DNA of 64,000 nt from Candidatus Paceibacter sp. GTDB lineage: Bacteria; Patescibacteriota; Minisyncoccia; Phycocordibacterales; GCA-2747955. The notes under the pieces are model-generated. The model was not told where the DNA came from, searched no databases, and saw only the letters and a program-made list of their open reading frames with translations. Both the position numbers and the translations under genes were made by a program. The first letter of the stretch is position 1, and every line of letters begins with the position of its first letter. Positions 1-64,000 of this stretch are shown here, piece after piece. The stretch lies in assembly GCA_014237915.1 (NCBI GenBank), contig JABACC010000013.1:64568-128567 (forward strand). The letters run 5' to 3'.

Positions 1-212
1 TTTCTTTTTAAATATTTTATGAGTTTTCTTCTGTTTGCAATCATTTGCAAAAGGCCCCTTGTGGAATGTCTGTCTTTTTTGTTTATTTTTAAATGCTCAG
101 AAAGATTGTTGATTTTTTCAGTTAAAACAGAAATTTGAACTTCTGTAGAACCAGTATCTCCTTCTTTTTTTGCAGCATCTTTTATAACTTTTTCTTTATT
201 AATTTTTGCCAT
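1..212 (-). CDS. rpsO: 30S ribosomal protein S15 (partial; the 3' end lies before the window start)
   Basis: Minus-strand translation from the ATG at 212: [64 protein letters not shown]. This carries the classic S15 GDTGS-EVQ and HSRRGLL motifs. It is absent from the ORF track because it has no in-window stop. Confidence 0.8.
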
Positions 213-218
213 AGGAGA

Positions 219-227
219 ATTTTAACA
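219..227 (-). promoter_or_regulatory. Extended -10 (TGtTAAAAT) 6 nt upstream of the rpsO ATG; leaderless-type promoter
   Basis: The minus strand reads ttttgTTAAAATtctcctATG. There is no SD. Confidence 0.45.
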
Positions 228-270
228 AAAAAAAATAAAGAAACAACAAGAAAATTTTTAAAAAATAAAA

Positions 271-1140
271 TTAATCTAAATAAATTTCTTGGCCCGTTAA
301 AATAAACTTAATATTTCCCTCTTTGCTGGTTTCTAAAATTTCTGAACCAGTTTTTTCTAATTTTTCCAAAACCTCAAAATGCGGATGTCCGTATGGATTA
401 TTTTCTCCAGCTGAAATAACGGAAAAATCAGGAGAAACTTCTTCTAAAAAAAATTCATTAGAAGAGGTTTTTGATCCATGATGAGAAACTATTAAAACAT
501 CAGATTTTATTTTCTCTTCTAATTTTTCTGCTAAATATTTTTCAATTTTCTGTGGCAAATCCCCTGTAAATAAAACAGAATTTTCTCCATAAGAAATTTT
601 TAAAACAACTGAAGATGAATTTGTTTCTAAATTTTCAAGCTCTGAAAATGGGAAAAAAAATTCAATTAAAACTCCAGAAGGAAAAACAATTTTCTCTCCT
701 GCATAAACCTCTAGGTTTTGTTTTTCATTTTTTTCTAAAAAAGAAAAAATCTCCTCAAAAAAATAAACCTCTCTTTTAAATCCATTCCATAAAAAAATAT
801 CAAAATCATATCTTTTAAAAATTTCTAAAAAACCTCCAATGTGATCCAAATCTTGATGCGAAGCGATTAAGTAATTTATCTTTTTATCAAAAAAAGTTAT
901 TTCTTTTTTTAAAGATTTCAAAACTTCATTTTCTTTTCCTGCGTCTATTAAAATATCAATTCCTTCTGGGGTTTTTATGTAAGCTGCTGAACCTTGTCCA
1001 ACATCTAAAATTGTAATTTCTAAATTTTTTTGAGATTTGTTTTTATAAAAAAAAAGAAGTAATAAAACTATAAAAACAAAAAATAAAAAAGAAATTATTT
1101 TAAATAAATTTTTTTCTGATATTTTTATTTTTGAAAACAC
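271..1140 (-). CDS. MBL-fold metallo-hydrolase (ComEC C-terminal / lactamase_B-like domain), N-terminal TM anchor
   Basis: It carries HQDLDHIGG (HxHxDH) and a downstream VISHHGSKTSS motif, and begins with a hydrophobic N-terminal helix. Confidence 0.6.
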   Translation of the reverse strand: MFSKIKISEKNLFKIISFLFFVFIVLLLLFFYKNKSQKNLEITILDVGQGSAAYIKTPEGIDILIDAGKENEVLKSLKKEITFFDKKINYLIASHQDLDHIGGFLEIFKRYDFDIFLWNGFKREVYFFEEIFSFLEKNEKQNLEVYAGEKIVFPSGVLIEFFFPFSELENLETNSSSVVLKISYGENSVLFTGDLPQKIEKYLAEKLEEKIKSDVLIVSHHGSKTSSNEFFLEEVSPDFSVISAGENNPYGHPHFEVLEKLEKTGSEILETSKEGNIKFILTGQEIYLD

Positions 1141-1208
1141 TGCTTAATTCTAACAAAAAAATTACTTTAAAAATTTGATAAAATTTTAATTGTAGTAAAA
1201 TTAAAAAT

Positions 1209-2012
1209 ATGGAAAAAATAGATATTTTAATATTTGGAATTATTCAAGGCTTGAGTGAATTTTTGCCAGTGAGCTCTTCTGGACATATTTTTTTGGCAGA
1301 ATATTTTTTAAAAAGTTTTAATCAGGATTTTTTAATTTTAATTTCTCTTTGGCTTCATCTTGCCACTTTATTGGCGGTTTTGTTTTATTTTAAAAAAGGA
1401 ATTTTAGAGCTTCTGCGGGCTGGTTTTTATTTAAAGAAAAATACGGAAAAAAATTTATTATTCAAAAAATTATTTTTTGCCACTTTTGTAACTAGCATTT
1501 TAGGGATAATAATTTTAAAATTTTTTGAAATTAAAACCTCACTGCTATTTTTAGCTATTTCTTTTGTTATCGGCGGTATTTTCATTTTACTTTCCGAAAA
1601 AATTTCTCTCTCTGAAAATAAAAATTTAAGTTGGTTTAAAACTTTTTTCTTGGGGCTGGCGCAAGGAATTTCTGTTATTCCCGGAATTTCAAGATCTGGT
1701 TTTACAATTTCCACTTTAATGATTTCTGGAATTGAAAAAAAAGAAGCAGCTAAAATTTCTTTTTTGCTTTCTGTTCCCACAATTATTGGTGCTAGTTTTT
1801 TTATAACTTTTGATTTTTTTAAAAATAATTTATTAAATTTTAATTATTTTTTTTCTGATTTTTTCTTTATTTTTATTTTAGGAATTTTACCAGCATTTTT
1901 TTTAGCTTATTTTTCTATTTTTATTATTATGAAATTTGTTGAAAAAAATTGGAAATATTTTGGTTATTATAATTTAATTTTAGGAATTTTTTTGATTTTG
2001 TTTTTAATTTAA
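1209..2012 (+). CDS. uppP: Undecaprenyl-diphosphatase
   Basis: It has the GLSEFLPVSSSGHI and ISRSGFTIS BacA/UppP signature motifs and is a polytopic membrane protein. Confidence 0.85.
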   Translation: MEKIDILIFGIIQGLSEFLPVSSSGHIFLAEYFLKSFNQDFLILISLWLHLATLLAVLFYFKKGILELLRAGFYLKKNTEKNLLFKKLFFATFVTSILGIIILKFFEIKTSLLFLAISFVIGGIFILLSEKISLSENKNLSWFKTFFLGLAQGISVIPGISRSGFTISTLMISGIEKKEAAKISFLLSVPTIIGASFFITFDFFKNNLLNFNYFFSDFFFIFILGILPAFFLAYFSIFIIMKFVEKNWKYFGYYNLILGIFLILFLI

Positions 2013-2034
2013 AAACTTTGTGGAAATTTAAATA

Positions 2035-2085
2035 ATTTGGGGGCAAAAAAATCGCAACTTCGTTGCGATTTTTTTGCCCCCAAAT
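2035..2085. terminator. Bidirectional intrinsic terminator (GC clamp, A/T runs, TTCG loop) between uppP(+) and rplS(-)
   Basis: The sequence is atttgggggcaaaaaaatcgcaacTTCGttgcgatttttttgcccccaaat, a perfect inverted repeat. Confidence 0.6.
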
Positions 2086-2096
2086 TATTTAAATTT

Positions 2097-2807
2097 CTAA
2101 GCTTTTTTTTCTGTATCTTCTTCTGTTTCTAATTTTTCAGCCTCTTCTTTTTCTAGCTCTCCCTTTTTCTCTTCTACTGGTTTTTCGGTTTCAGCTTCTT
2201 CTTCTTCTTCCTCTACTGGAGTTTCAGCTTTCTCCTCATCTTCTTTTTCTTCTTGGGGTTTTTCTTCTGATTTTTCAGTTTCTTCTTGTACTTTTTTTTC
2301 AGCTTCTACTTTTTCTTGTTCTGCTCTTTTTTCCTCTTCTACTTTTTGAGCTTCTTCTTCAGCTTTTTTCATCTGTTCAGCCTCTTTAATTTTCTTTTCA
2401 TTTTCTTCAATGTCTGAAGTTGTAGAAACGCTCACAATTTTAGCTCTTCTCATTTGTCTTCTAATTTCACGCGCTACTTTTTCTCTTAAATAATAAAGTT
2501 TAGATTTTCTAACCTGTCCTTTTTTGGTAATTTCAATTTTATCAATATTTGGAGAATATAATGGAAAAATTTTTTCTATGCCAACTCCATTAGAAACTTT
2601 TCTTACTGTGAAAGTTGCTCCGGGTTCTGTTCCATGTTTTACAGAAAGTACAAGACCTTCAAAAGCTTGAAGTCTAACTTTGTCTTTTTCTTTTATTTTT
2701 ATCCAAACTTTTACAGTATCTCCTGATTTAATTCTTATTTTCTTTCTCTCTTCTTGGTTAACTGAAGTGAAATCTTTGATTGGATTTTGTTGTAAATCTA
2801 AATTCAT
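2097..2807 (-). CDS. rplS: 50S ribosomal protein L19 with a ~120-aa Glu/Lys-rich C-terminal extension
   Basis: The N-terminal ~115 aa match L19 (KSGDTVKVWIKIKE...RLQAFEGLVL...KVSNGVGIEKIFPLYSP). The tail is a low-complexity EEK/EEE repeat. Confidence 0.85.
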   Translation of the reverse strand: MNLDLQQNPIKDFTSVNQEERKKIRIKSGDTVKVWIKIKEKDKVRLQAFEGLVLSVKHGTEPGATFTVRKVSNGVGIEKIFPLYSPNIDKIEITKKGQVRKSKLYYLREKVAREIRRQMRRAKIVSVSTTSDIEENEKKIKEAEQMKKAEEEAQKVEEEKRAEQEKVEAEKKVQEETEKSEEKPQEEKEDEEKAETPVEEEEEEAETEKPVEEKKGELEKEEAEKLETEEDTEKKA

Positions 2808-2979
2808 AAAATTTTATAGTAAAATAATGGATTGAATTTTAACAAAAGATATTTTTCATTGCAAAAAAAATATTGAAAAAAATATTGCGTCAAAACTTAA
2901 GTTTCTATATAATATCAACTACATAAAGAATACAGGGTAAATTCTTTATTTATTTAAACTTTAATTAATTAAATTCTCT

Positions 2980-3252
2980 ATGAATAAAAAAGAACTAATA
3001 GAATATATTTCTGATCAAGTTGGTTGTTCAAAAGCCGACGCTGGAAGAATGGTAGATGCTCTTATAGAAGGTATTTTCAAAACTTTGAAAAAAGGAGGTG
3101 ATGTTGCAGTTTCAGGATTAGGAATATTCACAAGCTCAAAAAGAGCTGCAAGAAACGGAAGAAACCCAAAAACTGGAGAAACTCTTAAAATTCCTGCGAT
3201 GACTGTTCCAAAATTTAAAGCAGCTAAAGCTCTAAAAGATTTACTTAGATAG
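2980..3252 (+). CDS. hup: DNA-binding protein HU
   Basis: MNKKELIEYIS...GDVAVSGLGIFTSSKRAARNGRNPKTGETLKIPAMTVPKFKAAKALKD matches the HU/IHF fold signature. Confidence 0.85.
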   Translation: MNKKELIEYISDQVGCSKADAGRMVDALIEGIFKTLKKGGDVAVSGLGIFTSSKRAARNGRNPKTGETLKIPAMTVPKFKAAKALKDLLR

Positions 3253-3272
3253 TTTTTCCCAAAGATCAATTT

Positions 3273-3306
3273 AAAAGTGCACATACATTTTAGTATGTGC
3301 TCTTTT
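3273..3306 (+). terminator. hup terminator hairpin (gtgcacatac / gtatgtgc) followed by a T run
   Basis: Inverted repeat located directly after the hup stop codon. Confidence 0.5.
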
Positions 3307-3377
3307 AATTTCAGATTATTTTAAAACTTTATTTTTATTTTTATTTTGTTAAACTATTTTAAATTTAAAAATATAAA

Positions 3378-3448
3378 GCGAGTATAGTTTAGTGGTAAAA
3401 TACATCCTTGCCAAGGATGAGTCGGGAGTTCGATTCTCCCTACTCGCA
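3378..3448 (+). tRNA. tRNA-Gly (anticodon GCC)
   Basis: Cloverleaf: acceptor GCGAGTA/TACTCGC, D arm AGTTTAGTGGTAAAAT, anticodon stem CATCC/GGATG with loop TTGCCAA, T arm GGGAGTTCGATTCTCCC, discriminator A. No CCA is encoded. Confidence 0.9.
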
Positions 3449-3472
3449 CAAAAAAACAGTAAAAAATAAAAA

Positions 3473-3498
3473 GGTTCAGTATATTACATACTGAACCT
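3473..3498. terminator. Hairpin ggttcagtat-attac-atactgaacc between tRNA-Gly(+) and a convergent minus-strand gene
   Basis: Perfect 10-bp stem. Confidence 0.45.
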
Positions 3499-3920
3499 TA
3501 TAAGGTTTTTAATAAATAAATTAAAAGATAATAAAGGCCTGTAGACATATTTGCAAATGAAAAGGCCAGTATTACTGCGTGTTTTCGATGCATTTTTTTT
3601 CCTGCAGGACTCTCTTTCCACTCTTTATTAAATAGATACAAAAGCTCTTCTATCGACAGCTCCCCACCTTTTCTGATTTTTAGAATTTTCCTATTTTTTG
3701 TGCTCCAAGACAATTTTTCTTGAAAACTTATAATCCACTCTAAAAAATTTACTCCAGCATGAATACCGTATTCATCAGGTTTTTTCCAGGCATTTGGATC
3801 TTCATTGATAAAACTTTTTATGAAATCACCTTTTTCTTCTCTTGGCACATACCTACCAACATTAAAAAAAGCCCAAATTTCCGCCATACCATTTTCCTTA
3901 ACCATACTTTTGTCCTTCAT
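3498..3920 (-). CDS. Hypothetical protein (140 aa), no recognisable domain
   Basis: Long ORF whose promoter is identical to that of the neighbouring 126-aa gene. Its composition looks more GC-rich than the flanks by eye. Confidence 0.5.
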   Translation of the reverse strand: MKDKSMVKENGMAEIWAFFNVGRYVPREEKGDFIKSFINEDPNAWKKPDEYGIHAGVNFLEWIISFQEKLSWSTKNRKILKIRKGGELSIEELLYLFNKEWKESPAGKKMHRKHAVILAFSFANMSTGLYYLLIYLLKTL

Positions 3921-3944
3921 TTCTGTTAAAGATTAACTTTTATT

Positions 3945-3972
3945 ATGTTAACTTAATAATTAAAATTGTCAA
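3945..3972 (-). promoter_or_regulatory. Sigma70-like promoter: -35 TTGACA (plus 3967-3972), 16-nt spacer, -10 TAACAT (plus 3945-3950)
   Basis: The minus strand reads aaTTGACAattttaattattaagtTAACAT, about 25 nt upstream of the ATG at 3920. The same 14-mer TTGACAATTTTAAT recurs at 4640-4653. Confidence 0.4.
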
Positions 3973-4009
3973 TTATTTTTTAAACACCTTCGGAAAATAG
4001 ACAAAATAA

Positions 4010-4033
4010 AATGGCCTCTCGAAAGAAGCCATT
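4010..4033 (-). terminator. Hairpin aatggc-N12-gccatt flanked by T/A runs, downstream of the 126-aa gene
   Basis: Inverted repeat. On the minus strand a TTTTATTTT tract follows it. Confidence 0.4.
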
Positions 4034-4057
4034 GGTTTTTTGTTATTGAGATTGAGA

Positions 4058-4438
4058 TTAAGTCTCTTCTGACTTTTTTTCAAGCTCTTTAAGCTTTTCT
4101 TCGAAAGCTTTTCTGCTTTTTTCGTTTAAAGCTTGAGTTTTGAAAACCCTTTCCCAAATAGTCGCATGTTCATACAGGCAGTCTTTGAATATTTCAGATA
4201 TTTCTTTTCCAACTACAACTTTCAGGTGATTTCCCCTGAACAAAACCTCCGCAACAGTTACTCCTTTTTCATTTTCTAAGCATAGAATATCTGAAGTGGA
4301 AAAAGATTTAATTTTGATCCTAGCTATTTTTGCAAACGAGTGCGCCACCGTATTTCTCTCGAAATCAACATATTCTTTTAAAAAAGATATCTCTTCTTCT
4401 TTGTATTCATCTTCTTCAAATATTTGTTGTTCATACAT
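4058..4438 (-). CDS. Hypothetical acidic protein (126 aa)
   Basis: ORF preceded by a 27-codon upstream ORF and a TTGACA promoter. No domain recognised. Confidence 0.5.
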   Translation of the reverse strand: MYEQQIFEEDEYKEEEISFLKEYVDFERNTVAHSFAKIARIKIKSFSTSDILCLENEKGVTVAEVLFRGNHLKVVVGKEISEIFKDCLYEHATIWERVFKTQALNEKSRKAFEEKLKELEKKSEET

Positions 4439-4501
4439 CCGCTCAAAAAAAAAGTATTCATTTCCTTCGAAGTTTATACCCTGTATCAGGCTTATTCTAT
4501 T

Positions 4502-4585
4502 TTATTTGGCAAATTGAAATATTAATTCTGCAAATAATTTATTTCCTGGGATGGGGTCCAGGTCTCCTTCGTGAATAGGTGCCAT
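4502..4585 (-). CDS. Candidate 27-aa upstream small ORF (MAPIHEGDLDPIPGNKLFAELIFQFAK)
   Basis: The ATG at 4585 has AAGGA 9 nt upstream. It lies between the TTGACA promoter and the 126-aa gene and looks locally GC-rich by eye. Confidence 0.25.
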   Translation of the reverse strand: MAPIHEGDLDPIPGNKLFAELIFQFAK

Positions 4586-4625
4586 ACTCTTTTCCTTTCT
4601 ATTTTTATAAGAACGTTAATTTTTA

Positions 4626-4653
4626 ATAATAAGCTAAAAATTAAAATTGTCAA
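4626..4653 (-). promoter_or_regulatory. Sigma70-like promoter: -35 TTGACA (plus 4648-4653), 16-nt spacer, -10 TATTAT (plus 4626-4631)
   Basis: The minus strand reads taTTGACAattttaatttttagctTATTAT. The TTGACAATTTTAAT motif is shared with 3959-3972. Confidence 0.4.
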
Positions 4654-4687
4654 TAAATTTATTTTAGAAAATGTGGAAAATAAAAAA

Positions 4688-4728
4688 GGCGATTTTTTGG
4701 AAAAACAAAGTTTTTCCAAAAAATCGCC
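4688..4728 (-). terminator. tig terminator: long hairpin ggcgattttttggaaaaac-aaa-gtttttccaaaaaatcgcc followed by a T run
   Basis: Perfect ~19-bp inverted repeat placed 18 nt after the tig stop codon. Confidence 0.55.
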
Positions 4729-4745
4729 TTTTTTATTTTTATAAA

Positions 4746-5804
4746 TTAACTTTTCTGAAAAGTTTCTAAAAATTTCATAACCTCTTCGTTTATTAAAATA
4801 TTTTCAACATACAAGCTCACATTCTGAGCGTCTGCATCTTTGTGCATCGACAAAATCATTTCTGTTTGTTTTGAAACATCTTCTTTTTTAGCAGAAATTT
4901 TTTCTACCTTAGAAATTTCTTTTAAGGCAAGTTCAAAAATTGCTCTTTTTTTAGCTTCTGGCTGAAAATCTTTTTTTAAATCTTCAAGACTTTTCTCTGA
5001 TTTTTTTAAATAATCTTCAAAAGAAAGCCCTATTTTCGCAGAATCGTCTTTCATTTGTGCTATCATTTTTTCAATTTCTGAATTAAGTAAAATTTCTGGA
5101 ATTTCAACTTTTATATTTTTTATAATTTCTTCTGCTATTTTTTCTCTATTTTTTGAAACACCTTCAACTTCTTTTTGTTTTAAAATATCTTCTTTTAATT
5201 TTTTCTCAAAATCTTCAACATTTTTAAAATCTCCTAAAGTTTTAACAAATTCGTCTGTAAGTTTCTCCTCTTTTTTATCATTTTTTTCATCTTCTTTTTG
5301 ATCGCCTGAATTTTTATCAGTTTGATTTTTTTTCATTTCCAATAAATTTTTAACAACTTTTTGAACGTCGTCATCTGAAACAGAAACTTTATCTTTTTTT
5401 ATTTCACCAATTATTTTTTTGTAATCAGGTAAATTTATTTCTGGATAAATTGTAGTTGTAATAACAAATTCTAAAGGATTATCTTGTGCTAGCTTTGTAA
5501 CTGAAATATTTGGAAAACCAATTGGTTGAAGTTTTTCCTCTTCTAAAATTTGTGGGTAAGCATCTGAAATTGCAAAATTTGCAGCTTCTGATAAAACACC
5601 TAGCTGGCCAACTTTTCCAACAAGAACATCTTCAGGAATATTTCCTTTTCTAAAACCATCAATTTCTACTTCTTTTTTTAGTTTTTCTAAAGCTTTTTCT
5701 TTATAGGAAATTAAATCTTCAAAAGAAATTGAAGCTTTAATATTTAAAATTCCTCCTTCTTTTTTTTCTGTTTCAAATTTTAAGGTTTTTATTTTTTTTT
5801 CCAT
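4746..5804 (-). CDS. tig: Trigger factor (short form)
   Basis: The N-terminal ribosome-binding domain carries IDGFRKGNIP (the GFRxGxxP signature). The overall architecture fits. At 352 aa it is shorter than canonical Tig. Confidence 0.65.
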   Translation of the reverse strand: MEKKIKTLKFETEKKEGGILNIKASISFEDLISYKEKALEKLKKEVEIDGFRKGNIPEDVLVGKVGQLGVLSEAANFAISDAYPQILEEEKLQPIGFPNISVTKLAQDNPLEFVITTTIYPEINLPDYKKIIGEIKKDKVSVSDDDVQKVVKNLLEMKKNQTDKNSGDQKEDEKNDKKEEKLTDEFVKTLGDFKNVEDFEKKLKEDILKQKEVEGVSKNREKIAEEIIKNIKVEIPEILLNSEIEKMIAQMKDDSAKIGLSFEDYLKKSEKSLEDLKKDFQPEAKKRAIFELALKEISKVEKISAKKEDVSKQTEMILSMHKDADAQNVSLYVENILINEEVMKFLETFQKS

Positions 5805-5868
5805 AAAAAAATTAAGTTAATTAAATAGTAAGTTAAACTCTTTTTTGTTTTTTAAAAAAATAGTTAAA

Positions 5869-6189
5869 TTAAAAATCTAAATCGGAAAGAATATCGTCAA
5901 TATCAATATCTAAATCATCAAAATTTATTTCATAAAGCTCTTCAAGCTCTTGTTGGGCTTGCTCTTCTGAATTTAGATTTTCAAAATCTTCATTCTCAAA
6001 GTTGTTTTCTGAACTAGAATCTTCTGTAGGTTTTTCAGTATTTTCAGTCTCAACAATGTTAACCTCTTTTTCAATAATTGTTGTATTATCTTCCCTATTT
6101 GAAAAATAATAATACGAAGAAAAGACTAAAACCACAACTATGATAATTATTGCAATATATGCACCGATTTCTTTTTTTTGATTTTTCAT
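5869..6189 (-). CDS. Hypothetical membrane-anchored, highly acidic protein (106 aa)
   Basis: It has an N-terminal TM helix followed by a D/E-rich tail with DLDIDIDD repeats. Confidence 0.45.
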   Translation of the reverse strand: MKNQKKEIGAYIAIIIIVVVLVFSSYYYFSNREDNTTIIEKEVNIVETENTEKPTEDSSSENNFENEDFENLNSEEQAQQELEELYEINFDDLDIDIDDILSDLDF

Positions 6190-6303
6190 AACTTTTTTTA
6201 TTAAATATTAAAGAATTAATAAAACAATTATAACAACAAAAAAAATAAATACAAAAAATAAGAGTTTTTTATAAAAAATATCTTATGTTATAATTTTTTT
6301 ACT

Positions 6304-7434
6304 ATGGAAACTATTTTTACTGGCATAGATATTGGCTCTGCAGAAATTAGAGCTATCGTCTGTAGTCGAAATAAAAAAACAAAAAAAATTAAAATTTTGA
6401 AAAAAATTTCAATTCCTTCTTTGGGTGTTAAAAATGGTATTATCGAAAACTACAAATTAGTTTCAGAACAAATTAAAAAAATTATTAAAAAAGTTGAAGA
6501 AGATCTTGGGATAAAAATTTCTGAAGCACTTTTTGCTTTAGAGCCTCATTCAATTTCCATTGAAAATATTTCTGTTTCACACACCACAACAACGGTTGAT
6601 AAAAAAATAACCGAAAACGATTTATTAATAATGGATCAAAAAGCTTTAAAAAAATTTAGAGTTGAGGGTTTTGAATATTTAGATTTTTTTCCAACAGAAT
6701 ATATTTTAGACGGAGAAGAAAAATACACAAAACCAAAAGATTTGTATGCGAGAACAATATTAGCAAATTATGTTTTTGTAAAAATTCCAAAAAACTCAAT
6801 TGAAAATTTAGAAAGAGTAGCGGAAATTTCAGAGCTTGATGTTTTAGGAATTTCTTCTTCTTCTTTATGCTCTAGTTTAATGACTCTTTCTCCGGAAGAT
6901 CGAAAATCTGGCTGTGTTTTACTTGATTTTGGCCACAATACAACTTCAATGATTGTTTATAAAAATGACTCCCCTATTTTTTTTGAAAATATAAAATTAG
7001 GTCTTTCTGAAGTGACTAAAAATATTGCTTTACATTTTAAAATTGAACAACAAGAAGCTGAAAAATTAAAAAGAAATGTTTCCTTTGCAGACGAGAAAAA
7101 ACAAATTGAAAAAATTTATCAAGATTTTTTCAAAAAAGTTTCAAAAGAAGTTTTAGATAATTTAAAAGAAATTGAAATGACTAAAAAAGTTTCAGGAGGA
7201 ATTATTATCTTAGCTCCTTTTTATAAAAATGAGGTTTTCACGGAAATGTTAAAAAAGTTAACAAAACTTCCAGTAAAAATTAGTAAAAGAAACTTGTTTT
7301 CTGAAACAGGATCTGGTTTTACTGGAGCTTATTGTTTAGCTCTAAATTCTTTAAATTTAAAACAGAAAAAAATGTTTAATGTAAAACAAATTAAAAATAA
7401 TTTTTACAGAATTTTCAAAAATTTTTTCATTTAA
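6304..7434 (+). CDS. Actin-like ATPase of the FtsA/PilM family (probable cell-division FtsA-like)
   Basis: The N-terminal GIDIGSAEIRAIV phosphate-1 motif and the later CVLLDFGHNTTSMIV phosphate-2-like motif are typical of FtsA/PilM. No pilN/O or ftsZ neighbour exists to discriminate between the two. Confidence 0.5.
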   Translation: METIFTGIDIGSAEIRAIVCSRNKKTKKIKILKKISIPSLGVKNGIIENYKLVSEQIKKIIKKVEEDLGIKISEALFALEPHSISIENISVSHTTTTVDKKITENDLLIMDQKALKKFRVEGFEYLDFFPTEYILDGEEKYTKPKDLYARTILANYVFVKIPKNSIENLERVAEISELDVLGISSSSLCSSLMTLSPEDRKSGCVLLDFGHNTTSMIVYKNDSPIFFENIKLGLSEVTKNIALHFKIEQQEAEKLKRNVSFADEKKQIEKIYQDFFKKVSKEVLDNLKEIEMTKKVSGGIIILAPFYKNEVFTEMLKKLTKLPVKISKRNLFSETGSGFTGAYCLALNSLNLKQKKMFNVKQIKNNFYRIFKNFFI

Positions 7435-7718
7435 TCAGTTAAAATTATAATTTTTTCTCCTTCTTTAACTCCGTTAAATTTCTCGACAACTTCTTTTTCT
7501 TGCCCTCTTGAAGTTTGTATTTCTAAAATATTTTCTTCGGTTTGAAGAATTTTTTCTTTTTCATTTAAAATTGAGAGGTTATTTTGTTTTTCATTTTTGG
7601 CTAAAACATTGAAAGTTTTATAAGATTTTATGTTTTCATTAATTAAAAAAATAGATAACAAAACTAAGATTACGATAGAAAAATTTAACAAAAAACCTTT
7701 TTTCTTTTTGCTTTTCAT
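7431..7718 (-). CDS. Small bitopic membrane protein with a coiled coil (FtsB/DivIC-like septum-formation-initiator candidate)
   Basis: It combines an N-terminal TM helix with a heptad-like region (NLSILNEKEKILQTEENILEIQ). The call rests on topology only. Confidence 0.3.
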   Translation of the reverse strand: MKSKKKKGFLLNFSIVILVLLSIFLINENIKSYKTFNVLAKNEKQNNLSILNEKEKILQTEENILEIQTSRGQEKEVVEKFNGVKEGEKIIILTD

Positions 7719-7899
7719 GATATTATTCTAAACTATGTTTGGTAAAAAAGGAAAAAAAATATTTAAAATAATTGCTATTTTTTTTACATTACTCGTAATT
7801 CTTTCAATGATTTTATCTTCTCTGTTTTACGTTTTTTTATAAAAAAATTAAAATAAAAAACACAGAAAAAATCTGTGTTTTTTATTTTAAAAAATTAAC

Positions 7900-8664
7900 T
7901 TAATTCCCTATTTGATATGTAATGGTTACACTTTTTTTAAGCTCTGATTCTCCTACTGGAATATTTGCTTGAGCAAAAGAAGTAGTATCTAGAGAAAATT
8001 GTTCTGATTGATAAGCTCTGGCTGCATACGGGCTTGTATTTGATCCTTCAGAAAAACTAACAATTTTAGAAAGTTTAATTCCTAATTCATCTTCTAATTT
8101 TTCTTTTTTCACTTTTGCTTTTTCAATTGCTTCAGCTCTTAAGTTTTCCAAAATCTCTTCTTCGTTTGAAACATAAAGATCTGGTCCAGAAACTGAATCA
8201 ACATTCAAATCGGAGACAAGCGATAGAACTTTTTCAACATTTTCTAAATTTAGAATATTAATTTCTATACTTTGGCTAACTTTGTAACCCAAAAAAGTTT
8301 TCCTTTCGATGGGATCTATGTTTCTATAATCATAAGAATATTCTGGATAAACTGCATAATTTTTTGTTTTTATATCTTTTTCTTCAATTTTTAAATCTTC
8401 AAGATTTTTTAAAAGATCTGAAATTCTTTCATTAACAGAATTTGTAGCCTCTTCTAGGTTTGAGTTTGTTCTAATCATTGTAAAATTTATTTTTGCAGCA
8501 TCTGGGATGACTGTTTTTTCAGCTTCTGCAGAAACATAAATTACTCTTGAAAGATCTTGTGTCATTCTTACTTCTTTGTCTAAAGAATTAAAAATTGCAA
8601 CAAGCGCCACAAAAAGTGTAAAAATTACCAATAATTTTATATTTTTTATATTATTTTCTTCCAT
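7900..8664 (-). CDS. SIMPL-domain (DUF541, YggE/BP26-like) periplasmic protein
   Basis: The N-terminal TM/signal, VSAEAEKTVIPDAAKINF core, ~250 aa length and two-lobed pattern are all typical of SIMPL/DUF541. Confidence 0.55.
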   Translation of the reverse strand: MEENNIKNIKLLVIFTLFVALVAIFNSLDKEVRMTQDLSRVIYVSAEAEKTVIPDAAKINFTMIRTNSNLEEATNSVNERISDLLKNLEDLKIEEKDIKTKNYAVYPEYSYDYRNIDPIERKTFLGYKVSQSIEINILNLENVEKVLSLVSDLNVDSVSGPDLYVSNEEEILENLRAEAIEKAKVKKEKLEDELGIKLSKIVSFSEGSNTSPYAARAYQSEQFSLDTTSFAQANIPVGESELKKSVTITYQIGN

Positions 8665-8727
8665 TTTTTTTTATTAAAATTAATAATAATATAATTATAA
8701 CAAAATAAATTTAGTATAATAATAAAA

Positions 8728-9414
8728 ATGAATTTAATAACTTTAGCAACAAAAAAAACTTTAAAAGAAACAGAAAGACAATTTCGTTATCTTCGTTTTT
8801 TCTCTTCTAAAAATTTTTCTAGCGGAGATGTTTTAGAAATAATTGAAGGAAACAAAAAATCTTTAGCTCTTATTTTAAAATCTGAGAATTTAAAAAATTT
8901 TAAACAGGAAATTAAAAAAGGTGAACTTCCGCCAAAAAAATTAAAATTTTCAAAAACTGGAGAAAACAAAGATGGAAAAATTTTAGAAACATTAAATTTT
9001 TCAAAAGTGAAGAAAAAACTTGCAAAAGAAAAATTAAATTCAAAAGATGAAAATAAGTATTTAAAATATTTTTTCCCAACTAAAAAGAAAATAAAAAGAA
9101 AATCTGAAAAAATAGAAATTGATAAAAAAATTATTAAAAATGAAAATTCAACCCTTTCGTTTTCTTATTTAGAAAAAAGAGAAAAAAAATATACTTCAGA
9201 ACTTCAAGAGTTGGTAGACACAATTAGAAATTATTTTAACGAAAAAAAAGTTTCTGGAGTTGGATCTTTTTCTTATTATGCTGGTTTTTTGCATAATTTA
9301 CCAAAAACAGAAGTTTGGCAAATTTTTTCAGAAGCCAAAGAATTGAACTCAAGTACCGAAATTAAAAAAAGATTTTTTTGGAAAAAAATAGGAAATTTAA
9401 AAAGAAAAAAATAA
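8728..9414 (+). CDS. Hypothetical lysine-rich protein
   Basis: ORF only. It is highly basic. Confidence 0.4.
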   Translation: MNLITLATKKTLKETERQFRYLRFFSSKNFSSGDVLEIIEGNKKSLALILKSENLKNFKQEIKKGELPPKKLKFSKTGENKDGKILETLNFSKVKKKLAKEKLNSKDENKYLKYFFPTKKKIKRKSEKIEIDKKIIKNENSTLSFSYLEKREKKYTSELQELVDTIRNYFNEKKVSGVGSFSYYAGFLHNLPKTEVWQIFSEAKELNSSTEIKKRFFWKKIGNLKRKK

Positions 9415-9636
9415 TTTTTATATTTTTAGAGAGTTTTTTGGTAAAAATGTTACAATAAAAATATGAAAAAAATAGAGAAAAAAGATTTAAAAAATCAATC
9501 TAAAAATTCAAAAGAAGATAAAAAAGATGGAATTTTTTGCTGCGCCCACTGCACCACTTCTTTTTTTGGAATTGTTTTGGTTGTTTTTCTAGCTTATGTT
9601 TTTTCTTTATTTATAAAATAATTTTAGTTTAAGTTT

Positions 9637-10125
9637 ATGTTAAAGATTAAAAAATTAGAAGGCAAAAAAGCTCCGCTTTTTTGCCTCCAAAATCAAAACG
9701 ATGAAAAAGTTTGTTTAAATGATTTTTTAAAAGAAGGATTTGTTCTTTTGTATTTTTATCCCAAAGACTTAACAACTGGCTGCACAATTGAAGCTATTGG
9801 TTTTTCAGAACTCTCAAAAAAATTTATAAACAATAATATAAAAATCTTTGGAATTTCAAAAGATCTTCCCAAAACCCACACAAAATTTATAAAAAAAGAA
9901 GGTTTAAAAGTAGATTTACTTTCAGATATTGATGGAAAAATTTCTTCTCGTTATGGGGTTTATGTTGAAAAGTCTATGTACGGAAAAAAATATATGGGAA
10001 TTTCAAGAGAAAGTTTCTTGGTAAATACTTCTGGAAAAATAATCAAACACTGGGAAAATGTTTCTCCAAAAGACCACCCGGAAGAAGTTCTTTCTTTTTT
10101 TAAAGAGTTAAAAGAAAAAAAATAA
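9637..10125 (+). CDS. bcp: Peroxiredoxin Bcp (thiol peroxidase, AhpC/TSA family)
   Basis: It carries LYFYPKDLTTGCTIE, matching the FYPKDxTxGCT peroxidatic-Cys motif. Confidence 0.8.
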   Translation: MLKIKKLEGKKAPLFCLQNQNDEKVCLNDFLKEGFVLLYFYPKDLTTGCTIEAIGFSELSKKFINNNIKIFGISKDLPKTHTKFIKKEGLKVDLLSDIDGKISSRYGVYVEKSMYGKKYMGISRESFLVNTSGKIIKHWENVSPKDHPEEVLSFFKELKEKK

Positions 10126-10126
10126 A

Positions 10127-10855
10127 ATGGATTTTATTAACAATATCAGTGGCGCTAGTTTAGTTTTAATTTCTATAATTATAAGTTTAATTATAACTTT
10201 CTTGTGGATTTTTTTTTGGCTTAGACAAGACAATAAACCAGAACCAAAAAAATTAATTTTTCTAACATTTTTTTTTGGTGGAACTTCTGCTTTAATTTTA
10301 GCCCCAATTCATGTTTTGTTTTTTGGTATTTTTAGCTATATTTCCATTTTGACAATTATTTTTTATGCTGCCTCAGAGGAAATAATAAAATTTTTCTCTA
10401 CAAAAATCTCCTCGCTAAGACACCCAGAAAATAATGAAAGAATTGATCCTTCTATTTACTTAATCACCGGATCTCTAGGTTTTTCTTTTGTAGAAAATAT
10501 TCTATATTTTATTCAGTATTTTAATCGTTTTGAAGATTTAGAGATTTTAACAAATATTGCAAATCGTGCTATTGGCGCCACCTTATTGCATGGAACAACT
10601 TCTGCAATAATTGGTATTTGCTTGGCAACTGTTTTTTTTAGAAAAGAAATTTATAAAAAAGTTGCAAGCTATTTTGGAATTTTTTTAGCAATCTCCTTCC
10701 ATTCTTTTTTTAATTTTTTGGTTTTAAAAAAAGAAGAAATTTATCTTGCCTTTACAATAAACTTTATAGTTTTAGCTTTTATCTTACTTATTTTTACTTT
10801 CATAAGAAGGGACGAGCGAATTAGAGAAAATTATAGAATTAAAGAAAGAATATGA
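10127..10855 (+). CDS. PrsW-family intramembrane protease-like protein
   Basis: Polytopic membrane protein with an EEIIK (EExxK) motif and a C-terminal FHSFFN (HxxxN) motif. Confidence 0.5.
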   Translation: MDFINNISGASLVLISIIISLIITFLWIFFWLRQDNKPEPKKLIFLTFFFGGTSALILAPIHVLFFGIFSYISILTIIFYAASEEIIKFFSTKISSLRHPENNERIDPSIYLITGSLGFSFVENILYFIQYFNRFEDLEILTNIANRAIGATLLHGTTSAIIGICLATVFFRKEIYKKVASYFGIFLAISFHSFFNFLVLKKEEIYLAFTINFIVLAFILLIFTFIRRDERIRENYRIKERI

Positions 10856-10857
10856 TT

Positions 10858-11469
10858 TTATTTTTTTAAAATTTTTAAACGAAAAAAAAATATTTGTCCT
10901 TCTTCTTTTTTAAGATTTTCCCAATAAGTTCTAATTCCTAAAGGTGCGAAAAAAAATCTTTTATGTTTATAAAAATTTTTATTTTTTTTTAAAATTTCTA
11001 AAGTTTCTTTGTAAAGTTTTTTTTGGTCTGTTTGCCAAATTATTTCTGTTTTTTTATTTAAAAAATCATAAATATTTTTTAAAAAGTTTTCATTTAAAAT
11101 TCTTCTTTTGTGATGCTTTTTTTTAAACCAAGGGTCGGGAAAATTTATAAAAATTTTTTCAATTAAAATATTTTTTTCATTACAATGTTTCAAAATATTT
11201 AAAATATTTACTCCTGCATCTCCTCCGAAAACTTGAACATTTTTTCTATCTTTAAATTTTTCTTCTAGAAAAATTTGGTATGGTTTCCTAATTTCGAAAA
11301 AAATAAAATTTTTTTCGTCAGTAAATTTATTTAAAAGTTTTTCTCCAAATTCTCCTCTGTAAGATCCTATGTCAATAATTATATTTTTATCATTTTTAAA
11401 ACCCGAAAAATCTATTCTTACTTTCGAAGATAGTGGGTTAACATGATTTCTGACTCTTTTGGGCAACAT
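10858..11469 (-). CDS. trmB: tRNA (guanine46-N7)-methyltransferase
   Basis: It has DIGSYRGEF as SAM motif I and the TrmB-specific NFPDPWFKKKHHKRR motif. Confidence 0.8.
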   Translation of the reverse strand: MLPKRVRNHVNPLSSKVRIDFSGFKNDKNIIIDIGSYRGEFGEKLLNKFTDEKNFIFFEIRKPYQIFLEEKFKDRKNVQVFGGDAGVNILNILKHCNEKNILIEKIFINFPDPWFKKKHHKRRILNENFLKNIYDFLNKKTEIIWQTDQKKLYKETLEILKKNKNFYKHKRFFFAPLGIRTYWENLKKEEGQIFFFRLKILKK

Positions 11470-11476
11470 TTTATTT

Positions 11477-12421
11477 TTAAGATTTTTTACCTTGAAGTAA
11501 AACTATTATCGGGCTTGCAAAAAATATTGAAGAATAAGTTCCAATAATTGTTCCTAAAATTAAAACAAGAGAAAAAGATTTTGTTAGTTCTCCTCCTACA
11601 AAAAATAATGTTGCCAAAACCAAAAAAGTTGTGATTGAGGTAAACAAAGATCTTCTAAAAGCTTGATTTAGAGAATTCCCAACAATTTTTTCAAAATCTT
11701 CGCCTGAAGGAAAAATTTCTATTTCAATTTCTCTTCCCTCTTCATTTTTCTTTTTTTCCACAGAAACGGCTAATCTTAAATTTTCTCTAATTCTATCAAA
11801 AATAACAATTGTGTCATTTACAGAAAATCCTAAAATGGCTAAAATGGCCGTCACAAATAAAACATCAATTTGATATGCTGGAAAAAATAAACCTAAAATT
11901 GAAAAAAATGCTGTTGGAATTAAAATATCGTGCAAAAGTGCAAGTGTCGCTACTGCTCCGTATTTAAAAGAAGAAACGGGTTTTGAAACATTTCTAAAAA
12001 CATAAGCAATAAATAAAATTATAAAAATAACTACGAAAACAAAAGTAAAGATTGATTTACTTAAAAGCTCTTTTGAAATACTCGGGCTAACTGTCCTAAA
12101 ATTTATCTCTTGATATTTTCCAAAATCAGACAACTTTTCTTTCAAAAAAGAAAAATTTTCCTCCGAAAGCTCCTCTGTTTTCACAAAAAAAATATTTCCA
12201 TCACCACTAGAAACTTTCAAGGAGCTAAAATCTTTTTCTAAAGAACTTGAAATTTGGGAAATTTCTGGAATATTTTTTTCTAAATATTCTATTTCATAAA
12301 TTGATCCTCCTTTAAATTCTACGGAAAAGTTAAATCCAAAAACGGAAATAACCAAAACTGACAAAGCCATTAAAAAAAAGGAGATTCCTATAAATATTTT
12401 TTTATTTTTTAATACAAACAT
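11477..12421 (-). CDS. secF: Protein translocase subunit SecF
   Basis: VEFKGGSIYEIEY is the SecF signature. It is polytopic and adjacent to secD. Confidence 0.8.
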   Translation of the reverse strand: MFVLKNKKIFIGISFFLMALSVLVISVFGFNFSVEFKGGSIYEIEYLEKNIPEISQISSSLEKDFSSLKVSSGDGNIFFVKTEELSEENFSFLKEKLSDFGKYQEINFRTVSPSISKELLSKSIFTFVFVVIFIILFIAYVFRNVSKPVSSFKYGAVATLALLHDILIPTAFFSILGLFFPAYQIDVLFVTAILAILGFSVNDTIVIFDRIRENLRLAVSVEKKKNEEGREIEIEIFPSGEDFEKIVGNSLNQAFRRSLFTSITTFLVLATLFFVGGELTKSFSLVLILGTIIGTYSSIFFASPIIVLLQGKKS

Positions 12422-12422
12422 T

Positions 12423-13739
12423 TTATTTTTCTTTAAAATTAAAAATTATCTTTTTGGCACTTTCTTTTTTTAAGTTTGAAAAAGAAAGTAAGAAAATTCG
12501 AGAAACGGAAATTGCTGTTAACATTGAAACTAAAACACCTAAACCAAAAGTAATAGCGAATCCTTTAATTAGCGGGGTTGTCATATAAAATAAAATTATA
12601 GCAACTAAAATACTTGATAAGTTTCCATCTCTTATTGAAAGCCAGGCTCTTTTAAATCCGTCTTCAACAGCATCTTTAATTTGTTTATTTTTAAGCTCTT
12701 CTTTAATTCTTTCAAAAATCAAAATATTTGCATCAACAGCCATTCCTATAGAAATTATAAATCCCGCAATTGCTGCTGCGGTAAACACAAATCCAAAAAA
12801 TTTAAAAATTGAAAGTAAAAAAATTATGTAAATTAAAAGTGAAACAGAAGCTAAAAAACCAGAAAATCTGTAAAAATAAATTAGAAAAATTGCCACTAAA
12901 AAAAATCCAATAATTCCAGCTTTTATTCCGAGCTCCAAAGTATCTGCCCCCAAGGATGGTGAAATTGTATTTGTTCCCACAGCTTTTATCGAAAGAGGTA
13001 GTGCTCCGAAATTTAGATTTCTTACAAGCTCTCTTGATTCATCAACAGAAAAATCTCCTGTAATTTGGGCGTTTCCATCCAAAATAGCTGTTTGAATAAC
13101 TGGGCTTGAAATAATTTTTCCGTCTAAAAAAATAGCTAAAACTTCACCTATATTTTCTTCGGTTACTTTTCTAAAAGTTTCTGCTCCATTTGAATTAAAA
13201 TTTAAACTAACACTTGTTTGGCCAAATTCTCCAAAGTATAATTCAGCTCCATCAACATCTTTTCCTGAAAGACCGACGTCTTTATAGGTTAAGATTTCTG
13301 AAAAATTTTCAGCAACCTGATCTTCTGTTAAATTATTTAAATTTCTAATTTCTTGAAGTTTAAATTCTAAAAAAGGAAGTTCTCCAATTTTTTTTTTTGC
13401 TTCGTTTGAATCTGTAATTCCAGGAACAGAAACGATAATTCTTCTGAGAAGCTTTCCGTCATAATTAGAAAAAAGGGATGGTTTTTCTATTAAAATTGAA
13501 ACCTCACTCGTTCCATAAGTATTTAGTCTTTTTTGTAAAACCCCACGAAGTGCTTCAAGAGATTCATCTACATCTTCTAGTCTAATTTCAGAGATATCTG
13601 CTTCATAAATAATTTCTGTTCCCCCAGAAAGATCCAGCCCAAAAGCAAAATCTTTTTTCGAATTTTCAGGATTTAAATAAAAAAAAGCAAGCAAAAAAGC
13701 AATAATTACAAAAAAAATAGCTAAGATTTTGTTTTTCAT
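12423..13739 (-). CDS. secD: Protein translocase subunit SecD
   Basis: It has the GLDLSGG motif, a large periplasmic domain and C-terminal TM helices. Confidence 0.8.
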   Translation of the reverse strand: MKNKILAIFFVIIAFLLAFFYLNPENSKKDFAFGLDLSGGTEIIYEADISEIRLEDVDESLEALRGVLQKRLNTYGTSEVSILIEKPSLFSNYDGKLLRRIIVSVPGITDSNEAKKKIGELPFLEFKLQEIRNLNNLTEDQVAENFSEILTYKDVGLSGKDVDGAELYFGEFGQTSVSLNFNSNGAETFRKVTEENIGEVLAIFLDGKIISSPVIQTAILDGNAQITGDFSVDESRELVRNLNFGALPLSIKAVGTNTISPSLGADTLELGIKAGIIGFFLVAIFLIYFYRFSGFLASVSLLIYIIFLLSIFKFFGFVFTAAAIAGFIISIGMAVDANILIFERIKEELKNKQIKDAVEDGFKRAWLSIRDGNLSSILVAIILFYMTTPLIKGFAITFGLGVLVSMLTAISVSRIFLLSFSNLKKESAKKIIFNFKEK

Positions 13740-13792
13740 GTCTTAAAAAGATTATAACATTTTAAAATAAATTTAAAATTTAAATTAGAAAA

Positions 13793-15577
13793 TTAAATAG
13801 ATATTCTGTCTGGTTTTATTTTTTTATAATTTATAATAAAATCAAACAACTCGTAAAAAAAGCTTGTTAAAGATTCTGATGCGTATCTTACATATTGTGG
13901 TTTTGTTGTATAGAGTAAAATTAAATATCTTTCTTCTGCTGGAGCATAAGCTGGGAAAAAACCAAAAAAAGAGTGTAGAAACTCATCTTCTAAATACCCT
14001 CCGTTTACTCTATCTGGGATTTGAGCTGTTCCTGTTTTAGCACCCACCGCGTAATTTTCATTATAATAAATTCCACCCAAAAGAGCGTTGTCTGCAACAT
14101 CAACTAAAATATTTTTTACTTTGTCTGTGGTTTTTTTATTAAAAACAGCTTCTCTCGAAATTTCTTTAACTTCTTTTGGAATAAGTTTTCCATAATTAAT
14201 TTCCTCCACCAAATAAGGTTCTACAGAATATCCATCAGCTGCCAAAGTCCCTAAAGCTTTTATCATTGAAATCGGTGTGGGAGCGATTCCTTGTCCAAAA
14301 GAAGCTGTGGCAAAGTTTATGTCAATATCTCTATCTAAAGTCCTTGTTGTCCCAAAAACCTCTTCTGGTAGATCCACTCCTGTTTCTGAATTAAAACCAA
14401 GAGCCGTTATATAATTACGAAAAATATTTTTTGGAATTTCTCCAGCGATAGTACTAACCCCCGTGTTTAGGGAATTTGCTAAAATTTTATATAAATCAAC
14501 ATTTTCTCCTCTTCCTTTTTTGTCATAATTTGAAACAGTGTATCCATCAATAACCAAATGCCCCACATCATCATACAGAAAATTTTCATCAATAAAACCA
14601 GAATCAAGCCCGATAGCAATTGTTAAAGGTTTTACAATTGATCCAAATTCAAAAACATTTTCAACAAAAACATTTCTAAAATCTTGTCTTTCTGTGTTTA
14701 AATCAAAATTTTTAGAGTCAGACATCGCAACAATTTCTCCAGAATAAGGTTTAATAATTATTCCAGCAGAATATTGTGAAGAATATTTTTCATCAATATC
14801 AACTAAAATTTTTTCTAAAAACTGCTGAATTTCTAAATCTATTGTGGTATAAATTGATCCTTCTCTTGAAATTTTTTTCTCTGACGGAGATATTCCTGAA
14901 TTAAAAATATTTTTCCAAATATTTTCTGTTTTTATTTTTTGATCTCTTTTTAAAATATCCTCATAAAATTTTTCCAATCCATAAGAGCCTTCCAATTTTT
15001 TTGTTTCAGGATTTAATGTCAAAAAACCTAAAACCTTGGACGCTGTTTTTCCAAAAGGATATTCTCTCCAAGTTTGATTATAAAGCCCTACCCCAGAAAG
15101 ATTTAATTTTTTTATTTCTTCTGCTTCACTTTCTGTTATTTTGTCAGCTATTTCTTCATAAGGATCATCTTCATAATCTGCTTTTTTTAGAAAATCTTCT
15201 TTGTTAATTTCCAAAACTGAAGAAAGCTCTGTGTAAGCATATTCTGGATTTAAGATATCTTTAGGTGAAATCGCCAAAATATATCCGTGAGCTAAAATAG
15301 CTGATCTTACTCTTTCGTCGCCTTCTTTAAAAAAAATTGAACCTCTATGAAAAACATTAGAAAGTGAAGAGCCAGAATGTTGAGCATCAATAATTTCTCT
15401 GTATTTTTCTCCACCAATTACTTGCAAGGAATAAAGCTTGTAAACGAAAATTAAAAAAATTAAAATAAAAATTAAAAAAATTAAAAAAAATTTTGAAAAG
15501 AAAAAAGAATCTTTTTTCTTAGATTTTTTAATTTTTATTTCTTCAAGCTTTTGTGCTGTCTTTTTTTTCCTTACCAT
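13793..15577 (-). CDS. ftsI: Peptidoglycan D,D-transpeptidase (class B PBP; FtsI by dcw context)
   Basis: It carries SIVKP (SxxK), VSNYD (SxN) and KTGTA (KTG), with an N-terminal TM helix. It lies downstream of ftsL. Confidence 0.8.
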   Translation of the reverse strand: MVRKKKTAQKLEEIKIKKSKKKDSFFFSKFFLIFLIFILIFLIFVYKLYSLQVIGGEKYREIIDAQHSGSSLSNVFHRGSIFFKEGDERVRSAILAHGYILAISPKDILNPEYAYTELSSVLEINKEDFLKKADYEDDPYEEIADKITESEAEEIKKLNLSGVGLYNQTWREYPFGKTASKVLGFLTLNPETKKLEGSYGLEKFYEDILKRDQKIKTENIWKNIFNSGISPSEKKISREGSIYTTIDLEIQQFLEKILVDIDEKYSSQYSAGIIIKPYSGEIVAMSDSKNFDLNTERQDFRNVFVENVFEFGSIVKPLTIAIGLDSGFIDENFLYDDVGHLVIDGYTVSNYDKKGRGENVDLYKILANSLNTGVSTIAGEIPKNIFRNYITALGFNSETGVDLPEEVFGTTRTLDRDIDINFATASFGQGIAPTPISMIKALGTLAADGYSVEPYLVEEINYGKLIPKEVKEISREAVFNKKTTDKVKNILVDVADNALLGGIYYNENYAVGAKTGTAQIPDRVNGGYLEDEFLHSFFGFFPAYAPAEERYLILLYTTKPQYVRYASESLTSFFYELFDFIINYKKIKPDRISI

Positions 15578-15598
15578 TTTGCATTAAAATATTTTATA

Positions 15599-15931
15599 TT
15601 AAAAATTTTCTCTTTTTTCTAAAAATGCTGTAACTTCTTTTTTTTCTGATGAGAAGTAGGTAAGTTTATCATAATGGTAAGAATTTAAGGAATCTTCTGA
15701 TGTCGCTCTGTTTTTTTCGTTGTGGTATTTTTTTGAAAGTTCACTATTTTTTTGAATAAGTTCTGAAAATTCTTTGTCGTAAGACTCAGAAGAATATCCA
15801 TAAGCAACAGTTCCAAAAATAAAAATCAAATTTGAAATAAATAAAAAACAAACAAAAAAAATCAATGTGTAAAATATTAAAATTTTTCTTTTAGAATACA
15901 TTTTTATTGTTGTTTTTACTCCTTCTGTCAT
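15599..15931 (-). CDS. ftsL: Cell division protein FtsL-like (positional call)
   Basis: Small bitopic membrane protein in the conserved slot between rsmH and ftsI. Confidence 0.45.
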   Translation of the reverse strand: MTEGVKTTIKMYSKRKILIFYTLIFFVCFLFISNLIFIFGTVAYGYSSESYDKEFSELIQKNSELSKKYHNEKNRATSEDSLNSYHYDKLTYFSSEKKEVTAFLEKRENF

Positions 15932-15958
15932 TTTTGTTTATTATTTATTTTTATAATT

Positions 15959-16927
15959 TTAATTTTTTAAAAAAAGTCTTAATTTTGCAGATCGGGCCCT
16001 TTTGTTTTCTTTAACTTCAAAAAAATGTGGAATAATAACTTTTTTATTTAATCTTTTTCCCAAACTCTCATCTTCCCAAGATCTAAATTTTTTTTTAATT
16101 ATTTTATCTTCCAATGAATGAAAAGAAACAACGGCTAAAATTCCAGAAGAGTTTAAAGCAGAAAATATATTTTCCAAAGAATTTTCTAGATTTTCCAATT
16201 CATTATTAACCTCAATTCTTAAAGCCTGAAAAATTTTTGTTGCAGGATTAATCTTTTTATTTTTATAAAAAGGCCCTAAAACTCTTTCTAAAAAAGAAGA
16301 AAAATTAAAAACATTTTCAAAAATATCAGTTTCTTTTTTTCTCTCTTCAGTAATTTTTCTTGCAACTAAATTGCTGTGTTTTTCCTCACCATACTTTTTG
16401 AAAATTTCAGAAAGCTCTTCTTCTTCATAATTTTCTAAAATAAATCTTGCTGTTAAAGGATTTTCTTCATTTTTATCGGAAAGTCTCATGTCTAATTGTG
16501 CATCTTTTTCCAAAAAAGATATTCCTCTTCCAGATTTTTTTAATTGATCTGATGAAAAACCAAGATCTAAAACGGCTCTGTCTATTTTTTCAATATTTAA
16601 GTTTTTTAAAATATCTTTAATTTCTGAATAATTTTTCTGGAAAAAAAATTTATTTCCAGAAAATTTTTCTAATTTTTTTTTTGAAACACTTATTGCACTA
16701 CTATCTAAATCTGTTGCAATTAAAACCCCCGAGTTTTCTATTTTTTCTAAGATATTTTCACTATAACCTCCTCCACCTAAGGTTCCGTCGAAAACGATTA
16801 AACCTTTTTTTAAATCAAGTTTTTCTATAACTTCTTTTAAAAGAACTGGGGTATGAACTGATTTTTCATTTTCTGTTTTCATATCTTCTTTTTTGCTTTC
16901 ATTTATTTTTTTATTCATAAACAACAA
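15959..16927 (-). CDS. rsmH: 16S rRNA (cytosine1402-N4)-methyltransferase
   Basis: It has HTPVLLKEV, DGTLGGGGYS and the LGFSSDQL motifs. Confidence 0.85.
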   Translation of the reverse strand: MLFMNKKINESKKEDMKTENEKSVHTPVLLKEVIEKLDLKKGLIVFDGTLGGGGYSENILEKIENSGVLIATDLDSSAISVSKKKLEKFSGNKFFFQKNYSEIKDILKNLNIEKIDRAVLDLGFSSDQLKKSGRGISFLEKDAQLDMRLSDKNEENPLTARFILENYEEEELSEIFKKYGEEKHSNLVARKITEERKKETDIFENVFNFSSFLERVLGPFYKNKKINPATKIFQALRIEVNNELENLENSLENIFSALNSSGILAVVSFHSLEDKIIKKKFRSWEDESLGKRLNKKVIIPHFFEVKENKRARSAKLRLFLKN

Positions 16928-16953
16928 ATAAAAACAAAATTAAAATATAAATT

Positions 16954-17382
16954 CTAAACAATTCCCTCAAGCGACTCTGCCATTTTTTCTGGATTTTCTG
17001 TATTTTTCTTTAAATATGTATTCCAAGTTTTTTCGTCCCAAATTTCTGCCCTGTCTCCAACTCCAGCCCAAACAACTTTTTTAGAAATTTTGGCAAAATC
17101 TCTTAAATATTCTGGAATTAAAATTCTTCCAATAGAATCTACAGAAACCTCAACAGCTCCTGAAAGCATAAACCTTCCAAAACCTCTTTCACTTCCTTTT
17201 GATAAAGATAAATTTCCCAATTTGCCTGACATTTCTTTCCAAGATTTTCCTGTATAAACCGACAAACATTCATCTAGGCCTCTTGTGATAAAAATCTTTT
17301 TTCCAATTTCACCCTTAAATTTCGCTGGAACAGAAGTTCTTCCTTTTTGATCTATATTGTGTATGTATTCTCCGATAAACAT
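16954..17382 (-). CDS. mraZ: Transcriptional regulator MraZ
   Basis: MFIGEYIHNIDQKGRTSVPAKF and the duplicated DxxxR module match MraZ. Confidence 0.85.
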   Translation of the reverse strand: MFIGEYIHNIDQKGRTSVPAKFKGEIGKKIFITRGLDECLSVYTGKSWKEMSGKLGNLSLSKGSERGFGRFMLSGAVEVSVDSIGRILIPEYLRDFAKISKKVVWAGVGDRAEIWDEKTWNTYLKKNTENPEKMAESLEGIV

Positions 17383-17706
17383 AAAAGTAAAATAAAATCC
17401 TAAAAATTGTTTTCAAAACTTACAAAGCTTCAGGGGCCTTCTTAATAAATTAAAATGGCAATAAAAATTTATAAAAAGACCTTTGAGGCTCCATAAGTAA
17501 GGTTGTTGAATTTATTTAGGAATTTTTCTCTGAAAATTTCTCTAATAAATTTCTTTTTAATTTTTAGGAGCAATCGGTTCAGTGGTAATTTTGAAAAAAT
17601 CACAATCGAACCTAATTTCATTATATACCACTTTCTACCACTTGCAAACATTTTTTTCCACTTTTAAACAAACTTATCCACAACTTGGTTTTTTTGTAGA
17701 AAAAAA

Positions 17707-17753
17707 TTAGCGGGCAAAAAACAGCAACTTCGTTGCTGTTTTTTGCCCGCTAA
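17707..17753. terminator. gap terminator; perfect hairpin ttagcgggcaaaaaacagcaacTTCGttgctgttttttgcccgctaa
   Basis: It has the same architecture as the 2035-2085 and 45439-45485 elements. Confidence 0.6.
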
Positions 17754-17768
17754 TTTTTTTATTTTTTT

Positions 17769-18812
17769 TTAAATCTCTTTAGCTATTTTTTCAGAATGTA
17801 ATAAAAGTGTTTTTGAATATCCAGTTTCATTATCATACCAAAATAAAACTTTCACCAAATTTCCTCCAACAACTTTTGTAAAAGATTTATCTAAAATTGC
17901 AGCATATTCAGATCCCACAATATCAGAAGAAACAAGCGCCTCGTTTGAAACTGAAATAATTTCTCTGTATTTATCATCCAAAGAAGCCTCTTCAAAAATT
18001 TTATTTATTTCTTCTGAAGAAGTTTCTTTTTTAGAAACAAAAGTTAAGTCTGCAATTGAGCCTGCAATAGTTGGAACGCGAATAGAAATTCCATCAAATT
18101 TTCCAGAAAAATTTTCATTTGCCGAAGCTACCGATTTTGCAGCGCCAGTTGAGGTTGGCACAATATTAAAAGCTCCTGCTCTTCCTCTTCTAAAATCTTT
18201 TGAATGTGCTGAATCTACGATTTTTTGACTGGAAGTATAAGAATGAATTGTGTTTAAAAAAGCTTTTTCAACTCCAATTTTTTCATCTAAAATTTTTAAA
18301 GGAAGAGCTGTTGCGTTTGTAGTGCAAGATCCGTTTGAGCTTATATTTAAATTTTTTATTTTTTCATCATTAACTCCCATTAAAACTGTTTGCACAGAAG
18401 AAATATTTTCATTTTCATTTTCTTTAGATGGTGCGGAAATAACAACTTTTTTTGCTCCAGCTTCTAAATGTTTTTTTGCTCCAGCTTCTGTTTTAAAAAA
18501 ACCAGTTGATTCAATAACTACATCAATTTCTAATTCTTTCCAAGGTAGTTTTGCTGGATCAGCTTCTTGAAAAAAATTTATCTTTTTTCCACCATAAATC
18601 AAAAAATTATTATTTTCTTTTTCGTATGAAATTTTTTCTCTTTCACTCTCACTTTTTTTAAAAACGGAATCATATTTTAAAAGATAAGTTAAATTTTCTA
18701 AACTTCCAAGATCATTTATGGCTACAACTTCAATTTCTTCACTTTTTTTTGCTAAATTAAAATAAGCCCTCCCTATTCTTCCAAAACCATTTATTGCTAC
18801 TTTTTTTTTCAT
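17769..18812 (-). CDS. gap: Glyceraldehyde-3-phosphate dehydrogenase
   Basis: KVAINGFGRIGR is the NAD-binding motif and SCTTN contains the active-site Cys. Confidence 0.85.
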   Translation of the reverse strand: MKKKVAINGFGRIGRAYFNLAKKSEEIEVVAINDLGSLENLTYLLKYDSVFKKSESEREKISYEKENNNFLIYGGKKINFFQEADPAKLPWKELEIDVVIESTGFFKTEAGAKKHLEAGAKKVVISAPSKENENENISSVQTVLMGVNDEKIKNLNISSNGSCTTNATALPLKILDEKIGVEKAFLNTIHSYTSSQKIVDSAHSKDFRRGRAGAFNIVPTSTGAAKSVASANENFSGKFDGISIRVPTIAGSIADLTFVSKKETSSEEINKIFEEASLDDKYREIISVSNEALVSSDIVGSEYAAILDKSFTKVVGGNLVKVLFWYDNETGYSKTLLLHSEKIAKEI

Positions 18813-18868
18813 AAAAAAATTATAGCAAAATTAGAGAAAATAAAAAGAAAGGAATTTTTTAATTTATT

Positions 18869-20023
18869 TTAATCTTCATAATAAAAATAAATTTTATTAG
18901 AAATTTCATTTTCAAGAAAATCTTTAATATAGAAGTGATTTGTTCCTTCTTTGTAATCTGCATCTTTATTTTCTATTTCAAATGAGTTTTCTGGACCGGA
19001 AAGTTCAAGATCAACTCTTTCATTGTTTAAATACCCATAATAAGAATTTAAATCACTGTTAGAATCTAAATCAACATCTTCAATATAAAAAGCTGGATTA
19101 ATTTCATTAAAATCATAATATGGATTATATCTTAGCTCAATATTTTCATCTTCTTCATCGCTCTCTTCATCATCAGTAAAAAAATTTTTAATTGAGCCGC
19201 TAAAATAATCGTTAGTTTCTGTATTTTTTGCACAAGCTCTATAATAATATCTTGTATCCCTGTTTAAATCTTCCACAAAAATATGAAAATCTTCCCCATC
19301 ATCTAAAAATATTTTTTCATCTACGCTTTGTCTGTGGCCTGAGTTTGAGCAAGAAGGGCCTGAAAATCTAGAAAGTGCAAAATAAACCCAAGCGTATTCA
19401 CCTTCCTGAAGATCTCCCACCAAAATAGCTGAGTCTGAGCTCACCTCTTCAGCTCCCAAAGTATTTACTTCCATTTCCCCATCAAAATCATTTCTAAATT
19501 TATCGTCTGCATAAAAACTTTTTACGTCTCCAGAAAAAACTTCTTCTTCGTCTTCATCTTCCGCACAGGCTCTGTAATAATATTTTTCTCCATCTTCAAG
19601 ATCTTCAATTTTTAAAGAAAAAATTTCTCCAATTTCTGGATAATCTTCATCAACATCAAAAAAGCTATGTGAAGAAGAGGTACAAGAAGGATTTGAAGAA
19701 TACTTTGAAACCGCAAAATAAACCAAAAGATTTTTTTTATAAACTCCATACTGAGCTTCTAAAACCGCATCTTCTTCGGTAATATCTTCAGCTCCTAAAG
19801 TTTTAACTACGAAAAAATCTTCATCATAGTGCCTAGTTTCTAAATAATCAGCTTGCCTTCCACTTTCTTTCAGTTTTCTTTCAAGCTGTTTTTGAAGTGA
19901 TTCCAAAACTTCTTTTAAATATTCAATTTGTTGAGATTTTGGCATATAATCAAAAACTTCTGCAGAATTTGCAAATCCAAAAAACAAAAAAATTGAAATA
20001 AAAATTAAAAATATTTTTTTCAT
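18869..20023 (-). CDS. Secreted acidic protein with two tandem Fn3-like domains
   Basis: It has a signal peptide. An internal duplication of ~100 aa is each capped by an Fn3-like YYYRACA(x)N..(F/Y)FSG motif. Confidence 0.45.
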   Translation of the reverse strand: MKKIFLIFISIFLFFGFANSAEVFDYMPKSQQIEYLKEVLESLQKQLERKLKESGRQADYLETRHYDEDFFVVKTLGAEDITEEDAVLEAQYGVYKKNLLVYFAVSKYSSNPSCTSSSHSFFDVDEDYPEIGEIFSLKIEDLEDGEKYYYRACAEDEDEEEVFSGDVKSFYADDKFRNDFDGEMEVNTLGAEEVSSDSAILVGDLQEGEYAWVYFALSRFSGPSCSNSGHRQSVDEKIFLDDGEDFHIFVEDLNRDTRYYYRACAKNTETNDYFSGSIKNFFTDDEESDEEDENIELRYNPYYDFNEINPAFYIEDVDLDSNSDLNSYYGYLNNERVDLELSGPENSFEIENKDADYKEGTNHFYIKDFLENEISNKIYFYYED

Positions 20024-20085
20024 AATAAACTTTCAGTTAAAATTATATTTATTGTATCATTTTATAATAAAAAATCAAGTTTTTT

Positions 20086-21252
20086 TTAAAAAAAATTGAT
20101 AAGGTATTTAATTTTTAGGAAAATATTTTTATTTAAAATTTCCTGATTATCTGAAAAATCTTTCAAATCATTTTTTTTAAAAAACTTAATTCTGTTTTCA
20201 TCAAAAAGATTTAGGTCTCTTAAAATAAAATTTTCTTTATCATTTTCTGAATTTACAAAAACAGAAACTTTTTTAAAATCAATATTCTCACTTTCAAAAA
20301 AATCTTCTATTTTACTTTTTATTTGTTTTTCAAAAGCTTTAAAAATATGTTTAATTTTTTCTTGGGAAGAATTATTTATGGTTCCGGAAACATACATATT
20401 ATAAAGGCTTTTTGCTTCTTCTAAGTTTTTAGAAAAGCCAGAAGAAACCAATTCTCTTGCTAAAGTATTTTTTCCATGAGAAATGTTGCCGACAAAAACT
20501 ACTTTATTTTCAGAAAAATATCCAATTTCAATATCTTCTCCATAAAAATTTATAAAAACAAATTCCCCTTCTGGTTTGAAGATTAAATTTATATTTTCCA
20601 AAAAAGCTGGGGTCGAAGCTAAAGAAAATATTTTTTTTTGCATAAAATTTTTTTCTAAAATTCTTTCGAAATATTTTTTAGTTTCTTTTTCTGTTTTTGA
20701 ATTAAAAATAAAAGTTTTAATTTCTTTTATTTTTGCTGGAGGAATTTTTGAAATAGAAACTGGATAACCATTTATATTTAAATTATGAATTTTTTCGTTT
20801 AGAAAAATTTCACCTCTGTTTAAATTTTTAAATTCTTGAGATTGTAAACCTAGTTTTGCAAAATTTAAAAAATTTTTAAAAAACTTATTTGTTAAAGAAA
20901 AAGAAGAACTTTTTTCTGTTTTTATTATTTCATTTTTATAAAAAACAAATGGAGCTGAAAAAAATAAATAAATATTTTCTAAATCATCAAGAGAAAAAAA
21001 ATCTTTTGAATTTTTTTCAAGTTTCCCAATATAAGAAATAATTTCAGAAGAAATTTCATTTAATTTTTCTTCAGTTTCTTCTTTTAATTTTTCTTTATTT
21101 GGTTTATATTTTAAAAAAAGTTCTTTTTGAAAATTTTTTATAACATATGGATTTTTATTTTTTATTTCAAAAATAGCAGCACTAACTCCATTTGAACTTA
21201 TTTCAAAAATTAAATATTTTTTGTTTTCTCTGAGCGAAAAATTTTCTTTCAT
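20086..21252 (-). CDS. Hypothetical protein (388 aa)
   Basis: ORF only. A faint actin-like N-terminus (LIFEISSNGVSAAIFE) gives insufficient evidence for a call. Confidence 0.4.
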   Translation of the reverse strand: MKENFSLRENKKYLIFEISSNGVSAAIFEIKNKNPYVIKNFQKELFLKYKPNKEKLKEETEEKLNEISSEIISYIGKLEKNSKDFFSLDDLENIYLFFSAPFVFYKNEIIKTEKSSSFSLTNKFFKNFLNFAKLGLQSQEFKNLNRGEIFLNEKIHNLNINGYPVSISKIPPAKIKEIKTFIFNSKTEKETKKYFERILEKNFMQKKIFSLASTPAFLENINLIFKPEGEFVFINFYGEDIEIGYFSENKVVFVGNISHGKNTLARELVSSGFSKNLEEAKSLYNMYVSGTINNSSQEKIKHIFKAFEKQIKSKIEDFFESENIDFKKVSVFVNSENDKENFILRDLNLFDENRIKFFKKNDLKDFSDNQEILNKNIFLKIKYLINFF

Positions 21253-21284
21253 TTTTTTATTATATCAAAAAAGTAAAAAAATTT

Positions 21285-21319
21285 GTGGCAAGATTTTAGC
21301 GAAGCTAAAATCTTGCCAC
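21285..21319. terminator. Hairpin gtggcaagattttagc-gaa-gctaaaatcttgccac
   Basis: 16-bp perfect stem between 20086..21252 and map. Confidence 0.5.
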
Positions 21320-21351
21320 ATCTTTTTTACTTTTTAAAAAGCTCAGAAAAT

Positions 21352-22128
21352 TTAAATTTTAGTTAATATTTCTGGCCCGTTTTTAGTTATCAAAACAGTT
21401 TCTTCAAATTGAGAGCAAACTCCCCCGTCTTCGGTTTTAAATAAATATCCGTCTTTTTCTAATTTTATTTTCCAATCTTTTTGGCAAACAATCGGCTCAA
21501 TCGCCAAAAGCATTCCTTCTTTTAATTTTACAATTGGCACTCCTAAATTTTTTCCGTTTGGAATAAAAGGTTCTTGGTGAATGGCTCTTCCTACTCCGTG
21601 CCCTCCCAACTCTTTAACCGTGTCAAAGCCAAAAGATTTTGCTGTTTTTTCAGCTTCTTCTCCAATATTTTCTGTTATATTTCCGACAACCGCTTTTTCA
21701 ATGGCGTTTTGTGTTGCTTTTTTTGAAGCTTCTAAAATTTTTCCATATCCAAAAACATCTTTTCCAACAATCCAGCTTCTGCATAAATCGACAAATAAAT
21801 TTTTATATTCAATAACTATGTCGGCTGAAACCAAATCCCCCTCTTTTAATTTTCTTGAATTGTTTGTAGAAATTCCATGAGCCACTTCATCATTTATTGA
21901 AACGCAAACAGAAGAAGGAAAAGGAAAATCTGCCCCTCTTGGGGTGTAGCCAACTGTTGCAGGTTTTGCTCCAGCTTTTTTTATAAGTTCCAGAGTTTTC
22001 TCATCAAGCTTTGAAACTTCCATTCCAATTTGAGAAAATTTTTCAAGATCAAAAATAATTTGAGCCAGTTTTTTCCCAGCTTCTTTTAAAGTTTTTATTT
22101 CTTCCTCGTTTGTGAAAATATTTTGCAT
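21352..22128 (-). CDS. map: Methionine aminopeptidase type I
   Basis: The metal ligands D..D..H..E..E are present. The LGGHGVGRAIHQEP motif fits. Confidence 0.85.
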   Translation of the reverse strand: MQNIFTNEEEIKTLKEAGKKLAQIIFDLEKFSQIGMEVSKLDEKTLELIKKAGAKPATVGYTPRGADFPFPSSVCVSINDEVAHGISTNNSRKLKEGDLVSADIVIEYKNLFVDLCRSWIVGKDVFGYGKILEASKKATQNAIEKAVVGNITENIGEEAEKTAKSFGFDTVKELGGHGVGRAIHQEPFIPNGKNLGVPIVKLKEGMLLAIEPIVCQKDWKIKLEKDGYLFKTEDGGVCSQFEETVLITKNGPEILTKI

Positions 22129-22137
22129 AAAATATTT

Positions 22138-22737
22138 TTATAAATTTAAAGCTTCTTTAATTTTTTCAAAAATCTCTTCTTCTTTTCCTATTCCATTTAT
22201 TTTGTGGAAATTATAAAAATCAGAATTTTCTTCAAAATAATTTAAAACAGGAATTACCTCTGTTTGAAAAAATTCTAATCTATTTTTTATTTTCTCATCA
22301 GAAGAATCATCTTTTCTATTTGTTTCTCTTTTTTTAATTCTTGAAATAACTTCTTCGTCGGAAATATCTAAATAAACCACATCTGCTTTTTCAATTTTTA
22401 AAAATTTAAACATTTCGTCCATGGCTTCGGCTTCCAATATTTTCCGTGGAGAGCCATCAATAATTAAATTTTTCTCTGGGTGGTAAACTTTATGTAAAAA
22501 AGTAGACCAAACGGTGGTGGCCACAACTTCAGGAACCAAATTTCCAGATTCTTGAACTTTTTTTATCAAGCCAGCCACATATCCAGTTTCTTGCGAAATT
22601 TTTCTAAGGCCCGCTCCAATTGATAAAAAAACTAGTTCTTCATTTTTTTGGGCAAAATGATTTTTTAAAAATTTTATTTGAGTGCCTTTTCCTGAAGCTG
22701 ATTTTCCAAGAAAAATTAAATTTCTTTTTTTATTCAT
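22138..22737 (-). CDS. adk: Adenylate kinase (short, no Zn lid)
   Basis: The GKSASGKGTQ P-loop (GxxGxGKGTQ) is present. It is adjacent to map. Confidence 0.75.
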   Translation of the reverse strand: MNKKRNLIFLGKSASGKGTQIKFLKNHFAQKNEELVFLSIGAGLRKISQETGYVAGLIKKVQESGNLVPEVVATTVWSTFLHKVYHPEKNLIIDGSPRKILEAEAMDEMFKFLKIEKADVVYLDISDEEVISRIKKRETNRKDDSSDEKIKNRLEFFQTEVIPVLNYFEENSDFYNFHKINGIGKEEEIFEKIKEALNL

Positions 22738-22789
22738 ACAAAAATTATAGCATTTTATAAAAATTTTCTGAGTTAATTTTTAAAATTTT

Positions 22790-23344
22790 TTACTTTTTAT
22801 TTTTACTTATTTTTTCAGGAACGGGTAAACCTAATTCTTCAAAAGTTATTTTGTTAAAATAATATTTACATTCAACACTTATTATATAATCAAGAACATC
22901 CTTGTATTTTTCTTTTCTAAACCAATCATTAAGTATATAAACATACTCGACTTTATAATTTAATTTTAAGAATATTTTTTGATATTGCTTTTTTTTAAAA
23001 TCACAAGTTTGTAATTTTTCATCAACAGACCCTTCTACTTCTTGATACTTAACTTCCAAAATAAAAATTGTATTTTCTTTAATTACATAAATTACATCAT
23101 CTGGTAACAATTTTTTAGAAATTATTTTTCTCCAATCAATGTTTTTAGCTTCTAAGAATTTATATAATTCATGTTTCCTAAAAGAATAAGCCACTGTCTT
23201 ATTATTAAAATTTATTTTATGACCAATAGTATCTTTTTTAGTAGTATATCCTTCTTTTTTGTCTAAAAAAACTAATATATCTACTTCTTTTTCAAACTCT
23301 ATTCCTGTTACAGTATTTCCTCCCCCTATTCCATTTTTTTTCAT
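22790..23344 (-). CDS. Candidate Type II restriction endonuclease (PD-(D/E)xK)
   Basis: LPDDVIYVIKENTIFILEVKYQ fits PD-x(n)-E-x-K. It lies immediately downstream of a DNA methyltransferase in the same operon. Confidence 0.45.
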   Translation of the reverse strand: MKKNGIGGGNTVTGIEFEKEVDILVFLDKKEGYTTKKDTIGHKINFNNKTVAYSFRKHELYKFLEAKNIDWRKIISKKLLPDDVIYVIKENTIFILEVKYQEVEGSVDEKLQTCDFKKKQYQKIFLKLNYKVEYVYILNDWFRKEKYKDVLDYIISVECKYYFNKITFEELGLPVPEKISKNKK

Positions 23345-23347
23345 ATT

Positions 23348-24193
23348 TTAATTTTTAACTAAATTTTTACCCGTATAGAAACTTGAAAAAACTTTAGATG
23401 TTTTTTTATTTTTTTGCAAATCTTCAAATCTCTTTATCGATAAATCTAGAAATTCTTTTTCTTTATCTATTCCAATAAATTTTCTTCCATATAGGTTTGC
23501 AATTATCCCAGTTGTGGAACTTCCCGTAAAAGGATCTAGTACAACATCTCCTTTGTTTGTACTAGACAGGACAATTCTTTTTAATAGATTTTCCGGTTTC
23601 TGTGTCGGGTGTTTACCAAATTTTTTTTCAATAGGTTTAGGTGTTGCCATAGACCAAACTGATCTCATCTGTAAATTTGGTTTTTTAATTTGATCTTCAG
23701 GCCAATCTCCGTTTTTCATTAAATCATAATTAAAGGTATGTTTGCCTTTCTTGTCTTTTCTTGCCCACACAAGTGTTTCATGACTTGCGGTAAAAAACCT
23801 GCAACTTAAATTAGGTGAGGCGTTCGGTTTAAACCAAGATACGTCATTTAAAATATGGAATTTATTTACCTGTAGCGCAAACCCACATTGGTAAATCGAG
23901 TGATAGGTTCCGCTTATCCAAATTGTTCCGTTTGGCTTTAAAACTCTCCTGCAAGCTTCTATCCAGGAAAGGTGGAAGTTAAAGTCTTCCTTAAGCCCGG
24001 AGCTCTTATCCCAATTTCCTTTGTCTACACTAACTCTTTTTCCCGACTGAACAGAAAAACCACCATTTGAGAGATTATATGGAGGATCTGCAAAAATCAT
24101 GTCAATTGAATTTTCTGGCAAAGAACTTAAAACTTCCAAGCAGTCATTTTGATAAAGTGAAAAATTTCTTTTTTTATAATAAACTTTTTTCAT
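23348..24193 (-). CDS. DNA methyltransferase, beta class, likely N6-adenine (possibly N4-cytosine)
   Basis: Motif IV IFADPPYNL precedes motif I LDPFTGSSTTG, which is the beta-class order. Confidence 0.8.
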   Translation of the reverse strand: MKKVYYKKRNFSLYQNDCLEVLSSLPENSIDMIFADPPYNLSNGGFSVQSGKRVSVDKGNWDKSSGLKEDFNFHLSWIEACRRVLKPNGTIWISGTYHSIYQCGFALQVNKFHILNDVSWFKPNASPNLSCRFFTASHETLVWARKDKKGKHTFNYDLMKNGDWPEDQIKKPNLQMRSVWSMATPKPIEKKFGKHPTQKPENLLKRIVLSSTNKGDVVLDPFTGSSTTGIIANLYGRKFIGIDKEKEFLDLSIKRFEDLQKNKKTSKVFSSFYTGKNLVKN

Positions 24194-24294
24194 AGAAATA
24201 TTTTAGCAAAAATAATTTTTTATACCAAATCATGAATTTGTTTTGAGTGGGAAATTGCGGAGCAATTTCCCACTCGAAAAAATTTTAAAAAATA

Positions 24295-24324
24295 AAAAGT
24301 GCGCACCGAAGGTGCGCACTTTTA
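24295..24324 (-). terminator. obg terminator hairpin aaaagtgcgcaccgaaggtgcgcactttt
   Basis: It is near-identical to 58644-58673, with compensatory g/t and c/a changes in the stem. Confidence 0.5.
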
Positions 24325-24379
24325 TTTTTTAAAATTTTTTACTTTTTATTTTTTATTTTTATATTTTAAAATCTAAATT

Positions 24380-25354
24380 TTAAGAATTAACTTCATCTAA
24401 AATTTTTTTAAGTTTCTCGGAAAAAATTTTTATTTGCTCATCATCAATTACCGAAACCACAAAAACTTCTTTTGAAATTTTTAAAAATTCTTTTTTTGTT
24501 TTTTCAATTTTTTCTTCACCCGCCAAATCTGATTTAGACAAAATTATAATTTCTCTTTTTTCTAAAAGCTCTGGAGAATATTTTTCAAGCTCTTTACGAA
24601 TTTTTTTATACTCCCCCAACATATCTTCATATTCAAAAGAAACAAGATGCGCCAAAATTTTTGTTCTTTTTATATGCCTTAAAAATTTGTGCCCTAAACC
24701 TTTTCCTTCTGAGGCGCCTTCAATCAGCCCCGGAATATCAGCCAAAATATATCCGTAAAAATCTCCAAGAGCTGGCTCTAAAGTTGTAAAAGGATAATTT
24801 CCAACTTTTGATTTTGCTTTTGTAATTTCATTTAAAAGTGAAGATTTTCCAGCAGAAGGAACACCAATAAAACCTAAATCAACCAAAAGCTCAAGTTCAA
24901 TTAAAAAATTTCCTTCTTCACCAATTTTTCCATCTGTTTGCTCCATAGGAGTTGTGTTTGTGGAAGATTTAAAATGTTCGTTTCCAAAACCGCCCATTCC
25001 ACCTTTTAAAACCAAAACTTCCTCCCCTTCTTTCAAAAGTGAAAAAACATCTCCTGTTTCTAAATTTGTAATTTTTGATCCAATAGGAACTTTAATAAAA
25101 AAATCTTCACCATTTTTCCCCTCTTTTGATTCTCTTCTTCCGTCTCCTCCTTTTTCTGCAGAAAATTTTGGATTGGATTTATAATTTATTAAAATTGATA
25201 AATCTCTCACTGCTTTAAAATAAATATCTCCACCAACTCCACCGTCTCCACCCGCTGGCCCACCTTTTGGTAAAAATTTTAACCTAAGCCAAGAAACGAT
25301 TCCATTTCCTCCATTCCCTGCTTTTGCATAAATTTTAATTTCATCTACAAACAT
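24380..25354 (-). CDS. obg: GTPase Obg/CgtA
   Basis: The Obg fold with the GGxGGxGG glycine-rich N-terminus is present (MFVDEIKIYAKAGNGGNG...GGPAGGDGGVGGDIYF). G1-G4 motifs are present. Confidence 0.85.
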   Translation of the reverse strand: MFVDEIKIYAKAGNGGNGIVSWLRLKFLPKGGPAGGDGGVGGDIYFKAVRDLSILINYKSNPKFSAEKGGDGRRESKEGKNGEDFFIKVPIGSKITNLETGDVFSLLKEGEEVLVLKGGMGGFGNEHFKSSTNTTPMEQTDGKIGEEGNFLIELELLVDLGFIGVPSAGKSSLLNEITKAKSKVGNYPFTTLEPALGDFYGYILADIPGLIEGASEGKGLGHKFLRHIKRTKILAHLVSFEYEDMLGEYKKIRKELEKYSPELLEKREIIILSKSDLAGEEKIEKTKKEFLKISKEVFVVSVIDDEQIKIFSEKLKKILDEVNS

Positions 25355-25466
25355 TTAATATTTTTTATTTTTTCTATTTTAGCATTATTATTATTTTTTT
25401 ATAAAACAAAAACAGCTCCAAAGGAGCCGTTTTATTTACTAAAAATAAAATTTTTATTTTTTATTT

Positions 25467-25919
25467 TTAATGTGAATGATTTTCGTGTTTGTGTTCGTGA
25501 TTATTTTCTTCTTTTTTTCCTCTACAAAGCTTGCTATTGCAAGAAGCCATTACAACCAAAAGCCCGCCAAATATTGCGATATTTTTTAGAAGGTGTGGCA
25601 TGTTGTTTGGATTTGAAAAATCCAAGTGAAAAACCAAAGTAACCAAAAGAATAAAAATAGCAAGCCCTGCTGCTCCCCAACAAGCCATTCTGTTAAAAAT
25701 AACTTTAAGAGACATTACTACTAAAAAAATTATCACAATCCAAGTAACAATCATCTCTCCTGGAATTCCAGCTGCTGCCAACTGTTCAGCTGATTTTGCT
25801 GGATTCATTATTTTTTCAACAGCTAAAACTAGAAAAAATAATCCCATAATAACTCTTCCGATTTGAGCCCAATTAAGACCCCAACATCTGCAAACACAAG
25901 TTCCATTTTTCATTTTCAT
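25467..25919 (-). CDS. Polytopic membrane protein with a His-rich C-terminal tail (DoxX-like?)
   Basis: It has four predicted TM helices and an HEHKHENHSH tail. It looks GC-richer than its neighbours by eye. Confidence 0.4.
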   Translation of the reverse strand: MKMKNGTCVCRCWGLNWAQIGRVIMGLFFLVLAVEKIMNPAKSAEQLAAAGIPGEMIVTWIVIIFLVVMSLKVIFNRMACWGAAGLAIFILLVTLVFHLDFSNPNNMPHLLKNIAIFGGLLVVMASCNSKLCRGKKEENNHEHKHENHSH

Positions 25920-26034
25920 AATATTTTAAATTAAACTAAAACTAATAAATTACTAAATTAAAAAATATTTAGTAATTTAATAATATACCTTTTTTCTCTT
26001 TCCTACAAATCACTTATCCACTCAAATTTTTTTA

Positions 26035-26043
26035 TGTTAAAAT
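26035..26043 (+). promoter_or_regulatory. Extended -10 TGTTAAAAT 7 nt upstream of the valS ATG (leaderless-type)
   Basis: The sequence is ttTGTTAAAATtctttttATG. Confidence 0.45.
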
Positions 26044-26050
26044 TCTTTTT

Positions 26051-28162
26051 ATGAAAAAAAAATATACAGAGCCGTACAGGCCAGAAAAATATGAAGAACA
26101 AATTTATAAATCTTGGGAAGATTCTGGATTTTTTAATCCTGACAATTTACCAGATTTAAAAAATGGCCAAAAAAGAAAGGAAAATTTTTCAACAATAATG
26201 CCTCCTCCAAATGCCACAGGAAGATTACACGCAGGCCACGGAACAGATATGACCTTAAAAGATATTTTAACCAGATATCACAGAATGACTGGAAAAAAAA
26301 CTTTATTTTTACCCGGTTCTGATCACGCTGGTTTTGAAGCTCAAGAAACTTACGAGCGCAAAATTTCCAAAGAAGGAAAAAGTCGTTTTAAAATGGAAAG
26401 AGAAGAATTTTATAATGGAATTTATGATTTTGTAATGGAAAATAAAAAAAATTCTGAAAATGACATTAAAAAACTTGGAACTTCTTGCGACTGGTCTCGA
26501 AATACTTTTACCCTTGATCCGCAAATTGTTTCAAAAGTTTGTGATACTTTTATAAAAATGTATGCTGATGATTTGGTTTACAGAGGAAAAAGATGCATTC
26601 ATTGGAATCCAAAATTTCAAACTTCCCTCTCAGATATTGAAACAAAATTTGAAGATAGAAAAGATAAATTTTATTATTTTAAATATGGACCTTTTGTAAT
26701 TGGAACGGCTCGGCCAGAGACAAAATTTTCAGATAAATACATTGTCGTTCACCCAGATGACGAGCGATATAAAAAATATTCTCATATGCAAGAATTTGAA
26801 GTTGAATGGATAAATGGACCTATAAAAGCAACTTTACTAAAAGATGAAGTGGCTGACATGGAAATGGGTTCAGGAGCTATGACAATTACCCCTTGGCATT
26901 CTCAGGTTGATTTTGAGCTTGCTCAAAAATATAATCTTGAAATAGAACAAATTATAGACTGGAACGGAAAACTTTTGCCAGTTGCAGAAGAATTTGCGGG
27001 AATGAAAATTTTGGAAGCTCGAGAAAAAATTGTAGAAAAATTAGAAAAAAAAGGTCTTTTAGAAAAAATAGACGAAAATTACCAGCACAATGTGAGGCTT
27101 TGCGAGCGAACAAATGTTGTTGTTGAGCCCCAAATAAAAGATCAATGGTTTGTAAAAATGGAAGATTTTGCTAAAAAAAATCTTAAAGCTCTTGATGAAA
27201 AAAAAGTTAGAATTTTAACACCAGAGCAAGAAAAACAATTTCGTCATTGGATGGAAAACCCGATTGATTGGAATATTTCACGGCAAATTGTTTGGGGAAT
27301 TCAAATTCCAGCTTGGTTTAATGGTAGCGAAATAAAAATTCAAAAAGAAAATCCGGGAGATGGCTGGGTGCAAGACTCGGACACTTTTGATACTTGGTTT
27401 TCCTCTGGGCAGTGGCCTCTTTTAACTTTGGGTTTTCCAGACGGATCTGATATGGAATATTACCCCACGACTCTAATGGAAACTGGAAAAGATCTTGTTT
27501 TTAAATGGGTTCCAAGAATGTTGATGTTTGGGCTTTATTTAGACGGAAGAGTTCCTTTTAAAGATATTTATTTTCATGGAATGGTTTTAGATAAAAATGG
27601 AAAAAAAATGTCAAAATCAAAAGGAAATGTTCTCTCCCCTGTTGATTTGGCGGAAGAATTTGGAACAGATGCTACCCGAATGTCTTTTGTGGTAGCTAAT
27701 CCTCCCGGATCTGATATGCCACTTTCTCGAGAAAAAGTTTTGGCTTACAAAAAATTTGCAAACAAACTTTGGAATATAGCAAGATTTATTTATTCAAATA
27801 CAGAAAATTTTGATTATCAAAATTTTGATGAAAATTCTTTAGAAGATTATCAAAAAGAAAAAATTTCAGAATTGGAAAATTTCAAAAAAGAATATCAAAA
27901 AGAAATTGAAGATTATAAAATTTATTTAGTGGCTGAAAAAGTTTATCATTATATTTGGCACGAAGTGGCTGATAAAATTATTGAAGAAGTGAAAGATTCT
28001 GTTTTTTCTGATGAAAAAAATAAAAATAATCAGTTTTTACTTTTAAAAATTTTAGAAGAATCTCTAAAAATGCTTCATCCTTTTATGCCTTTTATCACGG
28101 AAGAGGTTTGGAAAGATTTTCCAAAAGAAAATAAAAATTTGTTAATGGTGGAAGAGTTTTAA
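26051..28162 (+). CDS. valS: Valine--tRNA ligase (short, lacks C-terminal coiled coil)
   Basis: It has PPPNATGRLHAGHG as the HIGH motif, GSDHAGFEAQ, DWNISRQIVWGIQIP and KMSKSKGN as the KMSKS motif. Confidence 0.8.
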   Translation: MKKKYTEPYRPEKYEEQIYKSWEDSGFFNPDNLPDLKNGQKRKENFSTIMPPPNATGRLHAGHGTDMTLKDILTRYHRMTGKKTLFLPGSDHAGFEAQETYERKISKEGKSRFKMEREEFYNGIYDFVMENKKNSENDIKKLGTSCDWSRNTFTLDPQIVSKVCDTFIKMYADDLVYRGKRCIHWNPKFQTSLSDIETKFEDRKDKFYYFKYGPFVIGTARPETKFSDKYIVVHPDDERYKKYSHMQEFEVEWINGPIKATLLKDEVADMEMGSGAMTITPWHSQVDFELAQKYNLEIEQIIDWNGKLLPVAEEFAGMKILEAREKIVEKLEKKGLLEKIDENYQHNVRLCERTNVVVEPQIKDQWFVKMEDFAKKNLKALDEKKVRILTPEQEKQFRHWMENPIDWNISRQIVWGIQIPAWFNGSEIKIQKENPGDGWVQDSDTFDTWFSSGQWPLLTLGFPDGSDMEYYPTTLMETGKDLVFKWVPRMLMFGLYLDGRVPFKDIYFHGMVLDKNGKKMSKSKGNVLSPVDLAEEFGTDATRMSFVVANPPGSDMPLSREKVLAYKKFANKLWNIARFIYSNTENFDYQNFDENSLEDYQKEKISELENFKKEYQKEIEDYKIYLVAEKVYHYIWHEVADKIIEEVKDSVFSDEKNKNNQFLLLKILEESLKMLHPFMPFITEEVWKDFPKENKNLLMVEEF

Positions 28163-28843
28163 GATTTTTTTTCTTCTTTCTTCATTTCTCTTGTTTACTT
28201 TATTTTCAATTTCAGAAAGATTAACTCTTTCTATAACAGAAAGTTTGGAGGCTCTTCCCCACTTATTGTTGCCGTCCTGTCCGTGAGAGCTTTCATCTCC
28301 TTTTTCAGATCTGATTAAATATAAAAAATTTCCACTATTTGGACCTATGTATCTACTCATGTAGTCATCTGAATAATAGGCTTTAGGATGATTATCGTCT
28401 CGTTCATCTTTTGCTAAACCATCTATATCCCAAATTTCTTTACCTGTATTATCTTCTTTAGGATTTATTTCAGATTTTGATAAATGGTAACCAATATCCC
28501 AATTATTTTTGATAGCTTGAGCTAATAAAAATTCTACAAAATCTTCTTCTGTTTTTTCGTCATTGTCAATTTTTTCTTTCCAAACCCTAAGTAAATTTTT
28601 TCTAATTTCAAAAGGATAAGACAGAATCCTTTTTCTATCTTCAACGATGTATTTTAAAATTTTTTCTCTTATTTTTTTTATTGAATCCTCATTAAAATAA
28701 ACTTCATAAGCCTCATCTTCTAGTTTTTTAGTGATTTCATTACAAACCTCTTCAGCAAAAAGTAAATTTCTTATTCTTTCATTTTCTTTTTCTTTTTCTT
28801 TATCGTTTTTAGAAAAATAAAAAGTTTTATTAAAATTTTCCAT
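28142..28843 (-). CDS. Hypothetical protein (233 aa)
   Basis: ORF only. Its 3' end overlaps the valS 3' end by 21 nt in a convergent arrangement. Confidence 0.4.
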   Translation of the reverse strand: MENFNKTFYFSKNDKEKEKENERIRNLLFAEEVCNEITKKLEDEAYEVYFNEDSIKKIREKILKYIVEDRKRILSYPFEIRKNLLRVWKEKIDNDEKTEEDFVEFLLAQAIKNNWDIGYHLSKSEINPKEDNTGKEIWDIDGLAKDERDDNHPKAYYSDDYMSRYIGPNSGNFLYLIRSEKGDESSHGQDGNNKWGRASKLSVIERVNLSEIENKVNKRNEERRKKILKLFHH

Positions 28844-28857
28844 AATCTTATTATATA

Positions 28858-29577
28858 CTAAACATTTATTTTGTCAATAAAAAATCCTCTTTTTTTATTG
28901 AATAAAAAAGAAATTTCCATATACGAATTTATTTTAAAAGTCTTAAAAATATCTAAAATTTCTTCGTAAACTTTATCTCTATCTTCTTGACTCAAATCAT
29001 TTAATTTTTCTTTTGGAATAATATTTGTTTCTCCAAAAATATCTTTATAAATTAAATAAGAAAAAATATTCCCTTCTACTTTTTCTTCGAGGAAAAAATC
29101 TTTTTTATCTTCTGAATTTAAGATTTTTTCGACTCCTTTTAAATCTTCAGGTTTTTCGATTTCAAAAAGCTTATTTTTTTTGAAATTTTTCAAAACTGAA
29201 GGTTGTGGAAAATTTTTCCAAATATCTAAAAAATTTTCTCCATCTTTAAATTCCAAAAAAGGTAAAACTCTGAAACTATTTTTACTTAAAAAATTTTTAC
29301 TATTTACAACACTTCCAAAAACTAATTTATTCATCAACGAATTTGAAATTTTCTTTTCTTCTTTTGTTGTTAAGCTGATTTTTTCTAAATTTTTATCAAA
29401 TAAAGTATTAAAAAAAACATAATTCGAATTTAAAATTTCTTCCTCTATTTTTTGGTAATCTTGAAAATTTTTTATTTTTTTGATTTCAAAATCAGTATTT
29501 ACTAAAATTTTTGAAATTAAATCTTTAATTTTTTCAAAATCTTTTTCTTTTTCTCCAATTATTAAAACTTTTTCCAT
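28858..29577 (-). CDS. Hypothetical protein, weak ATP-grasp-like C-terminal half
   Basis: The C-terminal pattern VEGNIFSYLIY...YMEISFLFNKKRGFFIDKIN loosely resembles an ATP-grasp core. Confidence 0.3.
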   Translation of the reverse strand: MEKVLIIGEKEKDFEKIKDLISKILVNTDFEIKKIKNFQDYQKIEEEILNSNYVFFNTLFDKNLEKISLTTKEEKKISNSLMNKLVFGSVVNSKNFLSKNSFRVLPFLEFKDGENFLDIWKNFPQPSVLKNFKKNKLFEIEKPEDLKGVEKILNSEDKKDFFLEEKVEGNIFSYLIYKDIFGETNIIPKEKLNDLSQEDRDKVYEEILDIFKTFKINSYMEISFLFNKKRGFFIDKINV

Positions 29578-29579
29578 AA

Positions 29580-30926
29580 TTAAATACTAAAATTTTTATA
29601 AAAATCTTCATCGCTATCTTCTCCGTCTTTTTTCTCTTCGTTATAATTTTCAAAATCAATAGTCGTCTCATTTTCTTTTTTACCAAAATCTTCTCCAATT
29701 ATAATTTCACTGCTTTGGATATTTTTTTCAAGCTCTGAAAATTTTTCTGAAAAAATTTCTTCTTCTGTTTTTTCTTTGTTTTTGAGCGGAAAAAGCGGAG
29801 CTTTTTCCGCTTCAACATATTTTTCAACATTTTCTATTTTTTCCGCATCTTTATTTTCCCTTCTAAAATCATTATTTAAATCTTTTTTTAACTCATCTAA
29901 TTTTTCATCATACGAAATACTTCCTAAAGTATAAGAAATTTCTTTATTTTCTTCTTCTAAATTTTCCCTCTCATCTTTTTCTTCAAAATTCTTTTCATCA
30001 TTTTGATTAAAATCCAAACTTGGATTTTGATCAAATAGAAAATCGTCTTCGGGTTTTTTTTCTTCTGGTTTTTGCGGAAAAAGCTTCGCTTTTTCCGCAT
30101 CTCCATTTTTATCAATAATATTTAAAATATTTTGTAAACCTTCTTTTGAAAAAACATCCACCATTAATTTCATTCCTTTTTTTCTTTTTTCAACTTTCAC
30201 TGGCGAACCAAGTTTATCAGAAATTTTATTTTCAATTTCTCTAATCTCAGGATCAAAAACATCTTTTTTAGATTTACCCACCACAATATTTCTTGCAATT
30301 TTTTCAGCTTCTCTAACTGTTAAATCATATTCTAAAATCTCTTCCAATAATTTTTTCTGATCTTCCTCTTTTTCTTTCAACATTAAAAGCGGGCGTGTAT
30401 GCCCTTCTGAAATTTTTCCCGCCTGCAAAGCTTCCAAAATATTTTCAGGTAAAAGCAAAATTCTCAAAGCGTTTGAAATATATTCTCTGGATTTTCCCAT
30501 TTTTTCAGCAATTTGATCATGAGTTAGAGAAAATTCCTCTGAAAGCCTTTGAAAAGATTTTGCTTTATCGATTGGATTTAAATCCTCTCTTTGTAAATTC
30601 TCAATAATGGCAAGTTCTAATTTTTCACCTTCCGTGTTTTCTCCTTCTCTGATAATTGCGGGGATTTTTTTTAGGTTTGCTATTTTAGAAGCTCTAAATC
30701 TTCGCTCTCCTGCAATAATTTCAAAAAAAGAATTTTCTAAATCATCAGAATCTGAAATGGAAGATTTTTTTCTAACCACCACTATCGGTTGTAAAACACC
30801 ATACTGGGAAATTGAAGAAGCTAAATTATTTAATTTTTCTTCGTCAAAAAATTTTCTTGGCTGGTCTGGATTTGGAATAACTTTTTCTAAATCCAAATAA
30901 AAGACAGAGTTTTGTTTAAAATTCAT
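29580..30926 (-). CDS. parB: ParB/Spo0J-like protein with a long acidic C-terminal extension
   Basis: The N-terminus has VIPNPDQPRK...LQPIVV and the FEIIAGERRFRASK (GERRxRA) CTP-binding box. No parA is adjacent. Confidence 0.75.
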   Translation of the reverse strand: MNFKQNSVFYLDLEKVIPNPDQPRKFFDEEKLNNLASSISQYGVLQPIVVVRKKSSISDSDDLENSFFEIIAGERRFRASKIANLKKIPAIIREGENTEGEKLELAIIENLQREDLNPIDKAKSFQRLSEEFSLTHDQIAEKMGKSREYISNALRILLLPENILEALQAGKISEGHTRPLLMLKEKEEDQKKLLEEILEYDLTVREAEKIARNIVVGKSKKDVFDPEIREIENKISDKLGSPVKVEKRKKGMKLMVDVFSKEGLQNILNIIDKNGDAEKAKLFPQKPEEKKPEDDFLFDQNPSLDFNQNDEKNFEEKDERENLEEENKEISYTLGSISYDEKLDELKKDLNNDFRRENKDAEKIENVEKYVEAEKAPLFPLKNKEKTEEEIFSEKFSELEKNIQSSEIIIGEDFGKKENETTIDFENYNEEKKDGEDSDEDFYKNFSI

Positions 30927-30981
30927 AAAATAATTTTAACATTTTTAAGAAAAGAAAAAAATTAGTGTATAATTAAAAATA

Positions 30982-32925
30982 ATGAATAAAATTTACACAG
31001 GGAAAGTTAGGGTTTCCCACAAAAAAAAAGGTTTTTTTAATACAGACGATTTTGAAAAAAGTATCATTGTTGAAACAGAAAATTTGGGTGGCGCTCTTGA
31101 TCTTGATTTGGTGGAAATTTCTTTTTTGAAAAACAATTCTTATGGAGACCCTTTAGGGAAAGTAGAAAAAATAATTTCTCGAAACAAAGATCTTCATGTT
31201 GGAAAATTAATTAAATCTTTTAATCCTAAAACAAGAAAAAAAGAACTCATCTTTACGCCCGACAACTACCGATTTTACCCCGATGTTGAATTTCAAAATT
31301 TAGAAAAATTTGAAAAAGCAGAAGAGGGCTACAAAGTTTCTATAAAAATAGAAGACTACAAAAATTCTGACTCTTTAGCAAAAGCTGAAATTATTGAAAT
31401 TTTGGGGAAAGCTGGAAAAAATGAAACGGAAATGAAAGCAGCTGTTTTAGAAGCTGGACTTCCCTTTTATTTTCCAGAAGAGGTTGAAAAAGAAGCAGAG
31501 GAAATTAAAAAAAATTCTTCAAAAATAATTGAAGAAGAAAAAAAAAATAGAAAAGATTTAACCCATCTTAATGTTTTTACAATTGATCCGGCTGATGCTA
31601 AAGATTTTGACGACGCGCTTTCTGTTGAAAAACTAGACGACGGAAATTTTAGAGTTGGAATTCATATCGCAGATCCTTCTTTTTTTGTGAAAAAAAATTC
31701 TCTGCTTGAAAAAGAAGCTCAAAAAAGAGCAACTTCGATTTATTTAGTCGATAGAACAATTCCGATGCTTCCTGAAGTTTTATCAAATGATCTTTGCTCT
31801 TTAAACCCTAACGAAGAAAAACTTACTTTTTCTGTTTTGGTCACTTTATCCGCTGAAGCAAAAATTTTAAAAACAGAGCTTGTAAATTCTTTTGTTGTTT
31901 CAAAAAAAAGATTTGATTATTTGGGGGCTCAAAAAATTTTAGATGAAAAAAATGGAGATTTTTTGGAAGATTTACAGATTTTAGAAAACTTGGCTGATAA
32001 TTTAGAAAAACAAAAGAAAAAAGGTGGATCGATAGAATTTTCTTCTGTGGAAGTAAAGTTTAAGCTTGATGAGGAAAAATTTCCAGTAGGAGTTTTTGTT
32101 AAAAAAAGAGTCAGGACAATGGAAATTATCGAAGAGTTTATGCTTTTGGCAAATAAAGAAATTTCAAAATACGCTTCTCTTTCGAGTTCTGGAGAAGAAC
32201 TTTCAAGGGCTTTTATTTATAGAATTCACGACAAGCCAAAACAAGAAAGAATTACAGAACTAATTTCTTTCCTTTCTGATTTAGGAGAAAAAGTTGATGA
32301 AGACGAAGACGGAAATTTAAGCTCACACGAAATAAATAAAATTTTAAAAAAGTTTAAAGATCATCCTTTGGAAGATTTAATTTCTCTTTCTATTTTAAGA
32401 TCAATGCAAAAAGCGGTTTACTCCACAAATAATATCGGTCATTTTGGTCTTGGATTTAAATATTATTCTCATTTTACTTCCCCTATTCGTCGTTATCCTG
32501 ACATGATAGCTCACCGGCTTTTGCGAGATTATTTGCAAGGCTTAAATCACGATCAAAAAAAAGAAGCTGAAATTTCAGCTCTTGCAGAACACTCTTCTGA
32601 AATGGAGGCAAAAGCGGTCACAGCCGAACGAGCTTCAATTTTATTTAAACAAACTCAATATTATTCTGTTAGAGTTTCTGAAGAATTTTCAGGAATGGTT
32701 GTGGGAGTAAATAAATTTGGAATTTTTGTAGAAAATATCCAAACAAAAACAACTGGAACTCTTTCAGTGCGTGATATTTATGGAGATTTTTTTGAATTTA
32801 ATGAAAAAAAAAGAGAGCTTGTTGGAAAAAACACAAAAAGAAAATTTAAACTTGGAGATAAAATAAAAGCAAAAATAAAAGAAGTAGATATAGAAAATAG
32901 AAAAATAAATTTAACATTAAAATGA
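30982..32925 (+). CDS. rnr: Ribonuclease R / RNase II family exoribonuclease
   Basis: The RNB domain (DDALSVEKL...IHIADPS), a C-terminal S1 domain and a basic tail are present. Confidence 0.8.
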   Translation: MNKIYTGKVRVSHKKKGFFNTDDFEKSIIVETENLGGALDLDLVEISFLKNNSYGDPLGKVEKIISRNKDLHVGKLIKSFNPKTRKKELIFTPDNYRFYPDVEFQNLEKFEKAEEGYKVSIKIEDYKNSDSLAKAEIIEILGKAGKNETEMKAAVLEAGLPFYFPEEVEKEAEEIKKNSSKIIEEEKKNRKDLTHLNVFTIDPADAKDFDDALSVEKLDDGNFRVGIHIADPSFFVKKNSLLEKEAQKRATSIYLVDRTIPMLPEVLSNDLCSLNPNEEKLTFSVLVTLSAEAKILKTELVNSFVVSKKRFDYLGAQKILDEKNGDFLEDLQILENLADNLEKQKKKGGSIEFSSVEVKFKLDEEKFPVGVFVKKRVRTMEIIEEFMLLANKEISKYASLSSSGEELSRAFIYRIHDKPKQERITELISFLSDLGEKVDEDEDGNLSSHEINKILKKFKDHPLEDLISLSILRSMQKAVYSTNNIGHFGLGFKYYSHFTSPIRRYPDMIAHRLLRDYLQGLNHDQKKEAEISALAEHSSEMEAKAVTAERASILFKQTQYYSVRVSEEFSGMVVGVNKFGIFVENIQTKTTGTLSVRDIYGDFFEFNEKKRELVGKNTKRKFKLGDKIKAKIKEVDIENRKINLTLK

Positions 32926-32936
32926 TGTTTTTAAAA

Positions 32937-32969
32937 AGTGTCGAAAAATGACGAAGTCATTTTTCGACA
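32937..32969 (+). terminator. rnr terminator hairpin gtgtcgaaaaatgac-gaa-gtcatttttcgacac
   Basis: Perfect 15-bp stem followed by a T run. Confidence 0.5.
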
Positions 32970-32975
32970 CTTTTT

Positions 32976-32984
32976 TGCTATAAT
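32976..32984 (+). promoter_or_regulatory. Extended -10 TGCTATAAT 6 nt upstream of the murC ATG (leaderless-type)
   Basis: The sequence is ttTGCTATAATcttaaaATG. Confidence 0.45.
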
Positions 32985-32990
32985 CTTAAA

Positions 32991-34283
32991 ATGTTAGAAA
33001 ATCTAAAAAATAAAAAAGTGTTTTTTATTGGGGTTGGTGGAATTGGAGTTTCCTCACTTGCAAAATTTTTTAAAAATAAAGGTTTTGAAATTTTCGGATC
33101 TGATGCGTCTAAAAATGAAAACGTTCAAGGTCTAATTGAAAAATATAATTTAAATTTTCATCTTGGGCACGAAGCTAAAAATATTCAGAAAGATTTAGAT
33201 CTTATTATTTATTCTCCTGCAATTTCTGAGCAAAATCCAGAAAGAAAAAAAGCTAAAGAGTTTGAAATTCCTCAATTTTCCTATCCAGAATTTTTAGGAA
33301 AAATTTCAGAAAAAATTAAAACAATTGCGGTTTCAGGAACAAACGGAAAAACAACAACAACCTCAATGATTTATGAAATTTTAAAAGATCAAAATATTGA
33401 TCCTCTTTTAATTTTAGGTGGGATTTCCAAAAAAATAAATTCTAATTTTTCTTCCGGAAAAGACGATCTTTTTTTAGTTGAGGCTTGTGAATACAAAAAA
33501 TCTTTTCTTTCAATAAAGCCTGATATTTTAATAATCACAAATATTACCCCTGATCATTTAGATTACTTTAAAGATTTTAATGAAATTAAAAAAACTTTTT
33601 CAAATTTTGTGGAAAATATAAAAGAAGGAGGAAAATTAATTATTCCAGAAAAATCACCAGTTTTTGAAGAAATTGTAAAAAAAGCTCTTTTGCAAAAAAT
33701 TGAAATTTATACTTTCTTAGATGAAAAAAAAGATTTAAAAGTAAAATCTCCGGGTGAACATAATAGACAAAACGGAGCAGCTGCAATTTCTTTTTCTAAA
33801 ATTTTTTCTTTGGATTATCAAAAATCAAAAAAATATTTAGAAGAAAATTTTTCAGGAACAAAAAGAAGAATGGACGAAATAGGAAAAACGGATTATGGAG
33901 CTACAATTTTTGACGATTACGCTCACAACCCTGAAGGTTTAAATTTTTTAGTAGAAACTTTCAAAAACGAATACCCTCAAAAAAAAATTATAATTATTTT
34001 TTCTCCTCATCTTTATTCAAGAACAAAAAAATTTTTTAATGAATTTGTAAATATTTTAAAAAAAGCTAATTTTTCTTATATCGAACCAATTTACGCCGCC
34101 AGAGAAATAAAAGATCCAACGATTAATTCAGAAAAATTTTGTTTATATTCAGAAAATTCTTTTTGTGGATCAAGAGAAGAGATTAAAAAAAATATTGAAG
34201 AAAAAAAATATAATGAAAATTATATTTTAGTAACCGTCGGAGCTGGAGATATAGACAAACTTGCTTACGAGTTAAAAAACTAA
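32991..34283 (+). CDS. murC: UDP-N-acetylmuramate--L-alanine ligase
   Basis: It has FFIGVGGIGVSSLA and the GTNGKTTTTSMI P-loop of the Mur ligase family. Confidence 0.85.
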   Translation: MLENLKNKKVFFIGVGGIGVSSLAKFFKNKGFEIFGSDASKNENVQGLIEKYNLNFHLGHEAKNIQKDLDLIIYSPAISEQNPERKKAKEFEIPQFSYPEFLGKISEKIKTIAVSGTNGKTTTTSMIYEILKDQNIDPLLILGGISKKINSNFSSGKDDLFLVEACEYKKSFLSIKPDILIITNITPDHLDYFKDFNEIKKTFSNFVENIKEGGKLIIPEKSPVFEEIVKKALLQKIEIYTFLDEKKDLKVKSPGEHNRQNGAAAISFSKIFSLDYQKSKKYLEENFSGTKRRMDEIGKTDYGATIFDDYAHNPEGLNFLVETFKNEYPQKKIIIIFSPHLYSRTKKFFNEFVNILKKANFSYIEPIYAAREIKDPTINSEKFCLYSENSFCGSREEIKKNIEEKKYNENYILVTVGAGDIDKLAYELKN

Positions 34284-34284
34284 T

Positions 34285-35169
34285 ATGGAAAATTTAACAA
34301 AAAAAGAATTAAAAATTTTTTATAAGTATGCTTGTGAAGAAAAAACTATCTTTTCAATTTATAAAAATCTAGCTAAAAAAACAGAGAGTGTTGAAAATAA
34401 AAAAATTTTAGAAAAAATTTCTATAATTGAAAAAAAACATAAAAATATTTTAAAAGATACTTTTCAATTTAAAAAACCTTTGCTAGATAAAAAAGTAAAT
34501 ATTTTTGTATATACTTTTTTTTATAAAATTTTAGGTCTTAAATTTACCATTGAGCTTTTAGAAAAAAAGGAGTTGAAAAATATTTCTTTTTATAAAAAAT
34601 ACAAAGAAAAATTCCCAGAACTTAAAAAAATAATTAAAGACGAAGATTTTGAAGAACAAAAAATAATTAAAGGTTTAAAAGACGAGAAATTAACTTACGC
34701 TTCTTCTATAGTCCTAGGTCTTTCAGATGCTATTGTGGAACTTTCAGGAACATTAGCTGGCCTTTCTTTTGCTTTTTCGCACTCAAAAACTGTTGGAATT
34801 GCTGGAGCAATCATAGGACTTTCCGCTTCTTTGTCGATGGGAGCTTCAGAATATTTATCAACAAAAGAAGAAATTGAAAATAAAAAATCTCCAATTAGAG
34901 GCGCTTTTTATACTTTTATTTCTTATTTAACAGCTGTTTTTTTTCTTGTCTCACCTTATTTTATTTTTAAAAATATTTTTATAGCCCTTTTAATCTCAAT
35001 TTCCATCGCCATTCTTTTAATTATTTTTTATACTTTTTATATTTCTGTTTCAAAAAAGCAAAAATTTTCAAAAAGATTTTTAGAGATGTTTTTTATAATG
35101 TTTTCTGTTATGTTGATTTCGTTTGCCTTTGGTTTTTTCTTAAAAAAAATTACAGGAATTGATATTTAA
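34285..35169 (+). CDS. Er-VIT1-type protein: N-terminal erythrin/ferritin-like domain fused to a VIT1/CCC1 membrane domain
   Basis: The N-terminus has a four-helix ExxH pattern (IEKKH). The C-terminus has LGLSDAIVELSGTLAGLS and SMGASEYLS VIT motifs. Confidence 0.55.
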   Translation: MENLTKKELKIFYKYACEEKTIFSIYKNLAKKTESVENKKILEKISIIEKKHKNILKDTFQFKKPLLDKKVNIFVYTFFYKILGLKFTIELLEKKELKNISFYKKYKEKFPELKKIIKDEDFEEQKIIKGLKDEKLTYASSIVLGLSDAIVELSGTLAGLSFAFSHSKTVGIAGAIIGLSASLSMGASEYLSTKEEIENKKSPIRGAFYTFISYLTAVFFLVSPYFIFKNIFIALLISISIAILLIIFYTFYISVSKKQKFSKRFLEMFFIMFSVMLISFAFGFFLKKITGIDI

Positions 35170-35382
35170 AACAAGAAAATTCTCTAAAAAATGTCTGTGG
35201 ATAAGTTCTGAAAAAAGTAGAAAAAAAGTTTGGTATTTTTTTAAAAATCTATATAATACTGATATTGAAAATTTAAACTTACTTAAATTTTCAATGCCTC
35301 GAGTTTTTAAACACTTGTGTTTGAAAGCTCAATTGAGAAATTTAGTTTTTCGGAATTAAAGTTCTCAATTGAGTTTCTCTCG

Positions 35383-35412
35383 GGAAACTCAATTTGAAAA
35401 AACCTCCCTCGG
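35383..35412. terminator. Hairpin aacctccCTCGggaggtt followed by a T run, in a convergent gene gap
   Basis: Inverted repeat preceded by a second hairpin ttgagtttc-tctcggg-gaaactcaa. Confidence 0.45.
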
Positions 35413-35443
35413 GAGGTTTTTTCTTTTTAGAAAATAATTTAAA

Positions 35444-35815
35444 TTAATTTTCTTTTTTCTTTTTTTTTTGATAAAAAATGAAAATAATAGTTCCAACAAC
35501 TAAAAAAGAAAATCCATCTATCATTTCTGATTTTTTTCTTTTTTGATAAGTTTCTTTAGCATAAGTAGTTTCTCTTTCTACACAAGAACTATATTCTGCC
35601 TCGTTGAAAATTTCATCAGAAAAATTTAGATCATCTTTTTTTTCTACTTGCTGGCAAGTTCTTTGTGGATTAAAATAAGAATCTGTTTCTAAAGAAAAAA
35701 CATAAAGTTTTAAAAAAGAATTCAAAAGCATTACCGCTCCTATTGAAAAAAGTATAATCCCAGCTGAAGTTCCGACAAGTTTTACTAAATTCTTAATTAT
35801 ATCTAGAGCAACCAT
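35444..35815 (-). CDS. Hypothetical membrane protein (123 aa)
   Basis: Two TM helices flank a soluble loop. Confidence 0.4.
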   Translation of the reverse strand: MVALDIIKNLVKLVGTSAGIILFSIGAVMLLNSFLKLYVFSLETDSYFNPQRTCQQVEKKDDLNFSDEIFNEAEYSSCVERETTYAKETYQKRKKSEMIDGFSFLVVGTIIFIFYQKKKKKEN

Positions 35816-35817
35816 TT

Positions 35818-36354
35818 TTATTTTATTCCAAAAAGTTCTACTTCAAAAACAAGTGTTGATCCAGCAGGAATTAAAGGTGAAGGAGAAAGATCTCCGTAAG
35901 CTAAATCTGCAGGAATTGTAAATTTAAATTTTGAACCCACCGGCATTAATTGCAACCCTTCTGTCCAGCCAGCGATAACTTGATTTAAGCCAAAAGAAAT
36001 TTTTTCTCCTCTTTGAACTGACGAATCAAAAACATTTCCATCTAAAAGAGTTCCGTGGTAATGCACTTCCACTGTGTCAGTAGCTTCTGGTTTTTTACCA
36101 TCTCCTAAGCTTAAAACTTCGTATTGAAGCCCTGATTCTGTTGTATAATTTTTTCCAATTTCTAAATTTTCCATAATATTTTCTTTATTATTATTTTCAT
36201 TATTAATTTCTTTTGAATTTTCTATATTATCTTCTTCGTTTAAAATTCCCTCTTCTGGAGATCTGTATCCTGTGAGAAAATATGAAGCGTACATTATTAT
36301 TATTAAAACAATAACGGCTCCTAAAACAAAAAATTCATTATTTTTTCCACTCAT
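35818..36354 (-). CDS. FKBP-type peptidyl-prolyl cis-trans isomerase, membrane-anchored
   Basis: The FKBP domain reads VEVHYHGTLLDGNVFDSS...GLNQVIAGWTEGLQLMPVGSKFKFTIPADLAYG. Confidence 0.8.
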   Translation of the reverse strand: MSGKNNEFFVLGAVIVLIIIMYASYFLTGYRSPEEGILNEEDNIENSKEINNENNNKENIMENLEIGKNYTTESGLQYEVLSLGDGKKPEATDTVEVHYHGTLLDGNVFDSSVQRGEKISFGLNQVIAGWTEGLQLMPVGSKFKFTIPADLAYGDLSPSPLIPAGSTLVFEVELFGIK

Positions 36355-36355
36355 A

Positions 36356-36727
36356 TTAATTTTTAATTAATTTTTTAATAAAATTTTTAGCCTCTCTAGC
36401 TTTTTTTCTAACGCCAAAAACTCTTTTTGTTTTATTTTTTTCAATTTTCCTTGAAAGCTCTTCTTTTAAATGATCAATACAATTTAAAAGTGAGAAATCT
36501 TCCGTTTTTGCTCCATAAGTTTTTTTTGAAGTTGTGATTTTTGCTTCGGCAAAAAAATTATTACCTTTTTTTGAAGATGATGATTCTTGTCCCACCCTCA
36601 CATCAAAAAAAAGTTTTGGATCATCTTTTTTTAAAAATTTTTCCAAAGAAGAAATTTTTTTAATAATTCTTTTCTCCAACTTCTTGTCAGTTTCAATATT
36701 TTTCCAAAAAACTTTTATGTTACTCAT
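36356..36727 (-). CDS. hpf: Ribosome hibernation promoting factor / RaiA (S30EA family)
   Basis: Its ~120 aa, basic character and beta-alpha-beta-beta-beta-alpha pattern fit S30EA. Confidence 0.55.
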   Translation of the reverse strand: MSNIKVFWKNIETDKKLEKRIIKKISSLEKFLKKDDPKLFFDVRVGQESSSSKKGNNFFAEAKITTSKKTYGAKTEDFSLLNCIDHLKEELSRKIEKNKTKRVFGVRKKAREAKNFIKKLIKN

Positions 36728-36781
36728 ATATTTTTAATTTTTAAAATAAAACAAATTAATAAAATTATTATATCACAGAAA

Positions 36782-39535
36782 TTATTTTTTAATTCTTTTG
36801 GTTTTTTCTAATGTTTTTTTTAAATATTCTCCGGTTAAAGAATTTTTATTTTTTGCAATATCTTCTGGGGTTCCTTTTGCTACTATATTTCCGCCTTTTT
36901 CTCCGCCTTCGGGACCAAAATCTAAAATATAATCTGCAGTTTTTATTAAATCTAAATTATGCTCAATAACTAAAACAGAATTTCCTCTATCTACCAATTT
37001 TTGTAAAATATCGTTTAGCTTCGCCACATCGTCATAATGAAGGCCGACGGTTGGCTCATCTAAAAGATACATTGTTTTTTCTGTAAAAGGCCTGTAAAGC
37101 TCTGAAGATATTTTTACCCTTTGTGCTTCCCCACCTGATAAAGTATTCGCTGACTGCCCTAACTTTAAGTACCCCAAACCAACGTCTTCTAAAGTTTTTA
37201 ATCTATCATAAACCGCTGGAATTTCTGTGAAAAATTTTGCGGCTTTAGAAATTTCCATATCTAAAACTTCAGCAATATTTTTGGATTTATAGGTTACCTC
37301 TAAAGTTTCTTTGTTAAATCTTTTTCCAAAACAAATATCACATTTTACATAGACTGTTGGTAAAAAATGCATCTCTACTGCAATATATCCATTTCCAGAA
37401 CAAGCTTCACATCTTCCACCTTTTACATTAAAAGAAAATCTTCCAGGTTTATAACCGCGAATTTTTGCTTCTGTTGTTTCTGCAAATAAATCTCGAATAT
37501 GAGAAAAAGCTCCTGTGTAAGTTGCTGGGTTTGATCTTGGAGTTCTCCCGATTGGCGACTGGTCTATTAAAACTTGTCTTGAAATATACTCTAAACCAAA
37601 AATTTTTTTACAATTAAAAACTTTAGCTGAACGGTATTTTCTATCAAACCGAGCTCTTAAATTTTTATATAAAATTTCGTGAACAAAAGAAGATTTTCCA
37701 GAGCCTGAAACTCCCGTAATACAAACAAGTTTTCCAAGTGGAATTTCAACATTTAAATTTTTTATATTAAAAATCTCTCCTTCAGAAACTATTATTTTTC
37801 CCATATCATGATTTCTTTTATTTTTCTTAATTTCAATAACCTCTTCCTCTCTTAAATAAGCCAAGGTTCTAGATCCTGAAAAATTTTTAGAAGAAGTTAA
37901 AAGATCCTCTAAAAAACCAGAAGCAACAATTTCTCCGCCCAAAACTCCAGCTTTAGGGCCAACATCAACAAGGTAATCTGCAGAATAAATTACATCTTCG
38001 TCGTGTTCAACAACAATAACCGTATTTCCTAAATCTCTCATTTTCAAAAGTGTTTTTATTAATCTGTCATTATCTCTTTGATGTAGGCCGATTGTTGGCT
38101 CATCTAAAACATAAGTTGCCCCCACAAGCCCCGAACCTAGTTGTGAAGCAAGTCTAATTCTTTGTGCCTCTCCGCCTGACAAGGTATTTGCTTTTCTATT
38201 TAAAGTTAAATATTCTATTCCCACATTTAACATAAAAGAAAGTCTTTCTTTTATTTCCCTCATAATTGGTTTAGAAATTTCCTCTTCTTTTTTATTTAAT
38301 TTCAAATTATCAAAAAAATCTAATGCATCAGAAACTGAAAATGAAGTAACATCAACAATATTTAAACCAGATGATTTATAAAATTTTTCATCTTTAATTG
38401 AAGAAGTTTTTGATTTTCCTTTTCCTAAAAAAACATTTAAAGACTCTGGTTTTAATCTATTTCCATTACAAGTTTGGCAGGGCTCTGTTCCATAAAAAAA
38501 TCTTGAGCCTAAACCATTACAAGCTTCACACGCTCCAACTGGCGAGTTAAAAGAGAAAAGCCTTGGTTCTATTTCAGAATATGAAAATCCATCGTTGGGA
38601 CAAGAAAATTTAGACGAAAGCAAAAATTCTGTATCAACTTTTTCTTTTTGAAAAATTTTTTCAAGACCTTTTTTCTCAAATGAAAAAACTCCTAAAACAA
38701 GTCCTTCTGACTCATCAATGGCTTTTTCTATAGATTCAGATAAAGCTCCTCTAAAATCTTTTCCTCCTGCTAAAAACTCTGAAAAATAAAATTCATCAAT
38801 TAAAACTTCAATATTATGTTTTTTGTTTTTTGAAAGTGGAATTTTATCTCGTAAAGAAAAAATTTCTCCATCAACCCTTACTTTAGAATATCCCTTTGAA
38901 AGTAGGTCGTATAGAAGCTGGTAGTATTCTCCTTTTCTTGATTTTACAACAGGTGAAAAAAGAAAAATTTTTGAATTTTCCGCATCAACTCCTAAAATTT
39001 CTTGGCTTTTTGCTTTTTCTGATAAAATTTTTTTAGCATCTGAAACTTTTTTTTCAAAAAAAGAAACAATTTCATCGAGTGAAAGTTTAGAAATTTCTTG
39101 TCCGCAAACAAGACAATGTGGTTTTCCAATACGTGCATACAAAACCCTCATATAGTCATAAATTTCTGTGATTGTGGCAACTGTTGATCTGGGGTTGTTT
39201 GAACGAGATTTTTGATCAATGGAAATTGCAGGAGATAAGCCAATAATTTCATCAACATCTGGTTTTTGCATTTGATTTAAAAATTGCCTTGCGTAAGCTG
39301 ACAGAGATTCCACATACCTTCTCTGACCTTCTGCAAAAATTGTATCAAAAGCAAGTGAAGATTTTCCAGATCCAGAAAGCCCCGTAATAACACTTAATTT
39401 ATTCCTTGGAATTTCTACTGAAATATTTTTTAGATTGTGGGTTCTGGCTCCTTTTACAATAATTTTTTCAGGAAAATTTAATTCTTCTTTTTTATTTTTT
39501 TTTATTTTAGACATTTTGTCTGCAAATTTTATCAC
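36782..39535 (-). CDS. uvrA: Excinuclease ABC subunit A
   Basis: Two ABC ATPase modules ([15 protein letters not shown] and [15 protein letters not shown]), zinc-finger Cys clusters and a LSGGEAQR signature are present. Confidence 0.9.
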
Positions 39536-39575
39536 ACTTACTTATTTTTTTTCATTTTTTTAGTATAATAAGAAT

Positions 39576-40523
39576 ATGTATGAAAAATTTCATAGAGAAG
39601 GAATTGATTGGTATCATTTCGAATCAATAACAAAAAATAAAGATTCTAAAGAAAAATTTTTAATTTTAGCTGAAGAAAAAAACATAAGTCGTTATATTCA
39701 GAAAAATTTTTACTCTGATTTAAAAAGAGACCGAACTTCTCTTTCAGAAAGACATCTTTTTATTTCTTTTGAACTTCCAGATCTTTTTGGAAAATTTGAA
39801 AAATATAGAAAACAGGAGATAAAAATAATAATGGGAAAAGATTTTTTGATTACCTCTTCAATTTATCCAGACCAAGGTTTGAAAAATTTTAAAAATCATT
39901 TTAATAATTTAGAATCTTTTGATTCTAATAAAATAAATTGTGTTTTGCCAACATGTGTAGTTTATTATTTTGTTTATTTAATCGAAAAAATTTATGAAAA
40001 TCTAAATTCTGATCTTTTAAAAATTCGTGAGGAAATTGAAGAAATTGAAGAAGAGATTTTTACAGAAAAAGAATTTATAATGGTTAAAAAAATATCACTA
40101 ACAAATAGAAGGCTTTTAGACTTTAGAAAAATCTTAAGGGCTCAAAAAACAACTTGGCATTATTTTTTTGAAATTTCAAAAAATTTTTTTGAAAAAGAAA
40201 GTTCTCATAATGCTATAGACTCAATTGTTCTTTCTCATGATATTTCTTATCAAAATGCAGAAGAATTGAAAGAAATGCTGTGGGAGCTTCGTGATACAAA
40301 TAATTCCCTTCTATCTTCCAAGCAAGCAGAAGCTTCAAAAACTTTTACCTTAATTGCTTTTTTAACCCTACCGATAACTTTATTTATTTCCATAATTTCT
40401 CTTCCAACAAATCAATCTCATCTTTTCTTGGGTCATAAAAATGATTTCACTCTCACAATTATAATTTCACTTCTGCTTTTTAGTTTAACTTTATATATTT
40501 CAAGAAGGAAAAAATGGTGGTAA
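39576..40523 (+). CDS. CorA-like divalent cation transporter family protein (GMN motif not conserved)
   Basis: A ~250-aa soluble N-domain precedes two C-terminal TM helices in which LPTNQ replaces the usual YGMN. Confidence 0.4.
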   Translation: MYEKFHREGIDWYHFESITKNKDSKEKFLILAEEKNISRYIQKNFYSDLKRDRTSLSERHLFISFELPDLFGKFEKYRKQEIKIIMGKDFLITSSIYPDQGLKNFKNHFNNLESFDSNKINCVLPTCVVYYFVYLIEKIYENLNSDLLKIREEIEEIEEEIFTEKEFIMVKKISLTNRRLLDFRKILRAQKTTWHYFFEISKNFFEKESSHNAIDSIVLSHDISYQNAEELKEMLWELRDTNNSLLSSKQAEASKTFTLIAFLTLPITLFISIISLPTNQSHLFLGHKNDFTLTIIISLLLFSLTLYISRRKKWW

Positions 40524-40546
40524 AAAATTTTAATTTAAATTAAAAT

Positions 40547-42115
40547 TTATTTTTTAAAAGTTTCTGAAAAATTTTTCAAAAATTCATCTAAATCTTTTTT
40601 AATATCGTCTTCAATTTTTTTATTTTCTTTAATTGAATTTAAAATTTCTCCTTTTTCGTTTTCTAAAGCTTCAAGCATTTTTTCTTCTGCTTCTAAAATA
40701 TTTTCAGGTAAAATTTCTTTTACAAAATCTTTGTTTGATGCAAAATAAATAGCCACAACTTGTTTTTCAAATGAAAGCGGAGAATTTACATCTTGTTTTA
40801 AAATTTCAATTATTTTTTTTGAAGAATCCATTTTTCTTTTTGTCTCAGGATCTAAATCAGAGTCAGAAGAAAATTGAGAAAAAGCCTCAAGTTCTCTAAA
40901 TTGTGCAAGCCCAAGTTTTACATTTCCAGAAACTGACTTCATGGCTTTTGTTTGCGCGGCAGATCCAACACGAGAAACAGAAAGTCCCACATCGATGGCT
41001 GGTTTTATACCTTTGTTAAATAAATTTGTGTCTAGAAAAATTTGTCCGTCTGTAATAGAAATTACATTTGTTGGAATATAAGCCGAAACATCTCCTTCTT
41101 GAGTTTCAATAATTGGTAAAGCGGTTATAGATCCTCCGCCTAATTTTTCATTTAATTTTACAGATCTTTCTAAGAGTCTTGAGTGTAAGTAAAAAACATC
41201 CCCAGGGTAAGCCTCTCTTCCGGGAGGTCTTCTAAGTAGTAGTGAAATTTGTCTGTATGCTATTGCTTGTTTTGTTAAATCGTCAAAAACAATTAAGACG
41301 TCTTTTCCTTTTTCTAAAAAATATTCTCCAATGGCTACGCCCACAAACGGAGCTAAATATTGAAAAACTGCAGATTCTGATGCGCCAGCTGAAACTATTG
41401 TCGTATAGTCTAAAGCTCCATTTTTTTCTAAAGTTCCTAAAATTTTTGCAGTTTTTGAATCTTTTTGCCCAACAGCAACGTAAATACAAATTGGTCTTTT
41501 TTCTTTTTTTTCATTTTTTTGATTTATTATTGTGTCAATTGCAATTGAAGTTTTTCCAGAAGATCGATCTCCAATTATTAACTCTCTTTGCCCTCTTCCG
41601 ATTGGTATCATGGAATCAATTGCCTTTATTCCAGTTTGGAGTGGTTCGTTTACTCCTGCTCTGTCCATTACTCCGTAAGCTTCTTTTTCAACTGACATTT
41701 TTTTGTCAGATAAAATTTCACCTTTTCCATCAATAGGATTTCCTAAAGCGTTTACAACTCTTCCAATAATTTTTTCAGAAACATCAACATTTAAAGTTTC
41801 TCCTGTTTTTACAGCAATATCTCCTTCACTCACAAGAGACTGATCTCCAAAAATTACAGCCTTAACAACATCTTCCTCTAAGTTTAAAACAAGGGCTTTA
41901 ACTTTTTCTTCTTTTTTTTCAATACTCTCTTCTAAAGAAGTTTCTTTATCTTTTTTTATATATAAAACCTCTGAGGAAAAAACTCCAGAAAGACCTTCAA
42001 TTTCAACAACTCCGTCTTTTGAAGAAACAACTCTTCCGATTTTTTCTAAAATTTTTTCTTCTGGAGAAAAATTCTCTATCTTTTTTTTTAACTCTTCTAT
42101 TATATGATTCGACAT
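40547..42115 (-). CDS. atpA: F-type ATP synthase subunit alpha
   Basis: The alpha-type GDRSSGKTSIAIDTIINQ P-loop is present. The sequence is alpha throughout. No other atp genes are adjacent. Confidence 0.85.
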   Translation of the reverse strand: MSNHIIEELKKKIENFSPEEKILEKIGRVVSSKDGVVEIEGLSGVFSSEVLYIKKDKETSLEESIEKKEEKVKALVLNLEEDVVKAVIFGDQSLVSEGDIAVKTGETLNVDVSEKIIGRVVNALGNPIDGKGEILSDKKMSVEKEAYGVMDRAGVNEPLQTGIKAIDSMIPIGRGQRELIIGDRSSGKTSIAIDTIINQKNEKKEKRPICIYVAVGQKDSKTAKILGTLEKNGALDYTTIVSAGASESAVFQYLAPFVGVAIGEYFLEKGKDVLIVFDDLTKQAIAYRQISLLLRRPPGREAYPGDVFYLHSRLLERSVKLNEKLGGGSITALPIIETQEGDVSAYIPTNVISITDGQIFLDTNLFNKGIKPAIDVGLSVSRVGSAAQTKAMKSVSGNVKLGLAQFRELEAFSQFSSDSDLDPETKRKMDSSKKIIEILKQDVNSPLSFEKQVVAIYFASNKDFVKEILPENILEAEEKMLEALENEKGEILNSIKENKKIEDDIKKDLDEFLKNFSETFKK

Positions 42116-42174
42116 TTTTTATAAATTAACAAAAAAAATTATATCATATTTTTAAAAATTAACCCCTAATTTCA

Positions 42175-45100
42175 CTAATCAATTTTTTTTAATTTTTCAA
42201 CAATAAAAGAAAATTCTTCATCATCTTTTTTTTCTAATTTTCCAGAAAATGCAAAAGTTCTTTCAATTTCTAAAATATCAGAAAATTCTTTATATGTATC
42301 TGGAAAAATAACCCCCTCTAAAGATCCTGTAAAGTCAGAAAAATTTACAAAAGCCATTTCTTTTCCTTTTTTTGTGGTAATTATTTTTAAATTTTCAATA
42401 ATTCCCGCAATAACATATTTTGTTTCTCTGCCTTTTTCTAAAATTGAAGCAATGTTTTTGTTTTCAGCAGAAATTTTTTCTTTCCAACGATCAAGAGGAT
42501 GCCCTGAAATATAAAGCCCTAAAAGTTCTTTTTCCCAAAATAATTTTTCTCTGTTTGAAAAAGGTAAGGTATATTTTTTATCTTCATTTTTTCCTGTTTT
42601 TAAAATTATATTAACTCCTTCAGAATTTTTTAATTTAATTTGAGATTTTTCTGCTTCTTCTGAGAACAAACTTCCTTGATCTGAATTTTCTTCTCTAGAA
42701 TTTTTACTAAATTCTAAGAGCTCTTCAATATTTGCTAAAATTTCTGACCTATCTGAAAATCCGTCTAAGGCTCCAGACAAACTTAAAGCTTCCAGTGATT
42801 TTTTATTTATTCCTAAAGGAGAAGTTCTTTTTAAAAAATCTTCCAATGATAAATAATTACCGTTTTTCTTTCTCTCGTTTACAATTTCTTCTGCAATTTT
42901 TTCACCGAAATTTTTTATCGACAAAAGACCAAAACGAATAACTTCTTTTTTTTCATCTTTTTCATTATTTTTTTGAGCTACAGCAAAATCTTCGTAAGAT
43001 TCATTTATGTCTGGAGCTAAAACTTCTATATCCATTTTTTTACATTCTTCAATTTCTTTTTTTATAGATTCGTTATTTCCAGCATCAGCTGTTAAGACCG
43101 CCGCCATATATTCTGTTGGAAAATTTGCTTTCAAATATGCTGTTCTGTAAGATAGCCAGCCGTAAGCTGCAGCGTGGCCTTTGTTAAAACCGTAAGCTGC
43201 AAAAGTTACAATATTTTCCCAAAGCTCATTTACCACTTTTTCTGGCATTTTAGATTTTAAACAACCCGCTTTAAATTTTTCCTCCTGCTCTGCCATTAAT
43301 TCTGGAATTTTTTTACCCATAGCTTTTCGAAATTTATCTGCCTCAAGCCAAGAATATCCTGCCATATCAACAGCAAGCTGCATTATGTCATCTTGATAAA
43401 TTAAAAGTCCGTATGAAGCTTTTAAATAAGGCTCTGTTCTGGGATCTGGATATGTAACTTTTTCTGGATTGTTTTTTCTTAAAATATATTCTGGAATAAA
43501 TTCCATTGGCCCCGGCCTGTACAGCGCCACCATGGCATTTATATCATCAACTGAGCTTGGTTTTAACTCTTTAAGCCATTTTGTCATTCCCTCAGAGGAA
43601 AGCTGAAAAACTCCTCCTGTTTTTCCTTCGGTTAGCATTTTAAAAGTCTTTTTGTCGTCTTCTGGAATTTCATAAATATTAATTTTTTTTCCTTTTACTT
43701 TATCAACTCTTTTCAAAGCTTCTGTGATTATTGTTAAATTTTTTAAACCAAGAAAATCAAATTTTATTAATCCTGCGTCTTCCACAGCGTGCATATCGTA
43801 TTGAGTAACTATTTTTCCAGTTTTTTGATCAACTTGCACCGGAGTATAATCCGAAACTTCTGTTGGAGAAATTACCACTCCTGCGGCGTGAATCGAAATA
43901 TGGCGTGCAGAACCTTCAATTTTTTTAGCCATATCAATAATTTTTTTCACATCCAAATCTTTTTTATATAAATCTTTTAAATCATCAACTTCGTCCAAAG
44001 CTCGGTCTATAAACATTGGAAATCCTTGTTTTCCAATTGGAATTAATTTTGAAATCTTATCTCCGATTTTATACTCATAACCCAAAGCTCTGGCACAATC
44101 TTTTACTGCTCCTCTTGCAGCCATTGTTCCAAAAGTTCCAATTTGTGCTACCGATTTTTTTCCATATTTTTCAACAGCATAAGAAATTAATTCATCTCTT
44201 TTATCTTCAGCAATATCTAAATCAATATCTGGAGGTGAAGGTCTTTCTGGGTTTAAAAATCTTTCAAAAGGTAGTTTAAATCTTAATGGATCAACTGTTG
44301 TAATTCCGCACAAATAAGAAACCAAAGATCCAGCGGCCGAACCTCTTGTGTTTGTTAAAATTCCATTTTTTTTGGAATGATCTATAAAATCAGTAATTAT
44401 TAAAAAATAAACAGAATAGCCTTTTTGAGCAATAACGGAAAGCTCGTAATCCAACCTTTTTTTTGAAAACTCACTTTTTTCTACTTTTCCAGATTCATAT
44501 ATTTCATAGGAAATTTTTTTTAATTCTTCATCGTAATTATTTTTAGAATTTTTTAAATCATAATCTGGAAAAACCCATTTTCCTAAATTAAGTTCTAAAT
44601 TACACTTTTCAACAATTTCAGAAATATTTGAAAGTGATTCAGGAGCGTGTGAGAAAAAATCTTCCATTTTTTCGGGAGAATGAAAAGAAAAATCTTCGCC
44701 ATCATTGTGTTCCATTTTTCCCATTTTAATATTTCCAACATCCACCAAAACATTTCTAGCTTCCCTGTCTTTTTTTTCTAAATAATAAGTATCTCCTGTG
44801 GCCACTAATTTTAAATTATTTTTTTTAGAAAAATTTATGATTTTTTCTTGGAGCTCTTTTTGTCCTTCAATTTCTGGTTGATGAATAATTTCTAAATATA
44901 AATCTTCGCCAAAAGTTTTTTTGTAAAAATTTATTTCCTCTAAAGCTTTTTCTTCGTTGTTTAATCTTAAATGTGTAGAAGTAGGGCCTGAAAACTGCGG
45001 AATAATACAAACTAAATCTTTTCCAAATTTTTCTAAAAGCTCTTTGTCGATTCTTGGTTTGTAATAATAACCTTCCAGAAAAGAGTAAGAAACCAGTTTT

Positions 45101-45408
45101 AATAAATTTTTGTAACCATCTTCATTTTTTGCGAGTAATACAAGCCTGTATCTTTTGTTATCAATTTTTGGTTGTTTATCTCTTCTTTTTCTTAAAGCAA
45201 CATAAAAATCAACTCCCACAATTGGTTTGATTTCATTTTTTTTACATTCTTTATAAAAAGAAATTGCTGAATATAAATTTCCATCATCTGTTAAAGCAAG
45301 TGATTTTAAGTTAAATTCTTTTGCTTTTTTTATAAGATTTGGAATTTTTGGTAAAGCGTTTAAAAGTGAAAAGTGGCTGTGATTGTGAAGATGAGTAAAA
45401 TTTTTCAT
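42175..45408 (-). CDS. dnaE: DNA polymerase III subunit alpha
   Basis: It has the N-terminal PHP domain (HLHNHSHFSLL), the polymerase core and a C-terminal OB domain. Confidence 0.9.
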   Translation of the reverse strand: MKNFTHLHNHSHFSLLNALPKIPNLIKKAKEFNLKSLALTDDGNLYSAISFYKECKKNEIKPIVGVDFYVALRKRRDKQPKIDNKRYRLVLLAKNEDGYKNLLKLVSYSFLEGYYYKPRIDKELLEKFGKDLVCIIPQFSGPTSTHLRLNNEEKALEEINFYKKTFGEDLYLEIIHQPEIEGQKELQEKIINFSKKNNLKLVATGDTYYLEKKDREARNVLVDVGNIKMGKMEHNDGEDFSFHSPEKMEDFFSHAPESLSNISEIVEKCNLELNLGKWVFPDYDLKNSKNNYDEELKKISYEIYESGKVEKSEFSKKRLDYELSVIAQKGYSVYFLIITDFIDHSKKNGILTNTRGSAAGSLVSYLCGITTVDPLRFKLPFERFLNPERPSPPDIDLDIAEDKRDELISYAVEKYGKKSVAQIGTFGTMAARGAVKDCARALGYEYKIGDKISKLIPIGKQGFPMFIDRALDEVDDLKDLYKKDLDVKKIIDMAKKIEGSARHISIHAAGVVISPTEVSDYTPVQVDQKTGKIVTQYDMHAVEDAGLIKFDFLGLKNLTIITEALKRVDKVKGKKINIYEIPEDDKKTFKMLTEGKTGGVFQLSSEGMTKWLKELKPSSVDDINAMVALYRPGPMEFIPEYILRKNNPEKVTYPDPRTEPYLKASYGLLIYQDDIMQLAVDMAGYSWLEADKFRKAMGKKIPELMAEQEEKFKAGCLKSKMPEKVVNELWENIVTFAAYGFNKGHAAAYGWLSYRTAYLKANFPTEYMAAVLTADAGNNESIKKEIEECKKMDIEVLAPDINESYEDFAVAQKNNEKDEKKEVIRFGLLSIKNFGEKIAEEIVNERKKNGNYLSLEDFLKRTSPLGINKKSLEALSLSGALDGFSDRSEILANIEELLEFSKNSREENSDQGSLFSEEAEKSQIKLKNSEGVNIILKTGKNEDKKYTLPFSNREKLFWEKELLGLYISGHPLDRWKEKISAENKNIASILEKGRETKYVIAGIIENLKIITTKKGKEMAFVNFSDFTGSLEGVIFPDTYKEFSDILEIERTFAFSGKLEKKDDEEFSFIVEKLKKID

Positions 45409-45438
45409 AAATAAATTATAACAAAAAAAATTCTAAAA

Positions 45439-45485
45439 TTGGGCGCAAAAAAATGAAACTTCGTTTCATTTTTTTGCGCCCAATT
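45439..45485. terminator. Hairpin ttgggcgcaaaaaaatgaaacTTCGtttcatttttttgcgcccaa between tRNA-Thr and dnaE
   Basis: Same architecture as the 2035-2085 and 17707-17753 elements. Confidence 0.55.
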
Positions 45486-45509
45486 TTATAATTTTTTACC
45501 TCCAAGTTG

Positions 45510-45583
45510 AGCCGTTTCCCGAAATCGAATCGGGGACCTCAGCCTTACCATGGCTGCGCTCTATCCAACTGAGCTAAAACGGC
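45510..45583 (-). tRNA. tRNA-Thr (anticodon GGT)
   Basis: Minus-strand cloverleaf: GCCGTTT-TA-GCTCAGTTGGATAGAGC-G-CAGCC-ATGGTAA-GGCTG-AGGTC-CCCGATTCGATTTCGGG-AAACGGC-T. Confidence 0.85.
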
Positions 45584-45675
45584 TTTTTTTATTTTATTAA
45601 ATAAATTCGTATTTTTGTGTTTTTGTCTTTTGTGGATTTTGCTTCGCAAAATCCACAAAAATTTTACCACAAAAA

Positions 45676-46434
45676 TTATAAAAATTTTTCTCTATATTTT
45701 GACATTACAATTCCCGCAGAAACCGAAACATTTAAAGATTCTACTTTTTTTAAAATCGGGATATTTATTATAAAGTCAGATTTTTTTAAAGTTAAAACTG
45801 AAACTCCTCCCCCTTCCGATCCTAAAACAAAAGCAGTGTTTGTGTCAAAAGAGTTTTCAGAAAAAATTTCTGATCTTTCACTTTTTCCATCAAGAGCATA
45901 CATCCAAAATTTTTCTTTTTTTAATTTTTCAATTAAATTATTTATATTTGAAACTTTAATAATTGGCACAGAAAAAATATTTCCAGCTGAAGATTTGAAA
46001 ACCGCTCCGTTTACAGGCGCGGAATTTTTCTCTTCGAGAAAAATTCCGCAAACCCCAAAAGCTGCCGCCGAGCGCACAATAGCCCCCAAATTTCCCACAT
46101 CAGAAATTCCATCCAAAATTAAAACTAAATTTTTCTCAGGTTTTAAAAAATTATTTTTCCAATTATCAAAATTAAGATATTCAAAATTTTCAATTTGGGC
46201 TAAAATATTTTGGTGATTAACCTCCCCCACTTTTTTAAACGCAAAATCTTTGCTAACTATTTCTATTTCCACTTTTTTTGGAAAGTTTTCTATTTTAGAA
46301 GTAAAATTTTTAACCTCAGCTTTTTTCAAATCAACAAAATAAAATTTTTTTATTTTGTTTGCATTATTTTTCAAAACTTCTGAAATTACATTTTTCCCAT
46401 AAATGAAAAAACCTTTTTCTTTTTTATTATTCAT
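45676..46434 (-). CDS. TrmH/SpoU-family RNA 2'-O-methyltransferase (RlmB-like)
   Basis: SpoU motifs are present (ILDGISDVGNLGAIVRSAAAFG, ALDG, FVLGSEGGG). The plus-strand ORF 45617..46216 is its shadow. Confidence 0.75.
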   Translation of the reverse strand: MNNKKEKGFFIYGKNVISEVLKNNANKIKKFYFVDLKKAEVKNFTSKIENFPKKVEIEIVSKDFAFKKVGEVNHQNILAQIENFEYLNFDNWKNNFLKPEKNLVLILDGISDVGNLGAIVRSAAAFGVCGIFLEEKNSAPVNGAVFKSSAGNIFSVPIIKVSNINNLIEKLKKEKFWMYALDGKSERSEIFSENSFDTNTAFVLGSEGGGVSVLTLKKSDFIINIPILKKVESLNVSVSAGIVMSKYREKFL

Positions 46435-46437
46435 AAA

Positions 46438-47514
46438 TTATATTTTAACATTTAAAAACCAATTAAATATACTTTTAAAAAAATTAATACTTCCCTCATT
46501 GTTCTTTTGGTCATTTTCTTGAAAATTATTTTCATTCTTTTTTTCAATTTCCAGAACCTTACTTTTTTCTTCTTTTTTGAAATTATTTTCTTCTTCGTAT
46601 ACTTCATTTTTTAAATCTTCTTGAACAACAATTTCTTTTGTTTTATAAATTTCTTCTTCACTAAAGTAAATCTCTTCAATATTGACATGCTCTTGATTTT
46701 CAATCTCAGTAGATACGAATTCATCTTTTATTTTAATTGTTTTAATAACTCCAACCTCTTCATCAACTTTTTTACTATAATTTTCTTCTATTTTAATTTT
46801 TGGTTTTTTCTCAATTCCTCGTATAGAGTTGAATATGTCGCTTTGAACATACTCAACTTTTTTACCTCCATCTTCCCACCTTTTACATTCCCAAGTTCCC
46901 TCTACTACCGAATTTTCTCCATACATATCCTTGCATACATCTTCCAAGGGTAGGTAATATTTTTTATCTCTAGAAATTAATTTATCCTCTTTGCAGTACA
47001 AACAACTACCACCTTTTTTAATATATTTTTCTCCTATTCCACACTCTTCTGATGTTTTTCCTCTTTTTATTTCTTTTTCATCTAAGTCATAATAGTAGTG
47101 AAAAACGTGTTTTTTATCATAATAAAAATCTAGGGAAATAGTATCTACAAATGGTGAAAAATATCCGTACTCTTTAAATGTATTATTTTCTAAAATTTGT
47201 TTCATTTCATAATATTGTTTATGTTTTTCTAAATACCAATTATGTGTGCACTGCTTATAGAGAAATTCTCTTTTTTCATCTAAAATTTGATTATTGTTGC
47301 TTGCATACGCTAATCTAAGTTTTTGTGTTAAGTCTTCCTGTTCTTGTATGTTATCTAAATATTGATTTTTAAGATTGTTTGAACTCATTCTAAAACCACC
47401 TGTTGCAATATATAACGCTCTAATATCATTAAATTCTTCTTCTTGTATTTCTTTAAGTTCAGACAATGAATCTCTTGCAAAATCTTCAAAAGATATTTCA
47501 TATTCATCATGCAA
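46438..47514 (-). CDS. Hypothetical Cys-containing protein with an E/K-rich C-terminal tail; TTG start
   Basis: The ORF starts at a TTG 3 nt after the upstream stop codon, with GGAGAG 8 nt upstream. Cys motifs are CGIGEKYIKKGGSCLYC and CKDMYGENSVVEGTWEC. Confidence 0.4.
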   Translation of the reverse strand: MHDEYEISFEDFARDSLSELKEIQEEEFNDIRALYIATGGFRMSSNNLKNQYLDNIQEQEDLTQKLRLAYASNNNQILDEKREFLYKQCTHNWYLEKHKQYYEMKQILENNTFKEYGYFSPFVDTISLDFYYDKKHVFHYYYDLDEKEIKRGKTSEECGIGEKYIKKGGSCLYCKEDKLISRDKKYYLPLEDVCKDMYGENSVVEGTWECKRWEDGGKKVEYVQSDIFNSIRGIEKKPKIKIEENYSKKVDEEVGVIKTIKIKDEFVSTEIENQEHVNIEEIYFSEEEIYKTKEIVVQEDLKNEVYEEENNFKKEEKSKVLEIEKKNENNFQENDQKNNEGSINFFKSIFNWFLNVKI

Positions 47515-47517
47515 ATC

Positions 47518-47766
47518 TTATATCTCTCCATTGTAAGCTTTGGAAACTTTTTCATAAACACCAACCGAACAAAAATCTTTACACAGATCTACATCAAAAA
47601 AATTCTCGCTACTATCTCTCCACCCGTCAACACAAATAGCACTTCCATCCAGATCAAAACCAGCACTACAGTCAACTCCTCCATGCCAAGAACAAGTTCC
47701 GGGAGCTGAAGAAAAACTAAAAACTGGTAATACAATAAAAATGAACAGTACTTTTTTCTTAATCAT
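47518..47766 (-). CDS. Small secreted cysteine-rich peptide (82-aa precursor)
   Basis: A clear signal peptide (MIKKKVLFIFIVLPVFSFSSA) precedes a ~60-aa mature part with 5 Cys. It looks GC-richer than the flanks by eye. Confidence 0.5.
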   Translation of the reverse strand: MIKKKVLFIFIVLPVFSFSSAPGTCSWHGGVDCSAGFDLDGSAICVDGWRDSSENFFDVDLCKDFCSVGVYEKVSKAYNGEI

Positions 47767-47775
47767 GGTGTCAAA

Positions 47776-48756
47776 TTAATAAATTTCAAAACCGATTTTT
47801 TTGCGAACTTCGAGTATTTTTTTATTTGCTTGTTTTTTAGCTTCAGCTCCACCTTTTTTTAAAATTTTTAAAACTTTTTCTGGGTTTTTTTCTAATTCTT
47901 TTCTTTTTTTTCTCATATCTTTTAGATATTTATTTACAACTTCAGCTGCAAAAATTTTAATTTCTCCATAGCCGTAGCCTCCTTCTTCAAACATTTTTCG
48001 CATTTTTTTATTTTCTTCTGCATTTGCAAAAAGTTTAAAAATTTTATAAAGGGTATATTTTTCTGGATTTTTTTTAGCAGAAATTTTTTTTGAATCCATT
48101 GGAATAGACATCATGTATTTTAAAGTTTCTTTTTCTGAAACAAAAAGAGGAAGTTCGTTTTTGTAAGACTTAGACATTTTTCTTCCATCATTTCCTAAAA
48201 TAACAGAAACTTCTTTTTTAACAAAAGCACGGGGCTCTTTAAAAGTTTTTCCAAAAGTATTATTAAATTTTCTGACAATTTCCCTAGCCATTTCTATGTG
48301 TTGTTTTTGATCTTCTCCAACAGGCACAATTTCCGCGTCGTACAAAACAATGTCTGATGTTTGCAAAATTGGATAATCAAAAAGGCCAACGGAAACATCT
48401 TTATTTTTTGCCTGAGAATCTTTAAAAGCATGAGCCCGCATTAATGTTGGCACCGAAACTATGCAGTTAAAAATCCAAGTAAGTTCGGTGTGAGCTGGAA
48501 TATCTGATTGTTTATAAAAAACTACTTTTTTAGGATCAATTCCAACAGCTAATAAATCAATGGCTACATTTAAAATATTTTTCTCCATTTTTTTTTTATC
48601 TTGAACGGAAATTAAAGCGTGATAATCTGGAATAAAAATATAGACTTTTTTGTATTTATTTTGAAGATCCACCCACTGCTTTAAAGCTCCAAAATAATTT
48701 CCAATGTGAGGGTTACCTGTTGGCTTAATTCCTGAAAGTAAAATTTCTTTTTTCAT
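47776..48756 (-). CDS. trpS: Tryptophan--tRNA ligase
   Basis: GIKPTGNPHIGNY is the HIGH region and GRKMSKS is KMSKS. The start is set at the ATG at 48756, MKKEILLSG. The tracked ORF's longer N-terminus runs through a terminator-like hairpin. An extended -10 tgTTATAAT sits 6 nt upstream. Confidence 0.85.
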   Translation of the reverse strand: MKKEILLSGIKPTGNPHIGNYFGALKQWVDLQNKYKKVYIFIPDYHALISVQDKKKMEKNILNVAIDLLAVGIDPKKVVFYKQSDIPAHTELTWIFNCIVSVPTLMRAHAFKDSQAKNKDVSVGLFDYPILQTSDIVLYDAEIVPVGEDQKQHIEMAREIVRKFNNTFGKTFKEPRAFVKKEVSVILGNDGRKMSKSYKNELPLFVSEKETLKYMMSIPMDSKKISAKKNPEKYTLYKIFKLFANAEENKKMRKMFEEGGYGYGEIKIFAAEVVNKYLKDMRKKRKELEKNPEKVLKILKKGGAEAKKQANKKILEVRKKIGFEIY

Positions 48757-48762
48757 ATAAAA

Positions 48763-48770
48763 ATTATAAC
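48763..48770 (-). promoter_or_regulatory. Extended -10 (TGtTATAAT) 6 nt upstream of the trpS ATG (leaderless-type)
   Basis: The minus strand reads aaaaTGtTATAATtttttatATG. Confidence 0.45.
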
Positions 48771-49050
48771 ATTTTACAAAAGAAAAAACTTCGCAGAGCG
48801 AAGTTTTTTCTATGCTTCCAATAAAATAAATTTTATTAAAAGCGTTGTGAGAAAAATAAATTCTTCCCACAACGCTTTCAACAAAAAATGTTGAGAGCAA
48901 ACTTTCATAAAGAAAGTTTTGTAATTATATGGAAAAATAAAATCATTTCAAATTTTTTTAAAGCAAAATGTGGATAACTTTTTTGTGTTTTTGAGCCGGA
49001 AAAAAGGCGGATTTTGCTTCGAAAAATCCGCCTTTTTCTCCCTTAAATGT

Positions 49051-49056
49051 TATAAT
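49051..49056 (+). promoter_or_regulatory. -10 TATAAT 6 nt upstream of the fmt ATG (leaderless-type)
   Basis: The sequence is tgttATAATtccaaaATG. Hairpins lie upstream at 48783-48809 and 49006-49032. Confidence 0.4.
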
Positions 49057-49062
49057 TCCAAA

Positions 49063-49890
49063 ATGGGAAAAAAAGTAAGAACAATTTTTTTTGGCACTCC
49101 AAAAATATCAGTCTATTTTTTAGAAAAAGCAAAAAGTCTTGGCTTTTCTCCAGATTTAATAATTACAAATCCAGACAAATTTTCTGGAAGAAAAAAAATA
49201 TTAACTCCCCCACCAGTTAAGCTTTGGGCTGAGGAAAATAAAATTCCATACTTACAGCCACAAAATTTATACGAAGAAAGTTTTTTAAATAAAATAAAAA
49301 ACTATAATCTTTTTTTTGTTTTTGCTTACAATAAAATTTTAAAAAAAGAAATTTTGGAAATTCCAAATTTTGGAATTTTAAATTTACATCCCTCACTTTT
49401 ACCAAAATATCGAGGCCCTTCACCAATAATTTCTGCTTTGTTGGGCGACGAGAAAAATACAGGTCTTTCTATTATAAGGCTTGATGAAAAAATGGATTCG
49501 GGCCCAATAGTTTTTCAAAAAAAAATAAAAATTGAAAACTGGCAAAAAAATAATATTTTAGAAAAATTTTTTGCTGAGAATGGAGCAGAAGCTTTTGTAA
49601 AAATGTTGCCAGATTTTTTAGAAGGAAAAATAAAAGAAAAAAAACAAGAAAATGAAAATGCTACTTATTGCAAAAAATTTGAAAAAAAAGATATGGAAAT
49701 TTTTTCTTCTGACGACGAATATTTAAAATGGAGAAAATTTTTAGCTTTTTCTAAATCTTTTTTTATGGGGGAAGTTGAAAAAAGATTTGTTGTAACTGAT
49801 GCAGAATTTTCTGATAATAAATTTTTAATTAAAAAAGTAATTCCTGAGGGAAAAAAAGAAACGGATTTTAAAAAAGATTTTTTAAAATAA
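49063..49890 (+). CDS. fmt: Methionyl-tRNA formyltransferase
   Basis: It has IFFGTP, the HPSLLPKYRGPSPI motif and the Fmt C-terminal domain. The start is set at MGKKVRTIFFG because the tracked N-terminal extension crosses a hairpin. Confidence 0.8.
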   Translation: MGKKVRTIFFGTPKISVYFLEKAKSLGFSPDLIITNPDKFSGRKKILTPPPVKLWAEENKIPYLQPQNLYEESFLNKIKNYNLFFVFAYNKILKKEILEIPNFGILNLHPSLLPKYRGPSPIISALLGDEKNTGLSIIRLDEKMDSGPIVFQKKIKIENWQKNNILEKFFAENGAEAFVKMLPDFLEGKIKEKKQENENATYCKKFEKKDMEIFSSDDEYLKWRKFLAFSKSFFMGEVEKRFVVTDAEFSDNKFLIKKVIPEGKKETDFKKDFLK

Positions 49891-49895
49891 AAATA

Positions 49896-49924
49896 AAAGC
49901 GCGGCCCTGCGGGCCGCGCTTTTA
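49896..49924 (+). terminator. fmt terminator aaaagcgcggccc-tgc-gggccgcgctttt
   Basis: GC-rich 9-bp stem followed by a T run. Confidence 0.6.
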
Positions 49925-50006
49925 TTTCCACTTTTTTTTTAAAAAAAACTTGCAATTAAATAAAAAAACATTATAATAAATTTAGGCCAACAACAGAGGA
50001 TAAAAT

Positions 50007-50123
50007 TATGAAAAAATTTCCAATTACTGTAGATTATGTCATGTATTTTTATGATCCTTGTCGTGAAGGATTCTTTAATATTTGGAATGATCCCCTTCCA
50101 GCGAAGGAAGTTCTGTCAGGAAA
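50007..50123 (+). CDS. Candidate stand-alone 38-aa protein (MKKFPITVDYVMYFYDPCREGFFNIWNDPLPAKEVLSGN)
   Basis: It has its own TTGCAA-16-TATAAT promoter at 49951-49978, a GAGGA SD 9 nt upstream and a terminator at 50147-50167. Confidence 0.35.
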
Positions 50124-50146
50124 CTGACTGGTAAATCCACAAATTC

Positions 50147-50167
50147 GCGCGCACCTTTGGTGCGCGC
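50147..50167 (+). terminator. Hairpin gcgcgcacc-tttg-gtgcgcgc followed by TTATTATTTTTT
   Basis: Plus-strand intrinsic terminator just after the 38-codon ORF. Confidence 0.5.
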
Positions 50168-50230
50168 TTATTATTTTTTAAAAAAATTTATTTAAAATTT
50201 AATTCCCAAAAAGAAAAAATTTTTATATTT

Positions 50231-51067
50231 TTAAATACTAAAAAAATTTATTCCAAAAAATTTTCTTAATTTTCCAATTTTTGTTCTTTTTATTGAAAGT
50301 GCCAAGCCTTTTGTTTCTAATTTTTCAGCAATTTGCTCAGAAAGAACTCGCATATAAGTTCCTGAAGAACACCGGCATTTTATTTTTAAAATAGTGAATT
50401 TTTTATTTTCTGGAAAATTTTCAAAAACTTTTTTCCATTTTTGACGGATTTCCGCTCTGCGGAAATCCGCCCCTAACTGCTTTGATTTTTCCTCAACTTT
50501 TTTTGGTTTTTCAATTTTCTCAAATATATATTTTTCTAAATCTTTTTTTGAAATTTCTCTTTTTTCTAAAAATTTTAAATAATAAATTTCAACTTCTTTT
50601 TTAGGAATTTCTATTTCGTTTTCCTTTCCTTCTAATTTCCACAAAAAAAGCGGTTTTCCTAAAACTGTTTTTGATGAAAACAACGGATAAGGAAAAAGAT
50701 TTTTTCCTTTAAAAGAATTTAAAATTTTTTGGATTTTTTTAGGTGCAAAAAGCGAAGCTTTTTGCACCTCAATATTTTTTCTATCATTTTCAAAAAAATT
50801 TCCCAAACCTAAAACATCTCCTGTGTCTGAAAAAAAATCAAGCAAAATTTCAACCTCATATTCTTTATCTAAATTTAAATACTTATCTCTTTTTTTACAT
50901 TCATCTCCAACAAGAACAAGCATCTTCCCTTCTGCCATCGGGTCTAATCTCCCAGCGTAGGCCATTTTTTCATTTTCATAAGCTGAATTTTCTTTTTTAA
51001 AATTTTCAATAACTTCCAGTGGAGTTTGCCCAACTTTTTTATTTAAAACTAAAAATTTTTTATTCAT
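50231..51067 (-). CDS. truB: tRNA pseudouridine(55) synthase
   Basis: MAYAGRLDPMAEGKMLVLVGDECKK matches the TruB catalytic Asp motif (GTLDPxAxG). Confidence 0.75.
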   Translation of the reverse strand: MNKKFLVLNKKVGQTPLEVIENFKKENSAYENEKMAYAGRLDPMAEGKMLVLVGDECKKRDKYLNLDKEYEVEILLDFFSDTGDVLGLGNFFENDRKNIEVQKASLFAPKKIQKILNSFKGKNLFPYPLFSSKTVLGKPLFLWKLEGKENEIEIPKKEVEIYYLKFLEKREISKKDLEKYIFEKIEKPKKVEEKSKQLGADFRRAEIRQKWKKVFENFPENKKFTILKIKCRCSSGTYMRVLSEQIAEKLETKGLALSIKRTKIGKLRKFFGINFFSI

Positions 51068-51701
51068 TTTTTATATAAACTTCACTTAATTGATCTAGGT
51101 TTGGGCCAATCTTGAAAATAATTTTTTTATCTGGATCTTCATCTTTAAAAACCTCTTCACTAAAAATTCCCACCTTATAATCTTCATCAAAAGAAATTAA
51201 AAGCTCTGATTTTTTTGAAATTGGAATTTCTCTTGAAATAAAAACTTCAATTTCTCCAGATCCTGTACCGAAACCTTCAACATCAAAAAAAGTTTCATTC
51301 TCCTCATCTTTCAAAACAAAAATATTTTTTTGCCCGAATGCTGAAAAAAAAGAAATTTTTGAAAAATCATCGGATACAAATTTATTTTTTCCGATAGCCC
51401 AGAAATTTCCTCTAAAAAAATTAAAGATAAGCTCGTCTTCTTTTATTTGTTTATTATCTTTAAAAAAAATTGCAGAGTCATAAAAATTTTTATCTGGCCT
51501 TAAAACAACATTCATTTTAGTAAAGATACTTTCATTAAAAATTTTTTCTTTATTTGGAATTTCAACAAAAATTTCCTCTGGCTCATTTTTTATTAAAAAA
51601 ATATTTCCAAACAAATCAAAAAAAAATGAGTAAAAAAAATACAAGAAAAGAAAAAATAAAATAATTATAAAAAATGTTTTTTTAAAAATATTTCTTTTCA
51701 T
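51060..51701 (-). CDS. Membrane-anchored protein downstream of mreB (possible divergent MreC)
   Basis: It has an N-terminal TM helix and overlaps the next gene by 8 nt. The call rests on position only. Confidence 0.3.
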   Translation of the reverse strand: MKRNIFKKTFFIIILFFLFLYFFYSFFFDLFGNIFLIKNEPEEIFVEIPNKEKIFNESIFTKMNVVLRPDKNFYDSAIFFKDNKQIKEDELIFNFFRGNFWAIGKNKFVSDDFSKISFFSAFGQKNIFVLKDEENETFFDVEGFGTGSGEIEVFISREIPISKKSELLISFDEDYKVGIFSEEVFKDEDPDKKIIFKIGPNLDQLSEVYIKNE

Positions 51702-51702
51702 T

Positions 51703-52806
51703 TTAAATACTTAAAGAAAGCTCTTTTTCTTCATCAACAAAAGATTCTTTGTAATAATCTAGGTCTTCAAGAGCAATTCCAGTTCCTCTCACAACTGCTG
51801 TCAAAGGATCTTCCACAATGTGAACTTTTGTATTTAGATTTTTTTTAATTAATTTATCAAGACCGCAAATTAAAGATCCCCCTCCGGTGATAAAAATTCC
51901 AGACTCTAAAACATCAGAAATAATTTCTGGTGGAGTTTTTTCTACAACTTCTTTAACTCCTTCAATTAAAAGATCAATTGAGTCTTTCATCGCTTTTTGA
52001 ATATCTGAAGAATAAATTTCAACTTCTTTTGGAATTCCATTCACGGAATCTCTTCCTCTTATTTTAAAACTTATGTCTTTTTCTTTTTTCTTAATCTCCA
52101 AAACAGAACAAATTTTAATTTTTGCTTCTTCGGCTGTTTTTTCTCCGATAATTATTTTGTATCTTTCTTTAACATACTCAATTATATTTTGATTAAAATG
52201 ATCACCAGCGATTTTCATATTTTTTGAAGCCACAATTCCACCAAGAGAAATAACGGCAACATCTGTTGTTCCTCCGCCAATATCAATAATTATTGTCCCT
52301 TTAGCTTCTTTTACAGGAAGATTTTCGCCAATCGCTGCTGCCATCGGTTCTTCAATAATAAAAACTTCACGTGCTCCAGCATCATACGCCGCGTCTCTAA
52401 CAGCCCTTGTCTCAACATTTGTAATGCCGGAAGGAACTCCCACTAAAACTCTCGGGCCCAAAATACCAATTTTTTTAGCAAAATCTCTTTCGGCTTTGTT
52501 TATCAAAAAAGCAATCATTTCTCCAGCCACTTCAAAATTAGAAATAACTCCGTCAACAACAGGCCTTTCAGCTTTTATGTGCATTGGTGTTCTTCCGAGC
52601 ATATTTTTTGCCTCAGAGCCCACAGCCACCACTCTTCCTGTTTTTTCATTTATAGCCACCACAGATGGTTCGTTTATAACAATTCCCTTTCCAGAAACAT
52701 AAACTAAAGCGTTGGCCGTTCCTAAATCAATTCCAATATCATTTGAAATTCTTTTTATAAAAAACCTCCTTACTTTATTAAAAGAATCTTTAATTTTTTC
52801 TAACAT
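51703..52806 (-). CDS. mreB: Rod shape-determining protein MreB
   Basis: DIGIDLGTANALVYVSGKGIVINEPSVVAI and the actin-fold phosphate motifs are present. Confidence 0.9.
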   Translation of the reverse strand: MLEKIKDSFNKVRRFFIKRISNDIGIDLGTANALVYVSGKGIVINEPSVVAINEKTGRVVAVGSEAKNMLGRTPMHIKAERPVVDGVISNFEVAGEMIAFLINKAERDFAKKIGILGPRVLVGVPSGITNVETRAVRDAAYDAGAREVFIIEEPMAAAIGENLPVKEAKGTIIIDIGGGTTDVAVISLGGIVASKNMKIAGDHFNQNIIEYVKERYKIIIGEKTAEEAKIKICSVLEIKKKEKDISFKIRGRDSVNGIPKEVEIYSSDIQKAMKDSIDLLIEGVKEVVEKTPPEIISDVLESGIFITGGGSLICGLDKLIKKNLNTKVHIVEDPLTAVVRGTGIALEDLDYYKESFVDEEKELSLSI

Positions 52807-52857
52807 AAAAATAATTTTAACAAAAAAAAATGAAAAAAACGATTTATTAAAAATAAT

Positions 52858-53508
52858 TTAATCTTTATTTTTTTCAAAAATAGCTTTAATATTTCCAAAA
52901 TTGCTTTTCCAAATCTCACAACATTCAAAATTATTTTCAAAAAATATTTCTTTTAAAGAATCTTCTGTGTAAAGATGCATTTTTTCTTCAATTTTAAAAT
53001 CATCTTTGGCTTTTTTTGTGGGAGAAAAAATGGGTGAATTTATTTTTCCATAAAATTTTTCATCTTTTAAAAAATAAGTGTCGGGCGAACAAACAGAAAT
53101 GAAAACCTTGCCCCCTTTTTTCACTTTTTTATTTAAAATTTTTAAAAAATCTTTGGCTTCATTTTCTTTTAAATAGTGAAAAAATCTTCCCATAAAAACT
53201 CCTGAGATGTTGTCTGGAAAATCTTTGTATTTTGCTTTTCCAATATTTATTTTTTTAAAAATAAAATTTTTAGAATTATAAAAATAAGAAGTTAATAAAA
53301 ATAAAAAAAATGGAATTTTTTTCTCATCGTATAAAAAAACTTTTTTGCCAAGAAGAAAAAACAAAATTCCCATTTTTCCAGATCCGCACCCAATGTCTAA
53401 GAAAATTTCTCCTTTTTTTTTCTCAAGAGCAAAAGAAACAGCTTTTTTTTCTAAATCATCAATTTTATTTTTAGAAATATCTATTCCTTTTTTTTTCTTA
53501 GAAAACAT
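52858..53508 (-). CDS. Class I SAM-dependent methyltransferase
   Basis: FLDIGCGSGKMG is motif I, and the Rossmann-fold spacing fits. Confidence 0.6.
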   Translation of the reverse strand: MFSKKKKGIDISKNKIDDLEKKAVSFALEKKKGEIFLDIGCGSGKMGILFFLLGKKVFLYDEKKIPFFLFLLTSYFYNSKNFIFKKINIGKAKYKDFPDNISGVFMGRFFHYLKENEAKDFLKILNKKVKKGGKVFISVCSPDTYFLKDEKFYGKINSPIFSPTKKAKDDFKIEEKMHLYTEDSLKEIFFENNFECCEIWKSNFGNIKAIFEKNKD

Positions 53509-53560
53509 AAAAATATATTTGTATTATACATTTTTTTTTGTTAAAATTTTTGAAAATTAT

Positions 53561-53632
53561 TCCACAGTAGCTCAGTGGTAGAGCAGTTGACTGTTAATCA
53601 ATTGGCCGTAGGTTCGAATCCTACCTGTGGAG
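53561..53632 (+). tRNA. tRNA-Asn (anticodon GTT)
   Basis: TCCACAG-TA-GCTCAGTGGTAGAGC-A-GTTGA-CTGTTAA-TCAAT-TGGCC-GTAGGTTCGAATCCTAC-CTGTGGA-G. Confidence 0.9.
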
Positions 53633-53764
53633 CAAAAATACAAATTCTAAATCAAAACAGATAGTAAATATCTATCTCCCGAATCTGGAGCTTATTTTTT
53701 TATTAATAAAAATAAAATTGAATTTATTTTTTTTTATTGATAAAATAATATAAATTAACAAAAT

Positions 53765-55012
53765 ATGAAAACATACAAAAAAAATGAAGAATTAAAGAAA
53801 GATATGCCTGAAAAACAAGTGTTTTATTATGTGGACGAAAAAGAAGAACTTAATGTTTTATCCAGAGAAGTCTATAAAAAAAGACCTCTAGAGGTTCATT
53901 ATCCTTTTAAAAAGGATGGTGGGCCAAAATATAAATACATTAAATCTGTAGAATTTCATAATATTTCACCATCATTAATTAAGGGTGTCTTAAAATCACC
54001 AAAAATGGGACTCGGTTTTACTCGTTATCTCAGTCCTGTTGTATACGAATTAGAAAAATTTGAAAATATACAAAAAATAATAATATCTAAAAACGACCAA
54101 TCCTATTTTGATAAAAAAAGTATTACTTTTAATATTTGTGACCTTGAGAAAATGTTTAGGTGCTTAAAACCGTTTAAAGATGTCCAGTCCAGTAAATTAA
54201 AGACAACTTCTAATAATTTACTTTCGGAAATATTTCCAGAAAAAATAAAAGAGGTTGGGCACTCTTATACTAAAAATGAGCTAGGTATTTTTATAAGAGA
54301 AAATAAACTAACGCCTGATGAATTATCTGAAAAAGATGTGGAGAGTGTCATCTCGTTAATTCCTAAAAATATAAGTACTGAAAAAGTTTTCTTCCAAGCA
54401 GAAGAAAAAATAAATTTCATTAAGTTGAACAAAATCAAAGAAGATTTTAATAAATTACTTAATCAAAAAACAGACACCTCTAAGCTAGAAGAAAAATGTC
54501 AACAATTTTTTAAAAAAAATAGCTGGGTACTTTCCAATATCCTTTCTGTTCCTGTAGCCATACTGAAGGACAAGGCTTACGTAGGGGGTAAAGACTATAA
54601 AGACACAGGTGGACGAATCGCTGACTTTCTATATAGTAATAAATTTACAAAGAATGTTTGTGTAATTGAAATTAAAACTCCACTAAAAAAAATTATTGAC
54701 GCAAAAACACCATACAGAAAGCCTGATGTGTTTAGTCTTGGAAAAGAACTCACGGGTGGTATCGTCCAGGTATTAGACCAGAAGGATAATTTGCAGAAAG
54801 ATTTTTATAAGCTCTCTCAAGGTGATGAATTCAAATCCTTTAATCCTAAAGTTTTATTAGTAATAGGTAGGATTTCTTCGCTAACTAGTGAACAGTTGAA
54901 ATCATTTGAATTATTCAGGGGTAACATTAAAGATGTTGAAGTGGTAACTTTTGATGAATTGAATGAGAGGACAGATATAATATTCGGTAATTTTCTAGAT
55001 AACAAAAAATAA
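53765..55012 (+). CDS. Shedu-like anti-phage defence protein candidate (DUF4263-type PD-(D/E)xK nuclease domain)
   Basis: The C-terminal half carries GRIADFLY...VCVIEIKTP (D...ExK), then GGIVQVLDQ, then VLLVIGRISSLT and EVVTFDEL. This matches the ordered DUF4263/SduA motifs as recalled. It is a single gene between two tRNAs, and its composition differs from the flanks by eye. Confidence 0.5.
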   Translation: MKTYKKNEELKKDMPEKQVFYYVDEKEELNVLSREVYKKRPLEVHYPFKKDGGPKYKYIKSVEFHNISPSLIKGVLKSPKMGLGFTRYLSPVVYELEKFENIQKIIISKNDQSYFDKKSITFNICDLEKMFRCLKPFKDVQSSKLKTTSNNLLSEIFPEKIKEVGHSYTKNELGIFIRENKLTPDELSEKDVESVISLIPKNISTEKVFFQAEEKINFIKLNKIKEDFNKLLNQKTDTSKLEEKCQQFFKKNSWVLSNILSVPVAILKDKAYVGGKDYKDTGGRIADFLYSNKFTKNVCVIEIKTPLKKIIDAKTPYRKPDVFSLGKELTGGIVQVLDQKDNLQKDFYKLSQGDEFKSFNPKVLLVIGRISSLTSEQLKSFELFRGNIKDVEVVTFDELNERTDIIFGNFLDNKK

Positions 55013-55142
55013 TACAAGAAACCTTTGAGTGGATGAAAACTAATGCTGAAAAATTTAAAAGCACGTTTTCAAAATATTTCTAAAAAATATTTTATTTTTT
55101 GCAAAAAAAGTTGTTTTTAGTATAATTTTAAAAAAATTTATT

Positions 55143-55215
55143 GCCACTTTAGCTCAGTTGGTAGAGCAATGGTTTTGTAAACCATAGGTCGTGGGTTCGA
55201 ATCCCTCAAGTGGCT
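55143..55215 (+). tRNA. tRNA-Thr (anticodon TGT)
   Basis: GCCACTT-TA-GCTCAGTTGGTAGAGC-A-ATGGT-TTTGTAA-ACCAT-AGGTC-GTGGGTTCGAATCCCTC-AAGTGGC-T. Confidence 0.9.
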
Positions 55216-55232
55216 CAAAAAGTTAAAAAAAT

Positions 55233-55300
55233 TTTGAGAAAGAATAGCCAAAAAAATGGAAAGCAATTGCTTTCCATTTTTTTGGCTATTCTTTCTCAAA
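55233..55300. terminator. Very long perfect inverted repeat (29-bp arms, AATT loop) between tRNA-Thr(+) and tsf(-)
   Basis: The arms are tttgagaaagaatagccaaaaaaatggaaagc and gctttccatttttttggctattctttctcaaa, separated by aatt. Confidence 0.55.
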
Positions 55301-55310
55301 ATTTTTAAAA

Positions 55311-56063
55311 TTATTCTCCTACCCCAACTCTCACAAATCTTAAAACTTCAGCGCCTTCTAAAAAATCTGAAATTTTTTGTTCTGGATTTTTAATATATTC
55401 TTGAGTAAGTAAAACTCTTTCTTTAAAATAAGCTGAAAGTTTTCCTTCTAAAATTTTTTCTCTCATTTGTTCTGGCTTGTCTGCAACTTCTTTTTCTAAA
55501 ACTTCTTTGGCTTTGTTTTTTTCATCATCAGAAATATTTTCTTCTGAAACATAAACTGGATTTTGTGCTGCAATATGCATTGAAAGATCTCTGGATTTTT
55601 CTCCAATATTTTCTGAAAGCTCAACCATTGCTCCAATTTTATTATTGCTGTGTATGTAAAAACCAACATTTCCTGAATATTTTTCTTGTTTTGCAACTTC
55701 AATTCTTTCTCCAAATTTTTGAACCATTTCAGAAACAATTTCTTCTGTTTCTTCTCCCGCCAAAATTTTTTCTGCAATTTTTTTAGCAAATTCTCCAAAC
55801 TCTTCATTGTTTGCCACAAAATCTGTTTCACAAGCAAGCTCTATCATTAAAGTTTCTGAAGAATTTTGAGCAACTGAAATAACTCCAGATCCAAGTTCCC
55901 TGTCTCCTTTTTTGGCTGCAATTTCTCCTGATTTTTTGGTTAAGGCTATTTTTGCTTTTTCTAAATCCCCTCCAGCTTCCTCTAAAGCTTTTTTGCATTG
56001 CATAATAGAAACTCCTGTTTGCTCTCTTAATTTTTTTACTAAATCAATATTTATTTCACTCAT
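55311..56063 (-). CDS. tsf: Elongation factor Ts
   Basis: LVKKLREQTGVSIMQCKKALEEAGGDLEKA is the EF-Ts N-terminal UBA-like signature. It lies downstream of rpsB. Confidence 0.85.
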   Translation of the reverse strand: MSEINIDLVKKLREQTGVSIMQCKKALEEAGGDLEKAKIALTKKSGEIAAKKGDRELGSGVISVAQNSSETLMIELACETDFVANNEEFGEFAKKIAEKILAGEETEEIVSEMVQKFGERIEVAKQEKYSGNVGFYIHSNNKIGAMVELSENIGEKSRDLSMHIAAQNPVYVSEENISDDEKNKAKEVLEKEVADKPEQMREKILEGKLSAYFKERVLLTQEYIKNPEQKISDFLEGAEVLRFVRVGVGE

Positions 56064-56075
56064 TTTATTTTTTAA

Positions 56076-56759
56076 TTAATTTTTTTTAAAATCTGACACA
56101 AGTTCTTTTAAAATAATTTCTGTAGTTTTTGCAGAAGCGTCGTTTGCCGCAATTGGAAAATCAATTTTTGAAAGATTGCAGTCTGTACTAGAAATTGAAA
56201 TAATTTTTACTCCAGTTTCTTTAGCTTCTTTTACAGCAATACTTTCAAAACCAGAATCAACAACAAAAATTACTTTTGGTTTTTCATTTAAAGATAGAAG
56301 TCCTATATAGTATCTTTTTAATTTTTCAACTTCTCTTTCTAAATTTAATCTTTCTTTTTTTGTAAATCTTGTAAGTTCGCCTTTTTCAAATGAATCCATT
56401 AATTCTTGAAGTCTTTTTGATCTTTTTCTAATTTCAGAAAAGTTTGTTAAAGTTCCACCGATCCAACGAGTAGAAACATAAGGAAAGCCAAAAGATGAAG
56501 CAACTTCTTTTACGAAATCTCTTGATTCTTTTTTGTTTGCTAAAAATAAAACCTTTCCTCCTTTTGAGTGAATTTCTGTTAAAAATTTTTTAGCTTCCAA
56601 AATAGCAAGTGCTGTTTTTTCTAAATTTATAATATCAACTCCTTTTTTGTTTGTTAATATATTTTCTTTTGTTGTCGGGTGTCTTTTTGATTTTGAGTAG
56701 CCAAAATGTGCTCCCGCGGCAAACAATTCGTCTACTAATTTATTATTAATTTTATCCAT
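56076..56759 (-). CDS. rpsB: 30S ribosomal protein S2
   Basis: It has LFAAGAHFGYSKSKRHP and sits in the rpsB-tsf operon. Confidence 0.85.
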   Translation of the reverse strand: MDKINNKLVDELFAAGAHFGYSKSKRHPTTKENILTNKKGVDIINLEKTALAILEAKKFLTEIHSKGGKVLFLANKKESRDFVKEVASSFGFPYVSTRWIGGTLTNFSEIRKRSKRLQELMDSFEKGELTRFTKKERLNLEREVEKLKRYYIGLLSLNEKPKVIFVVDSGFESIAVKEAKETGVKIISISSTDCNLSKIDFPIAANDASAKTTEIILKELVSDFKKN

Positions 56760-56804
56760 AATGAGCGATATTTTAACAAATTTTCAGTTTTTAGCAAAGA
56801 AAAA

Positions 56805-56833
56805 GCGGGCAAAAAGCTTCGCTTTTTGCCCGC
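56805..56833. other. Hairpin gcgggcaaaaagc-ttc-gctttttgcccgc in the divergent rpsB/thrS intergenic region
   Basis: It is the same GC-clamp/TTCG family. It lies in the 5' region of both genes rather than a 3' end. Confidence 0.4.
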
Positions 56834-56858
56834 TTTTTCTTTTTACACTTAATTTTTA

Positions 56859-56867
56859 TGTTAAAAT
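56859..56867 (+). promoter_or_regulatory. Extended -10 TGTTAAAAT 7 nt upstream of the thrS ATG (leaderless-type)
   Basis: The sequence is ttaTGTTAAAATtcttcttATG. Confidence 0.45.
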
Positions 56868-56874
56868 TCTTCTT

Positions 56875-58620
56875 ATGGATAAAAATAGCAAAATTTACAA
56901 AATTAGGCATTCTTTTTCTCATCTTTTAGCAATTGCAATTTTAGAAAAATTTCCAGATGCAAAAATTGTTTCAGGGCCCCCCACAGAAACTGGCTTTTTT
57001 TATGGAGTTGATTTTGGAAAAGAAAAAGTTGAAGAAAAAGATTTAAAAGATTTTCAAAAAAAGATAAAAAAATTAATTTCTCAAAACCTAGCTTTCATAA
57101 AAGAAGAAAAAACAAAAGAAGAACTTTTAGAATTTTACAAAAACAACGAATACAAAAAAGAAATTACTGAAGATAAAGCCAAAGACGGAAAACCTCTTAC
57201 AATTTACAAAACAGGTGAAAATTTTTTTGATCTTTGCTCTGGGCCTCACGTGGAACACTCTGCTGATTTGCCAATTGACTCTTTTCGAATTGATAAAATT
57301 TCAGGAGCTTATTTTAAGGCAGATGAGAAAAGACCAATGCTCACAAGAATTTATGGAACAGCTTTTGAAACAAAAGAAGGTTTGGAAAATCACGACAAAA
57401 TGCTTAAAGAAGCAGAAAAAAGAGACCACCGAAAAATTGGAAAAAAATTAGATTTATTTACTTTTTCTGATTTGGTTGGGTCTGGGCTTCCTCTTTTTAC
57501 TCCCAAAGGAACTTTAATGAGAAATTTAATAACAGAAGAAATTGAAAAAATTCAAAAAAATTTTGGTTGGCAAAAAGTTACAATTCCTCATATTACAAAA
57601 AAAGATTTATACGAAAAATCTGGGCATTGGGAAAAATTTGGAGACGAGCTTTTTAAAGTTTCTGGAAAAACCGATCAAGAATTTGTTATGAAACCAATGA
57701 ACTGCCCTCATCACACACAAATATATTCAGCAAACCCAAGATCTTATAAAGATCTTCCTCTAAGATTTTCAGAAAACGGAGTTGTTTACCGAGACGAACA
57801 GCAAGGAGAGCTTCTGGGAATTTCCAGGGTTCGCGCAATTACTCAAGATGACGGCCACTCTTTTTGCACCCCAGAGCAAGTTGAAGAGGAAATTTCAAAT
57901 ATTATTTTAATAATCAAAAAATTTTACACAAAGTTTGAAATGTTTGATGAGAAAAATTTATCGGTTTCACTTTCTATTTCTGATCCAAAAAAACCTGAAA
58001 AATATATGTTGGAAGACGGGCTTTTTAAAAAGGCAGAAGAAATTTTAGAAAAAATCGCCATAAAAGAAAACTTACCTTACAAAAAAATTGAAGGTGAGGC
58101 AGCTTTTTACGGGCCAAAACTTGATTTTCATTTTAAAGATGCGCTCGGAAGGAGTTGGCAGTTAGCCACCGCTCAGCTTGATTTTTCAATGCCAAAAAGA
58201 TTTGATCTTCTCTACACAGACAGCGACGGACAGAAAAAAAACCCTGTAATGATACACCGAGCAATTGCTGGATCTTTGGAAAGATTTATGTCTGTAATGA
58301 TAGAACATTTTGCAGGAGAATTTCCTTTTTGGCTCTGCCCTGTTCAAGTTTCCGTAATTCCAATTGCTGAAAATTTAAATCAAAAAGCAAAAGAAATTAC
58401 AAAATTTTTAGAAGAAAATAATTTTAGAGTTGAAAGTGATTATTCAAAAGAATCTTTTGGAAAAAAAGTAAGATCTGCAAAAGAGCAAAAAATTCCTTAT
58501 TTTATAATTGTTGGCGAGCGTGATCCTGAAGGAAAATTCACATTAGAATCAAGAGACTCTGAAGAAAAATTAGTTTTAACTCCAGAAGAGATTTTAGAAA
58601 AATTTGAAAAAGAAAATTAA
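56875..58620 (+). CDS. thrS: Threonine--tRNA ligase (lacks the N-terminal TGS domain)
   Basis: It begins at MDKNSKIY with the editing-domain HxxxH (RHSFSHLLA). The class II core has RDHRKIGKKLDLF. The tracked upstream extension crosses a hairpin. Confidence 0.85.
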   Translation: MDKNSKIYKIRHSFSHLLAIAILEKFPDAKIVSGPPTETGFFYGVDFGKEKVEEKDLKDFQKKIKKLISQNLAFIKEEKTKEELLEFYKNNEYKKEITEDKAKDGKPLTIYKTGENFFDLCSGPHVEHSADLPIDSFRIDKISGAYFKADEKRPMLTRIYGTAFETKEGLENHDKMLKEAEKRDHRKIGKKLDLFTFSDLVGSGLPLFTPKGTLMRNLITEEIEKIQKNFGWQKVTIPHITKKDLYEKSGHWEKFGDELFKVSGKTDQEFVMKPMNCPHHTQIYSANPRSYKDLPLRFSENGVVYRDEQQGELLGISRVRAITQDDGHSFCTPEQVEEEISNIILIIKKFYTKFEMFDEKNLSVSLSISDPKKPEKYMLEDGLFKKAEEILEKIAIKENLPYKKIEGEAAFYGPKLDFHFKDALGRSWQLATAQLDFSMPKRFDLLYTDSDGQKKNPVMIHRAIAGSLERFMSVMIEHFAGEFPFWLCPVQVSVIPIAENLNQKAKEITKFLEENNFRVESDYSKESFGKKVRSAKEQKIPYFIIVGERDPEGKFTLESRDSEEKLVLTPEEILEKFEKEN

Positions 58621-58643
58621 ATTTAAAAAATTTGAAAAAAATA

Positions 58644-58673
58644 AAAAGCGCGCACCGAAGGTGCGCGCTTTTT
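58644..58673 (+). terminator. thrS terminator aaaagcgcgcaccgaaggtgcgcgctttt
   Basis: It is near-identical to 24295-24324, with compensatory stem substitutions. Confidence 0.55.
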
Positions 58674-58711
58674 ATTTTTTTCAAAATTTTAGTTTTTTAA
58701 AATATTTTTTA

Positions 58712-58738
58712 GGCGGAAAAAGCTTCACTTTTTCCGCC
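58712..58738. repeat. Palindromic element ggcggaaaaagc-ttca-ctttttccgcc with conserved 5' flank aaatatttttt (left copy bounding the 58.7-61.3 kb islet)
   Basis: It shares ~45 bp with 61292-61337 in direct orientation. The same core occurs in-frame inside parB. Confidence 0.5.
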
Positions 58739-58753
58739 CAAAAAATAAACTCA

Positions 58754-59116
58754 TCAATCTATCTCAAATTTTAAAAAATTTTTAATTCTTTTCTTATCCT
58801 CGATTGCTTTATTGCCTTTAAAATAAATATCAATAAAGAAAATTTCATTTTTTTCTATATTATAAAAATAAATAAGTCTTATTCTATCTGAGCTTTTCAA
58901 AGATCTGCATCTAACCCTAACTTTAAAAACTTGTTCAGAAAAACCCATTATTGGATCAATTCTTATTATTCTAGTGCCCTCCTTATTTTTCCCTGTTGGA
59001 AATTTACTGATTATTTTTTCCACTATAGCCAAATCTTCTTCTAAAGATATATATTTTTTCTTTAGCTTTTCAAAATCTTTTGAAAATTCTTTCGTTTCCT
59101 CTATTCTGATATTCAT
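58754..59116 (-). CDS. RelE/ParE-superfamily toxin candidate
   Basis: It is 120 aa with an N-terminal IEETKEFSKDFEKL and a C-terminal RIRLIYFYNIEKNEIFFIDIYFKG pattern. It lies directly downstream of an HTH/Panacea antitoxin gene. Confidence 0.5.
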   Translation of the reverse strand: MNIRIEETKEFSKDFEKLKKKYISLEEDLAIVEKIISKFPTGKNKEGTRIIRIDPIMGFSEQVFKVRVRCRSLKSSDRIRLIYFYNIEKNEIFFIDIYFKGNKAIEDKKRIKNFLKFEID

Positions 59117-59121
59117 AAAAT

Positions 59122-59811
59122 CTATTTAACGGAAAACTCTTCGCTTCTATAAAAAACATACTCGTAATCAATATCTTCTAAATCATTGGCTACAGCCCAA
59201 GGTATATCTCTATGAGAAATATTCGATATCTCTGTAGCATTTTTTTCTGAATACTTTTTTAAAACATCATTTATTAAATCAAGTTCTTGGCCAGTAAGTA
59301 AAGATAAGTCTGGATTTTCTCGTGGTAAAAATTTTTTTTGCTCTTTTTTATAATGGGAAGATTTTACCTCTTCTATTTTTTTATCTTCTTTCATTTTTTT
59401 AATAAGTCTTTCAAAATTTCTAGGAGTTGGCCCGTGTTTATTTTTAAAATAAGTAAGTCCCATTAACTGCTTTTGATATTTTTCATAATAATCAAAATCA
59501 ATAAAATATAAAATTTTATACAATACTGTTTGCCCAACATTTGGTTTGGCTCCAATTTGATTTAAAATATATAAAAAAACTTGTCTAAACTTATCTTCTT
59601 TTTCTTGTGGAATATTTATCTTTAAATTTTTCTCTTGGTTTTCTTTTTCAAAGAAATTAAAAAATTCTTTGATTTTATCTTCTTCATCTTTTTTTAATTT
59701 TCTTTCTCCTTTTTCTATTTTTATTAAAGTTGGTCTAGAAACACCAATCTCTTTTGCTAAATACTCTTGAGAAATGGAAAACTCCTTTCTTTTTTTCAAA
59801 ATATTAATCAT
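59122..59811 (-). CDS. XRE-family HTH fused to a Panacea (DUF4065, SocA-like) domain: PanA-type antitoxin candidate
   Basis: The N-terminal HTH reads ISQEYLAKEIGVSRPTLIKIEKGER. The C-terminal part reads VGQTVLYKILYFIDFDYY...GLTYFKNKHGPTPRNF, matching the Panacea core (LQKLLYxxxG...GPV). Confidence 0.6.
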   Translation of the reverse strand: MINILKKRKEFSISQEYLAKEIGVSRPTLIKIEKGERKLKKDEEDKIKEFFNFFEKENQEKNLKINIPQEKEDKFRQVFLYILNQIGAKPNVGQTVLYKILYFIDFDYYEKYQKQLMGLTYFKNKHGPTPRNFERLIKKMKEDKKIEEVKSSHYKKEQKKFLPRENPDLSLLTGQELDLINDVLKKYSEKNATEISNISHRDIPWAVANDLEDIDYEYVFYRSEEFSVK

Positions 59812-59907
59812 ATAATTAACATTATAAACAAATATGTAAAATATTACAAATTTTTTTGTAAATTTAATAAAAATACATTTCCTGTTTTAAACTTAAAAAA
59901 AATAAGC

Positions 59908-60156
59908 TTAAAAATCAAAATCAATTTTTCTTGTAATTTCTGTTAAATATTCTCTCAAATATGAATTAAAAGATTCACTAAAAAATATTGTTGTTTTTTC
60001 TTTTTTGTATAAAACAAATAAAGCTTCTGTTTGTTTTTTTATTTCTTTGTCTTTTGTTTTTTCCGTTACAAAAATAATAAGATCCATAAATTTATTTTCA
60101 GAAATAAATTTTGAATATTTTTGTTTTTCTTGTTTTGTTAATTTTATTGTTTTCAT
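59908..60156 (-). CDS. Hypothetical 82-aa protein preceded by a ~200-nt structured leader
   Basis: ORF preceded by a GC-rich leader (60196-60330) and an extended -10 at 60368-60376. Confidence 0.4.
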   Translation of the reverse strand: MKTIKLTKQEKQKYSKFISENKFMDLIIFVTEKTKDKEIKKQTEALFVLYKKEKTTIFFSESFNSYLREYLTEITRKIDFDF

Positions 60157-60195
60157 AAAAATTTTTTTAAAACTCTGAGCTTTAAAATTTTTTAT

Positions 60196-60330
60196 AAAAA
60201 CAAAAAGCCCACCACCAGGGTATCCCGAAGGATATATAGAAGGTTTCCCCGCTATAACCAGAACAACTAGCCCACTGATGATGGGTTTTCTATGTTGTTC
60301 TGGTTTATTTGTTTCACCATACTAATTTTT
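60196..60330 (-). ncRNA. GC-rich structured RNA element, candidate cis-regulatory leader or riboswitch (unclassified)
   Basis: The minus strand has nested hairpins: CCAGAACAAC...GTTGTTCTGG enclosing CCCAU-CAUCA-GUGGG, then UAUAG-CGGGGAAACCUU-CUAUA, then UAUCC-UUCG-GGAUA, then GGUGGUGGGCUUUUUGUUUUU. It sits between a TGCTAAAAT promoter and the ATG at 60156. Confidence 0.35.
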
Positions 60331-60367
60331 TTTTTTGAAAAAAATCAGGTTAGGCTATTACTTCCCT

Positions 60368-60376
60368 ATTTTAGCA
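60368..60376 (-). promoter_or_regulatory. Extended -10 TGCTAAAAT (minus strand), part of a repeated 16-mer TATTTTAGCATAAAAA
   Basis: The same 16-mer occurs at 61212-61232 upstream of the DUF3800 gene. A related TGCTAAAAT lies at 25366-25374 upstream of obg. Confidence 0.4.
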
Positions 60377-60498
60377 TAAAAAGAAGGTGATGAATGAATT
60401 TTAATTTATTGTTGATAAGTTTTTTATAAATTTAAATTTATTATGTTAATATTATTTATGAACCATTGTTGTATAAATTCAGAAAAAAGTTCCGGGCC

Positions 60499-61152
60499 TT
60501 AAGGGATATCCGGGCTTTTTTCTTTTTTCATTAAGCTTTTTTTAACAATTATAGATTTATAGTGTTCCGTTTTTATAAAACCTTTTTTTATGCCTTTCTG
60601 GAAAATATCTAAAACTTGTAAACAAGGGCAGTACCTAGAATCTATTTGTATTATTTTACTAAAATTTGGTAAATTATAATTACCGAGTAAATATTTTTCT
60701 AATCCATCTTTATAATCTTTTGAATCATTATATTTATCAAAAATTATTTCAATACTTCCAGAAAAATCTTTCAACTTTGAATATTTAACAATATATTCAA
60801 GACCTTGCCTTAAAATAAAATTTCTAAAATCATTATATTCCCTACTTTCTAAATAAGGCCCTCGATAATTTTCTTTTTCTATATTTAAATTGAAAAATAA
60901 TATCTTTTCATTATTCAATAGAAAATCCATGCAACTAAAAAAATTCTTAAAATTTGCGCCCCTAATTGCTTTCAACTCTTTCTTGTAATTATTGAATAAT
61001 TTAAATCCGCACACTAGTTTCTCTATCTCGTTAACTTCATCTTCGGCAATGAGTAAAAAATTAAGATTAAAATTATCCGAACTATTATTGGTTTTATATC
61101 CTGGGTCACCACTTTCATCGATAAATAAAAAAATTGTACTACTATCTAACAT
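60499..61152 (-). CDS. DUF3800-family protein
   Basis: The N-terminal IFLFIDESGDPG matches the DUF3800 (Y/F)IDESG signature. The C-terminus has a CLQVLDIFQ (Q..D) motif. Confidence 0.5.
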   Translation of the reverse strand: MLDSSTIFLFIDESGDPGYKTNNSSDNFNLNFLLIAEDEVNEIEKLVCGFKLFNNYKKELKAIRGANFKNFFSCMDFLLNNEKILFFNLNIEKENYRGPYLESREYNDFRNFILRQGLEYIVKYSKLKDFSGSIEIIFDKYNDSKDYKDGLEKYLLGNYNLPNFSKIIQIDSRYCPCLQVLDIFQKGIKKGFIKTEHYKSIIVKKSLMKKEKSPDIP

Positions 61153-61218
61153 ATTAATTTTTATAATGATCTCCTGATGGAGTTTAAGTTAACATTTAAC
61201 TTAACTTCTATTATTTGT

Positions 61219-61227
61219 ATTTTAGCA
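61219..61227 (-). promoter_or_regulatory. Extended -10 TGCTAAAAT upstream of the DUF3800 gene
   Basis: The minus strand reads ttttTATGCTAAAATacaaataatagaag. Confidence 0.4.
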
Positions 61228-61302
61228 TAAAAAATACAGAGAAATAGCAGATTATCGAAACTAATTCACTTTTTATTTTTATAAAATTTTTAAATATTTT
61301 TT

Positions 61303-61331
61303 AGGCGGAAAAAGCGAAGCTTTTTCCGCCT
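61303..61331. repeat. Palindromic element aggcggaaaaagc-gaa-gctttttccgcct with 5' flank aaatatttttt (right copy); also the gatB terminator
   Basis: It is a direct repeat of 58700-58745. Confidence 0.5.
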
Positions 61332-61354
61332 AAAAAACAAAATACTTTAAAATT

Positions 61355-62833
61355 TTAAAGAATTTTTTTGAAAATTTCTGTCAAAATTTGTGGGTTTGCA
61401 GAACCGCCTGTTTTTTTCATAGCTTGACCCATAAAAAATTTTAAAAGGTTTTCGTCTCCTGCTTTAAATTTTTGAACTTGGTCAGGAAATTGCGTAGCAA
61501 TTTCCTGTACAATTTTTTCAAGCTCACCTTCGTCTGAACTTTGAATTAAATTTTTATCTCCTGCAATTTTTTCAGCATCTCCAGATCTTTCAAAAAGCTC
61601 TATTAAAATATCTTTTGCTCCTCGAGAAGAAATTTTTCCCTCTAAAATCATTGAAATTATTTTTGTCATATTTTCTGCTGAAAAATTTTTCAGTTTTTCT
61701 AAAGAATTTTCTTTTTTCATAATCCCCGCAATATCTGAAGTTAAATAATTTGAAAGCAAAGAAAAAGCTTTTTTATTTTCAGAAAAATTTAAAGATGCTT
61801 TTTCAAAAATTTTGTCATATTCTGGGTTTTGTAAAAAAAACTCTACGTCTTCTGCTTTTAAAGAAAAACTATTAAAATACCTTTCTCTTTTTTCCAAAGG
61901 AAGTTCTGGTAAATTTTCTGAAATTTCTTTTTCTGAAAATTCGGAAATTTCAGAAAGTTTATATTTTGGAATATCTGGATCTGGAAAATATCTGTAATCT
62001 TCAGAATTTTCTTTTTTTCTTTGAGAAAAAGTTTTGGCTTTATTTTCGTCCCAACCTCTTGTTTCTTGATCAACTTTTTCTCCTTTTTCTAAAACTTCGA
62101 TTTGTCTTTGTATTTCATATTCAATTGCTGACTGAACGATTTTAAAAGAATTTAAATTTTTAACCTCTGTTTTTGTTCCAAAAAACTCTGGATTATTTTC
62201 TTTATTTTCGTGCTCTGAAATGGAAACATTTGCTTCGATTCTCATCTCCCCTTTTTCTAAATTTGCTCCAGAAACATCAAGAGTTCTTAAAAGCAGCTGT
62301 AACTCTTTTGCAAAAAAAGATGCGTGATCTGAATTTTTTATTTCTGGCTCTGTTACAAGCTCCATTAACGGAACTCCAGCTCTGTTAAAATCTACATAAG
62401 AATATTCTCCTTTGTGGGAAGACGACGCGGTGTCTTCTTCTAAATGAATTCTTGTAATTGGGGAATTTGCAAGATTTCCGCCTGAAATTAATGGATATTT
62501 GTATTGAGAAATTTGGTAAGCTTTTGGCATATCTGGATAAAAATAATTTTTTCTATCAAATTCCGAAAAATCTGCAATTTTTCCAGAAAGGGCTTTTCCG
62601 ACTTTCAAAACTTTTTTTACTGCTTCGTAATTTACATAAGGCAAAGCTCCCGGTTGAGCTGTGCAGATTTCACAAATATTTTCATTTGGCTTTGAATTGA
62701 AAGGATCGTTTTTACAAGAACAAAACATTTTAGAATTTGTTTTTAGTTCTGCGTGAATTTCAAGGCCGATTGTGGGCCAATATTTTTTTCCGCTTTTGCT
62801 TTGATAAGATTTTTTTAGAAAATTTTCTTCCAT
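61355..62833 (-). CDS. gatB: Aspartyl/glutamyl-tRNA(Asn/Gln) amidotransferase subunit B
   Basis: It has YWPTIGLEIHAELKTNSKMFCSC...ICEICTAQPGALP and a C-terminal YqeY-like domain. Confidence 0.85.
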   Translation of the reverse strand: MEENFLKKSYQSKSGKKYWPTIGLEIHAELKTNSKMFCSCKNDPFNSKPNENICEICTAQPGALPYVNYEAVKKVLKVGKALSGKIADFSEFDRKNYFYPDMPKAYQISQYKYPLISGGNLANSPITRIHLEEDTASSSHKGEYSYVDFNRAGVPLMELVTEPEIKNSDHASFFAKELQLLLRTLDVSGANLEKGEMRIEANVSISEHENKENNPEFFGTKTEVKNLNSFKIVQSAIEYEIQRQIEVLEKGEKVDQETRGWDENKAKTFSQRKKENSEDYRYFPDPDIPKYKLSEISEFSEKEISENLPELPLEKRERYFNSFSLKAEDVEFFLQNPEYDKIFEKASLNFSENKKAFSLLSNYLTSDIAGIMKKENSLEKLKNFSAENMTKIISMILEGKISSRGAKDILIELFERSGDAEKIAGDKNLIQSSDEGELEKIVQEIATQFPDQVQKFKAGDENLLKFFMGQAMKKTGGSANPQILTEIFKKIL

Positions 62834-62892
62834 AATTTTAATTTAAATAATTTTAACATTTTTTTAAAAAAATTTTTAGTTTAAACAAAAAA

Positions 62893-62901
62893 TGTTAAAA
62901 T
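62893..62901 (+). promoter_or_regulatory. Extended -10 TGTTAAAAT 6 nt upstream of the yqeY-like ATG
   Basis: The sequence is aaaTGTTAAAATttttttATG. Confidence 0.45.
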
Positions 62902-62907
62902 TTTTTT

Positions 62908-63360
62908 ATGAATATATATAAAAAAATAAAAGAAGATTTGGTTTCTGCAATGAAATCAAAAAACGAATCTGAGAAAAATGTTTTAAAATCTGTTTTATCT
63001 GGTTTTACAAACGAATTAGTAGCTTCTGGAAAAACCCCGCAAGAAAAAGTAGAAGATGATTTAGCTAAAAAAGTTTTAAAACGTGAGGCTAAAAAAAGAA
63101 AAGATGCTTTTGACCAATTTGAAAAAGGCGGGCGGGCTGATTTAGCCGAAATTGAAAAAATAGAGCTTGCGATTATTGAAAAATATTTACCAGAGCCAAT
63201 GTCTGAAGATCAAATAAAAAAAATAGCACAAGAGCTACAGCAAGAAATGGAGATTTTTGATTCTTCAAAATCTGGAATTTTAACTGGAGCTGTAATGAAA
63301 AAAACCGCGGGTGAAGCTTCAGGAGAAATTGTAAAAAAAATAGTTGAAGAACTTTTTTAA
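62908..63360 (+). CDS. GatB/YqeY-domain protein (stand-alone)
   Basis: It is ~150 aa, and its helical pattern and sequence are similar to the GatB C-terminal domain. Confidence 0.7.
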   Translation: MNIYKKIKEDLVSAMKSKNESEKNVLKSVLSGFTNELVASGKTPQEKVEDDLAKKVLKREAKKRKDAFDQFEKGGRADLAEIEKIELAIIEKYLPEPMSEDQIKKIAQELQQEMEIFDSSKSGILTGAVMKKTAGEASGEIVKKIVEELF

Positions 63361-63383
63361 TTTATTTTTAAAAAAAATAAATT

Positions 63384-63412
63384 AATGGATTTTGCCTTCG
63401 GCAAAATCCATT
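63384..63412 (+). terminator. Hairpin aatggattttgcc-TTCG-ggcaaaatccatt
   Basis: 13-bp stem with a UUCG loop followed by an A/T run. Confidence 0.5.
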
Positions 63413-63425
63413 AAAAAACAAAAAA

Positions 63426-64000
63426 ATGAACATACTCTTAAAACTAAAAGAAATAAAAAATTCAAGAAGCAACGATTTTTGGCTTTACGGGGTTTCTTCT
63501 TTTTTCCACGAGTTTTCAGGTTCGCTACTTTCAATTTTCCTTCCAATTTTTATGCTTCTTGCTGGTTTTTCCATTCAATCAATTGTAATTTATTTAATAA
63601 TCTATTATTTTTTAAGTTCTTTTTTAACGATTTTCATAAGAAAAATTGTTTTAAAAATTGGCTCTTTTTCTACATTAATAATTTCTAAAATATTATGGAT
63701 TATCTATTTTATAAATTTAGCTTTTTTAGATAGTGGAAGTTTTTTTCTACTCTGGAGCCTGGCAATTTTAGGAGCAGTTTACGACGCTTTTTATTATGTT
63801 CCAAGTGTTTATGCTCAAATTAAACAAACAAAAATATTAAACAACACTGCAAAAAACAATTCTTTTTTTTCAGCCCTCATGGTTATAGCTCAGGCTTTTG
63901 GCCCTATTTTATCTTCCATAATTTTGCTTTTAACAGAAAATAAAGTTTTAGTTTTAATTCCAATTATTATTTCAATAATAGTTTCAATTTTTTTTCTTTC
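63426..64000 (+). CDS. Polytopic membrane protein, 5' partial (possibly MFS-type transporter); continues beyond the window
   Basis: The frame is open from the ATG at 63426 to the window end, 191+ codons. Successive hydrophobic helices include SGSLLSIFLPIFMLLAGF. It is absent from the ORF track because no stop lies in the window. Confidence 0.45.
   Translation, partial: MNILLKLKEIKNSRSNDFWLYGVSSFFHEFSGSLLSIFLPIFMLLAGFSIQSIVIYLIIYYFLSSFLTIFIRKIVLKIGSFSTLIISKILWIIYFINLAFLDSGSFFLLWSLAILGAVYDAFYYVPSVYAQIKQTKILNNTAKNNSFFSALMVIAQAFGPILSSIILLLTENKVLVLIPIIISIIVSIFFL

Follow-up and report, generated by a model that had tools for sequence, protein, structure and literature searches.

A probable Panacea-type toxin-antitoxin operon with a HigB2-like toxin in Candidatus Paceibacter

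Introduction

Do two neighbouring genes on the minus strand of a Candidatus Paceibacter contig form a toxin-antitoxin (TA) operon and, if so, of which kind? The genes encode proteins of 229 and 120 amino acids and lie within the window, which is the whole 64,000-nucleotide stretch of DNA that was analysed. The first-pass annotation had read the larger protein as an antitoxin with an XRE-type helix-turn-helix (HTH) and a Panacea (DUF4065) domain, and the smaller one as a RelE/ParE-like toxin. Panacea antitoxins (PanA) bind their toxins (PanT) in direct complexes, and an HTH is present in 343 PanAs (PMC8832971). The locus is probably a type II TA operon of this PanAT kind, in which the Panacea antitoxin is paired with an mRNase toxin resembling RelE and HigB2.

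Gene organisation and linkage

The panA-like antitoxin gene (59122..59811, minus strand, 229 aa) was identified from its open reading frame (ORF), Pfam matches, homologues and an AF2 model. It is followed by the toxin gene (58754..59116, minus strand, 120 aa), identified from its ORF, protein family, profile, AF2 model and Foldseek matches. Both ORFs begin with ATG, and long ORFs are improbable by chance in DNA with a G+C content of about 25%. The peptide strings VLYKILYFIDFDYY, GLTYFKNKHGPTPRNF and RIRLIYFYNIEKNEIFFIDIYFKG quoted in the first-pass annotation are found in the two products. The stop codon of the antitoxin gene and the start of the toxin gene are separated by a 5-nt spacer (59117..59121, minus strand) in which a Shine-Dalgarno sequence is not obvious. 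The ORF coordinates thus bear out the antitoxin-first order and the 5-nt gap that had been described. At this junction the relatives have either an overlap of 1–26 nt or a gap of 0–23 nt.

The association of the two genes is conserved. Of the 80 loci in which the antitoxin match falls within an ORF, 61 have a member of the toxin family as the next ORF. Another 16 loci are gained by a six-frame search, one of which has no antitoxin-match ORF, so that the toxin family is directly downstream in 77 of 81 related loci; one of the other four stops at a contig edge. A small partner gene kept in this way next to the antitoxin gene is what is expected of a PanA. Pairwise identities of the antitoxins and toxins are correlated (r = 0.65), which indicates co-inheritance.

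A three-gene system that includes either the upstream 82-aa ORF or a DUF3800 gene was considered and rejected, since both are absent from all 80 related loci. The DUF3800 gene lies in the same low-GC accessory patch as the module. No other copy of the module was found within the window.

Domains of the antitoxin

The Pfam family SocA_Panacea (PF13274) matches residues 97–205 of the 229-aa product (E = 3e-19; score 70.4 bits, cut-off 25.7), and the match covers profile positions 1–112 of 113. The HTH_3 family (PF01381) matches residues 5–41 (E = 6.8e-10; score 39.3 bits, cut-off 23). Both domains recognised in the first-pass annotation are therefore found above curated cut-offs, including the one for which it had proposed a PF13274 search. 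At least 2407 homologues of the antitoxin were found at E≤1e-10.

In the AF2 model (pLDDT 89.3 overall) the XRE-type HTH domain comprises residues 1–58 (59638..59811, minus strand), with helices at residues 4–10, 15–22, 26–34 and 41–58. The Panacea domain comprises residues 72–229 (59125..59598, minus strand), and pLDDT exceeds 90 across most of it. The two are joined by a low-confidence linker at residues 58–71, where pLDDT falls below 50 at residues 58–63. Foldseek and a PDB profile search give C-proteins, CylR2, HipB, and the HTH domains of HigA and PezA as neighbours of the HTH domain. The HigA model TIGR02607 stays below threshold on the antitoxin (15 bits against a cut-off of 47.7). When a solved Panacea structure was sought in the PDB, just HTH matches and a weak resemblance to DarG were obtained.

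The GP(V) motif of PanA has been reported to be critical for neutralisation (PMC8832971). In the window protein the signature, which also supports the Panacea assignment, reads H126-G127-P128-T129-P130, so the third motif residue is T and not V. G127, P128 and P130 are invariant across 70 antitoxin homologues.

Fold and family of the toxin

The 120-aa product has no match at threshold in Pfam, NCBIfam or PADLOC, and the Pfam RelE/ParE families, PF05016, PF06296, PF05015 and PF09907 among them, do not match it even at E≤1. Its best curated match is RelE_StbE (TIGR02385), which scores 15.7 bits where 27.9 are required. A word-indexed search found 2 homologous proteins only; the family became visible in an exhaustive HMMER search, which gave 532 cluster representatives at E≤1e-3 and 206 at E≤1e-10. 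The window toxin scores 124 bits against the resulting family profile. Across 125 family members, PF06296 touches two and PF05016 touches one, in each case weakly (E about 0.002). When the family profile was compared with PDB sequences, the five best matches were chains of Vibrio cholerae HigB2 (E = 0.0023–0.0033).

The AF2 model of the toxin (pLDDT 94.1, pTM 0.87) has a beta-alpha-alpha-beta-beta-beta-beta-alpha layout, with strands at residues 4–7, 63–70, 76–86 and 91–99 and helices at residues 9–21, 25–38 and 108–119. [quoted passage not shown] Foldseek ranks 1–47 in the PDB are held by toxins of this superfamily only, with TM-scores of up to 0.79 by target length. The best matches are the HigB2 structures 8a0x, 5ja8 and 5ja9 (TM-score 0.57–0.63 by query length and 0.63–0.74 by target length). 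RelE from P. horikoshii and E. coli, YoeB and YafQ are also among the top matches. No Foldseek E-value is better than 5e-4, which is modest, and the toxin shares about 21% sequence identity with HigB2.

The RelE/ParE class given to this protein in the first-pass annotation is thus supported by the family profile, the structural comparison and the putative catalytic residues described below. The HMM search proposed there (PF05016 ParE_toxin/RelE) gave no match, and neither did PF06296. Since PF06296 is not matched and the link from the family profile to HigB2 is no stronger than E = 0.002, these comparisons identify the toxins as a separate family of the RelE/ParE superfamily, outside the curated models. 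A family that has no curated HMM will be missed by annotation pipelines, and such a model could be built from the present alignment.

Putative active site

In V. cholerae HigB2 (VcHigB2) the residues R51, R64, Y82 and K84 have been shown to be important for activity, which falls 170- to 3000-fold when any one of them is changed to alanine (PMC5416850). These residues align to R67, R80, Y98 and K100 of the window toxin. Among 125 family members, position 67 is R or K in 120, position 80 is R in all 125, position 98 is Y or F in all 125 and position 100 is K in 119. By alignment, the putative catalytic residues are these four plus K65. In the model K65 and R67 lie on beta2, R80 lies on beta3, and Y98 and K100 lie at the end of beta4. 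The C-terminal pattern that the first-pass annotation had called RelE/ParE-like covers strands beta3–beta4 with R80, Y98 and K100. The active-site residues of E. coli RelE are K52, K54, R61, R81 and Y87; the basic residues on beta2 and beta3 of the window toxin are equivalent to K52, K54 and R61. The catalytic tyrosine is on beta4, as in HigB2, whereas in RelE it is on helix alpha3.

RelE and ParE have one common fold and Pfam separates them imperfectly (PMC11980606). The toxin could in principle be a ParE-type gyrase poison, which would stall DNA gyrase and would not cut mRNA. ParE is among the known partner toxin domains of Panacea (PMC8832971), the ParE-like structures 6n90 and 9w3a (PfiT) are among the Foldseek matches, and one member of the toxin family weakly matches PF05016 ParE_toxin (E = 0.0025). 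Against this, the toxin is closest in sequence and structure to the ribosome-dependent mRNases HigB2, RelE, YoeB and YafQ, no ParE chain was among the PDB sequences that the family profile matched at E≤1, and the four residues required for the RNase activity of HigB2 are present and conserved across the family. We therefore regard a gyrase poison as very unlikely. From these sequence comparisons the toxin is most likely of the RelE/HigB2 mRNase type. Given a RelE/ParE fold closest to HigB2 and the retained active-site residues, cleavage of mRNA in the ribosomal A site is the most likely activity: toxin freed from the antitoxin would enter the A site, cleave mRNA and halt translation.

Proposed neutralisation of the toxin

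Standalone Panacea domains can neutralise toxins directly, although in some multidomain PanAs the neutralising element is not the Panacea domain (PMC10440598). The MqsR:PanA pair of Burkholderia fungorum is an example of the latter. Like the window pair, it combines a multidomain, HTH-bearing PanA (here ZBD-HTH-Panacea) with an RNase toxin of RelE-related fold (Ernits et al. 2023, PMC10440598). In that pair the zinc-binding domain neutralises the toxin and HTH-Panacea alone is insufficient (PMC10440598), whereas the window antitoxin has no such domain.

Versions that lack the HTH occur with this toxin family in two cases, BK063677.1 and L084; for BK063677.1 hhalign gives a probability of 98.5 (E = 3.9e-15). 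These standalone Panacea proteins come from one Methanobacteriales provirus and one IMG/VR contig. Because HTH-less versions exist beside the same toxin family, and the window antitoxin carries no extra domain, the Panacea domain itself is the likely neutraliser, and we propose that it would bind the toxin directly. This differs from HigA2, which neutralises by a disordered N-terminal segment and to which the window antitoxin is unrelated save for the HTH. It differs also from RelB, which consists of a ribbon-helix-helix and a C-terminal wrapping tail.

A Panacea domain is also found in SocA (PMC8832971), the antitoxin of the Caulobacter type VI system SocAB, which acts as a proteolytic adaptor. 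A SocA-like antitoxin would hand the toxin to ClpXP and would not block it by binding. The NCBIfam SocA_antitoxin model (NF047745) does match the window antitoxin weakly, but its 18.4 bits are far below the equivalog cut-off of 190. The toxin has a RelE fold and is unrelated to SocB, which binds the DNA clamp. Moreover, the PanAT pairs tested by Kurata et al. formed complexes, and their neutralisation required neither ClpXP nor Lon (PMC8832971). We consider a proteolytic adaptor highly improbable, and direct binding by the Panacea domain is the mechanism preferred here.

Predicted transcription of the operon

A sigma-70-like promoter is present upstream of the antitoxin gene (59821..59849, minus strand). 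It consists of a -35 box TTGTAA, a 17-nt spacer and a -10 box TATAAT, with 10 of 12 consensus matches, and it is the best-scoring promoter-like site of the region, although a consensus match in very A+T-rich DNA. With only 9 nt between the -10 box and the ATG, the predicted mRNA would have almost no leader. We propose that this one promoter upstream of 59811 would give a bicistronic minus-strand transcript.

The -35 box is overlapped by a perfect palindrome, TGTAA-N4-TTACA (59835..59848), which is a candidate operator for the HTH. With at most one mismatch it has 19 matches in 15 of 62 upstream regions of relatives, compared with 0.8 expected, a count that was made over related, non-independent loci in very A+T-rich DNA. 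The same palindrome with other spacings has 1–4 matches in these regions. Binding of the HTH to this site would repress the operon. Autoregulation through a palindrome that overlaps the promoter, and whose spacing is kept among relatives, is therefore plausible from the sequence.

The transcript would end at a G+C-rich hairpin flanked by T and A runs (58626..58690), a predicted bidirectional intrinsic terminator that is common to the convergent thrS gene. The terminator scan gave 6 sites where 0.3 were expected, and the RNA fold of 58625–58760 has a z-score of -11.9. A second very stable hairpin, without a canonical U-tract, lies directly 3' of the toxin stop codon (58703..58747). Many sub-threshold Rfam matches around 58.6–58.8 kb were discarded as hairpin artefacts of the terminators.

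Alternatively, the module might have decayed or been domesticated, leaving a non-toxic 120-aa protein and an HTH-Panacea protein that is solely a transcription factor. At position 96 the window toxin carries D in place of the E of 120 of 125 relatives, and it has a 5-residue insertion at residues 51–55 that is common to only about 30% of relatives. Eight PanTs tested by Kurata et al. were non-toxic in E. coli (PMC8832971). On the other hand neither ORF is disrupted or shortened, promoter and terminator are likewise intact, the toxin scores strongly against its family profile, every putative catalytic residue is kept and the change from E to D is conservative. A remnant is accordingly unlikely, and the 120-aa protein would be expected to be toxic.

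Relation to known systems

The pairing of an HTH-Panacea antitoxin with a HigB2-like toxin was catalogued computationally in 2022, and this locus adds a member. In PanT group T14 (pT15), from Dataset S1 of that catalogue, the antitoxin is an HTH-PanA and its partner a predicted toxin that resembles HigB-2 (HHpred 99.7%), and the group is marked 'notest' (PMC8832971). Its accessions include WP_015641600.1, WP_129619247.1 and WP_067091868.1. The bacterial taxa with HTH-PanA in the T14 entries are Ca. Saccharimonas aalborgensis, TM7, Cryosericum, Flexibacter and Pedobacter, and the Methanobacteriales members have a PanA without HTH (PMC8832971). As in these T14 entries, the antitoxin gene comes first at the window locus, the antitoxin is HTH-Panacea and the toxin is small and HigB-2-like. 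The T14 gene overlaps of -8, -11 and -17 nt also agree with overlaps found in loci related to the window pair. Architecture, taxa, overlaps and the HigB-2 annotation together suggest that the pair belongs to T14 as it is described in these entries. With at least 2407 antitoxin relatives and 532 toxin representatives in metagenomes, the family far exceeds the T14 rows of Dataset S1, which number at least 16. A word-indexed search with the family alignment gave 46 proteins, none from a T14 organism and none with a precomputed Pfam domain. Because the pairing was already listed in 2022, the find is solid yet fairly ordinary, and it will not surprise a TA specialist. With it the Panacea network gains a well-supported case in which a toxin with the RelE/HigB2 RNase fold occurs with a folded Panacea domain as the likely neutraliser.

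The toxin resembles V. cholerae HigB2 (5ja8, 5ja9, 5mje, 8a0x) in its fold, C-terminal helix and active-site residues. It differs in its low identity and in falling under the threshold of PF06296, the Pfam family for HigB-2, which is named 'RelE'. In higBA operons the toxin gene comes first, whereas here the antitoxin gene is upstream. The antitoxin-first order and a ribosome-dependent mRNase fold are shared with the E. coli and archaeal RelBE systems (4fxe, 4v7j, 1wmi).

Conservation and possible role

Mean pairwise identity is 62.8% for the Panacea domain, 40.0% for the HTH and 37.9% for the toxin. Among 1770 pairs of loci, 98.6% show higher conservation in the antitoxin than in the toxin. 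It is an oddity of the family that the Panacea domain evolves far more slowly than its partner toxin, and this inverted conservation is a testable clue to a role for Panacea beyond partner binding.

A sensory role for Panacea has been proposed (Ernits et al. 2023, PMC10440598). The pair might accordingly be mainly a phage-defence (abortive infection) switch, in which Panacea senses an infection-related trigger and releases or activates the RNase. Such a role is compatible with TA biochemistry, and the difference is one of biological role. Panacea being by far the most conserved part would fit it, as would the position of the window copy in a low-GC accessory patch that also contains a DUF3800 gene and the copies found on the IMG/VR contig and next to the integrase of the Methanobacteriales provirus. 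Yet just three relatives were found in 2.9 million viral contigs, none of the toxin relatives was found on plasmids, no conserved neighbouring defence genes were found across the related loci, and PADLOC returned generic HTH models only for the pair. A role mainly in phage defence is thus doubtful, though it carries more weight than the other alternatives considered above to the PanAT operon favoured here.

A broader speculation, which we also put forward tentatively, is that the pair is a widespread and horizontally mobile stress or infection switch of the ultra-small CPR/Patescibacteria, and less a plain addiction module. Sensing of a conserved trigger would then explain why Panacea is the slowest-evolving part, with the RNase diversifying meanwhile. 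If so, the family would offer a sequence-level handle on the hypothesis of Panacea as a sensor, and on self-defence and regulation in genome-reduced episymbionts. The pairing is very frequent among Patescibacteria genomes derived from metagenomes, genomes that are poor in other annotated regulatory and defence functions. Members of other phyla and methanogen viruses carry the module as well.

Genomic context of the predicted toxin-antitoxin pair

The evidence supports the interpretation of this locus as a toxin-antitoxin (TA) operon and refines it in two ways: the toxin is predicted to be HigB2/RelE-like and of the RNase type rather than generically RelE/ParE, and the predicted pairing, judging by the entries described below, is already in the computational catalogue of Kurata et al. 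2022. The antitoxin gene (59122..59811, minus strand) encodes 229 amino acids and is followed after a gap of 5 nt by the 120-amino-acid toxin gene (58754..59116, minus strand). The ORF list and the sequence agree with the first-pass annotation on both ORFs, the peptide strings quoted from them, the antitoxin-first order and the size of the gap.

The pair is found on a 169-kb metagenome scaffold (ENA ERZ23487945), between the housekeeping genes thrS (56761..58620, plus strand), which is convergent with it, and gatB (61355..62833, minus strand); rpsB and tsf lie farther upstream. The G+C content is 0.20-0.26 across 58.7-61.2 kb, compared with 0.29-0.35 in the flanking housekeeping genes. This patch includes an orphan ORF of 82 amino acids (59908-60156, minus strand), which is not conserved. 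In the 342-nt gap between this ORF and a DUF3800 gene (60499-61152, minus strand, 217 amino acids, Pfam E 6.6e-8) there is a match to the LOOT small RNA (RF03000; 60221-60356, minus strand), which spans the full Rfam model (1-121) and scores 46.4 bits (E 8.6e-7), exactly the gathering score. The DUF3800 protein has a very weak match to PADLOC PDC-S26. Together, the TA pair, the 82-amino-acid ORF, the LOOT-like RNA and the DUF3800 gene look like one small accessory island, with thrS on one side and gatB on the other.

The listed thrS ORF begins 38 codons 5' of a likelier start, MDKNSKIYKIRHS..., and the extra N-terminal stretch looks non-native. Its product matches only tRNA_SAD (weakly), tRNA-synt_2b and HGTP_anticodon; the recorded matches do not include a TGS domain.

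The antitoxin

The proposed fusion of an XRE-type helix-turn-helix (HTH) with a Panacea domain is borne out by Pfam, which places HTH_3 at residues 5-41 (E 6.8e-10) and SocA_Panacea at residues 97-205 (E 3e-19; 70.4 bits, the cut-off being 25.7). The AlphaFold model (pLDDT 89.3, with 70 homologues as input) has a helical HTH domain at residues 1-58 and a Panacea domain at 72-229 that is well defined, joined by a linker (58-71) of low confidence. The GP signature, which Kurata et al. 2022 (PMC8832971) describe as critical for neutralisation, corresponds to G127-P128-T129, of which the first two residues do not vary within the family. The family is large, with 2407 proteins at E<=1e-10; the best 120 of these, excluding the antitoxin's own database entry, share 54-69% identity with it. 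The closest relatives of both antitoxin and toxin come from metagenome-assembled Patescibacteria/CPR genomes.

Searches of the PDB found no solved Panacea structure; the antitoxin's matches there are HTH domains, together with a weak resemblance to DarG. Residues 54-163 (59323-59652, minus strand) weakly resemble the C-terminal portion of DarG, through which it binds its toxin (NCBIfam antitoxin_DarG, E 5.7e-4; Foldseek match to the DarTG complex 7yk3, E 0.06-0.09), which hints at a distant relationship between Panacea and DarG antitoxin domains.

The toxin family and its predicted activity

The toxin had been described as RelE/ParE-like. Its fold and its profile matches to HigB2 bear this out, whereas no curated model in Pfam, NCBIfam or PADLOC matches it at threshold, the best being TIGR02385 RelE_StbE (15.7 bits against 27.9). 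A word-indexed search found one relative besides its own entry, and this relative is encoded directly after a Panacea gene of the contig it comes from. Exhaustive HMMER searching with a profile of the two sequences brought the family to 532 cluster representatives at E<=1e-3, with 206 at E<=1e-10. A toxin-family profile was then built from an alignment of 125 members. Among PDB sequences this profile matches only chains of Vibrio cholerae HigB2 (VcHigB2; E 0.0023-0.0033). Since the Pfam matches of the 125 members are sporadic and weak (PF06296 in two, PF05016 in one), the family is, at the level of sequence, a part of the superfamily that no curated model covers. Membership of PF06296 is ruled out at the same level.

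The toxin is modelled with high confidence (pLDDT 94.1, pTM 0.87) in the order beta1, alpha1, alpha2, a short strand, beta2, beta3, beta4 and a C-terminal helix. Foldseek ranks 1-47 in the PDB are RelE/ParE-superfamily toxins without exception, with HigB2 at the top, followed by archaeal and E. coli RelE, HP0892, YoeB, YafQ and HigB.

In VcHigB2, activity depends on residues R51, R64, Y82 and K84; it falls 170- to 3000-fold when they are replaced by alanine (Hadzi et al. 2017, PMC5416850). A pairwise HMMER alignment places these residues at R67, R80, Y98 and K100 of the toxin, and K49 at K65. In the 125-member alignment, R80 is invariant, K65 is lysine in 123 members and K100 in 119, R67 is arginine in 99 and lysine in 21, and Y98 is tyrosine in 109 and phenylalanine in 16. 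In the model, the putative catalytic residues map to strands beta2, beta3 and beta4, and their i/i+2 spacing fits one face of the sheet. As a caveat on this active-site match, the toxin has D96 where 120 of the 125 relatives have glutamate. The toxin could act as a ParE-type gyrase poison or as a RelE/HigB2-type ribosome-dependent mRNase; the conserved HigB2 residues and their placement on one face favour the mRNase as the predicted activity.

Linkage and spread of the two genes

We examined 80 genome loci with antitoxin relatives and the contig of the first-found toxin relative, 81 in total. In 61 of the 80 loci having an antitoxin-match ORF, the ORF that follows it scores against the toxin profile at E 1e-27 to 1e-46, and a six-frame search found 16 further partners missed by the start-codon filter. 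The toxin family is therefore immediately downstream in 77 of 81 loci, and one of the four exceptions stops at a contig edge. Overlaps between the two genes range from 1 to 26 nt and gaps from 0 to 23 nt. Pairwise identities of antitoxin and toxin are correlated (r = 0.65), so the pair moves as a unit. Many CPR lineages are represented among the loci, as are bins labelled Gammaproteobacteria, Acidobacteria, Nitrospinota and Clostridia, a spread which indicates that the module is horizontally mobile. Neither the 82-amino-acid ORF nor the DUF3800 gene is linked to the pair in any of the 80 related loci, so the module consists of two genes.

The toxin family is also found with Panacea proteins that lack the HTH. 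In the Methanobacteriales provirus BK063677.1 (1574-2459), a standalone Panacea gene lies directly beside an integrase, and its product shares 40% identity with the antitoxin over residues 73-229 of the latter. The overlapping gene 3' of it encodes 126 amino acids; hhalign aligns this product with the toxin profile at a probability of 98.5 (E 3.9e-15). An IMG/VR contig (2438-3416) has the same arrangement; only three relatives were found among 2.9 million viral contigs. Because this toxin family also pairs with Panacea alone, the neutralising determinant of the window antitoxin would, by analogy, most likely lie in the Panacea domain, with the HTH as a regulatory add-on. This agrees with the direct neutralisation by standalone Panacea reported by Ernits et al. 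2023 (PMC10440598).

Comparison with known systems

Panacea-domain antitoxins (PanA) were defined by Kurata et al. 2022 (PMC8832971) with at least 88 partner toxin domains; 343 PanAs have an N-terminal HTH domain, and the partners include mRNA interferases, ParE and PemK. In the Dataset S1 entries for one predicted toxin group, T14 (pT15), the antitoxin comes first, with overlaps of -8, -11 and -17 nt, and the toxin is assigned to HigB-2 by HHpred (99.7%). The HTH-PanAs listed are from Ca. Saccharimonas aalborgensis, a TM7 strain, Cryosericum, Flexibacter and Pedobacter, and those without an N-terminal domain are from Methanobrevibacter and Methanosphaera; each of these rows is marked 'notest'. 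By these descriptions, T14 and the present family are alike, including the split between HTH-bearing bacterial and HTH-less methanogen antitoxins. None of the papers searched connects Panacea with Patescibacteria.

Two named systems were considered and rejected. A higBA system has the opposite gene order and another kind of antitoxin, and SocAB is excluded by the score of the SocA model, which reaches 18.4 bits where 190 are required.

Conservation of antitoxin and toxin

In type II TA systems, antitoxins are usually expected to evolve faster than toxins. Across 60 paired loci (1770 pairs), the antitoxin is the better conserved partner in 98.6% of pairs. Mean pairwise identity is 54.8% for the whole antitoxin (Panacea domain 62.8%, linker 44.9%, HTH domain 40.0%) and 37.9% for the toxin. 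High identity in Panacea beside low identity in the toxin suggests that the domain is constrained by more than its fast-evolving partner. The inverted pattern fits the sensor role hypothesised for Panacea by Ernits et al. (PMC10440598). The value of the locus lies in this pattern, in how large the family is among CPR genomes and in the missing toxin HMM.

Candidate regulatory elements

The best-scoring promoter-like site in the region (TTGTAA, 17-nt spacer, TATAAT; 59849..59821, minus strand) has its -10 box 9 nt from the antitoxin ATG and would yield a transcript with almost no leader. Overlapping its -35 box is TGTAA-TATT-TTACA (59835-59848), a palindrome without mismatches. Allowing up to one mismatch, a search of the 120 nt in front of each of 62 antitoxin genes finds TGTAA-N4-TTACA 19 times, spread over 15 loci; the expectation from shuffles that kept base composition only is 0.8, with the caveat that the loci are mutually related and the DNA is very A+T-rich. 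Arms separated by 3, 5 or 6 nt occur 1-4 times. Four loci contain two copies 21-22 bp apart. The motif has the form that the operator of a dimeric XRE repressor would take and is a candidate for this role.

Two very stable hairpins (z = -11.9) are predicted downstream of the toxin gene. The proximal one (58703-58747), immediately after the stop codon, is an A/U-extended G+C hairpin without a canonical U-tract; the distal one (58626-58690) is a canonical bidirectional terminator common to the pair and thrS.
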